A stretch of DNA of 63,877 nt, the filler included, from Octopus bimaculoides (taxonomy: Eukaryota): the NCBI RefSeq assembly GCF_001194135.2. It is 9 parts of 8 records of this genome, joined end to end, with 100 filler letters (N's around TTAATTAATTAA, not from the genome) between each part and the next. Parts side by side here need not be neighbours in the genome. Positions count along the whole stretch, not along the records: positions 34,807 to 45,736 come from NC_068999.1; 8 more parts are not named here. One strand, written 5' to 3'. Shown piece by piece: positions 1-63,877 of the stretch. The notes under the pieces were generated by a model. It made no database searches. It was not told the origin of the DNA and was given only the letters and a program-made list of their open reading frames with translations. Position 1 is the stretch's first letter. Every line of letters begins with the position of its first letter. The translations under genes and the position numbers were made by a program.

Positions 1-479
1 ATATATATAGTTATAGATAAATAGATAAATAGATAGATATATACATATCAACACAAATACAGGCATAAAAGCATAACCATACGTACAAACACACACACAT
101 ACACACACACGCGTATGAACGTGTGTACTCTATACCCTGACGCATATGACACAACAACAAAACAAATACGGTATCAGGTATCAAATACACGTTACATACT
201 CTTATAATGTACACACACACACACACGTATGTATGACCACGTGCCAATATATGCATCTATACATACACACACACACACACACACTCACAAAAACATACAT
301 AACGCACACACACACATACGTGTACACATGCACGCAAAACTCTAAGATTATCCATCAACACGATTCTGTCATGATTCATTCTACCCAGCCCCCACCTGCA
401 GCTATTTCACCACCGCAGAAATACACCCTACCCTGCCACCTACCCACCCGCTCCGTGTGATGCAGGCTGTCAGTCATAC

Positions 480-514
<35 letters not shown>

Positions 515-715
515 CTGATGGGCAGATAGATAGATACATTAATGAGAGGGAGAGATAGAGAGAGGTAGAAAGACACTGTGACAATAAAAGAGGAGAAGGA
601 AGGAGAATGCTTGGAGGAGGAGGAAGAGGTGAAGGAGGACCATAGAAAGGAGAAACATAGATTAACACAAACATACATACATACACACACTGATATATAT
701 ATATATATATATATA

Positions 716-860
716 TGGCGCGCTTCTTTTCAGTTTCCGTCTACAAAATCCACTCAAAAGGCTTTGATCGGCCCGAGGCTAAAGGTGCCAGGGAATGGGA
801 CTGAAACTAGAACCATGTGGTTGGGAAGAAAATTACTTACCACACAGCCACGCCTGCGCC
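716..860 (-). mobile_element. tRNA-derived SINE family A, 5' half
   Basis: Reverse complement reads aggcgcaggcgtggctgtgtggtaag...ttcagtccc (Pol III A/B-box-like); near-identical copies at 12250-12412, 34825-34990, 48903-49057, 50718-50880. Confidence 0.85.
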
Positions 861-1181
861 TATATATATATATATATATATACTTCATTTAGAGAATTAA
901 CATTGCTTATATATATATNNNNNNNNNNNNNNNNNNNNNNNNNNNNNNNNNNNNNNNNNNNNNNNNNNNNNNNNNNNNNNNNNNNNNNNNNNNNNNNNNN
1001 NNNNNNNNNNNNNNNNNNNNNNNNNNNNNNNNNNNNNNNNNNNNNNNNNNNNNNNNNNNNNNNNNNNNNNNNNNNNNNNNNNNNNNNNNNNNNNNNNNNN
1101 NNNNNNNNNNNNNNNNNNNNNNNNNNNNNNNNNNNNNNNNNNNNNNNNNNNNNNNNNNNNNNNNNNNNNNNNNNNNNNNNN

Positions 1182-1615
1182 TTTGTATCGTCTCTCTGGA
1201 TGTTTTGCGTTCCTGTGCCATTTTTATATTTTTTATATGTGAAAATATAGCGGCGTACGTACACTTCGGTCTCTTATATATAAGTTTTTTTCCGTCCTTG
1301 TTTTCGTATACATTCGCTGCTTTCTTCCAAGGAATCTAATGCTCTTAGCTTAATTATTCCTAGGGGCTGGCCAGATTGGAGCAATCATGAGTATAACCGG
1401 CCGAAATTGCAAAGATAATCTGGAACTCGACTGAGGAAAGAAAACTCCGAATGACCCGTCCTTGTTTCTTTGTATCGTCTCTCTGGATGTTTTGTCGTCC
1501 CTTTCTTGTATCACCTAATTGTCTGGATGTTTTGCGTTCCTGTGCCATTTTTATATTTTTTATATGTGAAAATATAGCGGCGTACGTACACTTCGGTCTC
1601 TTATATATAAGTTTC
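1182..1615. mobile_element. Interspersed repeat with partial tandem duplication, possibly a Penelope-type pseudo-LTR
   Basis: tttgtatcgtctctctggatgttttg at 1182 and 1469; about 90 bp gatgttttgcgttcc...tatataagttt at 1199-1288 and 1526-1615; family assignment is inference. Confidence 0.45.
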
Positions 1616-1746
1616 CGTCTACCAAATCCACACACAAGGAATTGGTCGGCCTGCGGCTGTAGAAGAGACGTACACACGGTGCCACACCGGGGGACTGAAC
1701 ACTGAACCAGGTGGATGGGAAACAAACTTCTTTTACCACAAAACCA
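1609..1746 (-). mobile_element. SINE family A, degenerate 5' half
   Basis: agtttccgtctaccaaatccac...ggactgaac...accac, matching other family A copies. Confidence 0.75.
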
Positions 1747-1756
1747 AACTTTCTCC

Positions 1757-2126
1757 TACACACACACACACACGCACACATACACACACAAACACTCACA
1801 CATATACATACACATAGGCATACAAACATACACACACACAAACATACACACATACACACAAACATACACACACATACATACACTCACACAAACACATACA
1901 GACATACGAACATACATACACAAACACACACGCACACATACAGACACAAACACTCATACATATACATACACATAGGCATACAAACACACACACACACACA
2001 CACACACAAACATACACACACACACATGCACTCACACAGACACATACACACACACGCACATAGACATACATACGAACATACATACACACATACACTCACA
2101 CGCACACAAGCACAGATACACTCATA

Positions 2127-2170
<44 letters not shown>
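1757..2170. repeat. Compound (CA)n/(CATA)n microsatellite
   Basis: Directly visible; runs into an N gap. Confidence 0.95.
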
Positions 2171-2874
2171 NNNNNNNNNNNNNNNNNNNNNNNNNNNNNN
2201 NNNNNNNNNNNNNNNNNNNNNNNNNNNNNNNNNNNNNNNNNNNNNNNNNNNNNNNNNNNNNNNNNNNNNNNNNNNNNNNNNNNNNNNNNNNNNNNNNNNN
2301 NNNNNNNNNNNNNNNNNNNNNNNNNNNNNNNNNNNNNNNNNNNNNNNNNNNNNNNNNNNNNNNNNNNNNNNNNNNNNNNNNNNNNNNNNNNNNNNNNNNN
2401 NNNNNNNNNNNNNNNNNNNNNNNNNNNNNNNNNNNNNNNNNNNNNNNNNNNNNNNNNNNNNNNNNNNNNNNNNNNNNNNNNNNNNNNNNNNNNNNNNNNN
2501 NNNNNNNNNNNNNNNNNNNNNNNNNNNNNNNNNNNNNNNNNNNNNNNNNNNNNNNNNNNNNNNNNNNNNNNNNNNNNNNNNNNNNNNNNNNNNNNNNNNN
2601 NNNNNNNNNNNNNNNNNNNNNNNNNNNNNNNNNNNNNNNNNNNNNNNNNNNNNNNNNNNNNNNNNNNNNNNNNNNNNNNNNNNNNNNNNNNNNNNNNNNN
2701 NNNNNNNNNNNNNNNNNNNNNNNNNNNNNNNNNNNNNNNNNNNNNNNNNNNNNNNNNNNNNNNNNNNNNNNNNNNNNNNNNNNNNNNNNNNNNNNNNNNN
2801 NNNNNNNNNNNNNNNNNNNNNNNNNNNNNNNNNNNNNNNNNNNNNNNNNNNNNNTGTGTGTGTGTATATTGGAT

Positions 2875-2918
<44 letters not shown>

Positions 2919-2951
2919 ATATTGTATATACATACATATATATATATATAC

Positions 2952-3007
<56 letters not shown>

Positions 3008-3082
3008 TCACGCGTGTATATCGAGCGAGAGAAAGAGATAGATAGTTAGACAATCAGATATACACCTACATATATAAACATA

Positions 3083-3117
<35 letters not shown>

Positions 3118-4192
3118 CAAATACCTAGATATAAAACACACACAAACGCACATACCCACACATACACGTACACTCATACACACATACATACTCATACGTT
3201 ATACAGAAATGGGTGTATGTGTGTTCGTGTGTGTCTTCGCGTGTGTGTGTGTAAGTTTTATATAACAGAATCGGTTGCTTTTTGTATCCAGAAAAAAAAA
3301 AAATAATAAAGGCAGAGATTGACAGAAAGAAAAGGAAAACAAAAGAAGAAAATAAAACAAAAAAAAACAGTAATCAAAAAACAAACCGCAAACTAATCAA
3401 AAAACACAATGTCCTCAAGAAACACCAGCTGTTTCCAAACGCTGACTTGTGTTCGACCGGAAGTTAGGTTTGTCTGTCTGTTGCTCTACCTGTTTGTCTT
3501 TTCCTGTCTTTAGTCGTTTCTCTGTCACTTCTATTCTTTGTGAATCACACGCACGCACATCCACAGACAAATGTTTATAAATGGATGTATGCTTGCTTGT
3601 ACGTAACTAGAGCTTAGAGATAGCTAGCAAGGTAGACAGACAGACATAGATACATAGATAGACAGATAGACAGACAGACAGACAGATAGATAGAGACATA
3701 CATAAATACGGTGCTCCAGCATGACCACAGCCACTTGGCTGAAACCCATAAATAAATACATAGACAAACATACAAATATATAGATAGATATATATAGATA
3801 GACAAAGGGTCAGACAGATATATAAATAGATATATAGATACACAGATAGATAGACAAATAGATAGGTAAGCGCAAGCGAGGCTTTGTGGTAAGAAGTTTG
3901 CTTCCCAACCATATGGTTGTGAGTTCCATCCCACTGCAAGGTACCTCAGGCAGGTGCCTTCTAGTATTGTCCGGACCGACAGCCAGAAACCGAACAGAAA
4001 CTCACACCGAAGAGNNNNNNNNNNNNNNNNNNNNNNNNNNNNNNNNNNNNNNNNNNNNTTAATTAATTAANNNNNNNNNNNNNNNNNNNNNNNNNNNNNN
4101 NNNNNNNNNNNNNNCCGCAACTGTCCGACGAACGGAAAACGTGTAACTCTGAGTAACAATTTTGTGATGTTTGTGCAGCTTTAATAAAACGT

Positions 4193-4242
<50 letters not shown>

Positions 4243-4596
4243 TTGAAAGCGTGTGGCCTAGAGGTCAGAGTTTTGCACTCACAACCGCAAGACTAGTTTC
4301 GATTCCCAGAGCGGAGGTGCATTGTGTTCGAGCAGACAACAATTCATTTCACGTTGTTCCAGTTCTCTCAACTGCGCATACATACGTACGACGCCTTGAC
4401 GGGTTAAATCAAAGAAATCAACCCTAGTACTTTTTTTTTAAAGCCTAGTACTTATTCTATCTGTTCTTTTTGCCAAGCCGCTATTTTACAGAAACGTAAA
4501 CAAACCAGCTTTGGTGGTTGACAACCAGTGGTGAGAACCAGCATAAGGACACTCACACATAGATACATGCATGTATGTATGTACGTATGTATGTGT

Positions 4597-4970
4597 GGAG
4601 GCGCAACGGCCCAGTGGTTAGGGCAGCGGACTTGCGGTCATAGGATCGCGGTTTCGATTCCCAGACCAGGCGTTGTGAGTGTTTATTGAGCGAAAACACC
4701 TAAAGTTCCACGAGGCTCCGGCAGAGGATGGTGGCGAACCCTGCTGTACTCTTCCACCACAACTTTCTTACTTCCTGTTTCTGTTGTGCCTGTAATTCAA
4801 AGGGTCAGCCTTGTCACACTGTGTCACACTGAATATCCGCGAGAACTACGTTAAGGGTACACGTGTCTGTGGAGTGCTCAGCCACTTGCACATTAATTTC
4901 ATGAGCAGGTTGTTCCGTTGATCGGATCAACTGGAACCCTCGATGTCGTAAGCGACGGAGTGCCAACAAC
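4597..4970 (+). mobile_element. tRNA-derived SINE family C, full length
   Basis: Head ggaggcgcaacggcccagtggttagggcagcgg...ggtttcgattccc (A/B boxes), tail ...gacggagtgccaacaac; highly similar inverted copy at 37916-38297. Confidence 0.9.
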
Positions 4971-4982
4971 AAATGTATGTAT

Positions 4983-5032
<50 letters not shown>

Positions 5033-5509
5033 TAATCTTAATAGAAGCGCAATAATTCAGTTAAGATAGTTTAGGAGTTGTCTCCCTTACTAAAATATTT
5101 TAAAATATCAGAAACTTATAAATTACACGTAAAGATGTCTTATGACGTAAGATAATAGGTACATGCGATTAGCGCTCAGCTCAAATTTCTGCCTAAACCA
5201 TAACTTTAAATGGAACTTAGCATGCAGAGATGTTATAGCTGTCTAAACGAGAATTGCTTATAGGCAGTTTTAATCGGGCTCGTACCTGTGTATAGGATAG
5301 ACAGGCAAACAACTGGTATCGGGTCAAATTGTGACTTTTATATATTTATATAACACACGGAGAAAAACGAATTCTTTAACGAGTTTAAATCATAAGAGAT
5401 CAGCAAAAGCTCCATTCATGAATATTCATAATGATCGCGATATATGGCAGTATGCTCCAAGAATATTCATAAGGTAAGTCCGTAGCATTGATGTTAGACA
5501 ATAGGCTAA

Positions 5510-5725
5510 GGCAGCCAGCTGGTAGAAACGTTTGAACGCCGGGCAAAATTCTTAACTGCATTTCGTCTGTCTTTATGTTATGAATTTAAGTTCACCCGAG
5601 ATAGATATTTGCCTTTCATCCTTTCGGGGCCAATAAAAATAAGTACTATTGAGTACTAGGTGGATATAATCGACTTAACCCCTTCCTCGAAATTGCTGGC
5701 CTTGTGCCAAAATTTGAAACCGATA
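5510..5725 (+). mobile_element. tRNA-derived SINE family B, diverged
   Basis: gctggtagaaacgtt...ttgcctttcatcctttcgggg...aagtac...aaatttgaaacc, matching 11448-11655. Confidence 0.75.
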
Positions 5726-5905
5726 TTACTCAGTAGGTTACGGTATATCGTGACAGCTAAAACCTAATCTACTTTTATATTTATATTTTCGCAAAGCTTA
5801 CATTTTTAGATACATTATTAGCTTATGTCACTCCTAAGGCTTAGTTTTCTGTCAGGAACTAAGTTTAACAGCTTAGTATTTAACCAGAAATCTCAGAGCT
5901 TACTG

Positions 5906-6230
5906 CAATGTTTCACAACCTATTTTCCCTCAGGCCCCATAAGAACTTTCCAGAAAAATGTATACCCCACTCGTGGTTAGAAAAAAATCAGCTTTATTTT
6001 TTATAATACTTTATCACAATCATTTAATGCAAAAGAATTTACCGGTAACTTTTTTTTTATCAAGTACTGAGTACAAGAAAAAAAAAAACATTATTGACTA
6101 AGAATAAAAAAAAAAAATTTCATAGTTGCATGTCCCACTAAAATAAGAAGAAAAATATTGGATCCCACGCCCCACCACAATTTTCCCAGGCCTCACCGGT
6201 GGGGTGTATACCCCATGTTGGGAATCATTA
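5906..6230. mobile_element. hAT-type MITE, degenerate
   Basis: Ends caatgtttcacaacc / gttgggaatcatta resemble cagtggttcccaac-type hAT TIRs; TSD not resolved. Confidence 0.4.
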
Positions 6231-6470
6231 ATATACAATATTTAACCAGAAACTCTTGAAAAGCTTACAGATATACACATATTTTACTGTATAAAACTCC
6301 GTCTATATAGTTGGTGTTTTTGATCCAATAAGCAGCTTGCTAGTTTGGTCAGCTATAGCCTTCAGAAGGGCCAAGTTTGCTTTTATCTAAAACATCATTA
6401 ACTTTTGAAAAAGTCACACATAACATCAACTTCAGACATGAACGCATTAAGTAATTGGTAAGCTTTGAAC

Positions 6471-6718
6471 TAGTGGTCCCAAACTAAAGTCCCTTTATGT
6501 CCCTTGGGGGTCCATAAAAGATTTTGTAGTTAAAATGTATCTACAATAAAATCAGGTATATTTCTACTATACATAAAATATCTTAACGTTTTTTTTTCAT
6601 ACAATTCCTAATAATATTTGATTATAAGAATATAATGGGATTTTTTTAAATATCCGATGGCTATGAGGATCCATTGGAGTAAAGGGAACTACGGGTAAAA
6701 ATTGGTTGAGAACCTCTG
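6471..6718. mobile_element. hAT-superfamily MITE
   Basis: Imperfect TIRs tagtggtcccaaac / ggttgagaacctctg flanked by a perfect 8-bp TSD ctttgaac (6463-6470 and 6719-6726); 8-bp TSDs are characteristic of hAT. Confidence 0.85.
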
Positions 6719-7421
6719 CTTTGAACGATTGGAACTCGCTTTTCGATTTCACTTTCGGCCATTGCGCTTCACCTAAGTAACTCTTATCATTGGTAATATT
6801 ATGGTATTCAAACAATATCATATTGTATCGTCAACAAACTTATTGCCTTTTGACTAAGCAGGAAATGTTTATTACAGGATTCAGTTTCCTTCACTTATTA
6901 ATTATATTTTCATTTTTATATCGTAATTGATAAATAATTAAATTGCTGAGTAGAAGTTTCCAATGGAGAAATCATCAGATCAATGAATTTGTAACGGTAC
7001 AAGCGACAAGCAGAACAAATATCATTAAGGTCTTCGTTCATCGTGCACCGGTAAAATTTCCAGGTCTTTACATTCTGAATTTAAATTTCTCCTAGATCGA
7101 CTTTACTTTTCTTTCCTTGGGGGTCGATAAATAAAGTACTGGTTGAGTACCGGAGGCGATGGTATTGAATAACTCCCTCCTTTGAAAATTGCTCACATTG
7201 TGCCAATATTACAAATATTTATTATATTAATATATCCTGTATTCGATTCCTCATTGGCACCAATTAACTTTTTTGTGTCCCCTCTTGCTACCATATTCAT
7301 GAGTCTCTGAGTTCAAACCCCACCGAGATCAAATTTACCTTTCATGTTTTCGATGTCGAAAAAACAGTGTTGCGGTTTTAGGTAACTATTTCGACACCAA
7401 CACATGCGACAATACTGGTAT

Positions 7422-7462
<41 letters not shown>

Positions 7463-8372
7463 NNNNNNNNNNNNNNNNNNNNNNNNNNNNNNNNNNNNNN
7501 NNNNNNNNNNNNNNNNNNNNNNNNNNNNNNNNNNNNNNNNNNNNNNNNNNNNNNNNNNNNNNNNNNNNNNNNNNNNNNNNNNNNNNNNNNNNNNNNNNNN
7601 NNNNNNNNNNNNNNNNNNNNNNNNNNNNNNNNNNNNNNNNNNNNNNNNNNNNNNNNNNNNNNNNNNNNNNNNNNNNNNNNNNNNNNNNNNNNNNNNNNNN
7701 NNNNNNNNNNNNNNNNNNNNNNNNNNNNNNNNNNNNNNNNNNNNNNNNNNNNNNNNNNNNNNNNNNNNNNNNNNNNNNNNNNNNNNNNNNNNNNNNNNNN
7801 NNNNNNNNNNNNNNNNNNNNNNNNNNNNNNNNNNNNNNNNNNNNNNNNNNNNNNNNNNNNNNNNNNNNNNNNNNNNNNNNNNNNNNNNNNNNNNNNNNNN
7901 NNNNNNNNNNNNNNNNNNNNNNNNNNNNNNNNNNNNNNNNNNNNNNNNNNNNNNNNNNNNNNNNNNNNNNNNNNNNNNNNNNNNNNNNNNNNNNNNNNNN
8001 NNNNNNNNNNNNNNNNNNNNNNNNNNNNNNNNNNNNNNNNNNNNNNNNNNNNNNNNNNNNNNNNNNNNNNNNNNNNNNNNNNNNNNNNNNNNNNNNNNNN
8101 NNNCCTTTTCATTTATCATTTTCGTCATGAAATAATTTATATATCCTTTATCGTTTATCTGTTTCAGTCACTGTAGTGTGGCCATGTAACGGCAGTGCTT
8201 AGTCGAACAAATCGACTCTAGTAATTATTTTTAAGCCACGTGTTTATTCGATCGATTTTTTAAATCTTTACTGAGCCGTTAAGTGACATGGTCGTAAACA
8301 AACCAACACTGGTTGTCAATAGGTGGTGAAAGATTAACACAAAAGTACACACATACATGCACACACACGCAC

Positions 8373-8417
<45 letters not shown>

Positions 8418-8589
8418 TACATACACACAGAGTTTCCACCTGCCAAATTCATTTCAAAGTCAATAGTAGACCCAAGGTGCCGCGCAGTGTTATTGAACCA
8501 AAAATCACGCACTTACAAAATGATCATGTTATCCACACGGCCGTCCTGTATATATATATATTATAGGTTCGGTTCGAGGACTGAAATAT

Positions 8590-8750
8590 GGGGAAGATGA
8601 CTAGTCGATTACATCGACCCAATATGTAATTGGTACTTATTTTATCGACCCCGAAATTATGAAAGACAAGGTCGATCTCGATGGAATTTGAACTCAGAAA
8701 CTAAAAAATGGACAAAATGCCGACGTGGTAACGATTCCGCCAGACCGAGT
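8590..8750 (-). mobile_element. SINE family B, diverged
   Basis: tcgattacatcgaccc...gtacttattttatcgaccccgaaa...ggaatttgaactcagaa. Confidence 0.7.
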
Positions 8751-8987
8751 CATGTTGATCAAATTTAAATTGTTGTAGTGATTCCTTTCGTGAACATCTT
8801 AACTTCCATTTTCCTAGTTCCTGAAACCATTAAGACTGATTGATGATTACATATCGATTTTTCTCACTGTCTGAATTAAGTGGGGTTGACAACCCATCTG
8901 ATGGAGCATTTCTTTCCTTTCAAACTGGATTTAATAAGGCTAATTGCTTATTCAATGATATTCATAAAAGGCTACCATATATATATA

Positions 8988-9621
8988 TGATCAATAAGTA
9001 TCCGGACTGTTGCCATAGTAACGAAGCTAAAGCATGCAGAGTCAAGCCACGAGGCAAAGATTGACCTCGAACTCTGCTGTGCATGCACACGAAGTTTTGA
9101 CGTTCTAGCTCACTTCTACTCTTTACAGCAGTGCTTTGAAGGAAGGTGTGTTGCGTGTGATCGTCGCATTGATCATGACAGAGAAAGTTGTCATGGCGAT
9201 ACCTGCTCAGAGGCCAACGCAAGGTTGCAGAAAGTGTATGGAGAAGAATGTATGAGCCGCACACAAGTGTATGAGTGGTTCAGACGTTTCCAAGATGGCC
9301 GAAAAAATGTCGATATTGTCGAAGGTTCTGGTAGACACGCAACCAGCAGAACTGAGAAAAACGTCGCAGATGTGCGTGCAGCTGTGAGGGGAAATCGTTG
9401 AATCACCATCCGTGAGTTATCAGAGGATGAGCAGATGAGTTACGGTTCATTATCATGGAAGATTTGGGTATGAGACGTTTGTCTGCCAAGTTTGCGCTAA
9501 AACTGCTTTCAGCTCACCAAAATAGGCACTCGGGTTTCAGTTGCATAAGATCTCCTTGATTGTGTCGAGAACGATGAAAACTTTTTGAAAACTTTGTGTA
9601 GGCCTCTGAGCAGGTATCGCC
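8988..9621 (+). mobile_element. Non-autonomous mariner: TIR plus N-terminal HTH coding remnant, with a fold-back junction
   Basis: Terminal tgatcaataagtatccggactg; translation KVYGEECMSRTQVYEWFRRFQDGRKNV...SG...LGMRR...DLLDCVENDENFLKTL; then an inverted copy of 9195-9215 at 9601-9621. Confidence 0.8.
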
Positions 9622-10680
9622 TTCATTTTCTACAACGTTCTTCCATCTATCTGGTAGACTTGCAAGGTCCCTCTTCCAAAATTCACTTGACCGTGACAGA
9701 AAAATATTCCTATTTCATATTTTTTCCGTCCAAATGTTTTTGAAGACTGCGGAATAAATGATAATCAGATGGGGCAGTGTCCAGCGAATATTGTGGGTGG
9801 AGCATCGTTTCCCATTCAAACTGCTCCAGCCTTTCGAATGTCATCCTCACTGCGTGTGGCTGAACATTATCCTGATGGAAGAACATCTTTTGTATTAAAA
9901 GTAAAGATGGTCGGGGTTTTTTTTTTTTTTCTAGCACTGACTTAAGCCGCTCAAGCTGCTCGCAGTAAATCTCCTTTGTTATCGTTTGGTTTGGGTTTAA
10001 AAGTTCAAAGTGGACTAAACCGTTCATATACCATCAAACACATAATATCTTCTTTAGCCTGGGATACCGGTGCTTCTCCTTTCCCTGCCCACTGTCATCG
10101 GCGCTTGACGTTTTTATAGAGAACCCATTTCTCGTCACCAGTCACTATTCAGTCCAACAAAGGTTCATTCGTGAGACGTGACAACAAAGAAGAGCACAAC
10201 ATTCACTCGCTGCGATTAAACTCAGAAAATTTGTGAATAACCCATTGACCCAATTTGCTGACTTTTCCAATGGTACGCAGGTATGGATGAGTGGTTGAAT
10301 GACCAAATCCAAGCTTCTCTGCTTGGTCCTTACGATGGGATTTTGTTTCACCGGGTTTTGCAGGAGGTCCTCTACAGATCTTCCAGGACGAGGCTCGTCT
10401 TCTAGGCTGTAGTTTCCGGCTCAGAATTTCTGGAACCACCGTTGACAGTGGCTTACTCTTATTGTCCCATCCTCATATACTGTATTAATATTCTTCGCAC
10501 TTTCCGTTACGTTGTTGCTTTTGTTGAACTCATAAAGCAAAATATGCCGAATATGCTTTTTGTCACTTCCATTATAGCTTTGAAAAAATAGCTGTCAAAA
10601 CCAAACGACACCCTTCAAAACTGGCGCTAAGAATAAAGTCAAGGTAAAATTACTACCAGCTTTTATAGCAGGTTGATGCA
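9617..10680 (-). pseudogene. mariner (DD34D) transposase pseudogene
   Basis: ATG at 10572 (MEVTK...), GDEKW-type motif, FHQDNVQPH, HPQYSLDTAPSDYHLFRSL, C-terminus LPDRWKNVVENEG; several frameshifts. Confidence 0.92.
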
Positions 10681-10784
10681 AGTAGTTTATCCCGTTCCCC
10701 TCCGACTTTTAGTTCATGCAATTGAAAAAATCGCATTACTTATGGGTGACCCAATATATACTATAAGCCCCAGAACATACATAC

Positions 10785-10815
<31 letters not shown>

Positions 10816-11447
10816 TGTATGTATGTATGTATGGGCATGTATGTCTGTTTTTATATATGCATGCTTACGCACACATACATACATACATACATACATACAT
10901 ACATACATACATACATACATACATACATACATAATTTGCGAATTAATAGAGCTATTTAATTCGATAGCAATATCAAACAAAGATGTCTCCTGGGAGTAAA
11001 GTATCTATATTCGTAAAGTCGGTTTTAATCATGGCGTATTCGACACGTGAAACTTATTTAATCTAATTCTTCCCATTGACTGTGATTTTGTTGATAATTC
11101 AAGATAAAGTTCACTTGTTGTGTAGCTCCAGGGCTAATGTTCAATTTGAGTATAAGCCAAATAAACTACAGCTTAAGATCTCATAGTATGCAGATAGCTC
11201 TAGATAATTAATATGCATAGATGTTCTTCAGTTTATGTGAGACCCTCTGGGATAAATATCTTAACAAAGGGCATCAAATATATAGCTAAAGGCTTTATAT
11301 AATATAAATCCGGCATTGTCCAAGTCAATCCGAGTCGAGAGGTCCTTTGATCAAATGCATTCTCGGCGTGACCATACTGTCTTTTCAAGGGTATCCAATA
11401 TGTGCACAGATTAGATAATTGCGTTGTCTAATGTGTGTTTTCCTCAA

Positions 11448-11655
11448 GGCGGCGATCTGGCAGAAACGTTAGCACGCAGGGCGAAATACTTAGTGGTGTT
11501 TCGTCTGTCTTTTCGTTCTGAGCTCAAATTCCGCCGAAGTCGGCTTTGCCTTTCATCCTTTCGGAGTCTATAAATTAAGTACCAGTTACGTACTGGGGTC
11601 GATCTAATCGACTGGTTTCCTCCTCCAAAATTTCGGGCCTTGTGTCCGAAACCGA
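11448..11655 (+). mobile_element. tRNA-derived SINE family B
   Basis: ggcggcgatctggcagaaacgttagcacgc...gagctcaaattcc...tttgcctttcatcctttcgg...ggggtcgat; at least 10 copies in the window. Confidence 0.9.
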
Positions 11656-11974
11656 TGGATATATATATCTCACAGTATGGTAACATGGCAGAGTGATTTA
11701 GAAGTCCGCTTCTCAATCGCAAAGTTCCTGTTTCGATTTGCCTGAAAAGCACCTTCAACAAAGCGCCTTCTACAGTAGCATCAGGTCGATGCAATCCCAG
11801 CGTGTAAAATTGAGATTGACAGAAAATGTGCGGGATACTGTTATCTGTTATTCAAAAGCCAAACCTCTGTCACGAACTTTGCTAATCTGAACTGTCCTGG
11901 AAGTTACGTTAAGGGTACAAATACCTGTGAAATGCTTAGCTTATTGCATCATAATTCAATATGTATACTCCCGT

Positions 11975-12412
11975 TTACTCCTTTAATTGTTTCAGTTATT
12001 TGACTGCGGCCATGCTGGAGCACCGCCTTTAGTCGAGCAAATATACCCCAGGACTTTTTCTTTGTAAGCCTAGTACTTATTCTATCGGGGACGTAAACAC
12101 ACCAGCATCGGTTGTCAAGCGAAGTTGGGGGGACAAACACACAAACATACACACACACACACANNNNNNNNNNNNNNNNNNNNNNNNNNNNNNNNNNNNN
12201 NNNNNNNNNNNNNNNNNNNATATATATATATATATATATATATATATACGATGGGCTTCTTTCAGTTTCCGTCTACCAAATCCACTCACAAGACTTTGGT
12301 CGGCTCGAGGCTATAGTAGAAGACACTTGCCCAAGATGCCACGCAGTGGGACTGAACCCAGAACCATGTGGTTGGTAAGCAAGCTACTTACCACACAGCC
12401 ACTCCTGCGCCT
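11975..12412 (-). mobile_element. SINE family A, full length, central (TA)n(TG)n tract spans an N gap
   Basis: Head ends at 12412 (aggcgcaggagtggctgtgtgg); tail ...aaaggcggtgctccagcatggccgcagtc. Confidence 0.92.
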
Positions 12413-13051
12413 ATGTAGCAAAAAAAAAAATCCACTGACTTATTGTTTTGCAATTCTTAGTTCCGTTCATCGCCTTTCCATCCTTATTAGGCACTGATAA
12501 AATTAACACTAGTGTTATGCTGTCACTTAAATTGGTTATAATTATAATTCATCTTTTACATAAGTGGCATTGTACAGGGCTGTCTTAACAGCATTATAGG
12601 CCTCTGGGTCATGTAATGTTCTTGGGCTTATAGTATATATTGATTGACAGCAAGCCACGAAGTATACAGCTTAGCATTGGTCCCTGAAACCCGCAATGCT
12701 ACTGGGCAACCGCCCAGTATGCCCGCGTCTTAAGATCGCAGTAGCATTATGTCTTCTCATATACGAGATATCAATTTAAATAGCGGTGAAAATTACTATA
12801 TTAATTAACGATTAACGGTTATATATGTATAGATGAATTCCTTTGTATTGTAGAACAACAACAAAAAGTCCTAATTAGTAAATGTTTTGAAATTTTGGAT
12901 TCTTTCCCAAGGTTGGGTAGAAACAACTAGACTGCTAAGAATTTATAGTTACACCCACTTCATATTTGAATTTCTAAATAAAATCTGACGAAAAACAAAA
13001 ATAAACAAATGGAGACGAGCAAAAGATGAAGCTTACATTCCTGTAGTCATT

Positions 13052-13290
<239 letters not shown>

Positions 13291-13391
13291 AGTGACTGAG
13301 ATAGAATAGAAAAGAGAAGATGGAAATTAGTTAAGCGGTAATAATTACATTAGTCCAACACAATACCACACATTAAATTTATTTCTAAAGC

Positions 13392-13596
13392 AACGAGCTA
13401 GCAGAATCGTTAGCACACTGGGCAAAATGCTTAGTGGCATTTCGTTTTGTCTTTACGTTTTGAGTTAAAATTCTGCCTTCTCCCTTCATCCTTTCGGAAT
13501 TGATAAAATAAATGCCTGTTGAACATGATCGCTGTAATCGACTAGGTCCTTCCCCACAAATTTCAAGCTCTATGCCTACAGCAGAAAGAATTATTA
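13392..13596 (+). mobile_element. SINE family B
   Basis: caacgagctagcagaatcgttagcacactgggcaaaatgcttag...cctttcggaattgataaaat. Confidence 0.8.
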
Positions 13597-13740
13597 AAGT
13601 TATGTCTATGCAACATTACATATTAGTCCCTAACTCAACACCATACATCAATGTTATGCCTTTGTAACATCATATATTACTGGCCAACACAGCACCACAC
13701 ATTAATGTTATGTCTATCTGTAACATGATACATTACTGCC
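13597..13740. repeat. Degenerate ~53-bp minisatellite, about 2.7 units
   Basis: a(a)(a/t)gttatg(t/c)ct...aacat...tatta at 13597, 13650 and 13704; partial unit at ~13347-13378. Confidence 0.65.
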
Positions 13741-14389
13741 GTAGTTTGACTGCAAACCGATTCAGCGACGCAGGTTCGATAAGCCATCCTATTTGCCCTA
13801 TTCTTTATAGTTGCAATTTTTGCTCGAAGTCAACACCCTGATCCTTGTGGACCAGATAAACTTTGCTGTTTGTCACACAATAGAAGAAGGGAATTTTCTG
13901 TGATGATCCAACGACCTATTTAAATTTATGATACCGTTTTAATGTCAAAGAACCGCTAACTAACGAGAGGATAAAGTGCCAATATAAATTTGTCGGACAA
14001 AAGACCACCGGTTCGAGTCCTATTGCCAATACTACCACATATTTTGGGGAAAGACATTTGATTCTCAACAACCCAGTCTACTTAGCTGCAAATAGGTATT
14101 ACAGGAATGTAAAAACTCAAAATCAGTCAAAGCTTTCAAATATGTGATCTGGTGTAAATTTGGCAACTAGTATTCGAGAAAATATATACAGAACATGTGT
14201 GAAGCATATGTGAAAGTGCATGGCCTAGTACTTAGCGTGTTGGACTCACGACTGTTAGACCGTCGGTTCGATTTCCGCAGCGCGCGGCACAAATATATCC
14301 CTGAACGAAACATTAATTTCACTTTGCTCCCGCTGAAAATGAATAATAATGGCATCCTCCAGTGGAGAGGGTTGGTCACCCTTTGACGT

Positions 14390-14974
14390 ACTGACGTCCT
14401 GGACGCGAAATTTTTTTCCCACGAGAATTCCGGACCCCCAGTTATGAACTCATTTGCATACAGCCAATCAGAGCTCAACTATCAAACTGATTCATGAGCA
14501 CATAACAAGTGATGGGCGATAAGCTAAGGTCACTTGGGTAAGGAAAGACCATGCTTCTTTTCTGTTTTAATAATGCTTGTTGTTCTTGTTCTTGTTTCAC
14601 CCATGACTGCCTCTGCGTAGTTATTTGTGTTGTTATTTACTTTTTAAAACGGTAAGGGGAAAGGGTTGCTAGCACATCATCCTCTACCCATATTTTTCCC
14701 ATCCACATCTTTACCATATGTGACCCTAACGAAATCCGATAATAGATATAGATGCAAATCTATTTAATAACTAGTCTCCTTCTAAAATCAGGCATAACTT
14801 GGCGATCGGTCGATATACAAAAACATTCTTCGTCTTGAGTTTACTTGGTAGAGTGCGTTTGTTAACTTGACAACAAGGTCAAGGTGAGCTCTGGTTGGCT
14901 GTATGCAAATTAGTTCATTACTGGAGTTCGGAACTCTCGTGGGAAAAAATTTCGCGTCCAAGACAGGACGCAGT
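14390..14974. mobile_element. MITE with ~85-bp terminal inverted repeats, superfamily unassigned
   Basis: 14390-14477 (…tggacgcgaaatttttttcccacgaga…atttgcatacagccaatcagagctca) is the near reverse complement of 14885-14974. Confidence 0.8.
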
Positions 14975-15951
14975 TTTGTGCTCTCAGCGTAAACACCTTC
15001 AAAAATTCAGATAAACCTCGGTTAATGGATAATTCATATGAAGTTTATCTCACTTGAGGCAGATTATAGAGCAGCAAATGAAGGAATTACTTCTCTAGAG
15101 GAATATATTTGCAAAATGCTCCAAGTTAATTTTGTTAGCAGCATGTCTTCATTGGGAGACAGTCTCTGCATATAGACTAATACAGTGCTTTTCATTGATG
15201 GGAACTGTGGGAATTAAAGGGGATCTGATAAATTTCTGTTTAATAAAATTAAGATATTTTAATGTTTAAAAACTTGCCCAACTCTATTGTTTTCTTTACA
15301 TAATATATTATTGACCATTGACAAGGAGTTAGTGAATCCAGTACCAAAGATTACACTTACAGCTTCATACTTCTTATTATTGGATTAACGGGATACGTAC
15401 TAACTCACCAGGAACAATAAAAATCTGCAAGACCTTCTTAAGATTTTAAGAATAATGAACAAAATAGGATGCTTTCTTTCACAACCTTGCTACCATGCAG
15501 GTACCTGTTCTAAATTAACTTTAAATTAAAAAGAAAAAAAATCATATATACGTACATGCGTACATACATACATGCCCACTTTCTGTATTGTATATTTATT
15601 TATTCTTCGTTTGTTTGTTCACTTTCTGTCATATTTAGTTCTTTGTTCGTTGGCTTGCCATATCCCGGCGGCTTCTAGCTGCTGGTGCCACAAGGGGAAT
15701 AATATTGTTGTCGAAGGCGCGAAATTGCGTTTGACCCTCTGGCCGATAACTGATGAAGATTTGACGACCTTCTGTGTCTGTTTCCGTTTGTTTGTGCATT
15801 TATTTATGTTTTTTTTTAATTTATAATAGTCTAGTCTGGTAAATTTGTCAGTACCCAGTTACGATGGAACTAATTATTAAACACAAAGTATGAAATAAAT
15901 TGATTTATTCGTGTTCTTAAAACATGGCCGTCATTGTTTCATTGAAATGAA

Positions 15952-16026
15952 TGTTCGCCAAGCATCATTAGAGAAGTTAAATTTCTGTCTCCAAAATACA
16001 ACTTCTCTGATGATGCTTAATGAACA
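15952..16026 (+). ncRNA. Pre-miRNA-like hairpin (candidate only)
   Basis: 19-bp stem 15960-15978/16000-16018 with one G-U pair, 21-nt loop, 3x3 internal loop, further 5-bp basal stem tgttc/gaaca. Confidence 0.25.
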
Positions 16027-16097
16027 GTCGCTTTGCTGAAAGGTAGGTGGCCACACAAACACATAGACACATACACACTCACTCTCTCCCCCTCTCT

Positions 16098-16171
<74 letters not shown>

Positions 16172-16437
16172 CCTCTCACGCACGAACACACAAAATATGT
16201 AGCTAGACTTTAGTAAAACAACTGTCACTTTTGTTTCCAGAGAAAGACACCAACCGACAATAATAAATTAATAGAATTTTTCACCTATACCATGATTAAG
16301 AAAGGAAAAAATTATACCGATGCAAACTCTGTTTTTAACTTCTTAATGAAGTACACGTGTATGTGTATGCATGTACATACAGATATACATATACATACAT
16401 ACATACATACATACACAGACACACACACACACACACA

Positions 16438-16694
16438 TATATATATACACACACACATATATATGCATGTACACACACATACACACGCACACACACATAC
16501 ACCTATACATACACACACACACACACGCACATATATATACACACACATATATATATATATGCATGTACACACACATACACACGCACACACACATACACCT
16601 ATACATACACACACACACACACGCACATATATATACACACACATATATATATATATGCATGTACACACACATACACACGCACACACACATACAC
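16438..16694. repeat. 96-bp higher-order tandem repeat built from CA/TA microsatellite
   Basis: gcatgtacac recurs at 16465, 16561 and 16657. Confidence 0.85.
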
Positions 16695-18559
16695 NNNNNN
16701 NNNNNNNNNNNNNNNNNNNNNNNNNNNNNNNNNNNNNNNNNNNNNNNNNNNNNNNNNNNNNNNNNNNNNNNNNNNNNNNNNNNNNNNNNNNNNNNNNNNN
16801 NNNNNNNNNNNNNNNNNNNNNNNNNNNNNNNNNNNNNNNNNNNNNNNNNNNNNNNNNNNNNNNNNNNNNNNNNNNNNNNNNNNNNNNNNNNNNNNNNNNN
16901 NNNNNNNNNNNNNNNNNNNNNNNNNNNNNNNNNNNNNNNNNNNNNNNNNNNNNNNNNNNNNNNNNNNNNNNNNNNNNNNNNNNNNNNNNNNNNNNNNNNN
17001 NNNNNNNNNNNNNNNNNNNNNNNNNNNNNNNNNNNNNNNNNNNNNNNNNNNNNNNNNNNNNNNNNNNNNNNNNNNNNNNNNNNNNNNNNNNNNNNNNNNN
17101 NNNNNNNNNNNNNNNNNNNNNNNNNNNNNNNNNNNNNNNNNNNNNNNNNNNNNNNNNNNNNNNNNNNNNNNNNNNNNATATATATATATATATATATATA
17201 AACTAAATATATGCACATCCATACATAGAATGAAAGAGAGAGCTAAAGAAAAAAACAGTGTCGCAGCTGGGCGGGTTAGTAGGGTGCTGGACTATCATCC
17301 AAAGCACTAGTGCTTCGTACCTTGCCATTGATAATAGTCCATCGAGATTGTTGAACACCCAGCCTGATAGATGTAGATTCGCCACTGCTGTGAGTGGTAG
17401 AAACCCGCTACAATTAATGACGCGCATTTTGCTAGCTTACGGCATTCATTTCTTCCCCATCCGTGGAGATATCTTAGCGATTAATCCAGTCATCTTCGAG
17501 CCATGGCCATATATGATTTTCTACTAGATATACTCCATAGCAGACAAATTAAGTAGCCGTACTTCTTTGGAGCTGAAATGGTTAAGGGAGTTCACCAACA
17601 TCATCACTATAAATAGAACAATAGCGAACAATCTATATGTTACAACATACGGCGTAGCTAAAGTTCTCCGGTAGCTGCTGGATGCTGGAAAACCACAAGA
17701 TGATATGGGGGAACTTCGCTTGTTGAATACTAAAGTATTTTTGGTTTCAAGCAAGAACTGAACATTCTATCATGAATGAATCACAGAAAACTTGAAAAAG
17801 AAGGTGGTGATTGTGGTGGTGCTGCTGCTGGCAGCAGCGGCGGCGTTAGTGGTGGTAGGGTTGTTTTCAATTTTTCAGCCCTGACATCAACTTAGTATTT
17901 ATTTCTCAGCAGCATTCCATATCGATTTGTTTATTCATGTCGTTGTAGCTTTTTATGGGTATGTGATATACGTTGTTAGATTCCAAGATGTAAATTGCCA
18001 TTATACCATATGTTAAATTATGTATTCTAGATAGTGAAACACTTATGCGTTAACTGTGGATAACAGGCGAAGACATGGTCGTGTGGTCATAAAAGCTCGC
18101 TTTGAAAGCATATGGTTTTGATATCGGTCCCATTGCACGGCATTTTGGGCTAGTGTCTTCTACTATAGCCCCAGGCCGACCAAGGTGTTGTGAGTGAGCT
18201 TGAAAGAAGGAAACTGTGTGGATAGCCCACTGTATATATATACTAATTACTGGTGAAGGCCGGTTTGTAGGGTTACCTTGGGTTTCTCGCCATAAAGGGT
18301 ACCTTCATAGTGTATCTTCAGATCCTAAGACCTGAACGCATATGGCCTCTTTAAAATATGGAGGGAGAAACGATAAATGTAAACAGAGAGGATTATCTAA
18401 CTTTGGTGCTGGTCATTGGTTTCCGGCTGTGTCGTTCTCCTTCAGTCACACCACCTGTCGGTTATGAGGGTAAAAGCAATCAATTTCCAGCTGTGGTGTA
18501 TACACACACTCACATACACACACACATACACACACATACACACACACACACATATATAT

Positions 18560-19330
18560 ATATGTGTGTTCAGAAGTATGGAGAATGGGTTCCGCATGCT
18601 TTAAGTGACAACAAAAATCAACGAGCCACAATCTCCGCTGGTTTGCTTGCTTGTCACCGCTCAACTCATGGACACAAGCAACGATTTCTTTACCGAATCG
18701 TTACTGGCGACAAAAAATGGTGCCTGTACATCAATATGAAGCAGCTTAGCCCCGGTAAACAAGCGACACCACAAGTGAAACAAGATCTTCATCCGTATAA
18801 AACGATGTTGTGCGTACGGATGGGACTGGGAAGGGATTATCCATTACGAATTGCTTGAACGGAACCAAACGGTCAACGTGGAACTCTAATGTTCAAGGGA
18901 TGGAACGATTCAACACGGTTATTCAAGAGAAAAGACCTAATCGGCAGCATGGAGTTCTGCTGTACGACAACGCCCGCCCTCATATCGCCAATATGACCAA
19001 GGAAGCCATTAAAACACATGGCTGGGAAGTGCTGCTACTCCCGCCGTACTCCCCTGATTTGGCACCAACGGATATCCACCTCTTTCGATCTCTTTTAAAT
19101 GCTATGCGCGGAGTTTAGTTCAATTCTGATGCAGAATTGAGAGCTTGGTTGGATCAATTTTTCGAGTCGAAATCGGGTGATTTCTACCAACGAGGTATTG
19201 AAAATCTCGTTGGGAAGGAGTTGTAAACAACAAGGGTGAATACATTATTGATTAATTAGTTATTATCTTTTATTAAACCTTTTAAAAATTTAAATTTTTA
19301 AAAACGGCGGGAACTTAGTTGCCAACCTAA
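18560..19330 (+). pseudogene. mariner transposase pseudogene, 3' two-thirds with right TIR
   Basis: WVPHAL, VTGDKKW, YDNARPH, PYSPDLAPTDIHLFRSL motifs; ends acttagttgccaacctaa followed by TA. Confidence 0.93.
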
Positions 19331-19482
19331 TACAATCACCTCTACTTCTCTCACCACAGCCCACAGTAATCTTAAATTCAGTNNNNNNNNNNNNNNNNNN
19401 NNNNNNNNNNNNNNNNNNNNNNNNNNTTAATTAATTAANNNNNNNNNNNNNNNNNNNNNNNNNNNNNNNNNNNNNNNNNNNN

Positions 19483-19968
19483 GAACAGTTTTTGTGGAAA
19501 ATGGGTTATCGAGGTGATCGTTAAGCTCTGCAGTAATTTTGGGGGCTGTAATTTTGCGATCCTTTCTAACAATTCGCGTAAGAGCCCGACAGTCCCTCTC
19601 TGAAAGTTTTGGTTTTCTTCCGGAGTTTTGTTTCGACGAGGAGGTTTTTCCCTCTTTCTCAAAGGCTGTCATTACTTTCGAGACAGTACTTCTTGATACA
19701 CCAAACATTTCGGCTGTTTTCGTCACGCTAGCGCCTGCCATACGAGTACCAACAATTTGACGTCTTCGAAAGTCCAATAGATCTGTCATTCTAATGAATA
19801 TTAATTACGTTTTTCAGATGATATCTGAAAAGAAACAACAATTTTAGCAAAACATATTCAGCAACACTAATAATAAATTTAAAAAAAACATAAAATAAAC
19901 AAGTTTTTGACGGTTTTGTAGATGTTTCAAAATGATGATGCTATGATCCATATTTTGTTCAACCCCAG
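19483..19968 (-). mobile_element. Tc1-family transposon, 5' end with paired-like HTH coding region
   Basis: MTDLLDFRRRQIVGTRMAGASVTKTAEMFGVSRSTVSKV...SGRKPKLSERD; terminus TA-ctggggttgaacaaaa; cut by a scaffold gap. Confidence 0.9.
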
Positions 19969-20301
19969 TATATGTATGAATATTTCTCTGTGCCGTTCAT
20001 AATTTTTTATACTATCCTTATTTCTTTTTACCTTATATATAAAATTTTCCTGGTCTCCTCATATATATGTATATATATAAGAAAAAATAATAAGGTACTC
20101 AGATATCTGGATGGTTGTACATTTACAGATTTTTATTAATATGTCACATGTTTTTATAAATTAGCGCTTGCATCTATTCTTGTAGATTCTCCAGATTTAA
20201 TTTTTCTTCAGAGGATTTGTCTCTTTTTATAGTATTATTGAATGTGTGGGGGTGGAGAGAGACATATAGGATAGTAAAAGAGGGTGATGAATGGGGGGAA
20301 A

Positions 20302-20339
<38 letters not shown>

Positions 20340-20499
20340 TGTGTGTGTGTGTGTGTTTTATTGTAAACTAATAAAATTTTCCAATAGATTCATAATATTT
20401 GGAAATATTATAGTGAATATTCCTAAAGTGGGGATCTCTTACAGTAATTCCTTTGCCTTACAATACAATTTAAATTTTTCTAAAATATATTTGTTTAAG

Positions 20500-21459
20500 A
20501 AATAGAACTCTGTTTTTAAGATCTTTTGATGACTTTTTGTGATTCTGTTATTGAAAATGTTCAACTGCTCGGGGCAAATCTCTTTGATTACTGAGCTGCC
20601 AAATCCCAAGAGAGCAAGAATCAAATGCAGCAACTGAAACGTTTGTTCAAGACCATAGTAAATACAATCGCTGGCCCCAAAGAAGACAAGCATTCTGTAA
20701 TGGTGTTTGGCATCAGACTAAAATGGTGTTTGGAGAATTCAGGTAAAATTCAAATGCTTAAATTTTTTCAGGATAGATATTCATTGTTCTTGAACTTGTC
20801 TTGAATATCATTCATAAAAGTCAATGTTATTCGTTGCTTTATCAAGTGTAAAGCATATGTTTTAGTTACCAGATTTATTTGGTGGATCATCATTAATGTC
20901 TTTTGCCATAAACATTCCATGCAAAGAAGCAGAAAGATATAACTTTAAAGTTTTTCAACTGTTCTAAAGTAAATAACTGCTCCTTTGCATGACTTGATAC
21001 AGTCAACACCAATTAGATGGAGTAAATACTATTTGAAGTAAGCATCTACATTGTAGTAGAACCATTCCATTCATTCAAAAACAAAAAAAAAAACTGTTAA
21101 ATTCTTATTTAATTTGGCGAAATATTGCATTTGCTCGGTATTAACAATGATTCTTATGTGAAATTTTAACATGATTCTTATGTGAAGCTAAGTCACAATA
21201 GAAACATTGATGTCTTGCTGCTCTTCCTATTCACGTGAATTACCTAATAACTTTTATTAGTGAATTATTTAATAGTTTTTTCGTCCCTTCCTTGCTCCAC
21301 TTTCAAATTTCCTCTTCATAAACTTGGGTATGGTCACTTGCAAAACAAAATATAAATAAAGCGATTGCAACGTGGATGACACATAGCCGTTCAAGAACAC
21401 ACAAAAACTTATTATTTGGTGTCAAAATTTTCCTTTCACTAACTGCAATCTGGTCCCTG
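20500..21459 (-). pseudogene. Highly degraded hAT element 5' part (TTF-type zinc-finger transposase N-terminus)
   Basis: hAT-like terminus cagggaccagatt at 21459; MKRKFESGARKGRK start at 21319; fragments FSKHHF, RMLVFFGASDCIYY and KSHQK resemble the ZnF_TTF region; many stops. Confidence 0.45.
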
Positions 21460-22646
21460 ATACCAAGCAATAATTGTCATTTTGAAAGCAAATAACAAAT
21501 GGTTGAGTGAAGTGGATAGCATTTACCTGTTTTCGAATGACTAACATGTACCTTCAATGCTGTAATTGTTTTAATTTCAATATACGAAAATATAGACAAG
21601 TTCCCCTTTTCGTTTATTTTTGTTGTAATAATCGTATATTATAAAACAGGAATCATTTTTTTACATGGAATAAATATTACAAAGAAAGTTGCTTTTTAAA
21701 AATTTGCTTTGACATATAAAAGTTTTAGCTTTATAAAAATCGATTACTCGGTTAATAAAACTATTTTGAAAATTCCAAATGATTGTTAACCGATTATATA
21801 TTTCCGATTAATTTTATGCAACGTGGTATGCGAGATTGCAGCACAAAACTAAGCAGAGGAATCTAATACACACACACACATCTAAACTAATGGAAGCGTT
21901 AACTCGTTAAGATATTTCTCCAACATATACGTGCCTTAGAAGAGAGACAGGCAAGCGTATTGCGTCGATATCTCAAACGGTTCTGTGAAAAAAAAACAAA
22001 CAAAAAACAGTGATAGTTTGATTTTCGTCTTTTAAAGTCAAAATGGCTACCTGGTTGCTGGGTTCAGATTGGTCCAAATAAAACACGTGACAAACTGGAG
22101 AAACAAAAACAAATTGTCACCTGTCGCTACAAATATCTGGGTTATAAGGTGAAAATAGCAGTGAAACCGTTTTAGAAACTGTAACCTATGCCAAATAACC
22201 CTTTTTGAACCTCTCCTCTCTTGATAGACTTTGCTTTTACCACAGCATGTTGTTCTGTGTAACACAAAAGTGACAGAAGTACTGAAAATGACACTGGTTG
22301 GTGGGTCATTGTCATTATTGTTCTGTAATATAGAGGTGGTGGTGGTGGTAGGCGCGGAGGTGACGAATACCGGTAGGTAATCTGGAGGGGTCAGCATGGA
22401 TTTTAATGGATTCCATTCTGGAACCAGATTAATATTATATACCGAATTCAGTGCCAAGAAAAAGATTATAAGGATAAATACAATAGAAAAGCAAATCATA
22501 AAATAGTTTCAATAGATTTGAAGTTAAGCGAACGAAAGTGATTATACTGGTGGTGTAGGACAGAAAGCTGGATGGTATGTGGTAGTGAGAGCCGCTTGAG
22601 GGCTTTCTGTTCTATGGAGCTTAAGAAAGATAGATAGATAAATAGT

Positions 22647-22649
<3 letters not shown>

Positions 22650-22732
<83 letters not shown>
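22650..22732. repeat. (GA)n microsatellite
   Basis: Directly visible. Confidence 0.97.
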
Positions 22733-22734
<2 letters not shown>

Positions 22735-24187
22735 TTGGCGAGAGATACAGATAGATAGTTAATATTTTCTCTAGCAAAGAAAGAGAGAAATATCAGGAGA
22801 TTAACGGTTACATATAAAGCACATCACCCACGGAGGTTGAAGCTTTTTGAAAGTAGAACAGTATTATAAAATATTTACTATAGGGCTATAGAAAAAGAAA
22901 GAAAAAAAACTAGTAAAAACCTTTCACTCTACACAACAACAAAAAGTTTTTCGTACACCAGAAAATGTACTTGCTGTCTACATATAAGAACGATGGTTCT
23001 TAATGAGCTATGAACGGTGGATTCGACGTCTGTACATGACGAAACGTATCAACTCAGAAACACGTGTCCTACAGTCCGATGATATAATTCGTAATATAGC
23101 TTTGTGTGTTTTCACACACATTGTCTCTAAGGAGATTTTCTCTTCCTTTACAGTTATCGCAGCGAAGATCTTTGCACGTTTGAATCTACACAAACGTGTT
23201 AAATATAGATGTACACAATTTTAATCATATACCTTTGTTTCTACTTGTCCACACATAACATAGTTGCTGCTGTGTAAGCTACTTGGAAACTAGGTAAATT
23301 ATGTAGAACCAAAAAAAGTGATATTTTGTTTTAGAAATTAGAGAAGTGAAACCTAATCACTCGTGCATATGATTAGGAGTGGATGAAACTGGTTAGATGC
23401 AACATAGAGAAATAAATTAATGAAAACATTGGAGAAGTGTGTTGCAGAAGAATCAGATTAATATTATAAACCGAATTCAGTGCCAAGAATAAGATTATAG
23501 GGATAAATAAAATAGGAAAGTCAGTCATAAATTAGTTTTAATAGATTTGAAGTTAAGCGAACTAAATAAATTAGATAAGAAAGTATTCCAATCGCTTCTT
23601 TTGTAAGTTAATGTAGATGTTAGAGTACAGTATATACATACCCTGCACATAAGAAGAAGAGAAGCTGAGACTAATTGAAAATTATTACAAAGTAACCAGT
23701 TTATCTAGAAAAACATACTTAGATACTTAGGCTTAAGTAAGCAAAGATAAAGTGATTATAGTGATAAATCAGTATAAAAAATTTGTTTCGTCTATGGATA
23801 AGAATACAATAATGTAGAGACAAAGTTAATGACTGTATTGTCAGATAAATTCGTTCGTCCTCTCGCCCATCGTCTATTTGAATTCTTTCCAATGTTATTT
23901 GAATTAACACGAAAATATTTTTTATTGTAGGATTTTATGGGTTTTTTTTTGTACTTCTATTTTCCCTCTACAACTTTTGTTTATTGTCTTTGAAATTTGA
24001 ATAAATCTTTGCTCCCTTTTCAGACATATGACGAAGGAGCGCCAAGTAGAAAAGAAATGAACAAATTTATTTGATGATTAATATATGGAAAGACGATTAA
24101 TATATGGAAAGATAAGGACAAAACAACAGAAAAGACGAAAGGATACATTTAGAATAGAGAGGAAAACGTACCAATGATGTAAGGCTG

Positions 24188-24218
<31 letters not shown>

Positions 24219-24282
24219 AGAGAGAGAGAAAGAGGGAGAGAGATGGAGAGAGAGAGAGAAAGGCAGCATGAAAATTCAATCC

Positions 24283-24630
24283 CACTGCATGGCACCTTGA
24301 GCAAGTGTCAATTACTATCGCACTAGGCAGATCAGTGCCTTGTGAGGGGTGAAAACTGAGTTGAAGGCCACCGTGAATATAGATGTGTATGTGTGTGTGT
24401 TTGGGTGTGGGTGTGTTTGTGTGTGTTCGTCATACATATAGTATAACACCGCTTGACAACCGATATTAGTTTGGTTACTTGTTTACGTCCGTGTAAACTA
24501 GCGGTTCAGCAAAAGCGACCGATAGAATAACTACCAGACTTAAAAAGAAATAAGTACTGAGGTCGATTTGTTCGAGTAAACACTTCAAAGCGGCGTCTTA
24601 GTATGGCCGCAGTCCAATGACTAAAACCTG
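24283..24630 (+). mobile_element. SINE family A, diverged
   Basis: ttcaatcccactgcatggcaccttgagcaagtgtc...cgcttgacaaccgat...cgaccgatagaataa...aaagcggcgtcttagtatggccgcagtccaatgact. Confidence 0.75.
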
Positions 24631-24977
24631 TAGAAGATAATAGATTCGATAAAGCTCCACATTAAAGGCAGAAACAAACGTTAGCTTTGATTTTTAGCAG
24701 CACAAAATGATGAATGCTTAACCAGAAAAATATCAATATAACAACAGAAGTTACCGTAAAGTCTAGACTTCGTAATCAACATAAGGTACATTTTTCAGGG
24801 CTACATTATACCATAGTCCATATAACATTTCTTTGAGATGTGAAGGGCAAGTAACTATTATTTCAAGCAGAATGAGCGACTACATAGGAGCTGTATCATT
24901 GTTACCTTATTCGTTTGAAGATTTTTCTCATTTGGTTCTAGAAGTTTCTGCGTCATAGCTACCGCCTCTAGTGGTAA

Positions 24978-25128
24978 CAATGACGTAACATATCATGGGG
25001 GTTGCCAGCAAACGGGGGAAGGCCGACATTGCGGACAGGGTGCTCAAATTTTTATTTGTCTTTGCACTCCTACGAATTTTGAACCCAGGGGCAACCCATC
25101 TCTGTGGCCCATCCACGTTACGTCACTG
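24978..25128. mobile_element. hAT-type MITE
   Basis: TIRs caatgacgtaac / gttacgtcactg; 8-bp flanks agtggtaa / tgtggaag match 5 of 8. Confidence 0.55.
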
Positions 25129-25409
25129 TGTGGAAGCAACAGTGAAAGTTAACGAAGTATATTCGATCCGGATACGACAGTTTCGGTTCTTTTATCTCTG
25201 GTGATGGATCGAACGCGGTCATTAAAGCTAATTAGCTTTTGATGCTGATGTTATTTTTCTGGGTACGCATTTTCTTTTGTGTCTGAACAAGACAGAAGAC
25301 ACAGTAGATTTTATTGTAAATGACGTTATAGAAGTGCTGTAGAGTGACGTATATGTGTGACAAAGACTGTGTGTATGTGACTTTCACTCCCACCCCACAC
25401 ACATACACA

Positions 25410-25485
<76 letters not shown>

Positions 25486-26682
25486 CTCTCTCTCTCTCTC
25501 TCTCTCGGCAATTATTAAAAGATTGTATATTGTGGATGAAGTAAGATTTACGAAGACTTAAAGACGAAATAAGGTGGCTGCTGGCTTATAATATGGAGGT
25601 AGGTGAGTTGTGATAATACGGTGTAGTAGCTGTGGGGTTGTAGGGAACGCAACTCAATCCAGACTAAATTCATTGATATTTTCGGGAAGGCATCACGACT
25701 ACAAAAACATTGCTATCACCGAAACTATCACCCCACCCCACTTCCCACTATTGGCTCCGCCAATCAGAACAAAATAGATTGGTTGCGAGTCCTTAATTGG
25801 GTAGGTGAATGTCGATGGTAATGGTATTATTGTTGTTGTTAATGGCGCTATTGTCGATGCTGTGAGTGATGTTGGGGGATGATGTTGCTCGTGGTGGTGA
25901 TGGCTAGTTGTGTTGTTGGTGTTGGTGGTGGAGTTGGGAGGTAGTGACGTTAGTTTTAGTTTTGTTGGTGATGTTGTTGGTGTTGTTGGTGGTAGTGTTC
26001 TTGATGGTGATGGTATTTATGTTGATGTTGGTGCTGTTGGTGATGGGGTTGGTGTAAGTGTTGTAACTAGGACTAAATCCGTTAATATTAAAAAAAAATA
26101 ATAAAAGACAAAAATTCCAACCGAACCCAACTGAAGAAGAAAAAAAGCGAAGAAAAAATCGAAATCTCTTCAGAAACCTAAAACAACAGCAGCAACAACA
26201 ACAACAATGACGACAACGACGACAACGAAAACAATAAAAGCAAAACAACCAAAGTTGTAAATTCCTTTGAACATCTGATGAACAAATATAACAAGCTTTG
26301 CCAGCAGAAAACATTTAGTTCTTCTAATGATTTTTCTAATGGTGCTAATTAGAAATGCTTCTAACAGTTCTTTATCACCAATTTCCAACGGATTCTTTAA
26401 CTATCATCGTAGCTATTTTATCAAAACAATTAATATTGATACAATCCTAGATGTTTTGCTGTTGAAAATGGACAAGATACAGGGTGTAACAGAAAAAATC
26501 CACATATATTTTAGACGGCCATTGATGTAGCGCTAGTGAAGTTAGGTTGAGAGTAATTGAACTTTCATCTATCTAATGTTTTAGCCTTATTTTGGTTTAG
26601 TTACTATTATTGTTTGAACTGATGCACACTGTGTATTTTATCAAGAATAGTGAATCTGAGTTTTTTGTTCCACCCTATATTG

Positions 26683-26892
26683 GCTTCAAAATTTGGCACA
26701 AGGCCAGCAATTTCAGAGAAAGAGGCAAGTCGATTTCATCGATCCCAGTGCTCAGCTGTTACTTATTTTATCGACCCCGAAAGGATGAGAGACAAAGTCG
26801 ACCTTGTAATTTGAACTGCAAATGTGTAAAGATGGACGTAATATCGCTAAGCATTTCGTCCAGCGTGCTAACGATTCTGCCAGCTCGCTGCC
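26683..26892 (-). mobile_element. SINE family B
   Basis: Reverse complement ggcagcgagctggcagaatcgttagcacgctggacgaaatgcttagcg... Confidence 0.85.
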
Positions 26893-27488
26893 TTGTTTCA
26901 GTCTATATAAAATAGATAGCATGAATGGTTGACGGCATACAAACTTCCGTTTTAAATTTGGGTTTCGCTTCGATGCTGCTTCCTCTGTTCCTTCTTCACT
27001 CTGAGTGTTGCTGTATTTACACACTTTGTGAGCCCTGTAGGGTCATGGGTAAATGAGTCGTTACCGCGATTCTTTCAATACTCGAAACCTTTTCCTTCTA
27101 TTTTCACAACGAAGACGAGCTCAATCTGGAACACGATTACGAGGGCGAGCGCGACAACGAGGACGAGGAGCAGGGGCATGACTATGAGCATGAGTGGTTG
27201 AGTGGTTAGAGCGCCGGATGAAATACCTTGCGGTATTTGTTCCGACTCTCTGCAAGCTGTGTTTAAATCACGCTCAATTGATTCATTGAATTCTGAGTTC
27301 AAATCCCACAATGGCCTGCTTGGGTAGCAAGCTTAATTCACTACACAATTAAACACTACCATTACTTGATACTTAGGGTGCTTTTACTGGGGTCTACTCT
27401 GTTGTAAGCATTCAGGTCAGGTTTCTGGTTTGAGAGTACCTTTATTCCTCCCACCCATTAGCCTTGGAGGCCGTGTAAAAGGGTCATT

Positions 27489-27735
27489 CATTGATTATAG
27501 CAACAAAACAACTCAACAACAGCTGCAACAACAATAGCAACCACAACAAGCAAAACTAACAACGACAACCACAGCAACGAAAGTAACAGGAACAACCACA
27601 AACCACCACCACAACAACAACGACAATAGCAACAATAGTAACAACAACAGTAACAATAAACGGCAAAAGCAACAGCAGCAGCAGCAGCAACAGCAGCAAC
27701 AGTAGCAGCAGTAACAGCAGCAACAACGATAAACA
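27489..27735. repeat. (CAA)n/(CAG)n trinucleotide low-complexity tract
   Basis: Directly visible. Confidence 0.9.
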
Positions 27736-28100
27736 ATCAACAGCAGTACTACAACCATCTCTTAAACTACATTTGATATGTATTCGTCCGTCGTTATATG
27801 TCAGAGCCTGTCGTAGTTTGTGTCTTTCTTTTTAGCTAACCTGGTCAGAACTTTAAAAACGCCCACAATCTGAGTGGATTAGTCATAATAAGATAAGATT
27901 AACTCTTGTAACTTCCACTCTGAAATGTTGCTGGTGAGTAGTTAATGAGAAGATGTAAGTTAAAATGGTAACCAAAGGAATGTATTTCCTTCTGACTACA
28001 TAAAAGTAGTCACAATGTGGGGTACTTAGCTTACCAGAGTGCATTTGATTGGCTGAGATGGACACTTGGTCTTTTTTTAGTGACAAAAAAGAAAACTCCC

Positions 28101-28305
28101 TAGCACGCCAGACGAAATACCACTAAGCATTTTGTCCAGCGTGCTAGGGATTTGCTTAGTGGCATTTCGTCCGTCTGAGTTCAAATTCCACCGTAGTCGA
28201 CTTTGCCGTTTATCCTTTCGGGATCGATAAAATAAGTACCAGATTAGTACTGGGGTCGACTTGCCCCTCCCCCAAAATTGCTGGCCTTGAGCCAAAAATT
28301 GGAGT
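28101..28305 (+). mobile_element. SINE family B
   Basis: tagcacgccagacgaaat...gagttcaaattccacc...cctttcgggatcgataaaataagtacc. Confidence 0.8.
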
Positions 28306-28399
28306 CATTATTTGAAGAGCTGAAAGAAATATTTGTTAAAAGAAACACATTTACGACGCTGTTTGCTAACGTCAATTAATCTGTGTTTAATGTTCTTGT

Positions 28400-28889
28400 A
28401 GCGTCGTACAATAAATATATCGGGACAGATTGCCAAAGCAGCAAACCGTAGACAGAGTCTCCAAAAGCTTTATTTTCACATGAAACAATATTCCTATTAA
28501 TAACGTTATTTGTTACGCAACCAGTGGAACTTCCAATATGACTGATCGATTTCAGGGTTTCATGTCATATTTAGAAAAAGATGCTCCAAATACCATTGTG
28601 ATTCATAGCTTAATTTCATCGGCAGTAGTCTCATCGCAAAACACCTCAGTCTAGATCTGGATCAATTGATGAAGATTACAGTGGAAATAATCAATAAAAT
28701 CAATAGATCAGCAAAATCTTATTGAATATTTCGGCAACTGTGACAAAAGTAAATGATAAATTATTTTATAACTTTGTTGGTATTCGAAATCGCAAAGTTT
28801 TCGAGAGCAGTTTTTGTTAAATGAAGAATTTTAATAACCTTTTTCAAAGTATATTGTCTACCCGCTACTGTCTTAGTGTGAACAATGAA

Positions 28890-28927
<38 letters not shown>

Positions 28928-29860
28928 AGTGAGGGAGAAAGAGAGCGATTAAAGAAAAACTGGAGAAAGAAAATGTTTTTGTATCTAGCAAAAACACACT
29001 ATTAAAACTTTCAGTCTTTTGACATTTCTTTTCTGGAATTTTCCATATTCTATCCCCGAGGAATCTCGGACCCGATGTACTGAATACGAAGAATTTGGCA
29101 CAAATTACTCCTTCCTAAAGAAGTACGATAGTTTTCCAACGACAACTCTCTGTCGTGTGGAATTATTTGGCAGTGTACGAAAATTTTTCAGAATTCATGG
29201 GAAGTTATTTTAAAAATTCAAAAATTAATATTTTCTTCATTGCAAATTTTATCAGATTTTAATGAGATTAATCTGTACGAAGAGCATGTGATTCTTATTG
29301 ATGCTAAATGTATAATTTCTTTTAATGAGAAAATGCAATTTTATCGCCGCCATCTCCTATACAAAAATTTGCATTATTTCCCATACCTGGCAGTGATGTG
29401 TATATTTTGGTATTTGAAATTTGCTTCGGACAACTTGGAATCACAATTTCTGAACATTATTTACACGGATGTAATTGACTGTATCTTTGATCCCTTCATT
29501 GACGAGGATCAGGTAACGGATTCCATGTCAGTTGAAGACTTTCTTATGTTATTACGTGATACTGAAACCAATAATAACGTAGAAGCAAATTATAAGTCAT
29601 GTGAATAAGCAAAAACCATCTATATATCATACTTAATGCAGATATATGGCGGAAGGTAAATTAACCGCAGTATTTGTCCGGGGACAGTATCCCTTACTGT
29701 GCTTAAAAACACAAAACTACATCAGTAGTAGACGAAAGCCGTCCAGCGGCAGTGGTGAGAATGCTAGATATGCATTTCTGCTACTTTGGGCTTTATCAGT
29801 TGCATGTCGATTGCATACTAAGACAAAACCCGTCACTGCTGATATAAGCAAACAGTGACT
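28400..29860 (+). pseudogene. hAT (Charlie/SPIN-like) transposase pseudogene
   Basis: Frame-broken motifs SNMTDRFQGFMSYLEKDAPNTIVIH, IAKHLSLDLDQLMKITVEIINKI, FNEINL...LIDAKCIISFNEKMQFY...FPYL, CIFDPF and GQYPLL, in the order expected for Charlie-type transposases; split by a microsatellite near 28890. Confidence 0.65.
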
Positions 29861-30836
29861 GAAAAAAAAAATCTACTGATGTTGCAATTAGCCAGGCGGC
29901 TGAATAATTTATTAAACCCCACAGAAGCACCAGAGTTTGAGGTTGGAAACTGAATTCCTACTGATGTCCTTTCCCATCTCATACATTGTGTTTGTCAAGG
30001 TGAATCATATATTGACTAAATCACAAAATTGTCTCAGAGTTACGGGAAGAGAAGACATACACCTCATAATAAAGAAATCTTCTCCAAATATTTTGACTCT
30101 TGCAATAAAACATTAAAGTGAGAGAAATCACTTTATAACAGCAACATTTACATGATGTAACACCAAACTTGTGTGTCAAGTGTTTTCTAGTGTGTGGTTC
30201 ATTCATATAAATTGATACTCATTGAAAGGAAGCAGTTCTATTTCTCTCGTGTCTTCGTAAAGGGTTTGGGCAGTTAAAACATTAGTCATTAAACTTTAAT
30301 GAATAATTAATTAGACATTCAGTTAAACTTTAATAAATATCATTTGATTCGTTAATTTTAAAAGAATGATTGAGTTTGGTTGGTAGGCGTCCAAAATTTA
30401 TACAATATTTTAAAAAGGGCGGTTTATAAAATTGGGTTGCCTAGCAACTACTGCAGGTGATCAATAATGATAATAACAATAATCAGCAAAGAGTTCCCTT
30501 CAATTACAATATAACATTACCCAAACCACATCCACCTATGTTTAAGATTTCTTAATGAGATGATGAATTGTAACAAAATAATATAAAGACCACACGTTTT
30601 TCAGAAAAGATATGTTAATTTAATCGACCTCATTTTAGTTTAGTTCATATCTTTGGAAAATTTCAAGAGTTTTTGTGCATGTATATAAACTATGAAATAT
30701 TTTCTTTGATGTCTTCATGCTAACGTTATATATATANNNNNNNNNNNNNNNNNNNNNNNNNNNNNNNNNNNNNNNNNNNNTTAATTAATTAANNNNNNNN
30801 NNNNNNNNNNNNNNNNNNNNNNNNNNNNNNNNNNNN

Positions 30837-30871
<35 letters not shown>

Positions 30872-31437
30872 TCAACTGCATGTGTATATCAAAGGTAATT
30901 TAACATTGGTGGTGGTAGGAGTTTGTGAGGGTGTGTGTATGAGTATGCGCATGTCCGTAAGTATCTATGTGTGTCTTTCTGTCATCCGCTGTGTATATAC
31001 AAGTATTTTAGCTGTATGAGTATAAAATGCATATAAGCATATACACACTTACGAGCATGTGTTTATGTTTTACCTTTGGTGCTGGTTGACTGTCAGTGCG
31101 TTTGTNNNNNNNNNNNNNNNNNNNNNNNNNNNNNNNNNNNNNNNNNNNNNNNNNNNNNNNNNNNNNNNNNNNNNNNNNNNNNNNNNNNNNNNNNNNNNNN
31201 NNNNNNNNNNNNNNNNNNNNNNNNNNNNNNNNNNNNNNNNNNNNNNNNNNNNNNNNNNNNNNNNNNNNNNNNNNNNNNNNNNNNNNNNNNNNNNNNNNNN
31301 NNNNNNNNNNNNNNNNNNNNNNNNNNNNNNNNNNNNNNNNNNNNNNNNNNNNNNNNNNNNNNNNNNNNNNNNNNNNNNNNNNNNNNNNNNNNNNNTGGAA
31401 AAAAGAGTACTCAAATACCAAAAGTATATATATATTA

Positions 31438-31483
<46 letters not shown>

Positions 31484-32444
31484 CATATATATTTATATAT
31501 AGATGCATGCATATATATGTTTGCATATATACGTATGTAATATATATATACATATATATATATGTACATATGGACATACGTGTATATATATATATAAGTA
31601 CACATACAGACATATGTATATATGTATGCATGTGTGTATTTATATGTATGTATACGTGTGTGTGCATGTGCATAAACATCATACATATACACGTGCTTTT
31701 GTGTCGGGGGCGGGGGTGATCGTGTATGAGTGTGTATATGAGTACCTGTGTATATCTATGTGTGTATATGTATGCTCGTAAATATGAGTATGAAAAGTGG
31801 CGATCGACATTTCCCACGTATTATACATATAGCGTATCTTAATTGCCCTACCTCTGGCAATTGAACGACTTTTAAACCACTTAAACAGTCTAAACTCTAA
31901 TAATCCTTTTGTATTTAAACAACACTTCCTTCCTTCCTTTCTCCTTTTCTTCCTTTATTTCTCTATGTCGTCTGCTTTTCTTTTCTTCTTCCTTCCCTAT
32001 TATCTTTCCAGATATTCTTTTCTTCTTCCGTTTTATTTGCTTTACGTATTAAATCATGTCCTTCTCTCTCTCTCACTTTCTTCCTCACTCTTACTGTTCC
32101 TTTCGCCATATATTCCCTTCTCTATATATTTATTTCTCTTCTTGTTGCTTTCCTTTCTTACTTTTTACATTTTTTTTTCTCAATTCATTTCATAATTTCA
32201 AATATATTTCCTATACGTCTTTATTATCATATAAGTACTATCCGATATCTAATCCCCTGTTGACAGTGGTTCGTGACTTAAAAATACATTACAACATATG
32301 GCGCCAGGTCAAATATATTTTGATAACGGCACATTCCATTAAATCGAGGACTCAACAGGATTTGAATTTAAAACCTAAAGTTCCGAAAAAGCATGCTCAA
32401 GGTACTGTGTCCGACGCTCCAACGATTCTACCAATCCATCGTAA

Positions 32445-32635
32445 TAATGGCTTCAAATTTTTCCACAAGGGCAACAATTTTCGGGCAGAGGATGAGTCGA
32501 TTACATCGACCCCAATGCGTAACTGTTATTTAATTTATCGACCCCGAAAGAATGAAAAGCAAAGGCGACCTCGGCAAAATTTGAACTCAGAATGGAAAGG
32601 CGGACGAAATACCGCTAAGTATTCTGCCAGCTTGT
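32445..32635 (-). mobile_element. SINE family B
   Basis: ggcttcaaattttt...tcgattacatcgacccca...tatcgaccccgaaag...ttgaactcagaa...cgaaataccgctaagtattc. Confidence 0.85.
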
Positions 32636-32685
32636 GGCTTTAATAATAATAATAATAAAAATGATGATGATGATGATGATGATGA

Positions 32686-33050
32686 TTTCATTTATGTTCC
32701 ACAAGGGCGAATGATGAGGGGGACAATACAGAGACAGACATAAAGTGTTGGGGTTTACATATAATGAAATGTTAAAAAAAAAAAGTAAGTATACAAGGTA
32801 TGCACTGAAAAAGAAGGGACACATGCATAACATACAAAGGTTAATAAAAAAGGCGGGAAGTATGATAGAGAGTTTCATAGCCATGTGCTGAGAAGAATTT
32901 TTTGGGGTTTCAATAATTCACCTCTAGAAAGAAACATCGGTGTTTCGTTCATCATCTCGGAGAGAGCGAGAAAGGGATCTGCTGTTGGTACACGGCTGGC
33001 ACTCATCTCTAGCTGAGTACACTAGGGTAACATGAAATGACGTGTTCTGC
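32686..33050 (-). mobile_element. 5'-truncated 3' end of an L1/Tx1-like LINE
   Basis: Ends tgtctgtctctgtattgtccccctc...cccttgtggaacataaatgaaat, similar to the 3' ends at 37392, 40444 and 42487; abuts an (ATC)n/(ATT)n tract. Confidence 0.5.
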
Positions 33051-33170
33051 TCAAAGCTACGAGCTTCTGGCTCAAGAGTTAAACCCATGTTCTTATGAAC
33101 CATGTGGTTGGGAAGCAAGCTTCTTACCACACAGCACCTCCTGCATATATATATATGTATATATATACTT

Positions 33171-33482
33171 ACTAGCAGAAATACCCGGCTTTGCCCGGGT
33201 TAAAGAGAATAATGAAATCTAAAAACGCCGTCTAGACTACGCAACCCACAACTGTTAGTAGCTACGATACCATATTTCTACATTAATAACTCTCCAATCC
33301 ATGCCAGCATGGAACATAGACATTAAGTGGAATGCCAGTCTCTCATCTAGGAGGGCCTTGAAATCAATGTTACCAACTGGGGACTATGTGTGTCGCAGTG
33401 ATAATAAAAAGACCCAAAGGAGGTCTGCAACGAAATAATTTTACTCAACACTTTGCAAGTGAATCAGTGGAGGCAAAGATGC
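33171..33482 (+). mobile_element. Probable non-autonomous Helitron/HINE-type element, one terminus
   Basis: t-ACTAG start followed by the palindrome cccggctttgcccggg, resembling Lep1/HINE-type termini; runs into an N gap. Confidence 0.5.
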
Positions 33483-34670
33483 NNNNNNNNNNNNNNNNNN
33501 NNNNNNNNNNNNNNNNNNNNNNNNNNNNNNNNNNNNNNNNNNNNNNNNNNNNNNNNNNNNNNNNNNNNNNNNNNNNNNNNNNNNNNNNNNNNNNNNNNNN
33601 NNNNNNNNNNNNNNNNNNNNNNNNNNNNNNNNNNNNNNNNNNNNNNNNNNNNNNNNNNNNNNNNNNNNNNNNNNNNNNNNNNNNNNNNNNNNNNNNNNNN
33701 NNNNNNNNNNNNNNNNNNNNNNNNNNNNNNNNNNNNNNNNNNNNNNNNNNNNNNNNNNNNNNNNNNNNNNNNNNNNNNNNNNNNNNNNNNNNNNNNNNNN
33801 NNNNNNNNNNNNNNNNNNNNNNNNNNNNNNNNNNNNNNNNNNNNNNNNNNNNNNNNNNNNNNNNNNNNNNNNNNNNNNNNNNNNNNNNNNNNNNNNNNNN
33901 NNNNNNNNNNNNNNNNNNNNNNNNNNNNNNNNNNNNNNNNNNNNNNNNNNNNNNNNNNNNNNNNNNNNNNNNNNNNNNNNNNNNNNNNNNNNNNNNNNNN
34001 NNNNNNNNNNNNNNNNNNNNNNNNNNNNNNNCCTATATCCTATTCTTATACAATAATAATACAACGCACGAGTTTAAGTATAATCATCCTCTTATTAGTT
34101 ATTTGTAAAGATACAGAGATGAAATATAAGCAGCCACAATATTTCATTTAAATCGGTTAACATACTTAATTTAATTTCTGTGTGCCACTTGCACAATAAT
34201 ATGAATATAATTCGAAGCTAAAACTCTCAATGCAAGATATTTATTTATCCGTTTTAGTCCTCTACATCAGGGTTTTTTTTTTTTTTTTTCACGTAGTCCT
34301 TTTTTGAGCACCATTAAAAAAAGAATACGTAGTCCTTACAAACTAAATAAAATGTTGCTCTCATTTAGCTCAAAGTTCTTGTCAAGCAAACCACATGGTT
34401 AAATACAGTTCAGCTATGACCATGTTATTTTTATTTTTTTATTTTTAGAGTTAAAGTAATCTTAGGGATATAGTTATACAATGTGTTTTCCATTTTCAAG
34501 ATGACAACATGTTACTTTAAGATAATTTGGCTATTATTTTTAGCACGTCGATTAAGTACTAGGCTTACAGAGAATAAGTCATAGGATCGATTTGTTCGAC
34601 TAAAGGCGATGCTCCCGCATGGCCGCAGTTAAGTGACTGAAACAAATAAAAGAATATATATACACACACA

Positions 34671-34706
<36 letters not shown>

Positions 34707-34824
34707 NNNNNNNNNNNNNNNNNNNNNNNNNNNNNNNNNNNNNNNNNNNNTTAATTAATTAANNNNNNNNNNNNNNNNNNNNNNNNNNNNNNNNNNNNNN
34801 NNNNNNATATATATATATATATAT

Positions 34825-34990
34825 AGGCGCAGGAGTGGCTATGTGGTAAATAACTTGCTTACCAACCACGTGGTTCCAGGTTCAGTCCAACTGCATAGCA
34901 CCTTGAGCAAGCGTCTTCTGGTATAGCCTCGGGCCGACCAAAGCCTTGTGAGTGGATTTGCTAGACGGAAACTGAAAGAAGCCTGTCGTA
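34825..34990 (+). mobile_element. SINE family A 5' half, split from its 3' half (45470-45620) by the LTR element
   Basis: aggcgcaggagtggctatgtgg...gaaagaagcctgtcg-(TA)n, then the LTR begins at 34999. Confidence 0.88.
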
Positions 34991-34998
34991 TATATACA

Positions 34999-35955
34999 TG
35001 TAACGGTAAATATAATGGTTCGGAAGTTACCATTTGTAACGGTATGATGTTGAAGATGAAAGAAGAGTGATCAAAGTTGAGGTTGACTCCAATTTTTTAT
35101 TTACTGTTACTTAATATAATGCCATGTTTCGACGGGCAGGTATGTATAATAATATAAGTGGAAAAGCCTGCAAGGTTAAGAAAGTTAATTTCAACCTGAA
35201 TATGTGTGTACACGATCTCATAGTATTTTGTAGAGAGAGATATGNNNNNNNNNNAACGGTAAATATAATGGTTCGGAAGTTACCATTTGTAACGGTATGA
35301 TGTTGAAGATGAAAGAAGAGTGATCAAAGTTGAGGTTGACTCCAATTTTTTATTTACTGTTACTTAATATAATGCCATGTTTCGACGGGCAGGTATGTAT
35401 AATAATATAAGTGGAAAAGCCTGCAAGGTTAAGAAAGTTAATTTCAACCTGAATATGTGTGTACACGATCTCATAGTATTTTGTAGAGAGAGATATGGTA
35501 ATGTTGCAGAGAAAAGAAATTGAGTTAATGAAAGCGAGAGAGTGTGGAACGAGACAACTATGGTGATTAATTCCATAGTTGTCACTTTGTGAAGTTACTT
35601 ATGTTGAGACAGCATTTCGTTTGAGCCGGTCAGCCTCCTCTTTGTCAGTTACTCTCACTAACTTTTCCCTGAAGGCTGCTAGAATTTATAAGAATTTATA
35701 AGAATACAAGACTACAAGAAAGAACCGAAGTAATGGATATTTTGTGGGGTCCATTGTAATTTCAATTCACTTCTCTACTGCAGACAAGAGGTTAGAAGGG
35801 TCAAGTGACAAAACATAAATCGGCTTAGCGAAGCCATCTGGTAAATGTAGCTCCTCTCACAGTTGTTTTCTCCGTGAGAAAAGTGCTGTTGAAATGCTAA
35901 AGGAAATTGGCAGATTCAGGTTCGAATCTACTCTATGCCTAAATGAAGTCACTAC
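34999..35955 (-). mobile_element. 3' LTR of a Ty3/gypsy-like element, including a 243-bp artefactual duplication
   Basis: Starts tgtaac; 35633-35955 is closely similar to 44876-45174; purine-rich gagtgagggagtag (PPT-like) adjoins it on the minus strand at ~35956-35970. Confidence 0.8.
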
Positions 35956-37733
35956 GCTACTCCCTCACTCAAACGAGCGAGAGAGTGTATTCTCAATCCA
36001 TGATATCGTAAAACTTCCTGCAGTGTGTGAAGTGCCTTGAAGGTTTTTCAGAAACAAAATGTGTCTGGCGCTGTTGTCGTGGGTGTTAACAAGAACGACA
36101 GTGCAGTATGCTGGAATGATGCGCGTGACAGGTAATTTTTTCCATCTATTAGGTGACCAAACAGAGGGTCTAACAGTGGGAAATTATGTCTAAACATGAG
36201 CGTAAAGCGTGTGAACTTCCGACGTGCATCGAGTCGGGAAAAGAGCTGAGCGGGCTCAGACATGTTGAAAACAAAGTAGTGAGGCATAATATCATGGTGT
36301 ACGTGTGCGTAACTAGGTGCAAGGTTGAGGCTGTATGCTAGTGTCTGGGGTATTAAATGCCTTGAAATGTGCAGGAGTGAAAGTGAGGCATGTGTCGCGT
36401 TGTAGAGGACGAACAACATTTTCTATGTATACGTGACCGACCTAGGATCTTACAGAGGCGAGGTGTGTCTACAAGGGCGCAGGGAGCATGAAAAACAAGT
36501 GAGAAAGGCATGGTGTGGTGCATGAATGACAGTGTCAACATGTATGTGTGTATGAACATTGTGTGGTGCAGCAAAAGAAACGAACAGTATAGGAATGAGT
36601 AAACAAAAGTGATAAGACTTAGCTGAAGATAGTGTCCTTTCTGAAAAGTGTATTACTGAAAAGTGAGAAAAGATGTGCATGCATAGAAAAAGAGGTTATT
36701 GAAAGTCTATGTAAGAGTCTTAAATACATACAAAAGTTCATAGACAATGTGGGGACGAGACGAAAAACGTGTGTGTGCGCCGAAAAGGTTGCATTGTAGG
36801 GAAGTGCATCGCAGTTTGCATCGTGGTATAATGCTTTCTGCAGCAAGTCGAACGCGAGTTGTGGAGTGCATTTGTGGCACTTGAGAGGTAGTCAGGTAGA
36901 AGTTAAATGCGGAATCTGATTGACGGCGGACGGCACGTAGATAGACTCAGAATGGACATTAAGTTGATAAGGGGGAATACTGGAGCTGACGAATGCTATT
37001 TTAGATGAAGTGTTGGTATTCCATCTAATGACTCTGCTCAGAAGGCTGTACTCTTATTTGGTAGTAAACCCGGTATGAAAAAATGCATGGAACAAAGGTG
37101 ATGACTTTAAATACGTTTATTGTGGCCACACGTATGTATACACAAGCTGAATGACAGTGGTTGGTGGACATTTATTCATATATTTACATGCATCTGCGTG
37201 GGTTGTGTGTTAGCTGTTAACCCTGGTGAGGATATGTTAGAACCAGTGCAGTGTGTTAGAACCAGTGCAGTGTGTTAGTGCTGTGTAGATGTGGTTGACG
37301 ACGTTGGTGAGAGACCTCATGGTGGTGACGAAGATGGAGGTCGCTGTAATGCGGTCAGTGGTTAGACCTTAGAAAATCTGGAAACAACAAAATTTCTTTA
37401 TTTACCTATAAAGGCATATATAGAGGGGACACTAAAAAAGACGAACACTTACATTCTTACAAATGGTTTGGGTTACAATGAAATGGAAAAAATCGGATAA
37501 AGGGATGAAATAAAATTATATACAAATAAAAATTTATAAAATGATGTTCCGGGTTATTTGTTATGGTTAACCCGCCGTTTTTTTTTTCTCCTTTGGTAAG
37601 TTTCGCAATCCAATAGAGACTTGTTCAACTTCCAATAGCCAGATCCCTGTCTATGAACCATACCTATATGCAGCCTACATGTCACTAATTTGTAATCCGT
37701 GTAGGGTACATAGATAAACTGTGGACAGCTTAA

Positions 37734-38417
37734 CCCATTACCTCCCATAATTCTATTAACTGGAATTTTTTTTATGAAACTTTGATTTCTAGCATAAAAT
37801 AGCCTTAGAAACATGCTGGAATGATCAAAATAACATTTCGAAACAACATTTCAAAAAGAAATAAGCGAGATATTGGGTGAAAAATTAGCAAACCTCATTT
37901 GAATATCAGAGAAATGTTGTTGGCACTCCGTCGCTTACGACGTCGAGGGTTCCAGTCGATCCGATCAACGGAACAGCCTGCTCGTGAAATTAACGTGCAA
38001 GTGGCTGAGCACTCCACAGACACGTGTACCCTTAACGTAGTTCTCGGGGATATTCAGCGTGACACAGTATGACAAGGCTGACCCTTTGAATTACAGGCAC
38101 AACAGAAACAGGAAGAAAGAGTGAGAGAAAGTTGTGGTGAAAGAGTACAGCAGGGTTCGCCACCATCCCCTGCCGGTGCCTCGTGGGGCTTTAGGTGTTT
38201 TCGCTCAATAAACACTCACAACGCCCGGTCTGGGAATCGAAACCGCGATCCTATGATCGCGAGTCCGCTGCCCTAACCACTAGGCCATTGCGCCTCCATC
38301 AGAGAAATATACCTAGTAGATATAGCAAAAAGATTAGATATGTGTAAATATTGACAGATAATTACGAAATTTGTAATTTTTAAGTGATCCCATATGAGAT
38401 CACTGGTAGGTAATGGG
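37734..38417. mobile_element. piggyBac-type MITE (~290 bp without its nested SINE)
   Basis: TTAA TSD at 37730-37733 and 38418-38421; TIRs CCCATTACCT / AGGTAATGGG; CCC...GGG ends with TTAA are characteristic of piggyBac. Confidence 0.9.
37916..38297 (-). mobile_element. SINE family C, full length, nested in the piggyBac MITE
   Basis: Perfect 11-bp TSD atcagagaaat at 37905-37915 and 38298-38308; near-identical to 4597-4970. Confidence 0.95.
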
Positions 38418-40443
38418 TTAAACTAAACTTATCTCTAGCATTAACTATTATCCTGTCTATATAAGACCTGATAGACTCGTCGTTATTAGACCAAGTCCAC
38501 ATTGGAACGCTCGGATTATCAAGTCTATCGATCTGCCAGCCTAGAATCACTTCAGCAGATCGATGAGGCGTGAGTTACACTTCCTAACATTCGGGCCTAC
38601 GCTATCTAGGCGTACATCCAGAATAGCGTTAAAATCCTCTAGCAAAACTAGTGTTCTTGATGTCACAAGAAAGTTCTCTAGGCATTGATAGAACTCATCC
38701 CGTTTGCCTAGCGTGCTAGGCGCGTAGATGCCAACGAACCTGAAGGCTTTACTCTGTATGTCAGATCCAGAACGACCGACTTGCATTATGGGTCCACGAA
38801 AATCGTACGTGTCTGCAGGGCCAGGCTTTTCGGGACCTAAACTACAACACCTCTACTCCCCGCCTTCTGGCTAGGAGACATGATTTTCTCATAGCCATTC
38901 AGTAGAGTTGAGAAGGCCTGCAGCTTGTACAGCCTGGTCTCTGTAGCAACCATAATATCAATTATGTGTGACCTGAGGTCGTCGAGGAGGCAAGCCTGCT
39001 TCCTCTTCGAACTCAGGCCATGGACATTTAAACACGCAATGCATAGCGTAGCCATGTCAAACACAAAAAAGAAGGAAATTCGAGCTTATCTGCTCGTTTG
39101 TCTTTCGAGGTGGGGTTATTCTCAGTATTTCTGAGACAAGTTCCCCTCCCTCCTTTCTTTCACAAAAATGGTTCTACCGGCGGGTTAAATACCTTAGGCA
39201 GTTCTTTCAGTTCCGCTATTTTTGGGGGGTGTCTACTTTTGAGTTTGTTGTAACGGCCTCCTTGGCCGGAAGTGCCGCCTCTTTACATTTCCCCTTGGGT
39301 TCGTCTTTACTAGCAGAGGTGGTCGCCTGCTGTGTCACAGTCTCCGTGGCTGGGGGAACCGTCTCTTCGTTTTTCTCTTGCTCCTTCTCCTCCTCCGCCT
39401 CGGCTTCCTTGTCCTTTGTTTTTTGTTTTTGTTTACCTCAGGTGCCCTTTTTTCCACAATGAAAGAACCTGGGTCTTCTCCCCTCCACATGGCCTGCCAA
39501 TTTTGACTCCTCTGCGTGTATAGTTTCGGGTAGACCTTCCAAACCCAGACTTGTCGCTAGTGCCAGGATTTCCAGAGTTTGACCCCGCCAATTCTGTGGG
39601 GCGTCTCTGGAGATCTGAATAATATTTATCTTGTCCTCTCTCTTGTAGAGGTGTGTGGCAACGATCCATGCTACCTCCACCTCTGGCGGGGATGTTCTTA
39701 ATCCTTATCCGGGACGTTCTGCGTCCCACATATAGATGCAGTAGCATGACGTTGTCACATAGCAAGGTTCGAGTTGAGAATTCTCTTGTCTTCTCAATCG
39801 ATTCGAACCTTGCTTCGACGGTCGCGTACCTTGTGTCTCGGGCATCTTTCAACTGTGCTTTCCTCAACTGTGCTTTCCCGAGACATCTTTCAACTGTACT
39901 TTCCTCCAAATATTCCAGCCTTTTCTTTTCCACATCATGTTTTATTTATAATTGTCTTTTCCTTTGTCTTGTTTCTTATTTCACTCGGGGGTGTTATCTT
40001 ACTTTCCCCGTTTTCCTCGGTGATCATAACATAGTATGCCTATATATCTTCCATCTTCAAAGTAATTGTTTCAAGTCCACTAACAGCGGCGGGAAAATTC
40101 ATTGTTTTCTTTTTTTTTTTTGTTCTTCTACAGAAGACATTGTTTTTAATATTTATTAAAAACATATTCAAAAATTCCACAATTTTTGTCCCGAAAAGGA
40201 ACGCGATTCAAAATTAGCCGCAAGCGGTAAACACAAATTATATATCCTTCCCCATTGGGGGAGATAACAGTTCACAATATTACCGCAGACAATTATTTAA
40301 CAACGTTTCCCTTACGAGAAACCATCAAGCACAATGTAATAATTCCTGCAAGGAGGCAACAATTATAACATCTAACCTTCGAGGTAAACACAAGCAGATA
40401 TATCACATAAGAATGTGAGCGAACGACGGTCTGGAAACAACAG

Positions 40444-42471
40444 ATTTCTTTATTTACCTATAAAGGTATACATAGAGGGGACGCTACAAGAGACGAACGC
40501 TTACATTCTTATAAATGGTTTGGGTTGCAATGAAATGAAAACAATCGAAAAAATTGGATAAAAGGATGAGATAAAATTATATATAATTAAGAAATTATAA
40601 AATAATGTTCCGGGTTATTTTTTATGATTAACCCGCCAGTTTTTTCTTCTCCTTTGTTTTTTTTTCTTTTTTTTTCCTTCTTTTCGCCTTCACCGGCTAT
40701 GTTAGCTCGGCCCCATTCATCCTTACTATATTCATTCTTCATTCTTCCTTACTACAGACATTCATCTTTTTCCGGACGTACTTTGCGACAGGAACCTTTT
40801 TTCCAGACAGATCTTTCTCAACAGGTGGAAGTTGAAATAACTTACCAACCTATGTCCGGAGATCAAGTGACCTGTCCCAATCCCTTTCGCTCGTGTCGTC
40901 CATACCGTTTCTTTCAGTATGGCTACTAAGCAGAAAAAAGATGCCTTCTTTTTCTTGTTGAAGGAAGAAGGCGGTACGATCTTAATCATGGGCTCAGTCG
41001 AGAGCCGTACTCTCTCTGCATCCGACATCAGTTGTTTGACATAGGTTATCAACTCCTCACAGTGTACGAAGGCGTGCGCGACAGTTTCGCTGATGCGCCC
41101 GCACCTCGGGCATGTGGGGGAGGTGTTAAAGCCGGTCTAGACAACCTCTCTCGAACCGGTAAGGCCGATAGGTAGCACAACCAAGCCAAGTATTTCTGGA
41201 AGTTATCCAGATACCTCGGCCCGAATGACTTTCCGAATAGGCTGGTCAGTTGCTCCTTATCGAAGCCCAGTATTTCTGAGACAAGTTCCCCTCTCTCCTT
41301 TCTTTCATACAAAAATGGTTCTACCTTAAGCAGTTCTTTCAGTTCTGCTATCTCTTTTGGGTGTCTGTTTTTGAGTTCGTTGTATAGTTTTCGGGAGATT
41401 TTTCCCAATGTTACTGGGCTCATCTCATTGTCATTGACATATAGGGACGTTTTGTGATGAGGTCCAATGACCCCATCCAGGTATTTATTACTGTTTTTGT
41501 ATGCGATTGTCTTTCAGAAATATCGATTGGGGTCATCTTTACTAGTAGAGGCGGTTGCTCGATGTGTAACGGCCTCCTTGGCCGGAAGTGCCGCTTCTTT
41601 ACTTTTCCCCTTGGGTTCGTCTTTACTAGTAGAAGCGGTCACCCGCTGTGTCACAGTCTCCGTGGCTGAGGTGGGGGGGGGACCGTCTCTTCATTTTTCT
41701 CTTTCTCCTCTGCTTCCTTGTCCTTTTTTGTGGGGCATTTTGACCTCAGGTGCCCTTTTTTCCACATTGAAAGCTCCTGGGTTTTCTCCTCTCCACATGG
41801 TCTGCCAATATTGACTCCTCTACGTGTATCGTTTCGGGGAAAACCTTCCAAATCCAGACTCGTCGCGTGTGCCAGGCTTTCCAGAGTTTGACCACACCAA
41901 TTCTGTGGGGCGTCTCTGGAGATTCGAATATTTATTTTGTCCTCTCTCTTGTAGAGAAGTGTGGAAACGATCCGTGCTACCTCCACCTCTGGCGGGGATG
42001 TTCTTAATCCTTATCCGGGACGTTCTGCGTCCCAGATATAGAGGCAATAGCATGACGTTGTCACATAGCAAGGTTCCAGTTGAGAATTCTCTTATCTTCC
42101 ATCCTCAAAGTAACTGTTTCAAGTCCACCAACAGCGGCGGCAAAATTCATTGTTTTCTTTTTTTGTTCTTCTACAGAAGACATTGTTTTTGATATCTTTT
42201 TTAAATATTCAAAAATTCCACAATTTTTATTCCGGAATGGAACGCGGTTCAAAATCAACCGCAAACGGTCAACACAATTTATATATCCTTCCTCCTTGGG
42301 GGAGGATAACAGTTCACAATATTAATGCAGACAATTATTTAACAATGTTTCCCTCACGGGAAACCAACAAACACAATGTAATAATTCTTGCAAGCAGGCA
42401 ACAATTATAACATCTAACCTTCGTGGTAAACACAAGCAAATATATCACGTAAGAATGTGAGCGAACGATGG
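40444..42471 (-). mobile_element. L1/Tx1-like LINE derivative B: ORF1 fused to the ORF2 C-terminal zinc finger; EN and RT deleted
   Basis: 5' UTR, ORF1 and 3' UTR closely similar to element A; after ...GELVSEIL (junction ~41268) it continues LAWLCYLSALPVRERLSR...CPRCGRISETVAHAFVHC (zf-RVT-like CCHC). Confidence 0.88.
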
Positions 42472-42486
42472 TCTGAAACCAGCAGT

Positions 42487-44295
42487 ATTTCTTTATTTAA
42501 GCACTCAGGCTCTGACACAGAGGGGACAGCATAAGGACAGACAGGACACAACGGTGGGGACAAAGAATATAAAAACGAATGAAAATGAAAAAAATGTATA
42601 ATGAAATCGATGATAATGAAATGGTTGCATTGAATCCCACTCCTCAAGCAGTACCATTTTACTGTTAATTTATACAAGTTATGGAAGTTTTCTTTTTCTT
42701 TTTACATCTTTTTCCGTTTTTTTAAAGTCTATTTCCACTTTTTTGCCTTTTCTTTTTCTCCTTTGTTAATAAGTCTATTTCTTTTTTCCTTCTTTTAAAG
42801 TACTCCTTTATTATCATTCATTAGAGGTATTAACTCCTCGTTTGTAACTACTTTTGGTAGTTCTTCAAATTCAATTTCCTCCCCCAAAGGGTTCAGTTCA
42901 TCTACAAATAGTTCTTTCAACTGTTTATACCTTTCATTGTCAATCACCACTCCCTTTATGTGTTGCGGGTAACGTTCAGCTAGTAATTTAATCCTTATGG
43001 CACCTTTGAATTTCGTTATTTTCCGCTCTATGGCGGTATTTTCATGTATGTTACTATATGCCACTTTTTCTTATTAGTATTTACATGTTTACGCTCCAGA
43101 CCTTGACTGTCCGAGCTATTCGTTTTCCTTGGTTCCTCCGTCTGTACACACCCATAATCGTCCATGATTATATCTTCCACTCTATATTGCAATACTTCTG
43201 CTGGTATATCTGACCAGTTCCTCAGTACCTCCTCCATTTTTTCCTCTACTTCCTTCTTTCGTTTTTGGTTCTCTGTCGGAGAGCTCACCCGCTTTTTTAA
43301 CATTAAACGTCTCCTCTTTATTTTCGACCCCTCTTCTTCGGCGGGCTGCTCTTCGCGTTGTTGTTCTTCTACTTCACTTTCTTGCTGAGGGCACTTTGCT
43401 TTCATATGTCCTTTTTGTTTACATAGAAAACATGTTGGAGGTCTTCCATCCACCACCACTCTTAGCGTAATGTGTTCTGGTAGAAGAATCTCTTCTACAA
43501 TTCCATGTAAGTTTTTTAACCCAACTTGAATTACTATTTCTAGGCCCCAACAATTAATTTCCTTCGTTCTGGTTATCTTCAGAATCCTTGCTTTTTCCTC
43601 CATTCCGTGCATGACTACTGCCGCCAGCCATGCCTCTTCGATTTCGGGGGGCACTCTGGCAACACGTTTGCCACAGTACATCGGCAGCAGCACCCACTCT
43701 TGTGTCCTTATTGGTTCAGTGGAGTGGTTAATAGCGTTCTCCTCACTGGTGAACCTAACCTCCACTGTGTCGTATTTTTTTCCACGTGTATAGTAGGTGG
43801 TTATCCTCTCACTTCACCTAAACATTTCTCTATTGCTTCTAGTGGAGCAATCTCTATTTTCTTGGTAGCGGTTGATAACGTCCTGTACACAACCGTCTTC
43901 CTTGCTACATTCTTCGTCACTTCTTCTGCTGGGGTCAGCTTTAAACCGGCCCTTTCCTTTTGTAAAATTTGTTTCCTTTTTTCCATTCCTTTGTCTCTAT
44001 TTTTATCTCGCGAACTTCAAGGGTGTTGGTCGTAATATCTTGTGTGGTTGCGGATGCATAACTTGCGACACGTTCCATTTCTCCTCTTTTCACCCATAAT
44101 GGGGAAGAAATAGTTTTCACAAACAGGCAGAACGCAGCAACAAAAATTCAACAATTCAACAATTTAAACAATTCAACGAATCTTGGTTCTCCTGCACGGG
44201 GAGACCTACAACAAACATATAATAACAGTGTGTAACAATAACTGTGTGTAACAATTCGAACTCACATCAAAGAAACTACTACCAACACCCTTCCG
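42487..44295 (-). mobile_element. ORF1-only L1/Tx1-like element C (HAL1-like)
   Basis: ORF1 from ~44078 (MERVASYASAT) to 42795 with about 3 frameshifts; intact CCHC knuckle CFLCKQKGHMKAKC; homologous to ORF1 of A and B (EKCL..DTVEVRF..PPEIEEAW); no ORF2; ends aataaagaaat. Confidence 0.85.
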
Positions 44296-44332
44296 TCTGG
44301 AACCAACAGACCTTGAGACTAGAAAGAGGTGA

Positions 44333-44341
44333 GCTTTTATA
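44333..44341 (-). promoter_or_regulatory. TATA box candidate (tataaaagc)
   Basis: Consensus TATAAAA, 32 nt upstream of the junction motif; an 11-bp inverted repeat atattggcgca/tgcgccaatat lies ~50-90 nt further upstream. Confidence 0.4.
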
Positions 44342-44773
44342 GCTGACGGTAGGCTCAATGATATATTTGGAGGCTGTGATTGACTGGGTTGCATATTGGC
44401 GCACAATAGGGTAAGAGACAAATTGCGCCAATATCAATCAATCAGAGTGGTAGACACAACGATGTCCAAAACAGCGCCCAGAGGTTAGCTGTTACCTGCT
44501 ACGTTCGTAAGTATTTGAATATAATGGAGAGTGGAAGTTCACTAGAATTCGCTATACTGTCATTCTTTTCGTCTGGTATGACGACTGTTGAAACGAAGCA
44601 ATGGCTGTTGAAAAGAAGGCAATATTTCTTTAGCTCGGGCCACCAAATGTATGTGATGAACGTATGTGACGACATAATAGAACATGCAGTATCAGAATGG
44701 CAGTATTTCTTTTCAGCATCAGAGTCAGTAAAATGCAGCGACACGTAGCATCAGAAGACAGCGATTCTTTTTA

Positions 44774-44786
44774 GACGGGGTCACCA
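44774..44786 (-). other. Primer binding site, tRNA-Trp type
   Basis: tggtgaccccgtc begins 2 nt after the LTR end (...ttaca-at); complementary to the tRNA-Trp 3' end (…GUCGGGGUCACCA) apart from the last two positions. Confidence 0.8.
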
Positions 44787-44788
44787 AT

Positions 44789-45174
44789 TGTAACGATTGC
44801 TGTTATGGTAATTGTAACGATATAACTATTCGTTATGGTCGAGGGTCACCAATTGTAACGGTATGTTAAGTGGAGTCAGTTGCTCTCACAAACTAACTTT
44901 TCCCTGAAGGCTGCTAAAATTTATAAGAATGTAAGAAACAACCAAAACAATGGATATTTTGTGGGGTCCATTGTAATTTCAATTCACTTCTCTACTGCAG
45001 ACAAGAGGTTAGGAGGATCAAGTGAAAAAGACATAAATCGGCTTAGAGAAGCCATTTGGTAAATGTAGCTGCTGTCACTGTTGTCTTCTCTGTGAGAAAA
45101 GTGCTGTTGAAATGTTAAAGGAAATTGGCAGATTCAGGTTCGAATCTACTCTATGCCCAAATGAAGTCACTACA
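44789..45174 (-). mobile_element. 5' LTR, internally shorter than the 3' LTR
   Basis: tgtaac...gaagtcactaca; matches 35633-35955. Confidence 0.8.
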
Positions 45175-45196
45175 TATATGTATGTATGTATGTATG

Positions 45197-45235
<39 letters not shown>

Positions 45236-45237
<2 letters not shown>

Positions 45238-45430
45238 GAGAATTTACGTAAAAATAACAGACGAAGACAGGTGGTGTAAACGACAAATGGATGTATTAGT
45301 ATAACACTCGGCAATAAAGAAAGTCTTTAACGTTTCGAGCCTACGCTCTTCAACAGAAAGAAACACAGAAAGAAACAGGGAGAGAAAAAAGTATATAAGT
45401 GTAGTGGTAAGCGATCTATCATGAGGAATA
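45236..45430. mobile_element. Penelope-type terminal repeat fragment
   Basis: Carries the minimal hammerhead motif at 45324-45361 and is inserted in the TA tract; family assignment inferred from the hammerhead. Confidence 0.55.
45324..45361 (-). ncRNA. Minimal type-I hammerhead ribozyme motif (A6>U variant)
   Basis: tcttt CTGTTGA a gagc-gtag-gctc GAAA cg T T aaaga: stem I tcttt/aaaga, stem II gagc/gctc, palindromic stem III aacgtt. Confidence 0.6.
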
Positions 45431-45469
45431 TTATATGTGTGTGTGTGTGTGTGTGTGTGTATTGTATGT

Positions 45470-45620
45470 ATACGTTTGTGTGTCGGTGATTCTCACCCTA
45501 GTATCACTTGACAACTGATGCTGGTGTGTTTACGTCCCCGAAACTTAGCGGTTCGGCAAAGAAGACCGATAGAATAAGTATTAGGCTTACAAAGAATAAA
45601 TCCTGGGGTCGATTTGCTCG
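45470..45620 (+). mobile_element. SINE family A 3' half
   Basis: cacttgacaactgatgctggtgtgtttacgtcccc...gaccgatagaataagta...ggggtcgatttgctcgact. Confidence 0.85.
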
Positions 45621-45836
45621 ACTACTAAGACGGAGCAAGTGTCTTCTACTATAGCCTCGGGCCGACCAAAGCCTTGTGAGTGGATTTGGTAGACGGAAAC
45701 TGAACGAAGCCCGTCGTATATATATATATATATATANNNNNNNNNNNNNNNNNNNNNNNNNNNNNNNNNNNNNNNNNNNNTTAATTAATTAANNNNNNNN
45801 NNNNNNNNNNNNNNNNNNNNNNNNNNNNNNNNNNNN

Positions 45837-46093
45837 GGTTATTTTATAATAGTTTTCCAGCTGTATAAGACCCCTGCCACCTTCTGTGGGTTGTATATAT
45901 AGCCTTTCTATGTCAGATTTTGGGTGGTGCATCCTATATCCTGTCATTATTTTTCTTGTTTTCCTGTCTATTTTAGATAGTTTGTTTAGTGTCCAGTTAA
46001 GGATGTTGTAGCTGTAGCTTATAACTGGGACAGCTAAAGTGTTGATACCCATTATCTTGTTTTTAGCATTGAGCTCTGTTTTTAGTATTGATC

Positions 46094-46095
<2 letters not shown>
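45837..46095 (-). mobile_element. R4/Dong-clade non-LTR retrotransposon fragment (post-RT region)
   Basis: ILKTELNAKNKIMGINTLAVPVISYSY...W...DRKTRKIMT...MHHPKSDIERLYI...EGGRGL; its truncated 5' end abuts (TAA)n at 46096-46180. Confidence 0.75.
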
Positions 46096-46148
<53 letters not shown>

Positions 46149-47958
46149 GTTATTATTATTATCATTATTATTATTATTCAACATAAGTTATATTCCAGTA
46201 TGCTGAAACAAAGCACTCCAAGAAGTAGACTAGAACATCCTATGAATGCAGATACTCCGATAATTGTGTAAAACAAGATTTGGTCTTGATCATGAGAGCA
46301 GTATCATTTTGGCCAATATGTAATATTGTTTAGTGCTATAATTGTATATAACTCTGTAAATGTTCGTGTATTGTGACATACATTTTAGAATAAGAACAAT
46401 TACTCCTCTGCTTCAGCGGTGCCATTTCTGTGAGAGTCAAAACAAATATTTGCATTGAGGTCACTGAATAAGATAACTTGAGAAAGGTATGGTTGATGAA
46501 ATTTGTTTCAGTGTGTTACTAATTCCTGTTCTATCGGCTTTGACGACACAACTGTTGGGGAAAGCAGGGGCTTTTAGTATTCGAAAAGTAAAGACGTGGT
46601 TTAATGTCCATTGTCCTGTACATCTCAGTGTCTGCTAGCTTACGCTATTGAATGAAAAGTAATCATTACCTTATAAACGGGTCATATTATAGTATTAAAT
46701 TGTACAATTAGTTCATAAACAAAAACACTAATTCCGTGTTATCCAACTCGTGCACAGATTTACTGTTTCATGTACTTCTATAATTAAATAAGCTCTATTT
46801 TCAATTATCCAACACAAAATAGCTTTCCTGAAAATATCGAATTTTCTGTCGCCGTTTGTTCAACACATCCCATTCATAAATAAAATGGGCCACAGGTCTC
46901 TGTGTACTTTTAATTACTAGTATTGGCAAATCGTTACTGCTTCGGCCAAAACGCCTGTCCTGGTGTTTTATTCTCTGTGTTGTAATAACACTGAATATGT
47001 TATTGCCTTTTTGGGGGTCGTTAAATAGGCTGTCGGAATTAGTTCTGGCAAATTACATTCTAACATCAAGTACCACCGAAGTCAAAATTGCCTTAGTAAA
47101 AAAACAGTTAATTTCTTGGGTCGATACAATCGAATTTTCTTTATCGAAAGCTTCTCGTCTTGTTTCACTGTTCGAGATCATTATTGATATTTTTGTTAAT
47201 AATATGAATTATGGATTGAAATAATTCAATCGCATTGCAGCTTGGAGTTACGTTCATTTACGTCACTTCAAATTTCTACAAATTTCGACATTTTCCAGCA
47301 ATTTTCTGGATCAAGTAGTGGAGTAAATACTAGAACCAAGTCAATCGATTCTACGATCTTCGTAATTCTTTAATTGAAGTAAAACTTCAGGTTTCTAGTG
47401 TTCCAGATATCACAAATGCATGATTCTCACAGAAATTAGAGTTATTAGATTGTACATTGTTCAATTTTTACTTTGGTTTTCAGACAATAAGATGAACCTT
47501 GAGGGAGATTTAGGTGCTATATCTGACGGGAGATTGAACCTTGTTGGCTCATTTCTGTTCGTGCTGCTGTTATAAATTTTTAATTTGCTTGTTAATATTG
47601 TTCTTGTTCCTTCATTCAGTATGAAAGAGATACTTAAGTACATATAAGGTGATATATGCATACACACACAAACGTGCTCATGAACATACAAACTTAAACA
47701 CACAGATACACGTCTGCCCACACACCGTTTACTGAATGAGAATCACGTTCAGGATATACTCACATCGCATTGGTAAATATAACCTGATGAATAAAATAAG
47801 GAAACAAACCAAAACAACACAAAAGCTTCCAAATCTAATCTATATACAGGAGTGTTTGCAGACACTCATGTATACACACAATCACAAATACACACGACCA
47901 ACATATAGAGATAACAACACACGTACATATGAATCTCATCTGCGTATGTGGATATATA

Positions 47959-48003
<45 letters not shown>

Positions 48004-48542
48004 GCATACATACATAGATATACGCATAAATATATGTACACATGCTCATTTCAATATACACCCATTATGCATGCAGAATACGCACATACGCATCACGCAG
48101 AGGAACAAATCCATACAGACATACAAGCGTAATCTACGAATAAACGGATACACTGTTAAGTCTGTTATTGATCGTTTCATTTCCTTGTCTTATAACTACT
48201 TTGTGCTGGTTAAAGAGAATCCGAGATCAAACTCACTATATAACCATCGCTGCTTCCATTTACCACTTCCTCTAAACTTTACATAGTCTACCACTTTCAT
48301 ATAAGAAACATCCATCTCAGATTTCGCTTTGAGCTCATGACTAACTTCCTCTTCTTCTCTTGTTCCTGCATTTTATGAATTAATTCTGCTGTGTATGTAT
48401 GTATGTATGTACGTATGTACGTACGTATGCATGTATTTATGTATGTATGTATGTATGTTTGTGTGTACACACACATGTGCACATATGTTGAATGTGGGTA
48501 CATATAATCGTATACATGGATAAAAACGTATATATACGACGT

Positions 48543-48582
<40 letters not shown>

Positions 48583-48734
48583 GTATGCATGTATATATAT
48601 ATACACACACACACATATATATATGTATATATANNNNNNNNNNNNNNNNNNNNNNNNNNNNNNNNNNNNNNNNNNNNTTAATTAATTAANNNNNNNNNNN
48701 NNNNNNNNNNNNNNNNNNNNNNNNNNNNNNNNNG

Positions 48735-49057
48735 TATGTATGTGTGTTTGTGTGTCTGTGTTTGTCCCCCCACCATCGCTTGACAACCGATGCTGGTGTG
48801 TTTACGTCCCCGTAACTTAGCGGTTTGGCAAAAAGAGACCGATAGAATAAGTACTAGGCTTCCAAAGAATAAGTCCTGGGGTCGATTTGATCGACTAATG
48901 ATGGGCGTCTTTCAGTTTCCATCTACCAAATCCACTCACAAGGCTTTGGTCGGCCCAAGGCTATAGTAGAAGACACTTGCCGAAGGTGCCACACAGTGGG
49001 ACTGAACCCCGAACCATATGGTTGGTAAGCAAGCTACTTACCACACAGCCATTCCTG
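48735..49057. mobile_element. Two SINE family A halves in opposite orientation (+ tail 48735-48897, - head 48903-49057)
   Basis: Direct match to other family A copies. Confidence 0.85.
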
Positions 49058-49950
49058 TGCATCCCATAACTTAGCAGTTTGGCAGAAGGGTATGATAGAA
49101 TAAGTACCACATTTGAAATACAAGTACCAGGGTCAATTTCAAAAGGGTACCCAAGTATGGCTGCAGTCCAATGACTGGAACAAGTAGAAAGATAAAAAAA
49201 TTAAATTAATTCTTCCTTTTGTTCCTTATTTTTCTTTTGGATATTTGTTCTTTTTCAGAATTCATTAAAAATAAAAGACATTTTTGTATGGAATAATATA
49301 ATTATATTCCCATGTAGGCGTAAATCTTGGTTCTACTTATAAAATAGAATTGAGCTAATATTGAATTGAATTAATAATATATGTGTAGTCACAGAGACAG
49401 AAAAATCATATTTTTCTGCCATTAAAACATAAATTAAGGATGTTATTAGATAATGCCATTTGGAGTTCTGCACTAAGAAAAAATGCCCATTGAAAGGAAG
49501 GAATCATGTTACAGAATTTATTCAAAGTATATAATTCTTTAATCTTTTTCTCTGTCTCACTCTTTCTCTCTTTCATTCTCTCTCTCCCCCTCTCTCTTTC
49601 TCCCCTCTCTCCTTCTCCCCTTTCTCTCTTTCTCCCTACACTCTCACCCCCTCTCTCTCTCTTTCTCCCCACTCTCTCTCTCTCTTTATCTATCTATCCA
49701 GCTATTTCAATCATTATATCTCACTGTTTCTGTCTCTATCTCTGTGAATAACCTTGTTTTCTTTCATTTCTACTAAGCATGCATTTATAAACAAGTGTGT
49801 GAGTGTGTGTGTATGTGTATATATATAGATATGTATATGTATTATATTACATATTATAATATCATATGTAATATATATACATATATATATATACATACAT
49901 ATATATATATATAATATATATGTATGTATAAATATATATATATACATATA

Positions 49951-49994
<44 letters not shown>

Positions 49995-50717
49995 TATATA
50001 TGTATGTATGTATGTATGTGTATATATATATATATNNNNNNNNNNNNNNNNNNNNNNNNNNNNNNNNNNNNNNNNNNNNNNNNNNNNNNNNNNNNNNNNN
50101 NNNNNNNNNNNNNNNNNNNNNNNNNNNNNNNNNNNNNNNNNNNNNNNNNNNNNNNNNNNNNNNNNNNNNNNNNNNNNNNNNNNNNNNNNNNNNNNNNNNN
50201 NNNNNNNNNNNNNNNNNNNNNNNNNNNNNNNNNNNNNNNNNNNNNNNNNNNNNNNNNNNNNNNNNNNNNNNNNNNNNNNNNNNNNNNNNNNNNNNNNNNN
50301 NNNNNNNNNNNNNNNNNNNNNNNNNNNNNNNNNNNNNNNNNNNNNNNNNNNNNNNNNNNNNNNNNNNNNNNNNNNNNNNNNNNNNNNNNNNNNNNNNNNN
50401 NNNNNNNNNNNNNNNNNNNNNNNNNNNNNNNNNNNNNNGTGTGTGTGTGTGTGTGATAGATTTCAATATTAACAAGGAAGATTAACCGGGAAGATAGCTT
50501 TCCCTTGCAGCAGATGCACAGGGGCAATAAACACCACAGATGCTCAGAAAACAGACTCCATCACATGCCAGGGGGAGAAACAAGAAGTAATTGATAGCTA
50601 CCTAAGTGACCAAGTCTGTAGTGGGGCTAGATGCTCAGAGAGTGTTACCACTAGAATAAGACACACATACATATTCACACGCGCATACCTACATATATAT
50701 ACATATACATATATACA

Positions 50718-50880
50718 ATGGGCTTCTTTCAGTTTCCGTCTACCAAATCCACTCACAAGACTTTGGTCGGCCCGAGGCTATAGTAGAAGACACTTGCCCA
50801 AGGTGCCAAGCAGTGGGACTGAACCCGGAACCATGTGGCTGGTAAGCAAGCTCCTTACCACACAGTCACTCCTACACCTA
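50718..50880 (-). mobile_element. SINE family A 5' half
   Basis: gggcttctttcagtttccgtctaccaaatccactcacaag...accacacagtcactcctacacct. Confidence 0.9.
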
Positions 50881-51030
50881 TATAGTCACTCCTTTTTTTT
50901 AAATACATATTTTACCTGTGAATTTGCGTGTGTAAACTGGGAATGTATACAATGAGCATCTCTGCCCTAGGTGTACGGAAAACACTCGGCAGGAAATGGA
51001 AGAAAATTTGAAGAAAGAAGAAAAAAAAAC

Positions 51031-51081
<51 letters not shown>

Positions 51082-52735
51082 CTTTTCTACTATAGGCATG
51101 AAAATTGGTGGGGGTGGAAACTAGTTTATTACATTGACCCCAATGTTCAACTGGTATGTATTTTATTGATCCCAAAAGGATGAAAGGCAATGTTAACTTT
51201 GGTGGAATTTGCACTGAGAATGTAAAACTGGAAGAAAGTCACAAAGCATTTTGTTCAGTGCACTTATGATTCTGCCAGCTTAAGAAAAGACTGAAGCAAA
51301 GAATAAGCTCTTAACTCTTTGTCTCATTCTAAAAATCAGTTTAGTTGGTGGCCCTCAAATAGGGGCCAAATCAGATATTAAGCTGATATAAATAGATACT
51401 ACACTTTGATCGCTCAAGGACAGCTTACAATTTGTTGTATTAGAAAAATTTAGAAACTTTGAGATGTATGAAGAAGACACAGCTCTTTTATCCTTTCAAG
51501 TGTCAATAAAATAGGTACCAGTTGTGTTCTGGAGTCAACCTAATTGACTTACCCCCCTCCCCCGAAATTTCAGGGCTTTTGTCTATAGTCAAAAGGATTA
51601 TTATTATTATTTGGATCAATATAACATCTACCATATTTGTGGGCTTATATACCCACATCAGAATTGATAACTATTACTACTACTACTCGTACTATATTTT
51701 TAATGGATACAGCAGTACAATAGTAGATTAATTGACATATTGCATCTGAATCCTTATTACAATTGCTTCTTTTCCACTTCCATTACTAATGCTCTTGGGA
51801 AAGACTCTCTGACGTCATAGCTTCTTACTTGTTTCTTTTCACATACCCCATACAAGAAACCATTGCTACTGCCACTGCTAGTGTGGCTAGAGTAATAATG
51901 ATGAATATCATCAAGATAAAGTATTATTGCATAAAAAAAAACTAATGCATAAAATTACATGAAATTTTACAGATTTCTTTGTTGAATAATCATTTTATTA
52001 CTTCTGTAGTGGGATATTCCATTAGTATTTTTGTTTTACATCTGAATTCTTTCTTTTTTCTTGTTGCAATATTTTTTATGTTAGCTTTACATTTTTGTTT
52101 TTCAGGTTATGAAATAAAACATTAATAATTTTTTAAATTTATTAATTATAAAGCAGTAATTCTGAGAATTCAGAATTCTGANNNNNNNNNNCCAGTACTT
52201 TTTTAACCATGGTACTTATTCCATCGATCTTTTTTGCTGAACCACTAAGTTATGAAGACATAAATACACCAACACCAGTTGTCAAATGGTGGTGGGGAAC
52301 AAGCACAGACACAAACACTAGAGAATATACACCTATATATATATAATGTATTGTCTTAAATTGTTAAATATTTTTATACAGCTTGGAAACTACGCATGTT
52401 TATAAATATTTTTAAATAAATATTTTAAACATTCATGATATTTCTGAAGGTAATGTCCTTGTAAATGCCTGTATACTTTTATTTTATCTTATCTTACTAT
52501 TTTAGACATTTTAGAGACTTAAAACTATATTTATTGGTTCCTAAATGATTTGAACACACACATATATATTAAACCTATATATATATATATATNNNNNNNN
52601 NNNNNNNNNNNNNNNNNNNNNNNNNNNNNNNNNNNNTTAATTAATTAANNNNNNNNNNNNNNNNNNNNNNNNNNNNNNNNNNNNNNNNNNNNATTTCTGC
52701 GCCATTTTGAATGATGAATTTGGTTGAAAGTTAAC

Positions 52736-52967
52736 GTGTATGTGTGTATAAGTATATTTGTATGAGTTTGTTTGAGTGTGTATGCTTGCGTATGTATGTA
52801 TTTTTGTGTGTATGAATGTGCGTGTGTGTGTGTGTGTGCATGGGTTTCCCTGTGTATATCTATATGTAAGTGGAAGTTTGTTTGCAGGAGTTTGTGTGTG
52901 CGTGGGTGTGTTTGTGTATGTATATATGTTTTATGTGTGCATGAATGTATGTATGGGCACACGTGTT

Positions 52968-53007
<40 letters not shown>

Positions 53008-53440
53008 AGAGTATGTGTACAGGTATGCATAAATGTACATGTATGTGAATGTGTTATGTGTGTGTATGTGCGTGTGTGGTGTTTTGCATGTGTTTATCTT
53101 TGTATATTCATTTGTGTGAATATGTGTATGTATGTGAGTGTACATGTGTATGTATGTATAAATGTAAGTGTGTGTATGTGTGTGAAAGTACATGTGTATG
53201 CAAAAAAATTTCTGCGTATGAGCGTTTTGTATGTATATGCATGTGTGTGTGTCATTGTTTGTGTTTATCTTTGTCTGTGTATGTGTTTCATTGTGTGTGT
53301 GTATGTCTCTGTTCTTGTGTATATGCTATGTGGTGTATGCGTGTATGTATTAATGTATCTATTGTAAGTATATAGGTGTGTATGCATATAATTATCTATG
53401 GATATGTCTGTATGTGTGTGCATGTATGTATGTATGTACA
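52736..53440. repeat. TG/TA-rich degenerate microsatellite
   Basis: Directly visible. Confidence 0.9.
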
Positions 53441-53930
53441 AGGTGGTGTAAAAAAGGTTCCCAGACTAGATAAATAGGTAAAAGACTTATTTATTTAAGG
53501 TTTACCATCATCTCCTTAGAAATATCCACCTTACACAGCAATACATTGGTTCCTGCATTCCGACCATTTTTGGAATCCAGCCTGGAAGTTGTTTACCATA
53601 AGCAAGCTGAGGACCTTCTGTGATTGGCTCTGAATCTCAACAACGGTGTTAAAATGGCAACCTTTGAACTGCATTTTCAGTTTGGAGAAGAGATGAATGT
53701 CCACAGGTGTTAAACCTGGTAAATAGGGCAGATGCAGAAGTGACACCAAGTTGTTTTTGGTGACAAACTCAAGAGTTCGGTGACAGGGTGCTTTGCCATT
53801 ATGAAGAATCCAATTTTTTTGCACTCCACGGATCCGGTCACTTTCATTAAATGTCCACCCTCAAATTCTTCAAAACATTGCAGTAGAACTCTCAATTGAC
53901 AGTCTGGTCCTGGGGAATGAATTTTCAATG
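53438..53930 (-). pseudogene. mariner transposase C-terminal remnant with TIR
   Basis: WILHNGKAPCH...LHLPYLPGLTPVDIHLFSKLK..FKG..F.TVVEIQ..SQ...FQKW; terminus ta-caaggtggtgtaaaaaaggttcc. Confidence 0.8.
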
Positions 53931-53931
53931 C

Positions 53932-54500
53932 ATGTGGCACCTTGGGCAAGTGTCTTCTAGTATAGCCTCGGACCGACCAAAACCTTGTTAGTGGATTTGG
54001 TAGACGGAAACTAAAAGAATCAGGCGTCGAGCTGGCAGAAACGTTAGCACGCCGGGCGAAATGCTTAGCGGTATTTCGTCTGCCACTATGTTCTGAGTTC
54101 AAATTCCACCAAGGTCGACTTCACCTTTCATCCTTTCAGGGTCGATAAATTAAGTACCAGTTACGCACTGGGGTCGATGTAATCGACTTAACCCATTTCT
54201 TTGACCTTCTTTGTGCCCTCTGTGTGTAGCCCCTTGTGGGCAGTAAAGGAATAAGAAACTGAAAGAAGCCCGTCGTGTATATGTATATGTTTGTGTGACT
54301 GTGTTTGTTCCCCCACAAAATCGCTTGACCACCGATGTTGGTGTTTTTATGTCCCCGTAACTTAGTGGTTCAGCAAAAGAGACCGATAGAATAAGTACTA
54401 GGCCTACAAATAATAAGTCCTGGGGTCGATTTGCTCAACTAAAGGCGGTGCTCCAGCATGGCCACAGTCAAATGACTGAAACAAGTAAAAGAGTAAAGAG
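53932..54500 (+). mobile_element. SINE family A interrupted by a family B copy
   Basis: Family A sequence resumes at gaaactgaaagaagcccgtcg after the insertion. Confidence 0.85.
54020..54254 (+). mobile_element. SINE family B with a LINE-like 3' tail, nested in family A
   Basis: 13-bp TSD gaaactaaaagaa (54007-54019) / gaaactgaaagaa (54255-54267); tail ...gccctctgtgtgtagccccttgtgggcagtaaaggaataa. Confidence 0.9.
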
Positions 54501-55084
54501 ATGTATTTATACACACACACGCCTGCATGCACACACACATACACACAAACATTATTTCTAAAATACAATATCAACTATGACAAATATTTGTATCTGTCTC
54601 CTACTGGGACTTCCTGAATCATGCTTGATGAGTTCCCATAGGACGGAAACAGATATATATCTGTCACATTCGATTTTTTGAAAAACATTTCTATTTTGTT
54701 TGTCACATACAAAGTTTTTTTTTATACCAAGATTGTGTCAATTTTTTACAAAATAAAAACCAATAATTCAATATCTATCTATCTATTTTGGTCGATCAGT
54801 CTCTTGTTACTTTGTGTATGTATGTATGTATCGGTGCCCCAAAAATCTAAGCTAAGGGCATTAAATTTTTGGAAGAAAGCAAGTGACAACACAGACAAAA
54901 AGAGGAGAAAATGTGTATATATGTGTAATATATGTATATATATGTTTTTGTTTTTATTTTGTGTTTTGTTTTTATTTTTACATTTCCAATTTATATATAT
55001 ATATATATATATATACATGTACACATATACATGTACACACACACACACATATATATATATACATATATATATGTATATACATAT

Positions 55085-55500
55085 CATCATCATCATCATC
55101 GTTTAACGTCCGCTTTCCATGCTAGCATGGGTTGGACGATTTGACTGAGAACTGGTGAACCGGATGGCAACACCAGGCTCCAGTCTAATTTGGCAGAGTT
55201 TCTACAGCTGGATGCCCTTCCTAACGCCAACCACTCAGAGAGTGTAGTGGGTGCTTTTATGTGCCACCGGCACGAGGTAACAACGCTGGTAACGATCCCG
55301 CTCAAATGGTGCTATTTACGTGCCACTGGCATGGAAGCCAGACAGCTGCTCGGATGGTGCTGTTAGCGCTCCACTGGCACAGGTGCCAGTCATTGTATTT
55401 GGTTCAATTACAATTTCGATTTAACCTGCTCCAACAGGTCTTCGCAAGCAGAGTTTAGTGTCCAATGAAGGAGAGGTTGGCATGGGTGCCAGTCGTATGT
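55085..55500 (-). mobile_element. RTE-related retroposon 3' end with (GAT)n tail
   Basis: ggttggcgttaggaagggcatccagctgtagaaact...gcggacgttaaacgatgatgatg; similar copies at 58820-59140 (-), 58200-58345 (-) and 61840-61990 (+); clade assignment is inference. Confidence 0.65.
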
Positions 55501-56628
55501 ACATGACAGACTTCTTTTAGTTTCTGTCTATCAAAACCACTCACAAGACTTAGGTTGGCCTGAGGCTATAATAGAAGACACTTGCTCAAATTGCCATGCA
55601 GTGAGACTGAACCTGGAACCATGTGGCTGGGAAGCAAGCTTCTTATTTCTTTTCTCTTTCTTTTTTATTTCTTTATTGCCCACAAGGGGNNNNNNNNNNN
55701 NNNNNNNNNNNNNNNNNNNNNNNNNNNNNNNNNNNNNNNNNNNNNNNNNNNNNNNNNNNNNNNNNNNNNNNNNNNNNNNNNNNNNNNNNNNNNNNNNNNN
55801 NNNNNNNNNNNNNNNNNNNNNNNNNNNNNNNNNNNNNNNNNNNNNNNNNNNNNNNNNNNNNNNNNNNNNNNNNNNNNNNNNNNNNNNNNNNNNNNNNNNN
55901 NNNNNNNNNNNNNNNNNNNNNNNNNNNNNNNNNNNNNNNNNNNNNNNNNNNNNNNNNNNNNNNNNNNNNNNNNNNNNNNNNNNNNNNNNNNNNNNNNNNN
56001 NNNNNNNNNNNNNNNNNNNNNNNNNNNNNNNNNNNNNNNNNNNNNNNNNNNNNNNNNNNNNNNNNNNNNNNNNNNNNNNNNNNNNNNNNNNNNNNNNNNN
56101 NNNNNNNNNNNNNNNNNNNNNNNNNNNNNNNNNNNNNNNNNNNNNNNNNNNNNNNNNNNNNNNNNNNNNNNNNNNNNNNNNNNNNNNNNNNNNNNNNNNN
56201 NNNNNNNNNNNNNNNNNNNNNNNNNNNNNNNNNNNNNNNNNNNNNNNNNNNNNNNATATATATAAAACGTGTTATTGTATTAGAAAAAAATGAATATGTA
56301 TAAATAATTGTGTTGAGTCTTGGAGGGAGTGTATATATGTGCATGATTTATATTCATGCATGTATGTATATATTTAATTATTTATTTTACAAGGCAATTG
56401 CTGTCAGTATATATATATATATGCACATACATAATTTATACACTTGCACACCCATGTATGTATTATGTGTGTTTGTGTGTATAAACTATGTATGTATATA
56501 TATATATATATATATATATGTAGATATGTATAAATTATATATACCTTATGATATATATATGAGTGTGTGTGTGTGGAGAAAGAGAAAGTGAGAGAGACAG
56601 AATGAGACTCATCTAGAGACATAATCTT

Positions 56629-56639
<11 letters not shown>

Positions 56640-56661
<22 letters not shown>

Positions 56662-56724
56662 ATCATAAATTTACACTTGCATTCATACACACTCACACAA
56701 TAACATACACGACTACACATACTA

Positions 56725-56764
<40 letters not shown>

Positions 56765-57157
56765 TCAAGCAAACAGACAAAGCCACTTATACACAGTCAC
56801 AAACGCACACACAAAATAACATCCATAACTACGCACGCACACACACACACACACACACAAAGAAGCAGGCACACATCTACACACACACACACATACACAT
56901 ATATGCACTTACATAATTAGCAATAACACACTCACACACACATAAAACAGGCACAAACATACACTCATGTAATAACAAACACACACACACAGGCAAACAA
57001 ACAAACCTACACACATGAAACATAGTCACAAACACACACACATAACGACCATGCACACACACACACACACACACACACAACAACCANNNNNNNNNNACAC
57101 ACACATAACGACCATGCACACACACACACACACACACACACAACAACCACACACACA

Positions 57158-57189
<32 letters not shown>

Positions 57190-57860
57190 GAAGCAGACAA
57201 ACCCATTCGCACACACAGACAACATAGTCAGAAGCATACACTTATATAATAAATATGCACACATATGCATACAGGCAAAAAAACACACATACACACACAT
57301 ACAACATAGTCGCAAACACACACTCGCATAATAACAAACACACTCACACACTATAACACATGCACAATTACACACATCCTATCACTGATAAACACACACA
57401 GACAGACACACACACATGCACTCACACACACACACACATCCACATATACAAACATACACATATACAAACATACACACACACAGACAAACACATTTCACAC
57501 ACACACATAAAACAGGCACAAACATACACTTACATAATAACAAACACACACATACAGGCAGACAGATAAACCTACACACATGAAACAGAATCACAAACAC
57601 GCACATAACAACTTCACACACACACACACACAGAGAGGCAGACAAACACATTTACACACACAGACAACATAGCCACAAGCATACACTCACATAACAAACA
57701 TGCACACATACAGGCAAAAACACACACATACACATACAACATAGCCACAAACACACACTTACATAATAACAAACACACTCACACGCTATAATACAAGCAC
57801 AATTACACAGATCCTATCACTAATATACATGCACAGGCACACACACACACACACATACAT
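56640..57860. repeat. CA-rich tract with degenerate 440-570-bp higher-order duplications
   Basis: aacaggcacaaacatacact at ~56947 and ~57510; aacatag(t/c)ca(g/c)aagcatacact at ~57221 and ~57666. Confidence 0.75.
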
Positions 57861-58384
57861 AGACATACACACTGTACATCCGTCAGTTAGATAGAAATCC
57901 TTACATTTGACATATTCCGATGTCAAAGCTGCAACCTTAATAATACAAACAGAGAACAGCCAAAAAAAAAAAAAAATCAAATCAAATAATTGGATTTTCA
58001 TAGACAAGAGAGTCTCAAAGAATTTTGGTCTGAAGTCAAAACTGGAACCAAGAAGAGGAAATTGAATTTGCTGGCAAGTTTTGAAATAGTGCAACAGGGT
58101 AACTCATTCACAACTGTGCGTGGACTGCCGTCACTTTTGTTTTTGCCGTCGTTTTAATGTCCACTTTTCCATTTTTGCACAAGTTTTACAGTTTGCTTAG
58201 ATAGATTTTTCTACCACCGGATGCCTTTCCTGTCACCAACCTTTACCTGTTTCCAAGCAAGGAATACCTTCCCATCTCCAAACATGTTTTTTTGTGGAAG
58301 ACTGGAAATCAGGGAGACTGTCCGAGTGATGGTGACACTTGCTTTGTTTTTCTTCAAGACAAGGAGACACAAACATACAAATTC

Positions 58385-58625
58385 GTACGTATTATGCCTA
58401 TCAAGTTTTGTTCAGTGAGTTCACTTCAAGGAAAGGGTCATTAGGGTGCCCTTGTCGAAGATAAAAAGGACCAACTGAAGACAACACTGAAAGCCACAGG
58501 ACTTGAGCCTAAATCACTTGAAACACAAGACCAAGACTGTACCAAGAAATGGTGGAACGCCACTATTGGAACCCAAAACTTCGAAGACAACAGAAGAGAA
58601 AATGAAGAAGTCATATGACAAGAGA
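58385..58625 (+). mobile_element. RTE (BovB-like) LINE C-terminal coding remnant
   Basis: GKGSLGCP...KDQLKTTLKATGLEPKSLETQDQD..KW...IGTQNFEDNRRE resembles the RTE ORF C-terminus. Confidence 0.6.
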
Positions 58626-59158
58626 GAAACCACATACTCTCACAAATAAACACACACAAACACGCACACATTCAAGCAAACAGACAAAGACACTTATACA
58701 CAAACACCCACCTACATACTCACGCAGTCACAAATGCACACACACAATAACATACACAAAGGCTCAACAAAATCAACTTTGTCCTCTACTAACATTACCA
58801 TGCAGTCCATGCCATACCATCATCATCCTCATCATCATTTAATGTCTGTTCTCCATGCTGGTATGAGTCGGACAGTTTGACCGGGGCTGGCAAGTTGGAA
58901 GGCTGCACTAGATTCCAGTCTGATTTGGCATGGTATTCTATGGCTGGATTCCCTTCCTAACGCCAACCACTGCAAGAGTGTAACAGCTGCTTTTATGTGC
59001 CACTGGCACAGGCACCATCTGTGTGACACCAGTATCTGCCCTGACTGCAATTTTACTCGACTTGTTGGGTCTTCTTCTCAAGCATGACATAATGCCAAAG
59101 GTCTTGGTCATTCATCATTGCTTCTGTGAGGCCCAACACTAGAAAGGCGCTCATATAT

Positions 59159-59197
<39 letters not shown>

Positions 59198-59343
59198 AGG
59201 TTATGAGCGATAGTGGTGTCAATTAGACCCAGAGGTTTCGGGTAATGCTGAGTAAGTGGTATGGATAGACCACAGTTAAGCTCCAGGTTCGGAGATTATG
59301 CAAATAAGGGGTCCAACATAGGTCATACATCAGCATGTGAATA

Positions 59344-59445
59344 TAAGGATTTACTTTTCATAATGAGATAAAAAACCAAGGCTGTGTATAATATAGAACA
59401 TTTAGCCTTGTTTTTTTTTTTATCTCATTACGAAAAGTAAATCCT

Positions 59446-59447
<2 letters not shown>
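59344..59447. repeat. ~40-bp-arm inverted repeat or tiny MITE
   Basis: taaggatttacttttcataatgagataaaaaaccaaggct vs agccttgtttttttttttatctcattacgaaaagtaaatcctta, 20-nt spacer. Confidence 0.8.
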
Positions 59448-59499
<52 letters not shown>

Positions 59500-59827
59500 T
59501 ATATATATGTATATATAATGGTTTTCTTAACCAATATTGCAAGCAGTTTCAATATGTTCATGTCGTAACAACCTGATTAGAACTTTTTTTATACACATGT
59601 AATTTAGGTGCAAGTAATAATGTTGTCTGTTGTGAATTAATGTAACTTGGCCCTGAAGAGATGGAAGGCCCTAATTTCTTATCTCAGACAAGAGTGAGTC
59701 AGGATATTGCATTGAAATGCGCATACGATAATAAACAAGTTTTATTAATATATAGAATTGCGTCATGGCTCTTATTTCAATTGATATATATATATGTATA
59801 TATATATACATATGTATGTACGTATGT

Positions 59828-60530
59828 ATACTAATTTATAATTATTTTAAATAATTATATTAAAGGGTGCAGATAACCCCCCCCCCCACCAACATGCAAG
59901 AAACAGACACCAAACGGTGCTAAAAACCAGCTCCATACTCTGTTATAATTATGAATTAGTATAAAATGTTACCTACCAGGTTTGTATTTCACGCTACCCA
60001 CTTGATGAAATCAAAGTGATTTTATCCTTAATTTTATAAAATATATATTTTTGCTCCTGATCAAAATTGCATTCACTGCGAGATAATAAACCTAAGTGGT
60101 TGAGATGGAAAGAAAAATTGGATTTTTTTTACTAGTATACACACGTAAATGTATGTATATGGTCATGTGAATATATTTTTTAAATGGGTATGTATAGATA
60201 TTTATATCTATATACTTCGACATATTGTACTGAAGACAGCAAAGTGTTTTACAGCGCTAAGCTAGAAATCAATTTACAATAGATCTAAGAATCTTATTTA
60301 TTTTTTCATCAGCCCACTTACAACTTGTGCTAATGGAGCATGGAAGTGGATTTTAGCACCATTTGGCATCTGTTCCTAGTGTGCTGGCAGGGTTTATCTT
60401 CACCCTTTAATATAATTATTTTAAATAATTATAAATTAGTATAAAATGTTACCATCAAGGTTTTTATTTCACGCTGGCCACTTGATAAAATCATCAAAGT
60501 GAGTTTCTCCTTAATTTTATAAAATATAAT
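59828..60530. repeat. Combined inverted (~110 bp) and direct (~95 bp) duplication
   Basis: 59828-59937 is inverted at 60337-60442; 59954-60047 is repeated directly at 60434-60530. Confidence 0.8.
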
Positions 60531-60537
60531 ATATATA

Positions 60538-60898
60538 CAAGGGTGAGTCAAAAAGTAACGCCATTTTGTTTAGGACAGGTATAATTACCAACACAGGAAC
60601 ATGTATCATACATCAAAATGAAGCTGGTCCTCTGTGGATCCCATCCCTACTTCTCAACATAGTCACCGTTTCTCTCAATAGCAATGTTTCACCTTCAAAT
60701 GAAAGCATGTATCCCTGCCCCATAAAATTCTGTTGACTGTTCTTTGAGCCACTTCTTCCCTACAGTTTTCACTTCCTCGTCACTGGACTATCATCTCTTT
60801 GGCCCCATGAAAGAGGGTTTGAGAGTCAAGATTATTCCAGTGACGAGGAAGTGAAAACTGTAGTGAAGAAGTGGCCCAAAGAACAGTCAACAGAAATT
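60538..60898. mobile_element. Fold-back mariner derivative made from the transposase 3' end
   Basis: TA + caagggtgagtcaaaaagt terminus; 60-bp arms 60728-60787/60836-60895 (2 mismatches); spacer and right arm encode DYHLFGPMKEGLR..YSSDEEVKTVVKKW. Confidence 0.85.
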
Positions 60899-61479
60899 NN
60901 NNNNNNNNNNNNNNNNNNNNNNNNNNNNNNNNNNNNNNNNNNNNNNNNNNNNNNNNNNNNNNNNNNNNNNNNNNNNNNNNNNNNNNNNNNNNNNNNNNNN
61001 NNNNNNNNNNNNNNNNNNNNNNNNNNNNNNNNNNNNNNNNNNNNNNNNNNNNNNNNNNNNNNNNNNNNNNNNNNNNNNNNNNNNNNNNNNNNNNNNNNNN
61101 NNNNNNNNNNNNNNNNNNNNNNNNNNNNNNNNNNNNNNNNNNNNNNNNNNNNNNNNNNNNNNNNNNNNNNNNNNNNNNNNNNNNNNNNNNNNNNNNNNNN
61201 NNNNNNNNNNNNNNNNNNNNNNNNNNNNNNNNNNNNNNNNNNNNNNNNNNNNNNNNNNNNNNNNNNNNNNNNNNNNNNNNNNNNNNNNNNNNNNNNNNNN
61301 NNNNNNNNNNNNNNNNNNNNNNNNNNNNNNNNNNNNNNNNNNNNNNNNNNNNNNNNNNNNNNNNNNNNNNNNNNNNNNNTATATAAACATATATATATAC
61401 ATATATATATATATGTATATATATATGTATGTATGTATGTTTATATTTGTGTGTACGTGACATTGTGTCTGTGCTTGTC

Positions 61480-61665
61480 CCTCTGTCACTGCTTGACAAG
61501 CTGTTGGCGTGTTTACGTACTCGTGACTTAGCAGTTCAACAGAAGAAACTGATAAAATAAGTACCCAGCTGAAATAAGTCCTGGGGTCAATTTGTTCGAC
61601 TGAGACCCTTTAAGACAATGCTCCAGCATGGCCGCAGCAAAACGACTGAAACAAGTAAACGAATA
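61480..61665 (+). mobile_element. SINE family A 3' half
   Basis: cttgtccctc...gcttgacaag...aataagtcctggggtcaatttgttcgact...ctccagcatggccgcagc...gactgaaacaagtaaac. Confidence 0.8.
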
Positions 61666-62161
61666 AAAAAACAAAGGAATATATACATACACACACACAC
61701 ACACTACGAGATGTGAGTACAAGAACCTGCACTGCCCCTCTTCGTCCACTAACACGAAGCCAACCAGCCCCAACTTCTCTGCAAGTTGTGCGACATCCTC
61801 AACAGTGCAGGTGGCACAATAAGTAAAAAGCACACACTGAGAAGGGCATCAAGCCAGAGAAACGAAGCCAGGATAGACGCTGGGGCATGATATTGCCCTT
61901 AGACGCATCAGATTCTGTCAAATCATCCAACTCAAGCCAATATGAAATGCAGACATTAACTGCTGACGATGACGATGACGATGTTGATGACTTATATATA
62001 TTTTTCCCATAAGCCAACCAGCCGAGCTGTATACAACTAGAGCTCTACATCGCAAACAATACGTGCTTGTCAGACAATCTTCAATACATAATGGTGATGT
62101 AGTTCTTAAGTGCTGTTTCACAGTATTAATATTGTATATCTACCTCTCTCTCTCTCTCTCG

Positions 62162-62218
<57 letters not shown>

Positions 62219-62924
62219 CACACATATACATATATTTATAGATATCTATATATAAGCACACACACACACACATACATATATGTACATGTATATATATATA
62301 TGTGTGTGTGTATATGGATATATATATATATATATATATATATAAGCAATGTTAATTCTCTAAATGAAGTATTAACAGTAACTGCACGATAAAGTGTAGT
62401 ATATTGCCACTTAAGTGTGGCTGACCCCTAGGGGTGGATGTTACTGTTGCTTTTAGCCCCAGGAGGACATCTCCTCCAGCTGGCTTATCGACACACGACT
62501 GTGTCCTGTTTGCCAAGGGAGTTATCCCTCTCACCACGACCAGCAGCACGAACGTATCCGGATTTCAGGGTTATTTCCCTTCTTCGGCGTTCGACAGCTG
62601 ATGACCTTGGTGAGAGAGAAAAACCTGGCAAAATCTTATATCTTCTTTTCCAGTGACATTCTTCACTGATATTGAANNNNNNNNNNNNNNNNNNNNNNNN
62701 NNNNNNNNNNNNNNNNNNNNTTAATTAATTAANNNNNNNNNNNNNNNNNNNNNNNNNNNNNNNNNNNNNNNNNNNNATTTAAAAGTAATAAAAAAAAATT
62801 TTCTATTGAAAATTAGTCTTTATTTCACCATTTTGAACGGGCACCAAAGAATCTGACGGAAGTTAAATGATAATCATTATATACACATGATCTATTTCTT
62901 GATAATATCCACGGTAGGAAAGCG

Positions 62925-63130
62925 ACAAGCTGGCGGAATCGTTAGACCGGCGAGCAAAATGCTTAGCGGCATTTCGTTGGTCTTCAAGTTCCGAGTTCAA
63001 CTCCCACCGATGCCGACTTCGTCTTTTCATCATTTCTGTGTCTATAAAATAAGCACCAGTCAAAGTACTTTGCGTTGATGTAATTGACTACTGCTTTCTT
63101 GCTGGTTTTGTGCCAAAATTTGAAACCGAT
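62925..63130 (+). mobile_element. SINE family B, diverged
   Basis: gacaagctggcggaatcgttagaccggcgagcaaaatgcttagcggcatttcg...gagttcaa...gtgccaaaatttgaaacc. Confidence 0.75.
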
Positions 63131-63877
63131 ATTAGCAATGGTGGTTAAAGTATACATCCAAAGTTGCTCGTCATTTGACGGGTAACATGCTTGTATATAT
63201 ATATATATAGAATCGAAAATAAGCTTTTGCTCTGAACTGTATTATTTTCTTGGAAGACGTCATTATATTTCGAAACATCATACTAATTAATATAATTATA
63301 CGAAAACTGTTATTTTTTTTCTAATCAATAAATTTTTCCAATGTCTTTGCAGTACTTGTCGGTTTATTAGCTTTCTGTCTTTCATGAATAGTTACGTCCC
63401 TAAACACCCCCCACCACACACATATTCATCTAATATAATAAATGCGAAAACTAATTTCTGTGTGTCAGTGTGTCACACTTCGACTCCCTCTCTCACTATT
63501 CAATGACATTTCCTCGTATTGGGGTGAGAGTAATAGCAGGCATAGAGACGGTGAGGGCGGTGGTGAAGACAAAGAGAGAGAGAGAGAGAGAGAGGGAGAA
63601 GGAAAGAAAAAGAGAGGGAGAGAAAGAGAGACAAAGAAATTTAGGGAGAGTTGATGATGTTTTATTAAAAGTAGCAGTGTTGATGGTGGCAGTGGGAGTA
63701 ATAAGAGAGAAAGAGAGAGGGAGGGAGAGAGAGAGTGGGTATGTGAGAGAAAGAGGGAGATGATGTACAACTTTCCTGGACAGAAATTTCTGTCGCCAGA
63801 ATAGTGAACCAACAAATGAACACTCATTTTTGTTTTATCTTTTGCTTTCTTTAATACATTACATACATACATACATA

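What the first reader, a model, noticed from the sequence alone, without database searches (positions are those of the whole stretch)
37377..44309. Head-to-tail array of three Tx1-like LINEs with one 14-bp motif at all four junctions: probable undescribed target-specific family
The minus-strand junction words are ctgttggttccaga (44309-44296), ctgctggtttcaga (42485-42472), ctgttgtttccaga (40443-40430) and ttgttgtttccaga (37390-37377). Each LINE ends aataaagaaat within 1 nt of the next motif. This TSD-C-TSD-B-TSD-A-TSD pattern is what repeated sequence-specific insertion into a regenerated target would give. Two distinct subfamilies (C versus A/B) use the same site. Tx1-clade elements are known to be target-specific (Tx1L into Tx1D, Keno into U2 snRNA, Mutsu into 5S rDNA, Dewa into tRNA arrays, Kibi/Koshi into microsatellites), but I do not recognise this motif as any of those targets. 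An alternative is that the motif is a conserved 5' end of each element.
Basis: partly seen in the sequence, partly recalled or inferred. Interest (0 to 1): 0.85.

Follow-up and report, generated by a model that had tools for sequence, protein, structure and literature searches.

The report
Octopus LINE array sharing one junction word
Three broken copies of L1/Tx1-type jumping genes from two unrelated families sit head to tail in octopus DNA, each bounded by the same 14-base word, which is best explained by repeated insertion into one regenerated site, a behaviour already known for Tx1-type elements.

Summary
YTGYTGKTTYCAGA occurs exactly four times, at the four junctions of a head-to-tail array of three internally deleted LINE copies (0 of 100 shuffles give four). 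The elements are L1/Tx1-type, with an ORF1 zinc knuckle, an APE endonuclease and a zf-RVT domain. None keeps a reverse transcriptase. C is an ORF1-only element with 33% ORF1 identity to A/B. It shares with them only the 3' end TAAATAAAGAAAT and the junction word.

The word is most likely a 14-15 bp target-site duplication regenerated by successive insertions. It flanks both outer ends. Variable extra bases sit exactly at the 3' boundary. The downstream flank is not a LINE. Relatives make 14-18 bp duplications.

One Octopus bimaculoides locus has a C-like element behind CAGTTGGTTTCAGA and a homologous upstream flank. All four other octopus loci sampled also show head-to-tail LINE arrangements (one read through an assembly gap). 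One carries a different 15-nt junction word and one junction has none.

So site-directed reinsertion is supported. A single genome-wide target motif is not shown, because no genome-wide copy set could be retrieved. The pattern matches the published "tandem insertions sandwiching a TSD" of Tx1-mobilised elements: a new member of a known kind.

The parts
44296..44309 (-). J1: junction word CTGTTGGTTCCAGA, left outer boundary (upstream flank | element C)
42487..44295 (-). Element C, an ORF1-only LINE derivative. 5'UTR 44295-44079. ORF1 about 44078-42798 with three frameshifts and a CX2CX4HX4C zinc knuckle (CFLCKQKGHMKAKC). 3'UTR ends in TAAATAAAGAAAT. There is no ORF2.
   Evidence: Frame map. Pfam zf-CCHC E 0.0013, below the curated cut-off. 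The same ORF1-then-3'UTR architecture is seen in O. bimaculoides L016. 201 ORF1 relatives were found, and the eight named of the ten looked up are octopus proteins.
42472..42485 (-). J2: junction word CTGCTGGTTTCAGA (C|B), preceded by one extra base (a, 42486)
40444..42471 (-). Element B, A/B family. 5'UTR 42471-42184. ORF1 starts at 42183 and carries a deletion of about 250 bp relative to A. A large deletion joins the ORF1 end to the ORF2 C-terminus (zf-RVT, 41136-40765). 3'UTR ends in TAAATAAAGAAAT.
   Evidence: zf-RVT E 1.9e-9. B vs A is 78-89% identical.
40430..40443 (-). J3: junction word CTGTTGTTTCCAGA (B|A), with no extra base
37391..40429 (-). Element A, A/B family. It has a 5'UTR, ORF1 and the ORF2 APE endonuclease (starts at 39055). 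The endonuclease is interrupted by a foreign insertion. A deletion joins the endonuclease end to the 3'UTR, which ends in TAAATAAAGAAAT.
   Evidence: Exo_endo_phos E 3.5e-5. 45% amino-acid identity to the endonuclease of an intact O. vulgaris ORF2.
37730..38421 (-). Foreign insertion inside A's endonuclease. It is a piggyBac-like MITE (TTAA|CCCATTACC...GGTAATGGG|TTAA) that carries a tRNA-like SINE head at 38297-38277. It is not part of the LINE.
37377..37390 (-). J4: junction word TTGTTGTTTCCAGA, right outer boundary (A | downstream flank), preceded by one extra t
44310..44560 (-). Upstream half of the presumed target. It is homologous to the sequence in front of a C-like element in O. bimaculoides (core 44544-44364, 74% identical). 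In the window it carries TATAAAAG 32 nt before the word and CCAAT/ATTGG boxes. These are not conserved in the other species.
35956..37376 (-). Downstream half of the presumed target. It is non-coding, has no LINE protein similarity, and has no homolog in the four octopus loci fetched.
   Evidence: no Rfam match

Best explanation
The array is the product of at least two, and probably three, separate target-primed reverse transcription events at one and the same staggered-cut site.

The ORF2 protein of an A/B-type autonomous element nicks the bottom strand just left of CTGTTGKTTCCAGA. It primes cDNA synthesis precisely at the element's non-polyadenylated 3' end ...TAAATAAAGAAAT. The top strand is cut 14-15 nt to the right, so each insertion leaves the word on both sides and the site is regenerated for the next insertion.

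C is an ORF1-only element that carries the same 13-nt 3' end. It is presumably mobilised in trans by the same ORF2 protein, which would explain why an unrelated family uses the same site.

Shown here: the anatomy, the independence of C from A/B, and the TSD-sized word at both outer ends.

Inferred: the nick positions, the trans-mobilisation, and that site choice is sequence-directed. The direction could come from endonuclease recognition, from pairing of the RNA 3' end with the nicked target, or from both.
For: - Four words sit exactly at the junctions, and 0 of 100 shuffles reproduce this.
- The word flanks both outer ends. The downstream flank is not a LINE and the upstream flank does not end in a LINE 3' end.
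- Variable single extra bases (a, none, t) lie exactly between ...gaaat and the word, as expected of a real 3' junction.
- C and A/B share no nucleotide similarity and only 33% ORF1 identity, so tandem duplication cannot explain the array.
- The substitution pattern fits nested duplication. J1 and J2, which flank C, share G at position 7. J3 and J4, which flank A, share T.
- Solo full-length relatives in another genome have TSDs of 15, 18 and 14 bp, and 3' ends of a hairpin plus GAAATAAA without poly(A).
- In O. bimaculoides L015 a C-like element sits behind CAGTTGGTTTCAGA, at the same distance from ORF1. The upstream flank is 74% identical over 181 nt, E 6e-27. Each copy has only 1-3 frame disruptions although the two copies differ by about 35%.
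- The O. sinensis array L018 mixes at least 3 subfamilies and carries one 15-nt word at three successive junctions, in front of two different 5'UTR types.
- Published precedent: tandem insertions of Tx1-mobilised SINEU-3 sandwich a 16-bp TSD and are attributed to sequential insertion (PMC4494074).
Against: - Only one locus of these exact families is available, and no genome-wide flank logo could be made.
- L015 could be the orthologous locus rather than an independent target copy. Flank and element body differ by similar amounts overall, 66% vs 64.5% identity.
- Related arrays carry other words or none. L018 uses CTGAATACTCGTCAT. The L018 junction at 4184 and the L016 junction have no clear word. 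The three solo relatives in the distant genome have unrelated targets. So strict specificity for one motif is not a property of the clade.
- The sandwiched length varies from 0 to 46 nt among related arrays, unlike the constant TSDs of classic site-specific LINEs.
Confidence: 0.6

Rival explanations
1. Local homing rather than a genome-wide target. New copies integrate preferentially at the ends of resident copies of the same LINE group, whatever the original target was. Arrays then grow in place, and the sandwiched word is simply the TSD of the founding insertion copied again and again.
For: - All four other octopus loci reached through ORF1 homologs, with no selection for arrays, also hold head-to-tail LINE arrangements. 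L016, L017 and L018 are clear; L015 is read through a 2.1-kb assembly gap.
- Junction words differ between arrays.
- A distant relative forms a 31.5-kb contig of tandem full-length units, while its solo copies have unrelated TSDs.
- The 13-nt 3' end is the only sequence conserved across all these families.
Against: - J1 has no LINE upstream of it and J4 has none downstream, so at least one of the later insertions used a word that lacked one of the LINE contexts.
- The O. bimaculoides locus has the same word in a homologous non-LINE flank, which fits a shared target, or reuse of an orthologous site.
Confidence: 0.25
2. The word is part of the transcribed element rather than a pure TSD. It would be either a 5' leader acquired by transcription from the upstream flank, or a 3' read-through tail. 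The AATAAA signal sits 5 nt from the element end, so RNA cleavage would fall about 19 nt downstream, at the CA of ..CCAGA. Under this reading the remaining fourth copy is the genomic target.
For: - TATAAAAG starts 32 nt before the first base of J1.
- AATAAA sits at the extreme 3' end in every family.
- A and B carry near-identical words on their 3' side (J4, J3), while C's (J2) differs at three positions.
- Tx1 families with target-derived 5' heads are known (PMC4494074).
Against: - Variable extra bases sit exactly at the gaaat|word boundary.
- The TATA box is not conserved in L015.
- Solo relatives show no carried tail between GAAATAAA and their TSD.
- This reading still needs a target that carries the same word, so it is a variant of site-directed insertion rather than an alternative to it.
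Confidence: 0.2
3. One-step concatemer. During a single insertion the reverse transcriptase jumped from the 5' end of one RNA to the 3' end of another, giving C-B-A at once.
For: - End-to-end template jumping is established for non-LTR reverse transcriptases (general knowledge of R2 and L1 enzymes).
- Some related junctions have no sandwiched word.
Against: - It does not explain the same 14-nt word at both internal junctions and at both outer ends.
- A carries later insertions (a MITE and a SINE), and each element has its own internal deletions.
Confidence: 0.05
4. Tandem duplication or unequal crossing-over of one element plus its TSD, or an assembly artefact.
For: - A and B are 78-89% identical.
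- The O. vulgaris array L017 has 99%-identical units, which could have been amplified in that way.
- The piece contains a scaffold gap flanked by a perfect 243-bp duplication at 35002-35497.
Against: - C is unrelated to A/B at the nucleotide level.
- A and B have different deletions.
- The three units are too different to be collapsed or duplicated by an assembler.
- The gap artefact lies 1.9 kb outside the array.
Confidence: 0.04

Closest known systems
Tx1-clade target-preferring LINEs and their dependants (Tx1L in Tx1D; Keno in U2; Tx1-Mar and SINEU-3 in Mariner-N4_AMi; PMC4494074)
   Same: - An APE-type ORF2 with a C-terminal zinc finger.
- A defined 3' end without poly(A).
- A TSD of about 14-16 bp.
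- Non-autonomous partners that share the site.
- Tandem insertions that sandwich a TSD, attributed to sequential insertion.
   Different: - The target here matches no RNA gene (Rfam) and is not a recognised transposon.
- Specificity is documented at one locus plus one locus in another species.
- Related octopus arrays use other junction words.
- Clade membership could not be tested by RT phylogeny.
R1 elements of insect 28S rDNA (14-bp TSD, tandem R1 arrays); comparison from general knowledge
   Same: An APE-type site-specific LINE with a 14-bp duplication, able to form head-to-tail arrays separated by target sequence.
   Different: R1 belongs to a different clade and targets a conserved multicopy gene. 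Here the flanks are non-coding and poorly conserved.
HAL1 (half-L1) ORF1-only non-autonomous elements of mammals; comparison from general knowledge
   Same: Element C, and its O. bimaculoides relatives L015 and L016, keep a 5'UTR, ORF1 and a 3'UTR but no ORF2.
   Different: C belongs to a Tx1/L1-type octopus lineage. It shares only the terminal 13 nt with its presumed autonomous partner. Its copy number is unknown.
Human L1 ORF2p (PDB 8SXT, 9K6G and others)
   Same: It is the best solved-structure match of the relatives' ORF2 (E 3e-71). The domain order is the same: endonuclease, RT, then a cysteine-rich C-terminus.
   Different: The octopus elements have no poly(A) tail, a hairpin plus AATAAA 3' end, an ORF1 with a CCHC knuckle, and they form arrays.

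Membership tests
L1/Tx1 group of non-LTR retrotransposons | N-terminal APE-type endonuclease in ORF2 | tested here: met
   Element A: Exo_endo_phos E 3.5e-5, 24.1 bits, just under the 24.5 cut-off. It is 45% identical over 262 aa to the endonuclease of an intact octopus ORF2 that scores 57.7 bits.
L1/Tx1 group of non-LTR retrotransposons | C-terminal cysteine-rich zinc-binding domain after the RT | tested here: met
   Element B: zf-RVT E 1.9e-9, 38.5 bits, above the cut-off. The motif CPRCG...H....C is visible in the sequence.
L1/Tx1 group of non-LTR retrotransposons | Reverse transcriptase domain | tested here: not met
   No RT remains in A, B or C; all three are deleted. RT is present in the full-length relatives L017 (RVT_1 8e-31) and P0001.
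Tx1 clade specifically | RT domain groups with Tx1 rather than L1 in an RT phylogeny (RTclass1-type test) | not testable with these tools
   The window has no RT, and no named Tx1 reference sequences were available. Indirect evidence only: octopus repeat annotations list L1-Tx1 families (PMC13282606), and mollusc L1-like LINEs are placed in Tx1 (PMC10294476).
Tx1 clade specifically | ORF1 with a CCHC zinc knuckle | tested here: inconclusive
   zf-CCHC scores 19.2 bits against a cut-off of 20.8 for C, and 15.3 bits for A. The CX2CX4HX4C pattern is readable in C. The feature is not unique to Tx1.
Target-specific LINE (functional class) | Independent copies across the genome are flanked by the same target sequence | tested here: inconclusive
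   This locus, plus one O. bimaculoides locus with a 12/14 word and a homologous flank. That locus may be orthologous. No other copies could be retrieved.
Target-specific LINE (functional class) | Precise, invariant 3' junction | tested here: met
   All three elements end in TAAATAAAGAAAT, 0-1 nt before the word.
Target-specific LINE (functional class) | Constant TSD length and sequence within the family | tested here: inconclusive
   The TSD is 14-15 nt at all junctions here. Related arrays show 0, 8-11, 15 and 46 nt.
Target-specific LINE (functional class) | The endonuclease cleaves the target sequence specifically | not testable with these tools
   This needs a biochemical assay.
ORF1-only non-autonomous LINE derivative (HAL1-like), for element C | The same ORF1-plus-UTRs architecture recurs in independent copies | tested here: met
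   Window C, and L016 element 1, which runs from the ORF1 end through a 3'UTR of about 340 nt to AATAAAGAAAA with no ORF2. L015 is consistent up to an assembly gap.

The most novel reading that the evidence does not exclude
Site choice may be guided by the RNA rather than fixed in the endonuclease. The poly(A) signal sits at the very end of the element, so transcripts would run about 15-20 nt into the 3' TSD. That tail would then pair with the nicked target, so each lineage would inherit and re-use whatever word flanked its source copy. This would give array-specific junction words (CTGTTGKTTCCAGA here, CTGAATACTCGTCAT in O. sinensis) and make head-to-tail arrays the default state for this LINE group.
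Probability: 0.12. Interest if true: 0.8.

Novelty: new member of a known kind. Interest (0 to 1): 0.45.

Why it matters
If the site preference holds genome-wide, octopus genomes carry an uncharacterised lineage of site-directed L1/Tx1-type LINEs together with an ORF1-only parasite of them. Their target is neither an RNA gene nor a microsatellite. An apparently intact copy exists in O. vulgaris (ORF1 503 aa, ORF2 1132 aa) and could be tested. Site-directed LINEs are of interest both for how endonuclease or RNA pairing selects targets and as templates for targeted insertion tools. The observation that every sampled locus of this group holds head-to-tail elements also matters for repeat annotation and for assembly of cephalopod genomes. 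If the preference does not hold, this is one unusual locus of an otherwise ordinary, already annotated LINE type.

Tried and rejected
- A protein search with the ORF2 C-terminus of B found nothing.
- A composite query of endonuclease plus ORF1 found only one distant relative. Low-complexity words may have filled the candidate cap.
- An exact look-up of C's ORF1 found nothing on record.
- A metagenome scan for the A/B 3' end returned six chance hits with unrelated context.
- The Rfam E-value scan of the piece found no RNA gene in the flanks, only microsatellite-type miRNA artefacts. ARAGORN found no tRNA. So the target is not an snRNA, 5S or tRNA gene.
- My first reading of the L001/L002 junction at a T-run was wrong. 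The T-run lies inside a 3'UTR of about 700 nt.
- I considered the flanking direct repeats (45173-44892 and 35955-35657) as LTRs or as a 2.3-kb tandem unit. This was left unresolved. The same repeat occurs next to another LINE 5' end in L015.
- I considered the TATA/CCAAT arrangement upstream of J1 as the promoter of a target gene. It is not conserved in L015, so it gets little weight.
- My by-eye reading of a degenerate word at the L016 tandem junction was not upheld by the alignment.
- The suggested homology of the L017 left boundary to the target is too short to rely on.
Full report
**Observation**

On the minus strand the piece reads as follows:
- upstream flank
- J1 (44309-44296)
- element C (44295-42487)
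- J2 (42485-42472)
- element B (42471-40444)
- J3 (40443-40430)
- element A (40429-37391)
- J4 (37390-37377)
- downstream flank

The degenerate word YTGYTGKTTYCAGA, allowing one mismatch, matches nowhere else in the window. The chance expectation is 0.09 matches, and 0 of 100 shuffles give four. Each element ends in TAAATAAAGAAAT. One extra a precedes J2, nothing precedes J3, and one extra t precedes J4.

**Anatomy**

Three-frame translation and Pfam give the following.

Element C:
- A 5'UTR.
- An ORF1 of about 425 codons with three frameshifts and a CX2CX4HX4C knuckle.
- A 3'UTR of about 310 nt.
- No ORF2.

Element B:
- A 5'UTR.
- An ORF1 lacking about 250 bp relative to A.
- A deletion that joins the ORF1 end to the ORF2 C-terminus (zf-RVT, E 1.9e-9).
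- A 3'UTR.

Element A:
- A 5'UTR and ORF1.
- The APE endonuclease of ORF2 (Exo_endo_phos, E 3.5e-5).
- A deletion from the endonuclease end into the 3'UTR.
- Its endonuclease is split by a piggyBac-like MITE (TTAA plus CCCATTACC inverted ends, 38421-37730) that carries a tRNA-like SINE.

No copy has a reverse transcriptase.

A and B are 78-89% identical. C has no nucleotide similarity to either, and its ORF1 is 33% identical to A's. The only strings shared by C and A/B are the 13-nt 3' end and the junction word.

**Organism and relatives**

The protein collections hold no copies of A, B or C, and a metagenome scan gave chance hits only.

A full HMMER search with C's ORF1 found 201 relatives. 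Ten were looked up, and the eight that carry a name are uncharacterised CCHC proteins of Octopus bimaculoides, O. sinensis and O. vulgaris. The window is therefore octopod DNA.

Four chromosome loci were fetched through these proteins: L015 and L016 (O. bimaculoides), L017 (O. vulgaris) and L018 (O. sinensis).

A more distant clade (P0001 to P0077, 32-38% endonuclease identity) comes from ENA assemblies of an unidentified eukaryote. Its ORF2 is closest to human L1 ORF2p among solved structures.

**What the relatives show**

1. TSD size and 3' end. Three solo full-length copies in the distant clade have TSDs of 15, 18 and 14 bp with unrelated sequences. They end in a hairpin followed by GAAATAAA, with no poly(A). 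A 14-bp word is therefore the expected TSD size for this kind of element.

2. Arrays are common.
   - The distant clade includes a 31.5-kb contig of tandem full-length units.
   - L016 holds two C-like ORF1-only elements in tandem.
   - L017 holds at least three full-length units 99% identical, with a period of 5273 bp. One has an intact ORF2 of 1132 aa with endonuclease, RT and zf-RVT.
   - L018 holds at least five units of at least three subfamilies.
   - L015 has a C-like element followed, after an assembly gap, by A/B-like pieces.

3. Junction words.
   - In L018 the 15-nt word CTGAATACTCGTCAT sits at three successive junctions, in front of two different 5'UTR types (0 of 100 shuffles). 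This is the same architecture as in the window, with a different word.
   - Other junctions carry 8-11 nt (L017), 46 nt, or nothing (L018 at 4184). L016 is ambiguous.

4. The same site in another species.
   - In L015 the C-like element is preceded by CAGTTGGTTTCAGA at the same distance from ORF1 as in the window.
   - The sequence upstream is homologous to the window's upstream flank: 74% over 181 nt, E 6e-27, and alignable over about 265 nt up to and including the word.
   - Element bodies are 64.5% identical and flanks 66% overall.
   - Each copy has only one to three frame disruptions. They are therefore not old orthologous relics decaying in place. They are either independent insertions into homologous targets or renewals at one conserved site.

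**Interpretation**

The word is best read as a target-site duplication regenerated by successive insertions:
- It bounds both outer ends.
- The downstream flank has no LINE similarity.
- Variable extra bases lie exactly at the 3' boundary.
- J1 and J2, which flank C, share G at position 7, while J3 and J4, which flank A, share T. This is what nested duplications would give, with B the oldest element.

Two unrelated families at one 14-bp site exclude chance and tandem duplication. The shared 13-nt 3' end, together with C's lack of ORF2, suggests that C is mobilised in trans by an A/B-type ORF2 protein. That would explain the shared site.

What directs the reinsertion is not settled. The possibilities are:
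- endonuclease recognition of the word (classic Tx1 behaviour);
- homing to resident copies;
- pairing of a 3' read-through RNA tail with the target. The AATAAA signal lies 5 nt from the element end, so RNA cleavage would fall near the end of the word.

The different words in related arrays, and the unrelated TSDs of distant solo copies, argue against one clade-wide motif.

**Comparison with what is known**

Kojima (PMC4494074) reports the following:
- Many Tx1 families prefer specific targets, including DNA transposons, LTR elements, satellites and microsatellites.
- Dependent SINEs share those targets.
- Tandem SINEU-3 insertions sandwich a 16-bp TSD and arise by sequential insertion.

That is the same pattern as seen here.

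L1-Tx1 families are annotated in octopus genomes (PMC13282606; PMC8967140), but I found no description of their target behaviour. Tx1 membership itself could not be tested because no RT survives in the window.

**Verdict**

This is a new member of a known kind, with moderate interest. The most novel reading still open is RNA-tail-guided, lineage-inherited site choice.

Noticed in passing
window 37730-38421 (minus strand): A piggyBac-like MITE (TTAA duplication, inverted ends CCCATTACC.../...GGTAATGGG) is inserted in the endonuclease of element A. It carries a tRNA-like SINE head itself (38297-38277).
   Followed up: partly
window 35002-35244 and 35255-35497: A perfect 243-bp duplication sits on either side of a 10-N gap. 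This is most likely a scaffolding artefact. It lies 1.9 kb outside the array.
   Followed up: no
window 44892-45173 and 35657-35955; L015 14011-14168: A dispersed repeat of about 300 bp lies in direct orientation on both sides of the array (90-95% identical). A 68% relative lies just upstream of an A/B-like 5'UTR in O. bimaculoides. Its relation to the target sequence is unclear.
   Followed up: partly
window 44310-44440: TATAAAAG starts 32 nt before the first base of J1, and there are CCAAT/ATTGG boxes at -90 and -123 within an inverted repeat. The arrangement looks like a promoter, but the TATA and one CCAAT box are not conserved in the homologous O. bimaculoides flank.
   Followed up: partly
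window 44319-44309 and 37372-37363: The reconstructed empty site would carry a near-direct repeat, TCTCAAGGTCT ... TCTAAGGTCT. One copy ends at the first bases of the word and the other starts 4 nt after it. Its significance is unknown.
   Followed up: no
window 44856-44843, 44791-44778, 44650-44637: Three direct copies of ACAATTGGTGACCC (the third with 2 mismatches) lie in the upstream flank. Similar ..TGGTGACCC repeats occur upstream of the L015 element. They are reminiscent of the subterminal repeats of a DNA transposon.
   Followed up: partly
L017 4445-19184 (O. vulgaris OX597840.1): A tandem array of at least 3 full-length LINE units, 99% identical, with a period of 5273 bp. The first unit has an ORF1 of 503 aa and an uninterrupted ORF2 of 1132 aa (endonuclease, RT, zf-RVT) and may be active.
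   Followed up: partly
L018 whole locus (O. sinensis CM016867.1): An array of at least 5 LINE units from at least 3 subfamilies (77-92% identical). The word CTGAATACTCGTCAT sits at junctions 9363, 14631 and 19901. A similar 30-nt sequence also occurs inside the 5'UTR of one unit (14692-14722).
   Followed up: partly
L009/L010 (ENA ERZ21867824 ctg88761c); L012/L013: In an unidentified eukaryote, a 31.5-kb contig with a 'c' name suffix (perhaps assembler-flagged circular) consists of tandem full-length LINEs with a period of about 6820 bp. A solo copy of the same clade sits inside a tandem repeat of about 440 bp, and that locus is duplicated at 97% identity on a second contig.
   Followed up: partly
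window 45456-45736 and 34807-35002: SINE copies 80-96% identical to copies in O. bimaculoides and O. vulgaris lie at both ends of the piece, each next to (TA)n microsatellites. The Rfam miRNA hits at 45164-45245 are microsatellite artefacts.
   Followed up: no
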